This document shows, one piece after another, positions 1-4,163 of a stretch of DNA of 4,163 nucleotides. How positions within the stretch are numbered: position 1 is the first letter of the stretch; each line of letters begins with the position of its first letter. The stretch is from the IMG/VR virus record IMGVR_UViG_2740892423_000018. One strand, given 5' to 3'. Both the position numbers and the translations under genes were made by a program. The notes under the pieces are model-generated. The model had not been told where the DNA came from and searched no databases. It saw only the letters and a list, made by a program, of their open reading frames with translations. The stretch is from a virus. Taxonomy: Duplodnaviria; Heunggongvirae; Uroviricota; Caudoviricetes.

Positions 1-115
1 TGTGGAACAAGGAGCACTGACTCCATTTGGTCGTGAAACGCTTGCTGAACTTCACAACAGCTTTATAGCTGAACTGAATGAAAACGGCATGCCATCGGAA
101 CCAGTGACGCACTGA
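1..115 (+). CDS. 3' end of an unidentified upstream gene (partial; reading frame of nt 2, stop TGA 113-115)
   Basis: Open frame from the window edge: ...VEQGALTPFGRETLAELHNSFIAELNENGMPSEPVTH*. Its stop codon overlaps the Shine-Dalgarno sequence of the next gene (GAGGA 114-118), an operon-like junction. Not in the ORF track because it is truncated and has no start in the window. No function recognised. Confidence 0.3.
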   Translation, partial: VEQGALTPFGRETLAELHNSFIAELNENGMPSEPVTH

Positions 116-125
116 GGATGGAACC

Positions 126-467
126 ATGATTACTAAAAATTTCCGACTGAATGCGCTGGCGAATAAGTATGCGTCGGCACTGTATAACCACATTACCTCC
201 ACCAGCGGCGGGGACTATTTCATGGTTGATGCGGACGGCCTCGCCGTCCGTGTGGAAATCGTCAATGGAGTAAAAGGCGTTCGCAGCCTGATCGATAGCT
301 ACACACTGGCAGCCATGAAAGTGTTCTACCCGCAGTGGGAAACCGTGGGGATCGAGCTTCTTGATCGTTGCGTCACTAAGGACGGATTGACTGACGTCGG
401 GCGCGAGATATGGCAAAGCATGATTAATGATATGGGCGCGACCGTGGCAGGAGGCAACCATGCGTAA
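126..467 (+). CDS. hypothetical small protein (113 aa), translationally coupled to the downstream primase gene
   Basis: ATG at 126 preceded by GAGGA (114-118) at 7-nt spacing. Protein-like composition with no low-complexity runs. Stop TAA 465-467 overlaps the primase start ATG 460-462 (ATGCGTAA). Same strand as all neighbouring genes. No recognisable motif. Confidence 0.6.
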   Translation: MITKNFRLNALANKYASALYNHITSTSGGDYFMVDADGLAVRVEIVNGVKGVRSLIDSYTLAAMKVFYPQWETVGIELLDRCVTKDGLTDVGREIWQSMINDMGATVAGGNHA

Positions 468-3219
468 TATCGACCTTATCCGCGAAGTGACCAGCGCCGC
501 AGCAGGGCGCTGGCCTTATGTGCTGGCTGGATTGTCTATCGACGTGCCTGATTCATCGCGCCGCCATTCTCCATGCCCTGCATGTGGTGGAAAAGACCGT
601 TTCAGATTCGACGACAACGGGCGCGGTAGCTTTATCTGCAACCAGTGTGGCGCTGGTGACGGGCTGGATTTAATCAAGCGGGTTAACAACTGCGACACTA
701 CGGAGGCGGCACAGCTTGCCGCTGACGTGCTGGGTATTGATTACCGGGCAGCGCAAACCGACCCGGTGGCAGCGAGCCATAGAAGAGAGCAACTGGAAGC
801 TGACCGCCAGCAGCGTGAGCAGGAGCGCCAGAAACAGGCAGCAGAGGACGCAGAGCAGCGAAGGGCTACGTTTGCCCGTCTGTATGCCGGAATGCGCCAG
901 AGTGTCACACAGGGCGAATCTGATTACCTGCAATCAAAAGGGCTGACCGGGTTTAATTACCCGGTTATGTCTGATGGTTCGCTACTCCTGCCGCTGGTGG
1001 ATGAATCCGGCGCAGTAGTGGCGGCGCAGACCATCACGCCGCAGGGAGATAAACGACTCCTGACAGGTTCAGCAAAGCGCGGGGCATATCACGCCGTAAA
1101 CGCGCCAGAATCGCCGCAGAGCGTTTTAATTGCCGAGGGGCTGGCGACGGCCCTTTCAGTTCACCTGATGCGCCCGGACGCGCTGGCAGTGGCAGCAATT
1201 GACGCGGGCAACCTGCTACCCGTTGCCGAAGTGATGCGCCGGAAGTATCCACAGGCACAAATAATCATCGCCGCAGACAACGACCACCACCAAAACGGAG
1301 AAGCCAATACAGGCAGGGAGGCCGCAGAGAAAGCCGCCTTGTCCGTGGCTGGATGGGTGGCACTGCCGCCGACAGACTACAAAGCCGACTGGAACGACCA
1401 CCACCAGCAAAACGGGCTGGAAGTCGCTACGGCTGCGTTTAACGACTCGATGTACCAGATTCAAGGGGAAGCCGTTAAACCACGATTGCAGGCCATTGAG
1501 GGCGGTAAAACTGACCATCCAGAGAAAGACCCACTAAAACCCCACATTGAGAGCCGAAAAGATGGCGTTTTCTGGGTAACGCCGAAGGTGGACAAGGAAA
1601 GCGGGGAGATCATCAACGCTGAAAGCTGGTTATGTTCACCGTTGGAGGTTATCGGCACGGGACGCGACGACAAAGATCAGTATCTTATTATCTCATGGCT
1701 GGCATTCGGTGCAGGCATACGGACAACAGCGGCTATCCCGCTGGCTGATATTGGCGAGCGTGAAGGCTGGCGCACCCTGAAAGCTGGTGGCGTCAACGTC
1801 ACAACGAAAAACAGCCTACGGGCGATTCTTGCCGACTGGTTACAGCGAAGCGGCTCGCGTGAATTGTGGCGCGTTGCTCATGCTACAGGCTGGCAGTGTG
1901 GGGCATACATCATGCCGGACGGGGAAATCATCGGCACACCTCAGCGGCCTGTTTTGTTCAGCGGGCGCAGTTCAGCCGCTGCCGGGTATACCGTAGCAGG
2001 AACGCCTGAAAGCTGGCTTAACAGTGTTGCGCGGCTGGCATACGGCAACTACGCGATGATGACAGGCATCGCCGCAGCACTGGCAGCGCCATTAATCGGG
2101 GTGGCAGATCGTGACGGATTCGGAATTCATTTTTATGAGCAATCGAGCGCCGGGAAAACAACCACGCAGAACGTGGCGAGCAGTCTTTACGGCAACCCTG
2201 ATGCCTTGCGCCTGACGTGGTATGGGACGGCGCTGGGGCTGATAAACGAGGCCGCCGCCCACAATGACGGGCTGATGCCGCTGGATGAAGTCGGACAGGG
2301 CGCAGACCCGATAAGCGTTTCTCAGTCTGCCTATGCCCTGTTTAACGGCGTGGGGAAATTGCAGGGAGCAAAGGAAGGAGGCAACCGGGATCTGAAACGC
2401 TGGCGCACCGTGGCAATCAGCACCGGGGAAATGGATTTAGAAACGTTCATCGCCACCGCAGGACGCAAGACAAAAGCGGGGCAACTGGTGCGACTGCTGA
2501 ATATCCCGCTGAGTAAGGCGGTGCGCTTTCATGAGCACCAGACAGGGAAAGATCACGCCGACGCGCTGAAAGACGCTTACCAGCACCATCATGGCGCTGC
2601 CGGGCGGGAGTGGATTAGATGGCTTTCAGACCACCAGCAGCAGGCGATTGATGCCGTTCGTGAGTGTGAAGCCCGATGGCGAAGTCTAATCCCTGCTGAC
2701 TATGGGGAACAGGTTCACCGTGTAGGGGCGAGGTTCGCCATTCTGGAGGCCGCTTTACTGCTGGGTGGCGTGGTTACTGGCTGGGATGCTCAAACGTGCC
2801 GTGATGCGATACAGCACAGCTACAATGCGTGGTTGCGTGAGTTCGGCACGGGGAACAAAGAGCACCAGCAGATTATTGAGCAGACGGAGGCGTTTTTGAA
2901 TGCCTATGGGCTGAGTAGATTCGCGCCGCTGGGTTATGACCCGCGCGATTTACCCATCCGTGATTTAGCCGGGTACAGGAAGAAGGGGAACCACGACGGC
3001 GACCCGATAATTTTCTACACCTTCCCGGCAACATTTGAGCAGGAGATCGCACGGGGTTTTAATGTCAGGCAGTTTGCCGAAGTTCTCAAGAATGCAGGAA
3101 TGCTAACACCACCAACGAGCGGGCGAGGTTATCAGGGGCGGGTAAGGGAAGGAGGGCGGCAAATTCGCGTTTATGTGCTCAACTTCATGGATGAGGAAAG
3201 CAGCCAGCCAGAAGAATAA
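460..3219 (+). CDS. primase/helicase-like replication initiation protein: N-terminal Cys4 zinc ribbon + TOPRIM (DnaG/P4-alpha-type) primase core + C-terminal P-loop NTPase region
   Basis: Open frame 427-3219. Preferred start is ATG 460 (MRNIDLIREV...) because AGGAGG at 449-454 sits 5 nt upstream; the ATG at 427 has no SD and would overlap the upstream ORF by 41 nt. Zinc ribbon CPAC...CNQC encoded at nt 574-648. TOPRIM glutamate motif IAEGLATA (nt 1129-1152, resembling the EGYATA motif of P4 alpha and plasmid primases) and DxD motif IIAADNDHH (nt 1261-1287). Walker A-like SSAGKTTT (GKT at nt 2152-2160) and Walker B-like LMPLDEV (DE at nt 2284-2289). Stop TAA 3217-3219. Confidence 0.88.
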   Translation: MRNIDLIREVTSAAAGRWPYVLAGLSIDVPDSSRRHSPCPACGGKDRFRFDDNGRGSFICNQCGAGDGLDLIKRVNNCDTTEAAQLAADVLGIDYRAAQTDPVAASHRREQLEADRQQREQERQKQAAEDAEQRRATFARLYAGMRQSVTQGESDYLQSKGLTGFNYPVMSDGSLLLPLVDESGAVVAAQTITPQGDKRLLTGSAKRGAYHAVNAPESPQSVLIAEGLATALSVHLMRPDALAVAAIDAGNLLPVAEVMRRKYPQAQIIIAADNDHHQNGEANTGREAAEKAALSVAGWVALPPTDYKADWNDHHQQNGLEVATAAFNDSMYQIQGEAVKPRLQAIEGGKTDHPEKDPLKPHIESRKDGVFWVTPKVDKESGEIINAESWLCSPLEVIGTGRDDKDQYLIISWLAFGAGIRTTAAIPLADIGEREGWRTLKAGGVNVTTKNSLRAILADWLQRSGSRELWRVAHATGWQCGAYIMPDGEIIGTPQRPVLFSGRSSAAAGYTVAGTPESWLNSVARLAYGNYAMMTGIAAALAAPLIGVADRDGFGIHFYEQSSAGKTTTQNVASSLYGNPDALRLTWYGTALGLINEAAAHNDGLMPLDEVGQGADPISVSQSAYALFNGVGKLQGAKEGGNRDLKRWRTVAISTGEMDLETFIATAGRKTKAGQLVRLLNIPLSKAVRFHEHQTGKDHADALKDAYQHHHGAAGREWIRWLSDHQQQAIDAVRECEARWRSLIPADYGEQVHRVGARFAILEAALLLGGVVTGWDAQTCRDAIQHSYNAWLREFGTGNKEHQQIIEQTEAFLNAYGLSRFAPLGYDPRDLPIRDLAGYRKKGNHDGDPIIFYTFPATFEQEIARGFNVRQFAEVLKNAGMLTPPTSGRGYQGRVREGGRQIRVYVLNFMDEESSQPEE

Positions 3220-3244
3220 TCTTTTTTCACATACGTAGTTTTAG

Positions 3245-3271
3245 TGTTGTCTCTGTTGTCTTTGTTGTCTC
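3245..3271. repeat. left triple-iteron block TGTTGTCTC-TGTTGTCTT-TGTTGTCTC (left arm of a 27-bp inverted repeat)
   Basis: Three head-to-tail 9-mers. Exact reverse complement of 3478-3504. Confidence 0.85.
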
Positions 3272-3316
3272 ATTTTGTAAGTTACATTGATTTATAAGGA
3301 TTTTATTTTAATTTCT
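3272..3316. other. AT-rich tract between iteron groups; candidate DNA unwinding element
   Basis: attttgtaagttacattgatttataaggattttattttaatttct is strongly AT-biased and lies between the left triple block and the direct iterons. A second AT-rich tract (ctatttttgtttatatacaaaaaaat, ~3505-3530) follows the right block. Confidence 0.4.
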
Positions 3317-3410
3317 GAGACAACATTGAGACAACATTTAGCCATTTTGAGACAACAGGGCGAACGTGTGTTTTTAGTCCGGCAGGCAGTGAGACAACAT
3401 TTATGCCGGG

Positions 3411-3442
3411 TGAGACAACACGAAATTGCAAATGTTGTCTCA
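3411..3442. repeat. inverted repeat TGAGACAACA-(12 bp)-TGTTGTCTCA built from two iterons in opposite orientation
   Basis: Arms 3411-3420 and 3433-3442 are perfect reverse complements; spacer cgaaattgcaaa (3421-3432). Confidence 0.8.
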
Positions 3443-3477
3443 GCAAAACCCAGACGTGGCGCGGCCTGTAGAGCCGT

Positions 3478-3504
3478 GAGACAACAAAGACAACAGAGAC
3501 AACA
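3478..3504. repeat. right triple-iteron block GAGACAACA-AAGACAACA-GAGACAACA (right arm of the 27-bp inverted repeat)
   Basis: Exact reverse complement of 3245-3271, including the variant middle unit. Confidence 0.85.
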
Positions 3505-3607
3505 CTATTTTTGTTTATATACAAAAAAATCTGGCGAAGGTGTCCCACAATAAGACGGTGCCGGGCAATCTTCATTAGCAAAACTAATAATTCGAGGTAT
3601 TCGCAAA

Positions 3608-4069
3608 ATGACAGCACAGATATCAGCCTACGGGCGGCTGGTGGCAGATCCCCAGACCAGAACGACAAACAGCGGCGGCAGCATGACAATGGGGCGTTTA
3701 GCGGTGGCACTGCCTTGCCATGCAGCAGAGGGCGGAGAGGTTACTTTCTGGCTGGGCGTGGTGGCATTCGGCAAACAGGCCGACGCACTGGCAGGACACG
3801 TTAAAGGCGATTTAGTCAGTGTTGCCGGAGCGATGCAGGTCAATCAGTGGGCGGGCAAGGATGGCGGTACACAGCAGGGGTATCAGGTAGTAGCCGACAG
3901 CGTGATCAGCGCCAGAACGGTACGCCCCGGCGGGAAGCGGGCCGAGTCAGTCAAAGCAAGTGGAGCCAGCAGGGGCCACGAAACGCAATCCGCGCCGGGA
4001 TGGGAGCTATATAACACCCCTGATGATTTTGACCAGCGCCCACCATTCGACGATGAAACGCCATTCTGA
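3608..4069 (+). CDS. ssb: single-stranded DNA-binding protein (SSB-like OB fold with acidic C-terminal tip)
   Basis: 153 aa. N-terminal region aligns by eye with E. coli SSB: ISAYGRLVADPQTRTTNSGG vs [20 protein letters not shown], and WLGVVAFGKQADALAGHVKGDLVSVAGAMQVNQW vs [35 protein letters not shown]. Gly/Ser/Pro-rich linker, then tail ...DDFDQRPPFDDETPF resembling the SSB tip DDDIPF. GAGG at 3594-3597 lies 10 nt upstream of ATG 3608. Stop TGA 4067-4069. Confidence 0.82.
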   Translation: MTAQISAYGRLVADPQTRTTNSGGSMTMGRLAVALPCHAAEGGEVTFWLGVVAFGKQADALAGHVKGDLVSVAGAMQVNQWAGKDGGTQQGYQVVADSVISARTVRPGGKRAESVKASGASRGHETQSAPGWELYNTPDDFDQRPPFDDETPF

Positions 4070-4080
4070 GGGGGGTGAAC

Positions 4081-4163
4081 ATGGTAAACGACAGCAAAGC
4101 TGAGGATCTGGAAGCAAAAGGGCTGTACCGACGCGCCGCCGCGCGATGGATGGAAGTCATGCT
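4081..4163 (+). CDS. 5' end of a small downstream gene (partial), possibly a PerC-family-like regulator
   Basis: ATG 4081 preceded by GAGGGGGG (4068-4075) at 5-nt spacing, overlapping the ssb stop. Translation MVNDSKAEDLEAKGLYRRAAARWMEVM runs off the window. The RRAAxRW-type N-terminus resembles, from memory only, PerC/Pch-like small regulators of enterobacterial prophages and islands; not verified. Confidence 0.45.
   Translation, partial: MVNDSKAEDLEAKGLYRRAAARWMEVM

Follow-up and report, generated by a model that had tools for sequence, protein, structure and literature searches.

The staphylococcal mobile elements SaPIbov1 and SCCmec encode MCM-like (SF6) initiator helicases that load themselves, Rep and Cch respectively, both of which fall into Pfam DUF927. 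SaPI5 PriRep5 is a fused primase-Rep that has been studied by cryo-EM (PMC9371898). EcCIMP1 is a PICI (phage-inducible chromosomal island) mobilised by phage Kapi1, and Kapi1 is needed for both its excision and its transfer (PMC11773190). The pri-rep-ori region of EcCICFT073 is a proven replicon that drives plasmid replication.

Here we analysed a stretch of DNA of 4,163 nucleotides (the window) that carries a gene for a 919-residue protein, Pri-Rep. Our results indicate that this is very probably the Pri-Rep of a PICI-type satellite and that its cognate replication origin lies in the 290 bp behind the gene. The module of Pri-Rep and origin is ordinary, the protein belonging to a common and already annotated kind, and nothing in our data overturns current understanding.

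Primase and helicase are joined in one polypeptide

A preliminary description of this DNA proposed that zinc ribbon, TOPRIM and P-loop domains are combined in one chain. The gene and its primase part have the following features:

460..3219, + strand: Pri-Rep gene, encoding the 919-aa primase/initiator-helicase fusion, stop codon included
448..452, + strand: ribosome-binding site GGAGG, read from the sequence, 7 nt 5' of the ATG at 460
478..1452, + strand: primase module, aa 7–331, homologous to the N-terminal third of P4 alpha
559..666, + strand: primase zinc ribbon, aa 34–69 (CPAC...CNQC), Pfam Zn_Ribbon_Prim, E 1.4e-15
1123..1416, + strand: TOPRIM domain, aa 222–319, Pfam Toprim_3, E 8.6e-15

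The open reading frame can be listed as longer (427..3219), and we took the ATG at 460 as the start; gene calls on identical loci begin there and also give 919 aa. Profile searches of the protein returned Zn_Ribbon_Prim, Toprim_3 and DUF927, all above their gathering scores, and did not find the D5-type domains D5_N, DUF5906 and Pox_D5 that are present in P4 alpha. PHROG 1139 'DNA primase' covers the full length (aa 16–912, E 1e-177). All of the motifs quoted in the preliminary description could be located: CPAC at aa 39–42, CNQC at 60–63, IAEGLATA at 224–231, DNDHH at 273–277, SSAGKTTT at 562–569 and LMPLDEV at 605–611. Together, the Pfam and PHROG results confirm that a zinc-ribbon/TOPRIM primase and a P-loop helicase share one polypeptide. 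Homologues of the 919-aa protein are numerous (1903 at E ≤ 1e-10).

The gene lies in a PICI-like island

The gene that follows Pri-Rep in the replication module is likewise within the window:

3608..4069, + strand: SSB gene, 153 aa, Pfam SSB (E 5e-14), also NCBIfam and PHROG 44

The window is 100% or 99.98% identical to loci with int, AlpA, AntA, DUF4222, Ash, Pri-Rep, SSB and PerC. Counted from int to their final gene, these identical islands span ~12.6 kb; their core genes run in one direction, and they occupy two attachment sites, one beside proA and the other between yicC and dinD. The order primase-ori-SSB-PerC is kept in EcCICFT073 and in other islands. The islands thus show the traits described for Gram-negative PICIs (Fillol-Salom et al., 2018; PMC6092414): Phage_integrase, Phage_AlpA and a Pri-Rep gene, all on the same strand, a size of ~10–15 kb, a specific attachment site and no phage lysis or structural genes. 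Of 5426 complete E. coli genomes, 388 carry the satellite-type island, which also occurs in many other genera. The earlier proposal that such a protein marks an island or satellite replicon therefore held, given the int-AlpA-...-Pri-Rep-ori-SSB-PerC layout and the 79%-identical protein in the mobilised EcCIMP1.

We also considered whether the element, rather than being a helper-dependent satellite, is plasmid-like and integrative or is what remains of a prophage, with a phage- or plasmid-type replication protein. The family PHROG 1139 consists of phage proteins, one homologue is labelled 'primase helicase [Caudoviricetes sp.]', related elements of 17–22 kb have been deposited as circular 'plasmids', and a 106-kb Klebsiella phage has the helicase part at 67% identity. 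In addition, no structural, packaging, capsid-remodelling or terminase genes were recognisable in the identical islands. Yet a megablast search of 50,697 phage records with the window gave no match, no phage carries ≥80% of the Pri-Rep protein, the gene content (int, AlpA, AntA, DUF4222, Ash/Icd, pri-rep, ori, SSB, PerC) and length match those of Gram-negative PICIs, and the close relative EcCIMP1 depends on Kapi1. We consider this alternative unlikely; it bears on the host element only, and the mechanism that we propose for Pri-Rep and its origin would be the same in either case. By analogy with EcCIMP1, the PICI-type island would be a helper-dependent satellite.

The helicase resembles Cch and SaPIbov1 Rep

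Beyond the primase module, four domains were delimited:

1543..1959, + strand: beta-rich helicase N-terminal domain (NTD), aa ~362–500, AF2 pLDDT >93
2005..2514, + strand: AAA+/P-loop ATPase core, aa ~516–685, from Pfam DUF927, AF2 secondary structure and Foldseek
2545..2907, + strand: all-helical domain, aa ~696–816, between ATPase core and winged helix, from AF2 helices (fragment H357–477)
2917..3204, + strand: C-terminal winged-helix domain (CTD), aa ~820–915, putative iteron-recognition domain

DUF927 matched aa 367–645 with an E value of 7.3e-49 (167.4 bits against a cut-off of 22.6). The AF2 model of aa 340–919 had a pLDDT of 94.4 and a pTM of 0.90, and in whole-chain Foldseek comparisons it matched Cch (5dgk; TM 0.69–0.78, E 1e-24) and SaPIbov1 Rep (8tch; TM 0.60–0.71, E 2e-21), each over ~580 columns. 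The next matches were MCM, ComM and BrxL. The helicase also gave sequence matches to SaPIbov1 Rep 8tch (E 5e-7) and Cch 5dgk, NCBIfam SCCmec Cch1 matches it, and aa 340–919 form one continuous alignment with 2281 cluster representatives (E ≤ 1e-30). As judged from the predicted model, these data show that the helicase two-thirds of Pri-Rep is of the MCM-like self-loading initiator type of Cch and SaPIbov1 Rep, not of the D5/SF3 type. By homology to the characterised SaPI and SCCmec proteins, the helicase would form a hexamer, load itself independently of a loader and unwind with 3'–5' polarity, and the attached primase would be active.

The ~300 residues behind the Walker B motif had been described as free of recognisable motifs and as the candidate iteron-binding domain. 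The first of these statements did not stand. Parts of the AAA+ core, namely the invariant S654-T-G-E657 and R678, lie in this region, as does the helical domain. The second applies to the last ~110 residues, which contain the winged helix, and not to the rest. Fold searches with the CTD returned domains of SaPIbov1 Rep, TcpK and Cch. Structures of related CTDs were predicted from exact substrings of proteins that came out of the representative search.

The ATPase motifs are intact apart from a tolerated glutamate

We compared the ATPase motifs across 72 diverse family members, to which the counts x/72 refer:

2137..2160, + strand: Walker A EQSSAGKT, aa 560–567, with E560 where the first G usually stands
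2272..2289, + strand: Walker B LMPLDE, aa 605–610, D609 in 71/72 and E610 in 72/72
2419..2430, + strand: S-T-G-E, aa 654–657, putative sensor-1-like position where a core beta strand ends
2491..2493, + strand: R678 (AGQxVRL), R in 72/72, candidate arginine finger by analogy with AAA+ helicases

Residues S654, G656 and E657 were each found in 72/72 members, and the AF2 model places a strand at aa 650–656. In the Walker A motif, K566 was present in 72/72 and G565 in 70/72, but position 560 was G in 56/72 and E in 4/72. The Walker A of this protein is thus atypical in its first residue, as had been noted, and E560 is the only deviation; the Walker A Lys, the Walker B D-E, the sensor-1-like position and the Arg finger are all in place. 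Among 73 enterobacterial relatives, the same position was E in 41, G in 14, A in 13, Q in 4 and D in 1. Because the position varies among E, A, G, Q and D while its neighbours are fixed, and E occurs in more than half of these relatives, it appears to be a tolerated position rather than a sign of decay. We therefore read E560 as a clade-wide tolerated substitution that does not indicate a dead ATPase, although it could alter nucleotide binding.

Replacement of the canonical first glycine might also be taken to mean that the ATPase is degenerate and that the protein is only a primase and origin-binding initiator that recruits a host helicase (DnaB). An inactive ATPase was rejected on conservation grounds: K566, T567, D609, E610, S654/G656/E657 and R678 are all kept, the relatives with E at 560 include the mobilisable EcCIMP1, and no part of Pri-Rep is better conserved than the ATPase core (0.9–1.0 identity among close relatives). 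Recruitment of DnaB by a degenerate protein is very unlikely on these data. A second GKT, at aa 349–351, was considered as a P-loop and dismissed; it sits in a low-confidence linker (pLDDT 42, fragment residues 1–10).

A putative replication origin follows the gene

Iterons are indeed present, in an array directly behind the stop codon:

3245..3272, – strand: left iteron array, three tandem (T)GAGACAACA copies with a 9-bp period
3273..3317, no strand: AT-rich spacer, 75–85% A+T in 20-nt windows, putative melting site
3317..3442, + strand: central iterons, six copies of TGAGACAACA, five direct and one inverted (3434)
3477..3504, + strand: right iteron array, three tandem direct copies with a 9-bp period
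3505..3531, no strand: second short AT-rich stretch, right edge of the origin

Within the 290 bp that follow the stop codon, 12 exact AGACAACA iterons are arranged symmetrically around an AT-rich stretch. All 12 copies lie within 3245–3504, where 0.13 would be expected, and none of 200 shuffles reached 12. The GC content of the window has its minimum (0.40) at the AT-rich spacer. The GACAAC cores of the central iterons start at 3319, 3330, 3351, 3393 and 3414, with gaps of 11, 21, 42 and 21 nt that correspond to about whole helical turns. The left and right arrays form an inverted repeat with 54-nt arms that are 80% complementary. A promoter and terminator scan of 3150–3700 gave nothing above shuffle expectation. 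Two open reading frames in the origin, 3287–3553 (+) and 3303–3710 (–), were rejected as genes; they are repeat-derived and are not called on identical loci.

Iteron sequence varies with the C-terminal domain

For comparison of origins, related loci were searched for with 13 closer sequences as query, and the loci of 73 relatives were compared. Most of these have an 8-mer that is repeated 4–13 times within 450 nt behind the stop codon and 0–2 times in the rest of the locus, one locus (L020) being an exception to the latter. About 8 of the 73 showed no clear iterons, some of these being pseudogenes or frameshifted. The iteron sequence varies across the 73 relatives and co-varies only with the last ~110 residues of the protein. 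Identity over aa 810–919 tracked iteron class (+0.105, p ≤ 0.0005) in a test that handles relatedness by regression on identity over the rest of the protein and not by a phylogenetic model. The same test gave no association with iteron class for the NTD, the ATPase core or the helical domain. Close relatives with a different iteron differ from each other in the last ~110 aa, to which their divergence is confined.

In the DUF927 lineage, at least 12 iteron variants fit the pattern TGnnCnnAC, and they go along with changes in the wing of the CTD. One such position is G893 (nt 3136–3138), in the first wing strand; G893 pairs with GAGACAAC iterons and R893 with GAACCAAC. Exchange on a larger scale is seen in the Klebsiella pVA126-339 island, where the primase is 88% identical over aa 1–350, the remainder is a D5-type helicase and the iterons are TATCCCTAC as opposed to TGAGACAACA here. 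We put forward tentatively, as the less probable outcome, that helicase, CTD and ori form an exchangeable specificity cassette. If a few wing residues set iteron choice, the family would provide naturally occurring initiator/origin pairs that are mutually orthogonal. Incompatibility between satellites in one cell would then be the likely driver, and the recognition code would be readable and could be re-engineered.

Proposed mechanism

We propose that the C-terminal winged helix (aa ~820–915) recognises the iterons that flank the AT-rich stretch and that the MCM-like AAA+ part (aa ~360–816) assembles rings there without a separate loader. These rings would melt the AT-rich DNA and unwind it with ATP. 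The attached zinc-ribbon/TOPRIM primase (aa 1–~330, P4-alpha type) would then prime for a host polymerase, and the island's own SSB, encoded next door, would coat the single strands.

This would locate a complete replication module (initiator-helicase-primase, origin and SSB) for a widespread enterobacterial satellite-type island. It would also mean that Gram-negative islands share an MCM-like self-loading initiator with staphylococcal SaPIbov1 and SCCmec, joined here to a P4-type primase. The gains are modest: an annotation beyond "TOPRIM and DUF927 domain-containing protein", a defined origin and a map of the ~110 residues that probably choose it.

Comparison with known systems

P4 alpha had been proposed as a functional analogue, with a length of 777 aa that we found to be correct. 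The analogy stands in that Pri-Rep would work like P4 alpha, with primase, helicase and origin binding in a single chain, a homologous N-terminal zinc ribbon and TOPRIM primase, and cis-acting DNA with repeats directly behind the gene, as in the crr region of P4. Homology covers aa 7–331, which align with aa 5–311 of P4 alpha (BLASTP, 35% identity, E 7e-45); here E226 in IAEGLATA and D273/D275 in DNDHH align with IAEGYATA and ADRD of P4 alpha. No BLASTP similarity to P4 alpha was detected past aa 331. Unlike the DUF927/MCM-like helicase of Pri-Rep, that of P4 alpha is D5_N/DUF5906/Pox_D5 (SF3), and its repeat sequences differ from the Pri-Rep iterons. The extra length of Pri-Rep comes from this difference in helicase type and not from an added domain. 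A likeness of the C-terminus to the P4 alpha origin-binding domain had also been suggested; the CTD fold search did not return that domain, whose structure the libraries may lack. An Rfam scan at a permissive threshold gave no RNA family within the window, and therefore no P4-like CI/seqA immunity RNA in it.

Despite the shared N-terminal third and the similar placement of repeats, a true P4-alpha-family protein (TOPRIM primase, D5/SF3 helicase and Pox_D5-type origin-binding domain) in a P4-like satellite is extremely unlikely. As regards helicase and origin binding, this reading is already contradicted by the end of similarity at aa 331, the missing D5-type domains, the Cch/SaPIbov1 Rep fold of aa 340–919 and the CTD search. 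The called genes of the island include no sid, psu, delta or epsilon homologues.

EcCICFT073 shares with our locus the synteny of Icd-like, DUF4222, primase, ori, SSB and PerC. Its Pri-Rep differs in being 584 aa long and D5-type, with no TOPRIM and with CTGTCTACC-type iterons. BLASTP detected no similarity between the two proteins, and this experimentally tested Gram-negative Pri-Rep is therefore not a homologue.

SaPI5 PriRep5 (PMC9371898) is similar to Pri-Rep in that primase and self-loading initiator helicase are fused in a single chain, its CTD is needed for replication and iterons lie behind its gene. By contrast, the ATPases of PriRep5 and Rep1 are classed as SF3 rather than SF6, and PriRep1 (7pds) is a weak match to the Pri-Rep model (TM 0.33–0.40).

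SaPIbov1 Rep (8tch) and SCCmec Cch (5dgk) share the predicted arrangement of NTD, AAA+ core, helical domain and winged-helix CTD, and in SaPIs, too, the origin immediately follows the gene on its 3' side and consists of short iterons surrounding an AT-rich centre. Pri-Rep differs from these proteins in its sequence (14–17% identity), in its Gram-negative host and island lineage, in a Walker A that begins with E instead of G and in its added N-terminal P4-type zinc-ribbon/TOPRIM primase; the matched solved chains are helicase-only and ~580–600 aa long. The SaPI iterons are penta- or hexanucleotides as compared with 9–10 bp here.

A close relative is EcCIMP1 of E. coli MP1. Its 918-aa protein, 79% identical as given above, has the same EQSSAGKT P-loop, and island layout and origin architecture are the same. 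It differs in its TGAACCAAC iterons and in having R, not G, at position 893.

Gene and domain architecture

The plus strand of the window carries a single long ORF (427..3219), with GGAGG located 7 nt upstream of an ATG at 460. This ATG is the start in gene calls on loci identical to the window, and the product is a 919-aa fusion of a primase and an initiator-helicase, here called Pri-Rep. A Pfam search returned three domains, each far over the gathering threshold:

aa 34-69, zinc ribbon (Zn_Ribbon_Prim)
aa 222-319, TOPRIM (Toprim_3)
aa 367-645, DUF927

This is the combination predicted in the preliminary description, and the motifs quoted there are all at the expected positions (CPAC 39-42, CNQC 60-63, IAEGLATA 224-231, DNDHH 273-277, SSAGKTTT 562-569, and LMPLDEV 605-611). 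Pri-Rep also gave a full-length match to PHROG 1139 "DNA primase" (E 1e-177).

The last 8 nt of a 113-aa ORF (126-467, plus strand) lie inside the start of the primase gene, an overlap suggestive of translational coupling. The ORF matched PHROG 37628 (unknown function, E 7e-49) and had no match in Pfam or NCBIfam. This ORF is kept directly upstream of Pri-Rep in identical islands and has a homolog in the Raoultella circular element described below.

Ancestry of the primase and helicase halves

Residues 7-331 align with residues 5-311 of phage P4 alpha (35% identity, E 7e-45), and the alignment takes in the TOPRIM motifs IAEG(L/Y)ATA and D-x-D. Comparison of the two proteins revealed no similarity past residue 331 of Pri-Rep. 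The P4 alpha helicase is made up of D5_N, DUF5906, and Pox_D5, whereas none of these was found in Pri-Rep by Pfam search. Sequence matches of the non-primase remainder were to the SaPIbov1 "initiation of replication protein with helicase activity" (8tch, E 5e-7) and to the SCCmec Cch helicase (5dgk), with a weak SCCmec Cch1 match in NCBIfam. Using 72 diverse homologs, AlphaFold2 gave a very confident model for aa 340-919 (pLDDT 94.4, pTM 0.90), which superposed over its whole length on Cch (TM 0.69-0.78, E 1e-24) and on SaPIbov1 Rep (TM 0.60-0.71, E 2e-21); NrS-1 helicase, BrxL, MCM, and ComM were far weaker structural matches. The literature places Cch and SaPIbov1-type Rep among the MCM-like (SF6) helicases but SaPI1 Rep and SaPI5 PriRep in SF3 (PMC9371898). 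The helicase is thus of the Cch/SaPIbov1-Rep lineage rather than of the P4 alpha type. The earlier analogy holds in that Pri-Rep works like P4 alpha, but membership of the P4 alpha family is limited to the primase third.

ATPase residues and the C-terminal region

The Walker A motif had been described as atypical, and its first P-loop position is indeed E560. Among 72 diverse members this position is G in 56 and E in 4; in a set of 73 enterobacterial relatives, E (41) is commonest, followed by G (14), A (13), Q (4), and D (1). Despite this variability, the neighbouring S-S/T-x-G-K-T/S-T is fixed in the same 73 relatives. We read E560 as a tolerated clade-wide substitution. That it marks an inactive ATPase is argued against by its occurrence across the clade, the fixed neighbours, the ATPase core being the best-conserved part of Pri-Rep, and the identical EQSSAGKT in the 79% identical protein of EcCIMP1, a published Gram-negative phage-inducible chromosomal island (PICI).

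K566, E610, S654, G656, E657, and R678 are invariant among the 72 members, and D609 is present in 71. Four of these lie after the Walker B motif, in a region where the preliminary description could name no motif. In the model, a core beta strand ends in S-T-G-E, with R678 after it; we infer that these are a sensor-1-like position and an arginine finger, respectively. An all-helical domain (aa ~696-816) comes next, and then a compact domain of helix-helix-wing topology (aa ~820-915, the CTD), which modelled alone gave a pLDDT of 90.8. A fold search with this isolated model did not return the P4 alpha origin-binding domain. When aa 340-919 were compared with 1.84 billion cluster representatives, 9609 relatives were found, 2281 of them at E<=1e-30. 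Among the full-length relatives with the highest scores, most gave one unbroken alignment reaching the C-terminus, so the C-terminal region is integral to the family.

Origin map

GC content across the window is lowest (0.40) in the intergenic region 3' of the stop codon. This region contains 12 exact copies of AGACAACA in 3245-3504 compared with 0.13 expected, and none of 200 shuffles reached 12. With iteron positions given as GACAAC core starts, the region reads:

3246, 3255, 3264, three inverted tandem iterons with a 9-bp period
3273-3317, AT-rich stretch (75-85% A+T)
3319, 3330, 3351, 3393, 3414, five direct iterons spaced 11/21/42/21 nt
3434, single inverted iteron
3440-3478, GC-rich segment
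3480, 3489, 3498, three direct tandem iterons with a 9-bp period, the mirror image of the left array
3505-3531, short AT-rich stretch

Origins of staphylococcal islands (SaPIs) have iterons immediately 3' of rep, in opposite orientations, flanking an AT-rich region (PMC9371898), and Gram-negative PICI origins have the same iteron organisation, also immediately 3' of rep (PMC6092414). The layout in the window is the one described for both.

The central direct iterons (3317-3420) are spaced by approximately whole helical turns (11, 21, 42, and 21 nt) and the flanking triple arrays by 9 bp; the two spacings may represent two binding modes. Two ORFs here, 3287-3553 (plus strand, 88 aa) and 3303-3710 (minus strand, 135 aa), are not genes. 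They are uncalled on identical loci, and their odd repetitive translations (VRQ... and VVS...) are due to the iterons.

Iteron diversity and iteron recognition

At least 555 genome loci with relatives were found. We fetched 80 of these loci, with relatives at 51-99% identity, and 73 were usable. Most of the 73 have one 8-mer in 4-13 copies within 450 nt after the stop codon; elsewhere in the ~4.7 kb locus it occurs 0 or 1-2 times in most loci, with one exception (L020). The repeat varies by lineage, being TGAACCAAC in 28 loci, TGAGACAAC in 11, TGAACCGAC in 9, and TAACCCGT in 4, with about ten other repeats besides.

Among close relatives (80-87% identical), the last ~110 residues are 0.68-0.77 identical when the iterons differ versus 0.90-0.96 when they are the same. 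Outside these residues, different-iteron close relatives are as similar as same-iteron ones. We also regressed the identity of each region on that of the rest of the protein over all 1953 sequence pairs. A shared iteron class was associated with aa 810-919 only (+0.105, permutation p<=0.0005), and no such association was seen for the NTD (-0.026), the ATPase core (-0.010), or the helical domain (+0.009). Wing sequences are specific to iteron class in the alignment, and the two largest classes can be told apart by one column, residue 893 of the first wing strand (G in 9/10 GAGACAAC-type and R in 28/28 GAACCAAC-type proteins). These data support the idea that iteron specificity lies in the last ~110 residues. 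Because the iteron class tracks aa 810-919 only and the wing differs between classes, the iteron-binding domain proposed earlier for the C-terminal ~300 residues is supported for ~110 of them and not for the whole.

Island context and distribution

One metagenome contig matches the window at 100% identity and three NCBI genomes match it at 99.98%. In these genomes the window is part of islands of ~12.6 kb, which occupy two sites, one beside proA and the other between yicC and dinD. The order is integrase, DUF6387 or hypothetical, AlpA, hypothetical, AntA, DUF4222, Ash, four or five small ORFs, Pri-Rep, ori, SSB, PerC, hypothetical, and PRiA4_ORF3, with the core genes on one strand. This is the Gram-negative PICI layout. 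Matches occur in 388 of 5426 complete E. coli genomes, and the family, usually named "TOPRIM and DUF927 domain-containing protein", is present at 86-94% identity in Klebsiella, Enterobacter, Salmonella, Citrobacter, and others. Full-length Pri-Rep was found in no cultured phage record.

In source islands the SSB gene (3608-4069) is followed, just beyond the window, by a PerC-family regulator (13622-13933 in locus L086); PerC homologs on PICIs have a reported effect on LEE virulence gene expression (PMC11773190). Raoultella ornithinolytica pB3.H1.26.c19 (17,779 bp, circular) is deposited as a small non-mobilisable plasmid. By tblastn it has island genes in order (int-like, AntA, DUF4222, Ash, Pri-Rep, SSB, PerC, PRiA4_ORF3), with GAGACAAC iterons at 9273-9515. 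The element appears to be an island in circular form rather than a plasmid, and its Pri-Rep frame is in many pieces, probably from sequencing errors. CP031370.2, CP031371.2, and NZ_CP033626.1 (Klebsiella, 19-23 kb) match the window and are also deposited as small non-mobilisable plasmids. An assembly labelled Chryseobacterium sp. 18061, a Bacteroidota genus (CACSKA010000004.1), has an 86%-identical homolog and enterobacterial-type iterons; it may be contaminated or mislabelled.

Module exchange

Klebsiella plasmid pVA126-339 has an island of the same layout with an 814-aa primase. Residues 1-350 are 88% identical to Pri-Rep, and similarity ends abruptly after residue 350; the remainder is D5_N, DUF5906, and Pox_D5, and the downstream repeats are TATCCCTAC. 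The primase module was thus kept while the initiator-helicase and origin were swapped together.

This K. pneumoniae island (record 293307-308594; int, AlpA, AntA, DUF4222, Icd, primase, SSB, PerC, then a tape measure protein) is on a 339-kb plasmid rather than a chromosome, and its primase is a chimera of a Pri-Rep primase module and a D5-type helicase. A 'hypothetical protein' of Klebsiella phage P12620-1 (PQ569648.1, 106.5 kb; 99050-100753) is 67% identical to aa 350-912, corresponding to the helicase/CTD part only, without the primase module. Most E. coli matches (97.5% identity) start exactly at nt 460, the primase start codon, which suggests that recombination has set a boundary where the replication module begins; the upstream 113-aa ORF is also matched in one genome only, SW07096.

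Proposed mechanism and comparison with known systems

In the best-supported mechanism, the CTD would recognise the iterons, the MCM-like AAA+ domain would self-load as rings flanking the AT-rich DNA and unwind it, the tethered TOPRIM primase would prime synthesis, and the neighbouring SSB would coat the single strands. Oligomerisation, self-loading, polarity, and primase activity would be as in SaPI and SCCmec biochemistry. Helper dependence of the island is likely by analogy with EcCIMP1, for which phage Kapi1 was shown to drive excision and transfer (PMC11773190).

EcCICFT073, another published Gram-negative PICI, has the same gene order, but its D5-type Pri-Rep is non-homologous to the window protein. 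By contrast, the EcCIMP1 protein (918 aa) is a homolog and is accompanied by the same origin architecture with TGAACCAAC iterons. Public annotation already records the domain fusion, a 2018 description covers the origin organisation, and this close homolog is in a published PICI. Beyond this, our analysis assigns the helicase to its lineage, maps the origin precisely, places iteron specificity in the last ~110 residues, and gives evidence for cassette exchange.

Follow-up and report, generated by a model that had tools for sequence, protein, structure and literature searches.

The window, that is the whole stretch of 4,163 nucleotides that was analysed, contains the pri-rep gene, which encodes an initiator protein of 919 aa (460..3219, + strand) and was recognised from its open reading frame, the RefSeq annotation, Pfam and PDB sequence matches. 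The stop codon of this gene ends at position 3219, and the first of a series of short repeats (iterons) begins at 3245. Downstream of the repeats, also on the + strand, lie the ssb gene of the replication module (3608..4069, 153 aa) and the 5' part of a gene for a PerC-family regulator (4081..4163), which is typical of Gram-negative PICIs.

In RefSeq, the initiator is named 'TOPRIM and DUF927 domain-containing protein', and Pfam recognised in it a DUF927 domain as well as Zn-ribbon and Toprim domains (PF08273 and PF13362). The Zn-ribbon covers residues 34-69, the Toprim primase residues 222-319, the DUF927 helicase residues 367-645 and the C-terminal helical and winged-helix part approximately residues 731-919. 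The phmmer search of Pri-Rep against the PDB sequences matched 8tch (E 4.9e-7) and also 5dgk, whose chains are named SaPIbov1 Rep and SCCmec Cch, respectively, in the fold search. The AF2 model of residues 731-919 (pLDDT 89) gave Foldseek matches to 8tch (E 2e-5), to 5dgk and to the DNA-bound winged helix 5vfx. The TM-scores to 8tch and 5dgk were modest (0.40-0.44), which may reflect the two-part architecture of the model. The strands of the modelled wing are located at positions 163-167 and 170-179 of the C-terminal domain (CTD), and the first strand of this predicted hairpin carries the wing segment, Rep residues 893-897 (GRVRE), encoded at 3136..3150 (+). From these matches and the predicted fold, the protein can be classed as a Rep-type helicase whose C-terminal winged helix is the putative origin-binding domain.

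According to the annotation of locus L001, the window belongs to an E. coli island of approximately 12 kb situated between yicC and dinD, with co-oriented genes for int, an AlpA-like HTH protein, AntA/B, DUF4222, Ash, an Icd-like protein, Pri-Rep, SSB and PerC. The hallmarks of Gram-negative PICIs are thus present, namely int, alpA and pri-rep in a perC context, the common orientation of all genes, a size within about 10-20 kb and a specific attachment site. At the level of the RefSeq annotation, the island carries no capsid, terminase or other packaging genes, and perC is followed only by hypothetical genes and a gene for a pRiA4b ORF-3 family protein. Owing to the lack of annotated packaging genes, the island could be defective or represent a different satellite subtype. 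Elements without such a module are scored as incomplete 'Type C' PICIs in a passage of PMC11773190.

The island was found in 33 near-identical copies, most of them at similar chromosome coordinates, and the related island of strain ET479 occupies the same dinD-side site. Related islands have also been deposited as closed circles of 17.8-21.8 kb, and one relative lies within an island of E. coli 042. Relatives of the rep gene are present in about 950 of the 5,426 complete E. coli genomes. A near-identical contig of 13.9 kb was filed in IMG/VR by its classification pipeline.

Anatomy and conservation of the iteron array

Between pri-rep and ssb, positions 3242-3272 and 3477-3507 form a perfect inverted repeat of 31 bp. 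The arms are exact reverse complements with 204 bp in between (approximately 233 bp from centre to centre), and at 80% complementarity the inverted symmetry reaches 54 nt (3219-3272 / 3477-3530). Repeat analysis resolved each arm into three iterons at a 9-bp pitch: L1 (3245-3253), L2 (3254-3262) and L3 (3263-3271) on the - strand, inverted with respect to the inner array, and R1 (3478-3486), R2 (3487-3495) and R3 (3496-3504) on the + strand. In the middle unit of both arms (L2 and R2), the variant AAGACAACA replaces GAGACAACA. The preliminary description had reported that the 27 bp of 3245-3271 (TGTTGTCTCTGTTGTCTTTGTTGTCTC) are the exact reverse complement of 3478-3504, variant middle unit included, that the match extends about 3 bp into the flanks and that the two blocks bracket the array. 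All of this was confirmed: the extension comprises 3 bp outward (TAG/CTA) and additionally 1 bp inward (A/T), and the two triple blocks are the outermost iteron copies.

With at most one mismatch allowed, GAGACAACA occurs 12 times in the window, every time inside 3245-3504, whereas shuffled sequences contained 0.91 +/- 0.90 copies and none of the 200 shuffles attained 12. The six inner iterons are I1 (3317-3325), I2 (3328-3336), I3 (3349-3357), I4 (3391-3399) and I5 (3412-3420) on the + strand and I6 (3433-3441) on the - strand; their start-to-start steps of 11, 21, 42, 21 and 21 bp are helically phased. The left arm is followed by an AT-rich spacer of 43 bp and 16% GC (3273..3315), a candidate DNA-unwinding element placed between opposed iteron sets. 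This main AT-rich stretch adjoins the left block and does not lie midway between the arms. The interval beside the right arm is a GC-rich spacer (3443..3476, 68% GC) whose core TGGCGCGGC is conserved across iteron classes, and a second AT-rich stretch of 24 bp and 12% GC (3508..3531) lies just outside that arm. DnaA-box-like matches were at chance level (7 versus 5.4 expected), and no match to the IHF consensus was found. Two open reading frames overlapping the array, 3287-3553 (+) and 3303-3710 (-), are unannotated in RefSeq and were rejected as genes because homologues keep the positions and orientation of the iterons but exchange the repeat sequence as a whole on both strands.

The layout was compared among 54 homologous loci. 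Exactly 12 iterons were present in 23 of them, 17 of which have the layout of the window, and six iterons in 17 of the 54. Practically every homologue has the left block, I1-I3 are perfect in 84-93% of 45 homologous loci, and the AT-rich spacer is kept in both the 6- and the 12-iteron homologues. The common six-iteron core therefore consists of the left block, the spacer and the three direct iterons I1-I3 (3317..3357), while I4-I6 (3391..3441) occur only in the 12-iteron homologues. The right block was absent from the 17 loci whose iterons number exactly six, and likewise from E. coli 042; the translated reps among these loci are full length. In the 6-iteron relatives, ssb or perC follows within ~40 bp after the last iteron. 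Orthologous loci keep the layout even where Rep identity is as low as 55%, and the block-to-block gap measures 204-209 bp in 21 of the 25 two-block loci, a narrow range compatible with a constraint on spacing. As judged from this distribution, the right-hand cluster is optional across the relatives. The idea of the pair of blocks as the essential core could not be upheld, as the right block is missing from the loci named above and the AT-rich stretch adjoins the left block. All seven loci of the window's own iteron class retain both blocks, with arms identical or one position apart, and for this lineage the right block may therefore be required.

At least seven iteron sequences were found among the homologues, each with its own wing motif. 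Residues 893-897 are fixed as GRV-RE in all six aligned Reps of the GAGACAAC class, and the same wing segment reads RKSPR(I/V) in 16 of 16 Reps of the GAACCAAC class; further loci agree with both. The iteron class thus tracks a small number of wing residues (893-897) in the winged helix predicted for the initiator, which form its main class-specific segment. The Rep of ET479 is 100% identical to that of the window over many 30-residue stretches and 50-80% identical in the C-terminal ~120 residues, and every iteron of the ET479 origin has switched to GAACCAACA. The DNA identity between the two islands is about 90% and drops to 48-74% only across window positions 2860-3650. The C-terminal domain of Rep and the origin are thus exchanged jointly as a cassette.

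Proposed working of the origin and alternative readings

The region 3220-3531 is probably the replication origin of a Gram-negative PICI-type island of ~12 kb, built of a core and an optional distal cluster. The proposal in the preliminary description that the arms consist of iterons, to which the initiator of a replication origin would bind, appears correct; indirect support for specific binding and autonomous replication comes from the covariation of Rep wing residues with iteron class and from the closed circles as which related islands are deposited. The 9-10 bp repeats (T)GAGACAAC(A) would be read by the C-terminal winged helix of Pri-Rep, and Pri-Rep would be an MCM-like initiator-helicase that, as a protein of the SaPI Rep / SCCmec Cch type, loads itself. 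The inverted left triple block, the 43-bp spacer of 16% GC and I1-I3 would make up the working core, where Rep attached to the two opposed iteron sets would melt the spacer and be loaded at that place. Together, I4-I6 and the right triple block (the distal half) would form a second, optional Rep-binding cluster at a conserved distance, raising the number of sites to 12, as many as the winged helices of two hexamers, although the equation of 12 with 2x6 is numerology. Most likely, the distal half strengthens cooperative assembly or seats a second hexamer, possibly looping back to the left block; the 12%-GC stretch beside the right arm would make a second melting site possible there. The two oppositely oriented helicase assemblies put forward in the preliminary description are also the published working model for the homologous SaPI Rep/ori system (PMC9371898). 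Taken this way, the locus is an origin of a known kind, and the perfect inverted repeat would reflect ordinary origin architecture and recent shared ancestry, with no new mechanism.

In a different reading, the arms would form a matched pair of which neither can be spared; gene conversion or selection would keep them identical, and each would load one of two opposed helicases so that replication proceeds bidirectionally from between them. The evidence on arm identity comes firstly from the window's own class, which was represented by seven loci with four haplotypes. In all seven loci, both arms carry the imperfect middle unit. Perfect mirroring is seen in three of the four haplotypes, although these vary among themselves at the junction (T or A) or in the flank (TAG or GGG); the fourth, L121, has an asymmetric junction (G versus A). 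The distance between arms is 0.25 within a locus and 1.75 between loci (P~0.08, n=4). A scan of sequence collections with GTTGTCTNNGTTGTCTNNGTTGTCT returned 214 matches, nearly all of them unrelated 9-bp-periodic sequence, the only informative ones being L121, which is a new haplotype, and the near-identical L230. Locus L297, a Raoultella 'plasmid' of the same iteron class, was left out of the analysis of arm evolution because of frameshifts and stops in rep and a degraded left block.

In the GAACCAAC class (11 haplotypes), the left arm showed 3.4 differences from other left arms and 4.0 from its own right arm, and a stable asymmetry (left middle unit GTTAGTTCA, right middle unit perfect) is common to ET479, L009, L010 and L013. 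Perfect arms of 30-35 bp were also present in L024, L048, L046 and L059; those of L024 and L048 consist of consensus units only, so their perfection is explained by site-by-site selection. The earlier claim that the blocks are maintained as a unit is therefore weakly borne out within the window's own class, by its mirrored haplotypes, and fails in the GAACCAAC class, where the arms diverge independently, the outcome that the preliminary description had itself named as speaking against it. Suggestive covariation of the arms is confined to the iteron class of the window. That the arms match is mainly due to their both being built from three copies of one binding site, and identity at non-consensus positions probably stems from recent common descent or from occasional homogenisation in this lineage, with no family-wide rule. 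The conserved spacing of the arms and the two hexamers proposed in the SaPI literature are also in line with an obligatory pair, but the right arm is missing from many relatives, and it is a GC-rich interval that adjoins it, the AT-rich stretch at 3273-3315 touching the left arm only. We consider an obligatory pair possible but rather doubtful.

The dispensability of the distal half in many relatives, its conserved distance and its number of sites, equal to that of the core, would also fit a control or enhancer locus serving copy control, Rep titration, 'handcuffing' or looping in the manner of P4 crr. The cis elements ori and crr of P4 and the handcuffing of plasmids by iteron clusters provide precedents. 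Copy control would matter for the related islands that exist as closed circular records. Moreover, in one E. coli genome (L004) a non-cognate origin is present in three additional tandem copies, which indicates that origin arrays can persist where no Rep matches them, but this tandem arrangement may be an artefact of the assembly. The burst replication that satellites presumably need on induction argues against negative control, and a control function of the distal half is on the whole unlikely.

The optional-cluster reading can also be carried further. The 12-site array would then serve as the template on which a Rep double hexamer docks, with one winged helix per iteron, and the triple blocks matched landing pads ~22 helical turns apart, joined by looping. 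Some lineages would homogenise units of 31-35 bp by intramolecular gene conversion, and the five-residue wing segment (GRVRE or RKSPRI) would serve as a swappable code that re-targets all twelve sites. Coexisting satellites would thereby avoid cross-talk, and some, such as L004, would carry arrays of rival origins as decoys. This extended scheme is speculative, and we would give it little credence as a whole.

It is improbable that Rep uses the right block as an operator to control ssb-perC transcription, with the left block affecting termination or read-through of rep. The right block does lie ~100 bp upstream of ssb, beside an AT-rich stretch, and the short distance from the last iteron to ssb or perC in the 6-iteron relatives agrees with such a role. 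However, no sigma-70-like promoter was predicted on the + strand in 3100-3700, near ssb, promoter and terminator counts did not exceed those of shuffled sequences, and the island genes are co-oriented and said in PMC6092414 to be transcribed unidirectionally from upstream.

Finally, an RNA stem or cruciform, or the terminal inverted repeats of a small mobile element, can practically be dismissed: the single-strand fold (-65.9 kcal/mol, z = -9.3 versus shuffles) follows automatically from the inverted iterons, Rfam at E<=1 returned only two sub-threshold matches, to miRNA-precursor families, which reflect the long hairpin, and no family at the gathering score, the arm units are the same as the six dispersed inner copies, and the arms of homologues change in step with the Rep wing without preserving pairing and are often mismatched or absent. 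No target-site duplication was seen at the arm ends when the sequence was read by eye, and, together with the shared repeat units and the layout conserved among orthologous loci, this led to the rejection of a MITE or other insertion.

Related replication systems and significance

The closest systems are the PICI and SaPI origins, which are located immediately 3' of the initiator gene according to PMC6092414 and PMC9371898; in the former, the rep-ori segment of EcCICFT073 is described as driving plasmid replication. The region in the window likewise lies 3' of its initiator gene and has opposed iteron sets (L1-L3 on the - strand, I1-I3 on the + strand) around a 16%-GC stretch, its 12 iterons falling within the range of 6-12. 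It shares with the origins of Gram-negative PICIs (such as EcCICFT073; Fillol-Salom et al. 2018, PMC6092414) the location 3' of a fused pri-rep and two opposed sets of short iterons around an AT-rich stretch. An island of O157:H7 that carries capsid genes has a DUF927 relative (about 66% DNA identity), the same order of rep, intergenic region, ssb and perC, and an outer inverted pair of tandem iterons (26 nt, 88%); its iteron is TAACCCGCA, unlike GAGACAACA in the window island, and, unlike the capsid-carrying PICIs, the latter has no annotated capsid or packaging genes.

The SaPI Rep/ori systems (SaPIbov1, SaPI1, SaPI5 PriRep5; 8tch) are similar in that, according to PMC9371898, a hexameric initiator-helicase that loads itself acts through its C-terminal winged helix on 6-12 short iterons directly downstream of rep, with at least two opposed iterons per side of an AT-rich region, and two hexamers are proposed. 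The resemblance of Pri-Rep to SaPIbov1 Rep in sequence and in predicted fold was given above. Unlike in SaPIs, the host is Gram-negative, a Toprim/Zn-ribbon primase is fused to Rep, the iterons are of 9-10 bp instead of 5-6 bp, and the AT-rich stretch is off-centre, the array being a core with a distal half and not two equal halves. In the parts of the PICI and SaPI origin literature available to us, we found no description of a 12-site layout with two triple blocks of 9-bp pitch, of a 6-site short form or of a correlation with wing residues.

More distant systems share single features. The P4 alpha protein combines primase, helicase and origin-binding functions, has a C-terminal DNA-binding domain and acts on short octamer repeats that form two clusters, ori and crr, which lie about 4.5 kb apart and consist of TGTTCACC iterons. 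Pri-Rep has a Zn-ribbon and Toprim primase as well, and the N-terminal primase third of its gene is 90-92% identical in DNA to E. coli genes annotated as 'phage/plasmid primase, P4 family'. Its helicase is of the DUF927 (MCM-like) type and not of the D5/DUF5906 type of P4 alpha, and Pox_D5, D5_N and DUF5906 gave no Pfam match in Pri-Rep at E<=0.01. The window also differs from P4 in its iteron GAGACAACA and its single 260-bp array, in which the clusters lie 120-230 bp apart in one intergenic region, and sid, psu and delta genes are absent from the annotation of the island.

In iteron plasmid and lambda-type origins, phased initiator sites stand beside an AT-rich unwinding element and extra clusters can act in copy control, the iterons are of 17-22 bp, and the initiators are not helicases and need host DnaA/DnaB loading; the chance-level DnaA-box-like matches set the window apart from them. 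To our knowledge, no phage nuclease targets the origin of the window's initiator family, unlike that of the PLE satellites of Vibrio cholerae. In PLE, too, the initiator's DNA-binding domain and the iteron origin covary and are exchanged jointly, according to Barth et al. 2021 (PMC8263062), where the initiator is an unrelated RepA_N protein and the iterons are semi-palindromic and about 30 bp long.

The result on the arms is mostly clarifying. Phage satellites of this type are common and move virulence and defence genes, so that knowledge of the site and mode of their replication aids annotation and manipulation. Moreover, the family offers a natural experiment in which near-identical initiators, a few wing residues apart, appear to read different 9-mers at identical positions; with a five-residue swap, one could thereby directly test the code by which a self-loading MCM-like helicase recognises its sites. 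Likewise, the natural 6-site and 12-site versions of the origin would provide a direct test of what the second iteron cluster contributes.

The iteron array and its relation to known origins

The stretch 3478-3504 is the exact reverse complement of 3245-3271, as a preliminary description of the sequence had claimed, and the pairing is slightly stronger than the 27 bp described there, being perfect over 31 bp (3242-3272 against 3477-3507; inter-arm distance 204 bp) and extending over 54 nt at 80% complementarity. Each arm is composed of three 9-bp units, GAGACAACA / AAGACAACA / GAGACAACA (L1-L3 at 3245-3253, 3254-3262 and 3263-3271 in the left block, R1-R3 in the right), and the variant middle unit AAGACAACA is present in both arms, likewise in agreement with that description. 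The 9-mer GAGACAACA, with at most one mismatch, occurs in 12 copies in the 4,163-bp window, all inside 3245-3504; the expectation from 200 dinucleotide-preserving shuffles was 0.91 copies, and none of the shuffled windows reached 12. The six inner iterons (I1-I6) start at 3317, 3328, 3349, 3391 and 3412 on the plus strand and at 3433 on the minus strand, and their steps of 11, 21, 42, 21 and 21 bp place them on one helix face. The array occupies the gap between the 919-aa ORF (460-3219), which encodes the initiator Rep, and ssb (3608-4069), downstream of which lies a PerC-family gene.

The kind of feature is already known: it is an iteron origin 3' of pri-rep, as in phage-inducible chromosomal islands (PICIs) and SaPIs. 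In Gram-negative PICIs, the origin directly adjoins the 3' end of the initiator gene (Fillol-Salom et al., PMC6092414), while SaPIs carry 6-12 iterons immediately downstream of rep, with an AT-rich region and at least two iterons per side in opposite directions, recognised by a winged helix of the C-terminal domain of Rep (Qiao et al., PMC9371898). The window array fits this plan, as the segment 3273-3315 (43 bp, 16% GC) lies between L1-L3 on the minus strand and I1-I3 on the plus strand. The portions of the literature searched yielded no description of the window origin, of the grammar of 12 or 6 sites or of a correlation between wing residues and iteron type.

Further elements were observed in and around the array. 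The spacer that separates I6 from the right block (3443-3476, 68% GC, core TGGCGCGGC) is well kept across iteron classes (E. coli ET479, L121, copy 1 of L004 and L298), while the other spacers diverge, and it includes a weak terminator-like hairpin on the minus strand (3468-3451). A perfect DnaA-box-like 9-mer, TTTTTCACA, is located at 3223-3231, just beyond the left arm, where ET479 has TTATTCACA, and a one-mismatch copy, TTATATACA, at 3515-3523, just beyond the right arm. The total of seven DnaA-box-like matches, against 5.4 expected, is no excess over chance.

The initiator protein and the island

The domains found in the 919-aa protein are a primase-helicase zinc ribbon, Toprim and DUF927. 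A phmmer search against PDB sequences retrieved 8tch (E 4.9e-7, residues 471-815) and 5dgk, which the fold search names as SaPIbov1 Rep and SCCmec Cch, respectively. The AlphaFold model of residues 731-919 (mean pLDDT 89, 35 aligned sequences) had the same two structures as its top Foldseek matches in the PDB (8tch, E 2e-5), followed by 5vfx, the pCW3 relaxosome winged-helix protein solved on oriT DNA, which covers the last ~110 residues. Based on these results, Rep is predicted to combine a primase and a Rep-type helicase in one fused protein that ends in a helical and winged-helix domain. The first ~1050 nt of rep (window 460-1509, zinc ribbon and Toprim) show 90-92% DNA identity to 'phage/plasmid primase, P4 family' genes and 75% to DUF5906 genes of other E. 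coli; since the remainder of rep does not match these genes, the primase domain seems to have been shuffled among helicase types.

Window DNA was found at an identity of at least 99.8% in 33 of 5,426 complete E. coli genomes, always in the chromosome. In E. coli TKEC21-59, it lies within an island of ~12 kb between yicC and dinD, to which a 13.9 kb IMG/VR contig is nearly identical. The co-oriented island genes encode an integrase, an AlpA-like HTH regulator, AntA/B, DUF4222, Ash, an Icd-like protein, the primase-helicase, SSB and PerC; the annotation of this island shows neither capsid nor terminase genes. Its gene content and order match those of Gram-negative PICIs (PMC6092414, PMC11773190).

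Closed circular 'plasmids' of 17.8-21.8 kb are also islands of the window type: K. pneumoniae pKpvST101_3 (L298, CP031370.2), CP031371.2 and a Raoultella record (L297, NZ_CP146545.1). Genes for AlpA, an antirepressor, DUF4222 and PerC are found in L298 and L297, and L298 also has an integrase-like DUF4102 gene. The L298 origin is a standard 12-iteron GAACCAAC origin, while L297 combines an origin of GAGACAAC type with many frameshifts in rep. These records suggest excised or episomal forms of the island.

Origin layouts and comparison of the arms

The homologue scan, with one genome per species, gave 76 loci across Enterobacterales, of which 54 had usable sequence downstream of rep. Typed by the most frequent downstream 8-mer, these 54 contain at least seven iteron types: GAGACAAC (the class of the window), GAACCAAC (the larger class), GAACCGAC, TACCCGAC, AAACCGAC, TAACCCGT and GACACACT. 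The window layout of 12 iterons (three inverted, AT spacer, 2+1 direct, two direct, one inverted, three direct) was found in 17 loci with four iteron types and Rep identity down to 55%, and in two more with a distant one-mismatch match (13 counted). Five loci have 12 iterons arranged as 2+4+3+3 and one has another 12-iteron variant. Exactly six iterons, namely the left triple block, the AT spacer and three direct copies, were present in another 17 loci, where ssb or perC comes directly after and the translated Reps are full length; E. coli 042 also has the short form. An O157:H7 island with capsid genes has TAACCCGCA iterons with an outer inverted tandem pair (26 nt at 88%). The comparison of layouts shows that all have a core of left block, AT spacer and I1-I3 in common, and that the right block is part of an optional distal half at a conserved distance. 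Of the 25 loci with both blocks, 21 have a gap of 204-209 bp between them.

Two IMG/VR contigs, apparently elements different from the island, carry AAGACAACC and GGTTGTCTT, three copies each, as inverted triple blocks (L243:10766-10886 and L267:146-257). The blocks have the same design and 9-bp pitch, lie roughly 60-70 bp apart and share part of the motif with the window.

The suggestion that the blocks are maintained as a unit is weakly supported. The window class comprises seven loci with four haplotypes, three of which have perfectly mirrored arms: with T at the junction of units 1 and 2 (window, L005), with A (L006, L007, L008) and with the flank GGG instead of TAG, giving a 34-bp perfect repeat (L016). 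The fourth (L121) is asymmetric, with G on the left and A on the right. The mean arm-to-arm distance in this class was 0.25 within and 1.75 between loci, with a permutation P of 0.077 for only four haplotypes. Within the GAACCAAC class (11 haplotypes), however, the arm distances gave no sign of concerted evolution: they were 4.0 within a locus, 4.33 between left and right arms of different loci and 3.4 between left arms, so that orthologous arms cluster. The perfect arms of L024 and L048 contain only consensus units, and their identity is thus explained by site-by-site selection. The variant middle unit is in both arms in 7/7 window-class loci. In the GAACCAAC class, ET479, L009, L010 and L013 share a left variant, GTTAGTTCA, whose counterpart in the right arm is perfect. 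Overall, conservation is lowest at the left middle unit, which is perfect in 38% of 45 loci, with its neighbours at 82-100%. It is plausible that the arms were homogenised as units in the lineage of the window, but this is not a trait of the whole family. The imperfect middle unit is more readily understood as a site under weak constraint within a densely packed block of 9-bp pitch.

Covariation of Rep and iterons and the proposed mechanism

The island is also present in E. coli ET479, at the site it occupies in the window's genome; all iteron positions are kept there, and every GAGACAACA core is replaced by GAACCAACA. Many 30-residue stretches of its Rep are 100% identical to the window Rep, whereas identity falls to 73-83% at residues 796-885 and 50% at 886-919. 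The L016 Rep is far more divergent overall, yet it is 86-93% identical over these C-terminal residues and its locus has the iteron of the window. All six aligned GAGACAAC-class Reps share G825 and residues 893-897, which are found in 0/16 GAACCAAC-class Reps, with GRV-RE at 893-897 in the former and RKSPRI/V in the latter. In the AlphaFold model, residues 893-897 make up the first strand of the wing hairpin. The same rule is obeyed by L121, L004, L017, L021, L060, L015 and E. coli 042, and the remaining iteron types have their own wing motifs. The repeats are probably binding sites of the upstream protein, for which this covariation, with the cassette described next, is the strongest indirect support. 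The DNA of the ET479 and window islands is ~90% identical, falls to 48-74% across window 2860-3650 only and recovers to 86-100% within ssb, which indicates that the winged-helix domain and the origin travel jointly as a cassette. This resembles the exchange of RepA_N together with ori in PLE satellites, which was shown experimentally (PMC8263062). The ssb leader (window 3532-3607) is ~50 bp shorter in ET479, so the origin-to-ssb distance is variable.

Several loci have mixed origins. In E. coli 19AR0656 (NZ_CM132277.1, L004:3900-6500), a GAACCAAC-class Rep with wing RKSPRI and its cognate GAACCAAC origin are followed by three identical 713-bp tandem copies of the GAGACAAC-class origin, which is non-cognate here; every copy includes a truncated 5' end of ssb. 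This could be recombination between two satellites with amplification, perhaps as a decoy or for incompatibility, or an artefact of long-read assembly. Two Klebsiella loci (L017, L021; wing RKSPRI) have, in the first ~150 bp after rep, four GAACCAAC and two GAGGCAAC units, the latter at L3 and I2, and could represent intermediate stages or tolerated variants on the way from one iteron type to another (GAACC / GAGGC / GAGAC). Cedecea davisae (L060) has a six-iteron core of GAACCAAC type and then, ~170-300 bp after rep, decayed remnants (TGTTGCCTCA; GAGAAAGCAGAGACAACA) similar to the distal half of an origin of GAGACAAC type, which suggests a chimeric origin with an eroding non-cognate half.

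Given the covariation and the homology to SaPI Rep, winged helices of Rep would bind the two iteron sets of opposite orientation, L1-L3 and I1-I3. The 16%-GC spacer between them would then be opened and the helicase would load itself there, as suggested by the PICI/SaPI precedent and the universality of the core. The distal half, to which the right block belongs, may be a second Rep-binding cluster that brings the number of sites to twelve, which matches two hexamers, and may act via cooperativity, looping or the seating of a second hexamer; the evidence for this role consists of the recurrence of 6 and 12 as site numbers and the conserved spacing. Since a stretch of 12% GC (3508-3531) adjoins the right block on its outer side, a second opening site may be located there. 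One rival reading takes the distal half as a copy-control or P4 crr-like element, while an operator for ssb-perC and a purely structural role of the inverted repeat have little support.

The perfect inverted repeat is in itself unsurprising; the main value of the probable origin is that it offers a clean natural system in which to test how a self-loading helicase reads its origin.

Follow-up and report, generated by a model that had tools for sequence, protein, structure and literature searches.

What is the function of the cluster of short repeats that lies directly behind a primase-helicase gene in the window, the whole 4,163-nucleotide stretch of DNA analysed here, and which protein would recognise it? 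The original prediction, made from the sequence alone, held the cluster to be a candidate replication origin whose initiator has a specificity of its own. Our analysis leads to a similar answer: we give a probability of roughly 85% to the reading in which 3220-3530 is the replication origin of a Gram-negative PICI located between yicC and dinD, the mechanism set out below and a specificity role of residues 893-897 of the upstream protein being included in that estimate. The comparison of related loci strongly supports repeats and protein as an initiator-origin pair: the array geometry is kept in about 60 loci, the repeat sequence is switched in concert, and four hairpin residues correlate with it.

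The repeat array and the upstream protein

A search for GAGACAACA with at most one mismatch gave 12 matches in the window, every one inside 3245-3504, while dinucleotide shuffles of the window averaged 0.91 matches, never had more than 4 and reached 12 in 0 of 200; the twelve predicted iteron copies were thus borne out. Ten of the twelve are exact, and the two one-mismatch copies, both AAGACAACA, are each the central site of one outer triplet. Sites on the minus strand start at 3245, 3254, 3263 and 3433, and those on the plus strand at 3317, 3328, 3349, 3391, 3412, 3478, 3487 and 3496. The order is three inverted tandem sites, a 45-bp spacer (16% GC), five direct sites, one inverted and three tandem, the site at 3433 being inverted relative to the other inner sites. 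The features are as follows.

460-3219, plus strand: pri-rep gene, 919 aa, encoding a fused primase and predicted self-loading initiator helicase (domain matches)
3136-3150, plus strand: codons for residues 893-897 (G-R-V-R-E), proposed iteron-specificity determinant (4 of 986 alignment columns discriminate)
3223-3238, plus strand: conserved non-iteron block TTTTTCACATACGTAG, directly after the stop codon (conservation across repeat types)
3245-3271, minus strand: left iteron block, three tandem 9-bp sites, GAGACAACA, AAGACAACA, GAGACAACA (repeat search)
3272-3316, no strand: AT-rich spacer, 45 bp, 16% GC, proposed melting site (composition profile)
3316-3357, plus strand: three direct sites, starts 3317, 3328 and 3349, spacings 11 and 21 (repeat search)
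3391-3441, no strand: accessory sites, two direct (3391, 3412) and one inverted (3433) (repeat search, phasing)
3442-3477, no strand: conserved GC-rich spacer (AAAACCCAGACGTGGCGCGGCCTGTAG...), kept across repeat types in 12-site loci
3478-3504, plus strand: right iteron block, three tandem 9-bp sites, an inverted copy of the left block (repeat search)
3505-3530, no strand: second AT-rich conserved block CTATTTTTGTTTATATACAAAAAAAT, upstream of ssb (composition, conservation)
3608-4069, plus strand: ssb, island-encoded single-stranded DNA-binding protein (Pfam SSB, E=5e-14)
4081-4163, plus strand: start of a PerC-family regulator gene that runs past the window end (Pfam PerC, E=1e-10; RefSeq annotation in locus L001)

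The array starts 26 bp past the stop codon (3217-3219), and in most full-length loci the left block is offset from it by +24 to +30; the block in between, at 3223-3238, includes a TCACAT(A/G)CG stretch common to different repeat types. The left block, the spacer and the three direct sites make up a 6-site core, and the natural six-site forms consist of precisely that core. AT-rich DNA is off-centre, between sites 3 and 4 (3272-3316, 7 of 45 positions G/C; GC 17.5-22.5% in 40-bp windows), and holds a core, TTGATTTATAAGGATTTTA, that is kept across repeat types. The spacer is flanked unevenly, by three sites on one side and nine on the other. Together, the two outer triplets make an inverted repeat of 27 bp, and at 80% complementarity the repeat search lengthens it to 54 bp (3219-3272 / 3477-3530). 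The start-to-start spacings of 11, 21, 42, 21, 21 and 45 bp had been given correctly, and the extended consensus holds in part: TGAGACAACA fits 8 of the 12 sites, the trailing 'tt' being present at some sites only. No copy of the 9-mer GAGACAACA was found outside the array in the surrounding 30-kb E. coli context.

Helical phasing, claimed for the array as a whole, is a property of the six inner sites, for which the Rayleigh resultant at 10.5 bp is 0.994 (best period 10.55), a value reached by 0 of 20,000 random placements; the accessory sites at 3391, 3412 and 3433 are thereby in phase with the direct sites of the core. Relatives retain this inner-site phasing (R 0.92-0.99). The claim fails for the outer triplets, which are unphased 9-bp tandems with the right block displaced by roughly a third of a turn, and all twelve sites together reach only R = 0.80.

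The region had been described as non-coding, and this agrees with what was found: the ORFs at 3287-3553 (+) and 3303-3710 (-) have no Pfam match above cut-off, and in homologues the length of the open frames ranges between 45 and 93 codons. A search of Rfam at E<=1 gave two plant miRNA-precursor matches, which score 27.5 bits against a gathering score of 122 and are due to the long inverted repeat; a tRNA scan of the array found none. Scans for promoters and terminators gave one match each, as many as the shuffles predict; a weak 5-bp hairpin in the spacer at 3442-3477 was flagged in the terminator scan at this chance level, and a sigma-70 scan of 3505-3530 gave no match. The one relaxed DnaA-box match (3223-3231) is by itself not significant, with 0.30 expected and at least one in 52 of 200 shuffles, and the conserved AT-rich core does not, by eye, fit the IHF consensus.

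The pri-rep protein comprises a Zn ribbon (C39-C63), a TOPRIM domain (residues 222-319; E226, D273xD275) and a DUF927 AAA+ helicase (367-645; Walker A 562-567 SSAGKT, Walker B 605-610 LMPLDE), followed by a helical linker and a predicted C-terminal winged helix at about 838-909. It is homologous, by sequence and predicted fold, to SaPIbov1 Rep and Cch, and its last ~87 residues match by predicted fold a winged helix solved bound to DNA; a PDB sequence search with the last 119 residues alone gave no match, and a fold search was needed. The winged-helix model has a pLDDT of about 90 locally and a pTM of 0.48 for the whole 280-residue model. Residues 893-897 are the first strand of its final beta-hairpin (model strand E254-258; pLDDT 88 for the 10-residue block). 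The prediction had likened layout and protein to those of P4; this stands for residues 7-331 (Zn ribbon and TOPRIM), to which the likeness to P4 alpha is confined at 35% identity, and not for the helicase and C-terminal part. No Pfam match to D5_N or Pox_D5 was found in the protein, whose helicase is, judged by its homology, a DUF927 enzyme of the MCM-like, hexameric, self-loading SaPIbov1-Rep/Cch type. By helicase and C-terminal domain type, therefore, the closest systems are the PICI/SaPI origins, a parallel that the prediction had drawn as well.

Covariation of repeat type and C-terminal hairpin

Across the approximately 60 related loci the site geometry is conserved, while the repeat itself varies, all sites of an array switching together, and falls into about 10 types. 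Among the 48 full-length primases that were aligned (the window and 47 loci), the same geometry occurs with 7 different 9-mers, and loci with partial matches add about 3. Genera do not differ in array spacing, and every array tabulated among the relatives has spacings of 11 and 20-21.

When the 6 loci with GAGACAACA are set against the 32 with TGAACCAAC, only 4 of 986 protein columns discriminate, and all lie at residues 893-897, where the hairpin reads GRV..E in the GAGACAACA loci and RKS.pI in the TGAACCAAC loci (GAACCAACA is the TGAACCAAC type written in the GAGACAACA register). Pairs of loci show the same association. The L016 protein is 76% identical to that of the window overall, yet its hairpin and repeat are the same, while the L048 protein is 87% identical with nearly identical flanks, yet hairpin and repeat are both different. 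Between the window and L016, 107 of 108 repeat columns are identical as against 65% in the spacers. Between the window and L010, a locus of different type, the spacers are 68% identical, and the repeats differ almost exclusively at positions 3-4, which are changed at all 12 sites. Repeat columns conserved far above the spacers are the mark of selection acting on the iteron sites.

Physical linkage also deserves mention, as the hairpin codons lie ~100 bp from the array and recombination could add to the correlation; this is countered by the narrowness of the difference, 4-5 residues with conserved sequence on both sides, and by the homology of the origin backbones between repeat types. The neighbouring proteins do not follow repeat type: for the upstream ORFs either no column discriminates or the other repeat group contains a copy with 97% identity, and SSB and PerC are missing from many loci. 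That AlpA binds the repeats is made less likely by L001 and L004, whose origins are unrelated and whose AlpA proteins nevertheless share 74% identity; between L001 and L083 the AlpA identity is only 36%. PerC gave 11 'discriminating' columns, which we judge a sampling artefact, because 3 closely related loci were compared with 8 and PerC is missing from most loci.

Some loci match only the C-terminal part of the protein (from about residue 250, 350 or 510 onward), and 8 of 10 of these carry an iteron array, the two without it being L052 and the truncated L068. In 6 of these loci the ORF is of full size, ~700 aa, with an N-terminal part that does not match the query. Loci that share only residues 1-394, fused to D5_N helicases, have unrelated repeats, TATCCCTAC and CTGTTCACC. 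On this sequence evidence the origin goes with the helicase and C-terminal half, not with the primase half.

Known origins and the setting of the island

An origin directly behind pri-rep, with iterons on both sides of AT-rich DNA, is a design already published for PICIs and SaPIs. In these systems the origin lies directly 3' of rep with iteron sets on either side of AT-rich DNA, the Rep C-terminal winged helices bind 6-12 iterons, and a plasmid can be maintained by the pri-ori segment of EcCICFT073 (PMC6092414, PMC9371898, PMC7581432). Opposed sites flank an AT-rich spacer, like 3272-3316 here (PMC9371898, PMC6092414). EcCICFT073-type PICIs have the same backbone and gene order (int, alpA, ..., DUF4222, pri, ori, ssb, perC), and EcCI-type origins the same position directly 3' of pri, with iteron sets around an AT-rich stretch. 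Site number is 12 in EcCIRM13514, as here, and 10 plus 2 degenerate (by eye) in EcCICFT073; the arrangement here is 3/AT/3+2+1+3, and that of EcCIRM13514 is 2/AT/1+3+3+1+2. The reference repeats, CTGTCTACC and TGTTCACC, differ from GAGACAACA. None of the four reference E. coli PICIs (EcCICFT073, EcCIRM13514, EcCI042, EcCIATCC25922) has a TOPRIM-DUF927 initiator like the one here: in EcCICFT073, EcCIRM13514 and EcCIATCC25922 it is D5_N/DUF5906/Pox_D5 (SF3), and in EcCI042 a RepA-family helicase.

The SaPI Rep-ori systems (SaPIbov1 Rep, PDB 8TCH; SCCmec Cch, 5DGK) share with the window an initiator of the hexameric Rep helicase family, to which ours is homologous, and their iteron number of 6-12 fits the 12 here (6 in core forms), whereas site length does not, at 5-6 bp against 9-10 bp. 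SaPIbov1 has a separate AEP-type primase, whereas the helicase here is joined to a TOPRIM primase of DnaG type; the AT-rich region is near the centre of the 6-12 SaPI iterons and off-centre in the 12-site form here, and the host is Gram-negative, unlike that of the SaPI systems.

P4, too, is a satellite in which one polypeptide, alpha, unites primase, helicase and a C-terminal origin-binding function (the last predicted here), but the D5-like SF3 helicase and alpha C-terminal domain of P4 are not found in our protein. That the motif differs from the P4 octamer was rightly predicted: the repeat here is GAGACAACA, and the P4 type I iteron TGTTCACC, absent here, forms arrays in EcCIRM13514 and L072. 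Whereas P4 has two separated cis elements (ori and crr), we find a single array, with no other 9-mer copy in 30 kb. In P4, crr is an iteron cluster downstream of the alpha gene, the second such cluster; it is named only as the cognate site of alpha in PMC6092414. Iteron plasmid origins (pPS10, RK2, R6K, F) likewise combine phased direct repeats beside an AT-rich unwinding element with a winged-helix initiator (predicted here), and by analogy the repeats probably also determine incompatibility. Plasmid Reps have no helicase and recruit host DnaB, often with DnaA, whereas here the initiator would be helicase and primase itself; its Walker A and B helicase motifs set it apart from a Rep without helicase activity that works with functional DnaA boxes.

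What appears to be new is this allele, its repeat sequence and the matching protein loop, of which no description was found. We found no published description of a TOPRIM-DUF927 family origin, the repeats in Figure 2a of PMC6092414 lying outside the text searched, and the matches listed in a full-text literature search for the repeat strings were unrelated (miRNAs, primers, aptamers), with no PICI paper among them.

The window is part of a Gram-negative PICI of ~12 kb (int, alpA, antA, icd-like, pri, ori, ssb, perC); in L001 it occupies the attachment site between yicC and dinD that is also used by the reference island EcCIRM13514. An integrase, AlpA (PF05930), genes almost all on one strand, a size within 10-20 kb, an att site and no tail or lysis genes together give a PICI context; a search for the att core GAGCAGATTCAA in L001 found the left copy only, with one mismatch. 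In the three reference PICIs compared (EcCICFT073, EcCIRM13514, EcCI042) ssb is downstream of pri in 3 of 3, with a small hypothetical gene between them in EcCICFT073 and EcCI042. An EcCIMP1-like island at proA, beside vat, carries the same protein family with a 6-site TGAACCAAC origin; EcCIMP1 excises and is transduced by phage Kapi1 (PMC11773190).

Proposed mechanism, alternatives and distribution

In the reading that we favour, helper-phage induction would lead to excision of the island and expression of the rightward operon, and the predicted winged-helix domains would bind the 10-bp sites TGAGACAACA. Two opposed sets of three sites would clamp the 45-bp, 16%-GC spacer at 3272-3316, which would melt and allow helicase rings to load there; the fused primase would make primers, host polymerase would extend them and the SSB encoded downstream would coat the single strands. 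Residues 893-897 in the hairpin would set the specificity for GAGACAACA over GAACCAACA. The right half (3391-3504) may be six accessory sites, probably a second loading pad or a cis enhancer, a role that is guesswork; it is lacking in many relatives, where it would be dispensable, and its sites at 3391-3441 are missing or decayed in many of them.

That right half is the subject of another reading, in which the origin is only the left six sites with the AT-rich spacer and 3391-3504 is a separate copy-control or incompatibility element, which would titrate or 'handcuff' the initiator or act as a cis enhancer like P4 crr. Many relatives have the 6-site core alone; L060 has a decaying right half whose repeats belong to another type, and L023 retains remnants only; the conserved GC-rich spacer suggests a distinct sub-element, and P4 uses crr as a second iteron cluster. 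Such a division would refine the origin reading instead of replacing it. The right-half sites are perfect in 12-site loci and switch type with the left half, and are therefore under the same selection; moreover, 12 sites are also present in the D5_N-type origin of EcCIRM13514, fitting two hexamers. We consider the division rather unlikely. The array also lies between two co-oriented genes, with the AT-rich conserved block 3505-3530 just upstream of ssb, and in iteron plasmids the initiator binding sites often double as operators; it could therefore be mainly an operator, by which the Pri-Rep C-terminal domain or another regulator controls ssb-perC or downstream genes, or autoregulates. This is improbable given that no promoter or terminator signal rises above chance, that six-site forms precede different genes (ssb, perC or others), and that the position, the opposed sites round an AT-rich core and the helicase homology match tested origins (PMC6092414, PMC9371898). 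Furthermore, AlpA and PerC do not track repeat type.

Two readings depart further from an origin. Phased short repeats occur in plasmid centromeres, e.g. parC of R1, and PICIs need a packaging signal somewhere, so that the array might be a partition or a packaging (cos/pac) site; yet there is no ParA, ParM, ParB, ParR or terminase gene nearby, the repeat type covaries with the helicase C-terminal hairpin, and location and layout match tested PICI origins, which makes this highly improbable. Non-functional repeats, arisen by slippage or duplication in an intergenic spacer, are scarcely credible: tandem triplets can expand, and L064 has 7 tandem copies, but this is refuted by the conservation data, with repeat columns 99% and spacers 65% conserved, spacing constant across genera and all 12 sites switching together.

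Beyond the origin reading itself, we tentatively propose that the family might consist of about 10 mutually orthogonal initiator-origin pairs built on a fixed scaffold. In each, about 5 residues of the hairpin strand would read 2-4 bases of the 10-bp site, 6 or 12 sites would correspond to one or two hexamers, and the sites would be rewritten in concert, the mixed or hybrid arrays of L017 and L060 being snapshots of this process. If true, this would amount to a recognition code of a self-loading helicase, in which specificity changes without loss of function, and it would be open to direct test. Origin-initiator specificity decides which satellite islands are able to coexist and replicate in one cell. 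It also helps island annotation, in which the repeat pattern can serve to call the origin. For PICI replication in general, the array changes nothing in the accepted picture.

A nucleotide search of the whole window against phages gave no match. Related islands also exist as circular 'plasmid' entries of 17-22 kb; these error-prone long-read assemblies have frameshifted pri genes and may represent excised circles instead of episomes that replicate. Because of the frameshifts, the copies in the Raoultella and Klebsiella 'plasmids' were left out of the protein comparison. Relatives of the primase-helicase 3' end are present in 731 of 5,426 complete E. coli genomes (~13%), and 33-39 of them carry the GAGACAACA allele.

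Layout and phasing of the repeats

When up to one mismatch was allowed, 12 matches to GAGACAACA were found in the window, all of them within 3245-3504, while dinucleotide shuffles of the window gave a mean of 0.91 and a maximum of 4; no other copy was present outside the array in the 30-kb chromosomal context. Ten of the 12 copies are exact, and AAGACAACA is the middle copy in both outer triplets.

Sites and spacers of the array
3245-3271, minus strand: left triplet, three tandem 9-bp copies matching GAGACAACA
3272-3316: AT-rich spacer, 45 bp with 7 G/C (GC 17.5-22.5% in 40-bp windows)
Starts 3317, 3328, 3349, 3391 and 3412, plus strand: five direct copies matching GAGACAACA
Start 3433, minus strand: single inverted copy matching GAGACAACA
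Between the copy at 3433 and the right triplet: GC-rich spacer
3478-3504, plus strand: right triplet, three tandem copies matching GAGACAACA

The two outer triplets are inverted copies of each other over 27 bp, and the inverted repeat extends to 54 bp at 80% complementarity. The site spacings in the original prediction were correct, and the six inner sites are phased as it had claimed (Rayleigh R = 0.994 at 10.5 bp, attained by 0 of 20,000 random placements); the 9-bp tandem triplets have no helical phase, so that the description of a helically phased 12-iteron array applies to those six sites alone.

Origins of relatives: fixed geometry, changing repeat

A scan with one genome per species yielded 76 related loci across Enterobacterales, and the 300 bp downstream of the gene were compared for 48 aligned full-length primases (the window and 47 loci). 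These regions have in common a tandem of three inverted sites (about +26, +35 and +44), an AT-rich spacer and, after it, direct sites near +98, +109 and +130; further sites at +172, +193, +214 (inverted), +259, +268 and +277 are often present. The repeat type is TGAACCAAC in 32 of the 48 loci, GAGACAACA in six, TGAACCGAC in five, ATAACCCGT in two, and TACCCGACC, TGACACACT and GGTCGGTTT in one each; partial-match loci add ATAACCCAC and TGGGATAAG/GGGATAAGT. Across repeat types the repeat sequence is exchanged at every site, while the non-repeat blocks of the aligned origins stay (TCACAT(A/G)CG, TTGaTTTATAAGG, CTGGCTGG, AAAACCCAG..TGGCGCGG and CACTATTT.TGCTTATATA). Judged from these alignments, origins of different repeat types are homologous.

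Compared with L016, a locus of the same repeat type, the window is identical in 107 of 108 repeat columns, and its spacers are 65% identical. Against L010, a locus of a different type, the spacers are 68% identical and nearly all repeat differences fall at 9-mer positions 3-4 (0 of 12 sites matching), whereas 11-12 of the 12 sites agree at each of positions 2 and 5-8. We therefore regard the repeats as selected, putative binding sites that switch in concert.

Natural 6-site forms, for example in an EcCIMP1-like island at proA, adjoining vat, have just the left triplet and the three direct sites, with the AT-rich spacer in between, a unit that we take as the putative core origin. EcCIMP1 itself excises and is transduced by phage Kapi1 (PMC11773190). 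The right half would be accessory, since many loci (L015, L023, L060) lack it or have only a reduced or decayed copy or one of a different type; in 12-site loci it remains perfect and changes type along with the core.

Several further features were observed in these regions. Two non-iteron blocks conserved across repeat types, at 3442-3477 (AAAACCCAG..TGGCGCGGCCTG) and 3223-3238 (TCACATACG) of the window, may be host-factor or priming signals. The L060 array (5857-6170, Cedecea davisae) is mixed, with a TGAACCAAC core and a decaying GAGACAACA-type copy as its right half; in L017 and L021 (Klebsiella sp.), two of the six sites in the first 140 bp past the pri stop are TGAGGCAAC, a sequence intermediate between TGAACCAAC and TGAGACAAC. 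Such mixed arrays may have been caught during recombination or in the course of a specificity switch. In L064, the left tandem block (+29 to +91 past the pri stop) has seven 9-bp copies in an otherwise normal core origin, a repeat-number variation by slippage. A second conserved 12-site architecture is found in L019, L028, L043, L050 and L057, with two tandem inverted sites, an AT-rich spacer, four direct sites (spacings 11, 21 and 21), three inverted and three tandem sites; because it bears several repeat types, among them TGAACCAAC in L043, architecture varies independently of repeat type.

The primase-helicase and its predicted C-terminal hairpin

Pfam domains of the 919-aa protein
Residues 34-69: primase Zn ribbon
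Residues 222-319: Toprim_3
Residues 367-645: DUF927 (E=7e-49)

The protein carries the motifs C39..C63, E226, D273xD275, Walker A (562-567) and Walker B (605-610). Its match to P4 alpha is confined to residues 7-331 (35% identity), so the likeness to P4 is limited to the primase half; among PDB sequences it is closest to SaPIbov1 Rep (8tch_A, E=4.9e-7 over query residues 471-815), with SCCmec Cch (5dgk_A, E=0.005) also among the best hits. In an AlphaFold2 model of residues 640-919 (mean pLDDT 78, ~90 over the last domain), the last domain is a helical bundle followed by beta-beta-helix-helix-beta-beta.

In the 48-sequence alignment, just 4 of 986 columns are fixed in all GAGACAACA loci and different in all TGAACCAAC loci. 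These are window residues 893, 894, 895 and 897. In the model, residues 893-897 make up strand E254-258, the first of the final beta-hairpin (pLDDT 88 over a 10-residue block), which reads G-R-V-(R)-E in GAGACAACA loci and R-K-S-(P-R)-I in TGAACCAAC loci; each other repeat type has its own hairpin sequence. L016 is 76% identical overall to the window protein, yet shares its hairpin and repeat, while L048, at 87% identity and with almost identical hairpin flanks, differs at exactly residues 893-895 and 897 and in its repeat. Ten loci match only the C-terminal part (from about residue 250, 350 or 510); eight of them have an iteron array, five combine the RKS-P-I hairpin with TGAACCAAC, and in six the ORF is full-size (~700 aa) and does not match the query over its N-terminal part. 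Proteins with only residues 1-394 in common, fused to D5_N helicases, go with unrelated repeats. In these comparisons the origin goes with the helicase half. Neighbouring proteins, compared across loci, do not follow repeat type, and AlpA is 74% identical between two islands with unrelated origins. Because the hairpin codons and the array are ~100 bp apart, linkage may inflate the association; nevertheless, differences limited to 4-5 residues between conserved flanks, together with homologous origin backbones, argue for co-evolution and not hitch-hiking.

Scans for an Rfam family, tRNA, conserved ORF, promoter or terminator returned nothing that accounts for the array region, and a search for DnaA boxes gave one relaxed match, at chance level. 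That the array is an operator we consider improbable, and that it serves as a packaging or partition site more improbable still; supporting genes or signals are absent for each, and each leaves the covariation with the helicase hairpin unexplained. The initiator-specific origin of the original prediction is essentially right, as repeat type covaries with the hairpin while geometry is kept.

DUF927 helicases (Cch, SaPIbov1 Rep) are described in the literature as self-loading initiators, whose C-terminal winged helix reads 6-12 iterons; these lie directly 3' of the gene and surround an AT-rich region, and binding is probably by two hexamers. By homology to the SaPI Reps, the C-terminal domain would bind the sites, the DNA would melt at 3272-3316, the helicase would self-load, the fused TOPRIM domain would prime, and the island SSB would coat the DNA. 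Recurring counts of 6 and 12 sites would fit one or two hexamers. The D5_N-type origin of EcCIRM13514 (L081 9068-9296) has 12 sites, arranged as 2, AT, 1+3+3+1+2, and EcCICFT073 (L082 7011-7236) has 10 at up to one mismatch, plus two degenerate ones by eye, making 12.

A domain-shuffling boundary was observed at pri residues ~350-394 (window ~1510-1640): the Zn-ribbon/TOPRIM half is fused to DUF927 or to D5_N/DUF5906/Pox_D5 helicases, and several loci, some of them with the full-size ORFs, match the DUF927 and winged-helix half only.

The island and its relation to known PICIs

Among 5,426 complete E. coli genomes, 33 have the intergenic region at 99.7-100% identity, on the chromosome in every case. 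In E. coli TKEC21-59 the array lies within a ~12-kb island in the yicC-dinD interval. Genes for a tyrosine integrase and a hypothetical protein come first, then those for AlpA (PF05930), another hypothetical protein, an AntA/B antirepressor and DUF4222, and next ash, an icd-like gene and three further small ones; the 919-aa TOPRIM/DUF927 protein and the array follow, and past these lie SSB, PerC and a handful of others. Gram-negative PICIs have their genes in this order. The interval is the site of the reference PICI EcCIRM13514 (Table S1, Fillol-Salom et al. 2018, PMC6092414), whose record has the same backbone; EcCICFT073 likewise has DUF4222, pri, gap, ssb and perC in the same order, and its pri-rep-ori segment drives plasmid maintenance (PMC6092414). 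The PICI origin is the region directly 3' of the replication gene (PMC6092414).

The array is thus moderately less novel than first supposed: PICI/SaPI origins were already an established kind, within which it is a new allele. The four reference E. coli PICIs inspected have D5_N-type or RepA-type initiators and other repeats, unlike the TOPRIM-DUF927 protein of the window; the EcCIRM13514 origin uses exactly the P4 octamer TGTTCACC, and its primase, of SF3/D5_N type, bears no relation to the helicase of the window. A text search, with figures outside its reach, found no published text on an origin of the TOPRIM-DUF927 family or on the GAGACAACA repeat.

The pri start codon marks a mosaic junction: the window is 97.5% identical to L001, an E. 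coli island locus, from position 460 on; 5' of 460 it has no match there, and 1-454 is 96.5% identical to another E. coli record. The 113-aa ORF at 126-467 has no Pfam match. Entire related islands are deposited as circular 'non-mobilizable plasmids' in L002 (Raoultella, 17.8 kb) and in L003 and CP031371.2 (K. pneumoniae, 19-22 kb); all carry AlpA, L003 also an annotated integrase. The records may represent episomes, excised or replicating, and the frameshifts in their pri genes are typical of uncorrected long reads. Enterobacterial PICI sequence (85-95% protein identity) in the Bacteroidota-labelled L009 ('Chryseobacterium sp. 18061') and the Firmicutes-labelled L075 ('Paenibacillus oleatilyticus', 394-bp contig, coverage 0.96) is likely contamination or mislabelling. 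A record deposited as Klebsiella phage P12620-1 (106.5 kb) encodes at 99050-100753 what may be a true phage gene or a co-assembled PICI copy of the helicase and winged-helix half (residues 350-912), 67% identical.

Follow-up and report, generated by a model that had tools for sequence, protein, structure and literature searches.

The stretch of DNA analysed here (the window, 4,163 nt) carries on its plus strand a primase/helicase gene (460..3219), a gene for a protein that binds single-stranded DNA (ssb, 3608..4069) and the start of a PerC-family gene (4081..4163), with an iteron array, to which no strand was assigned, between the first two (3219..3530). RefSeq starts the primase at 460, while the longest open reading frame begins at 427; the protein matched the Pfam families Zn_Ribbon_Prim, Toprim_3 and DUF927 as well as the DNA primase family PHROG 1139 (E = 7e-178), and its RefSeq product is named 'TOPRIM and DUF927 domain-containing protein'. 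The iteron array directly follows the primase stop at 3219. It consists of about 13 copies of TGAGACAACA/TGTTGTCTCA in both orientations (3245-3504). Two inverted 54-nt arms (3219-3272 and 3477-3530) enclose the copies, and the one on the right ends in an A/T-rich stretch. The array is presumably the ori of the element, bound by the adjacent primase-helicase. The initial annotation had placed ssb immediately after an origin, and the array upstream of the gene is real as a sequence feature. The only Rfam matches in the window, two to plant miRNAs that fell far short of the gathering scores (E = 0.27 and 0.52) and covered the ori's long inverted repeat, were discarded as hairpin artefacts.

The ssb reading frame opens with ATG, encodes 153 amino acids plus a stop codon and ends in TPDDFDQRPPFDDETPF (also given as GWELYNTPDDFDQRPPFDDETPF and APGWELYNTPDDFDQRPPFDDETPF). 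A Shine-Dalgarno-like GAGG(T), read from the sequence, lies at 3594..3598 on the plus strand, 9-10 nt 5' of the start codon. The PerC gene starts 11 nt 3' of the ssb stop and runs off the window; it was recognised by Pfam (102 bits) and is the RefSeq coding sequence directly after ssb at loci L001 and L002. In L001 it spans 16063-16374 and has its own GGGGGG-rich ribosome-binding site, and a PerC gene follows the SSB gene in many, not all, related loci. A scan of 3150-4163 found no promoter-like or terminator-like site on the plus strand and thus offered no grounds for a promoter of ssb's own. Since no such site lies between primase and ssb, the 'co-regulation' with replication proposed earlier would most simply mean that primase and ssb share a transcript running through the ori.

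To the reading frame at 3608-4069 an SSB-like OB-fold core, a flexible linker and an acidic terminal tip had been ascribed, and a profile search for the SSB family was the natural check. Pfam SSB (PF00436) matched residues 4-99 with 52.6 bits, above the cut-off of 26, and the protein also matched PHROG 44 'single strand DNA binding protein' (E = 2e-28). At L001 and L002 the RefSeq product is likewise 'single-stranded DNA-binding protein' (WP_016244018.1), and the L002 reading frame is 100% identical to the window protein at the protein level. Among the NCBIfam models, 15 SSB models matched weakly. The full-length ssb model TIGR00621 scored 50.8 bits, below its cut-off of 53.95, with residues 7-153 aligned, tail included; this shortfall of 3 bits was the sole tested feature of bacterial SSBs that the protein missed, and by its alignment it indicates a divergent lineage rather than a non-member. 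A sequence search of the PDB returned SSBs as the top matches (E ~5e-9).

The predicted structure gave the same picture. An AlphaFold2 model built from a 55-sequence alignment was confident over residues 1-100 (block pLDDT 89-96) and poorly defined over residues 101-153 (48-63). Its strands (residues 4-11, 16-19, 25-36, 44-54, 69-82 and 88-101) and its helix (55-62) are arranged as in an OB fold, a five-stranded barrel with a helix between strands 3 and 4 (order strand-strand-strand-helix-strand-strand). When the PDB was searched with Foldseek, the 50 best matches were all bacterial SSB OB domains, with TM-scores normalised by target length of ~0.65-0.84. The protein is only 24% identical to E. 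coli SSB, whose reference sequence was checked to be identical to PDB 1eqq. In alignment A1 three of the four ssDNA-stacking aromatic residues of E. coli SSB are kept, W48, F54 and W81 corresponding to W54, F60 and W88, whereas E. coli W40 is replaced by C37 and H55 by L49. We therefore delimited an ssDNA-binding OB domain at residues 1-103 (3608..3916, plus strand) from the AlphaFold2 model, Foldseek, the aromatic residues and a pN/pS of 0.18. Judged by profiles and predicted fold, the product is a genuine member of the SSB family, and the OB-fold core proposed at the outset was borne out by Pfam, AlphaFold2 and Foldseek alike.

Residues 104-138 (3917..4021, plus strand) form the linker, which is predicted to be disordered: the low pLDDT (48-63) agrees with the flexible linker read earlier from the sequence. 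It opens with a conserved RTVRPGG and is otherwise variable, with a pN/pS of 0.48 and a column entropy in the close family of ~1.9 bits, compared with 0.4 bits for the OB domain. The close family comprises 116 distinct full-length relatives of roughly at least 62% identity, and two linker types occur in it. Within otherwise variable surroundings the window protein carries a hydrophobic motif, APGWELY (residues 129-135; 3992-4012), at which AlphaFold placed a low-confidence helical turn. The pattern APGWE[IL]Y is present in ~60% of the close relatives, and the rest have the other linker type, GQQGQATDALRRA.

The C-terminal tail has two recognisable parts on the plus strand. The tip FDDETPF (residues 147-153; 4046..4066) was identified by its alignment with FDDDIPF of E. 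coli SSB, in agreement with the initial annotation, and is preceded by an acidic/aromatic motif, DDFDQRPP (residues 139-146; 4022..4045), which was delimited by family conservation. An extra DDFD element had been described 10 residues upstream of the tip; the element is there (residues 139-142; nt 4022-4033), but its start lies 8 residues before that of FDDETPF. From PP onward the tail runs parallel to that of the host (PP-FDDETPF against PPMDFDDDIPF), so that by alignment the likeness to the host tail is closer than had been stated. The tip is acidic and Pro-Phe-ended as expected of an SSB-Ct, with Thr at -3. We considered and rejected Q-R-P-P-F as a beta-clamp-binding motif of the QL[SD]LF type, because Pro occupies the usual Leu positions.

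Conservation within the close family was strongest upstream of the extreme tip. D142 and Q143 (97% each), P146 (93%), D149 (88%) and P145 (83%) were the most conserved positions; in the tip, F/D/D were 78-88% conserved and E150, T151 and P152 were variable. The element [FY]DQ was found in 107 of the 116 close relatives (92%), and DQx[PQ]P[FY][DEN][DE] in 99. The bipartite tail suggested earlier is thus supported as a sequence feature. Almost all relatives (99/116) end in Phe, and 55 (47%) in Pro-Phe; the endings include ETPF (32), EDPF (11), DDDF (11), EAQF (8) and EDDF (7), and about half of the family lacks the penultimate Pro, with ends such as DDDF, EAQF or DDGF. In E. coli the ssb-113 mutation (P176S) disrupts partner binding, which shows that the penultimate Pro matters. 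The description of the tip as 'host-mimicking' therefore holds for its alignment to PPMDFDDDIPF and fails as to fidelity, given Thr at -3 and a penultimate Pro in 55 of 116 relatives. These same two features suggest that host docking may be weakened. Docking of the tail to host partners, through which the element could join or compete for the host SSB interactome as the initial annotation proposed, is plausible, possibly in a weakened form.

When 1.84 billion cluster representatives were searched exhaustively, 4828 relatives passed E <= 0.001. Where the best-scoring 150 of these 4828 representatives are complete, they are short SSBs of ~130-160 aa, and most have the canonical ending [PD]F[DN]Dx[IL]PF; 43 of the 51 Pro-Phe-ended tips in this best-scoring set have Ile, Leu or Val at -3, and [FY]DQ occurred in only 3 of the 150 representatives. 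Since the canonical tip prevails in the wider clade and [FY]DQ is rare there, the canonical tip is ancestral, and the Enterobacterales clade has relaxed the tip and added a conserved upstream element. This combination of a conserved [FY]DQxPP element and a relaxed tip is what is new here, to a modest degree.

The gene is under purifying selection. Computed on six alleles of 153 aa, pN/pS was 0.27 over the whole of ssb. The OB domain and the last 15 codons both had a value of 0.18, the linker one of 0.48. Because the value of the tail equals that of the OB domain, the tail is as constrained as the fold.

The window matched 388 of 5426 complete E. coli genomes and was chromosomal in all of them (423 of 423 places). 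In strains SW07096 and PCN061 it lies inside an island of ~13.2 kb between yicC and dinD. The island starts with a tyrosine integrase, an AlpA-family HTH protein (PF05930, 34.5 bits), an AntA antirepressor, an Ash/Icd-like gene and small genes of unknown function, and continues with the primase, the iteron array, the SSB, PerC and a PRiA4_ORF3 protein; at L001 and L002 all genes except the last are on one strand. A 27-nt att-like direct repeat with 2 mismatches, GTGTACACAA..GTGTACCCAATGAG, is present at both island ends. In L001 its copies lie at ~5768-5794 and ~18903-18929, the left one overlapping the integrase start codon. The island thus has the traits by which phage satellites of the PICI type are recognised: int, alpA and pri, unidirectional genes, a presumed ori after pri, a length of 10-20 kb and att repeats. 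Neither annotation nor Pfam revealed capsid or packaging genes 3' of PerC in L001 and L002. Late/capsid genes are found in 21 of 29 reference Gram-negative PICIs and are not obligatory; the published zones of these elements are integration, Bro-N, replication and late (PMC10111431). By gene content and order we assign the island to the Gram-negative PICI-type phage satellites, whose published layout it shares.

An SSB in the replication zone of PICIs is already known: 'Primase, SSB and DUF5906' genes were reported to lie together with the ori that was mapped downstream of pri (PMC10111431), and the idea as such is not new. Our literature search found no paper characterising a PICI SSB experimentally. 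In the same study, the genes named as essential to the transfer of PICIs are just int, alpA and pri (PMC10111431), which implies that the island SSB may be dispensable. A second island, in CFT073 (roxA/phoQ; SSB WP_000126698), resembles the window island in gene order (int, AlpA-type HTH, Icd-like, primase, SSB, PerC), and its ssb is ~70% identical in DNA to that of the window over the OB-domain part. It differs in having a shorter primase of another type and in carrying capsid genes, and its SSB (136 aa) has a canonical ...GDDIPF end without [FY]DQxPP.

Relatives of the OB-domain part of ssb are present in 1654 of the 5426 complete E. coli genomes (~30%), and full-length copies occur in many Enterobacterales genera. 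Up to 6 places per E. coli genome matched this part of the SSB lineage, so in many strains several satellite SSB genes accompany the essential host gene. We examined 36 SSB loci from other Enterobacterales for synteny with the primase. A relative of the window primase was present in 31, and in nearly every case the SSB was the next gene after it. Across the 36 loci, tail and primase variants diverge together, as expected of neighbouring genes. In five loci (L004, L006, L008, L018 and L019) the primase shares the N-terminal Zn-ribbon/TOPRIM part (~aa 1-355 or 1-394) with that of the window and has a C-terminal half unrelated to the DUF927 half, while the SSB is kept; comparison of these sequences points to domain swapping within the replication module. 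One case was informative as to tail and primase: the tail FDDEDPF is common to L003 and L004 despite the unrelated C-terminal helicase halves of their primases. Truncated or frameshifted SSB copies were seen in Rosenbergiella, Raoultella and Tatumella (L034-L038), in decaying islands. A few plasmids, mostly predicted to be non-mobilizable, carry SSB relatives.

When the whole window was compared by megablast with 50,697 phage records, no match resulted, and a protein search of the same records returned only distant SSBs of at most 37% identity, mostly from Staphylococcus phages. An origin of ssb by borrowing from a sequenced helper phage was rejected on these grounds. An SSB of the plasmid leading-region type was also rejected, given a score of 18.6 bits against a cut-off of 265 for NF010292 and the chromosomal location of the matches; no conjugation genes were found in the island at L001 and L002.

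It has been known for decades that plasmids and phages can encode SSBs with an SSB-Ct-like tip. The island SSB has the Pfam family, OB fold, disordered linker and acidic tail in common with E. coli SSB (PDB 1eqq/1eyg). It is shorter (153 against 178 aa), with a charged linker of ~35 residues where that of E. coli has ~55 and is Gly/Gln/Pro-rich; positions -4/-3 of the tip are Glu-Thr instead of Asp-Ile, and only the island SSB has the DDFDQR element upstream of the tip. SsbF of the F plasmid is, like the island SSB, an element-encoded homologue of the host protein, and it partially complements chromosomal ssb mutants (PMC9849209). It differs in belonging to a conjugative leading region and in being expressed upon ssDNA entry. 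The SSB-like protein Bas52_0087, also encoded by an invader, keeps the E. coli tip FDDDIPF (bioRxiv 10.64898/2026.04.29.721553); in contrast to the island SSB it has two OB folds and the exact host tip and lies outside a satellite replication module. A small SSB-like partner likewise accompanies the Cch DUF927-type helicase of SCCmec (PMC7581432, PMC10061031). The window primase matched the Cch1 model weakly (31.7 bits). The SCCmec operons differ in their hosts and in having an unrelated primase (A-family polymerase plus MP), and we know of no canonical SSB-Ct tail on the SCCmec SSB-like proteins.

We are nearly certain that the gene encodes a functional SSB of the island replication module. 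As to the tail, docking to host partners is probably its main role, by analogy with characterised SSBs: the SSB-Ct is described as the docking site of many partners (PMC10164576), and the F-plasmid SSB provides the precedent (PMC9849209). Taken together, a replication-module SSB with a host-partner docking tail is the likely account of the protein. Upon induction, the island would be transcribed in one direction, and read-through across the ori would let ssb be expressed along with the primase. The SSB, probably a homotetramer, would coat the ssDNA opened by the island helicase at the ori and also that formed during amplification of the excised island, and would thereby supplement a limited host SSB pool. 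Its PP-FDDETPF may dock in the pockets by which host proteins missing from the island's own gene set, for example Pol III chi or PriA, bind an SSB-Ct, after which the host replisome could act on the SSB-coated island DNA. The clade-specific [FY]DQxPP may add a second contact or extra negative charge.

The tail, in particular its clade-specific [FY]DQxPP[FY]DD core, might instead dock mainly to the island's own primase-helicase, its likeness to the host tip being ancestral rather than mimicry. The best-conserved tail positions, D142, Q143 and P146, lie outside the extreme tip as this reading would expect, and the SSB almost always adjoins a related primase. The Pro-less ends DDDF, DDGF and EAQF found in half of the family also resemble the type of tail seen on T7 gp2.5, where an acidic, Phe-ended tail serves the T7 polymerase and helicase. 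The lineage is moreover island-specific, being distant both from the phage SSBs and from the host protein (at most 37% and 24% identity, respectively), and the small SSB-like partners of the SCCmec primases and helicases (PMC7581432, PMC10061031) offer a parallel. However, the same FDDEDPF goes with unrelated primase helicase halves in L003 and L004, and the wider short-SSB clade has the canonical [PD]FDDx[IL]PF, which argues that host-type docking is ancestral; we regard a tail that serves mainly the island's own replisome as unlikely. Somewhat less probable still is that the Enterobacterales satellite SSBs have evolved a two-part tail, in which a relaxed PP[FY]DD...F tip is joined by a strictly conserved [FY]DQxPP devoted to contact with one of the satellite's own proteins, for instance the primase-helicase. 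If this were true, one SSB would bridge the private helicase of the satellite to selected partners from the host replisome, and the satellite's replisome would be shielded against competing pathways of helper phage or host.

A main role in perturbing host or helper-phage ssDNA metabolism, rather than in replication, is also conceivable: the protein might sequester SSB-interacting proteins or displace host SSB, with helper interference, nuclease blunting or incidental triggering of defence among the possible ends. The phage SSB-like protein with FDDDIPF, for which competition with SbcB/ExoI or its displacement was proposed and which triggers the DRT10 defence system (bioRxiv 10.64898/2026.04.29.721553), is a precedent for such effects, and helper interference is common among satellites (PMC10111431). 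Yet the gene sits in the replication zone beside ori and primase and not in the variable accessory zones, its intact OB fold and ssDNA-binding aromatic residues point to ordinary ssDNA coating, and no sequence feature requires a decoy, so that these means and ends all appear improbable to us, as does the role itself. That ssb is a decaying or functionless passenger is very improbable: truncated copies do exist in some genomes (L034-L038) and SSB is absent from the genes reported essential for PICI transfer (PMC10111431), but a pN/pS of 0.18 in both OB domain and tail, together with the full-length copies across Enterobacterales genera and the spread of relatives within E. coli (1654 of 5426 genomes), speaks against it.

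In the preferred reading, that of a replication-module SSB with a host-docking tail, the protein is an ordinary one. Given its RefSeq name and the published PICI SSB genes, the finding is already known in kind. Its value lies mainly in correct annotation, namely that the satellite brings its own SSB in a compact primase-ori-SSB module. Should the tail discriminate between host partners or bind the island primase, the module would make a small, tractable model of mixed satellite replisome assembly.

Two further observations concern the surroundings of the module. Enterobacterial-type SSB modules of 63-64% identity were also found in sequences assigned to a Candidatus Paceibacterota MAG (L014) and to Chryseobacterium sp. 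18061 (L016), the latter with a primase 85% identical to that of the window; both taxon assignments likely reflect assembly contamination or misbinning. At the other end of the module, a mosaic breakpoint coincides with the primase ATG at 460: when the 15 best matches in E. coli are compared, 14 start exactly there, and only one strain also shares the upstream stretch 18-459 with the window. A 113-aa reading frame of unknown function (126-467; PHROG 37628), which overlaps the start of the longest primase reading frame at 427, is accordingly a separately exchanged module, since the matches begin at 460.
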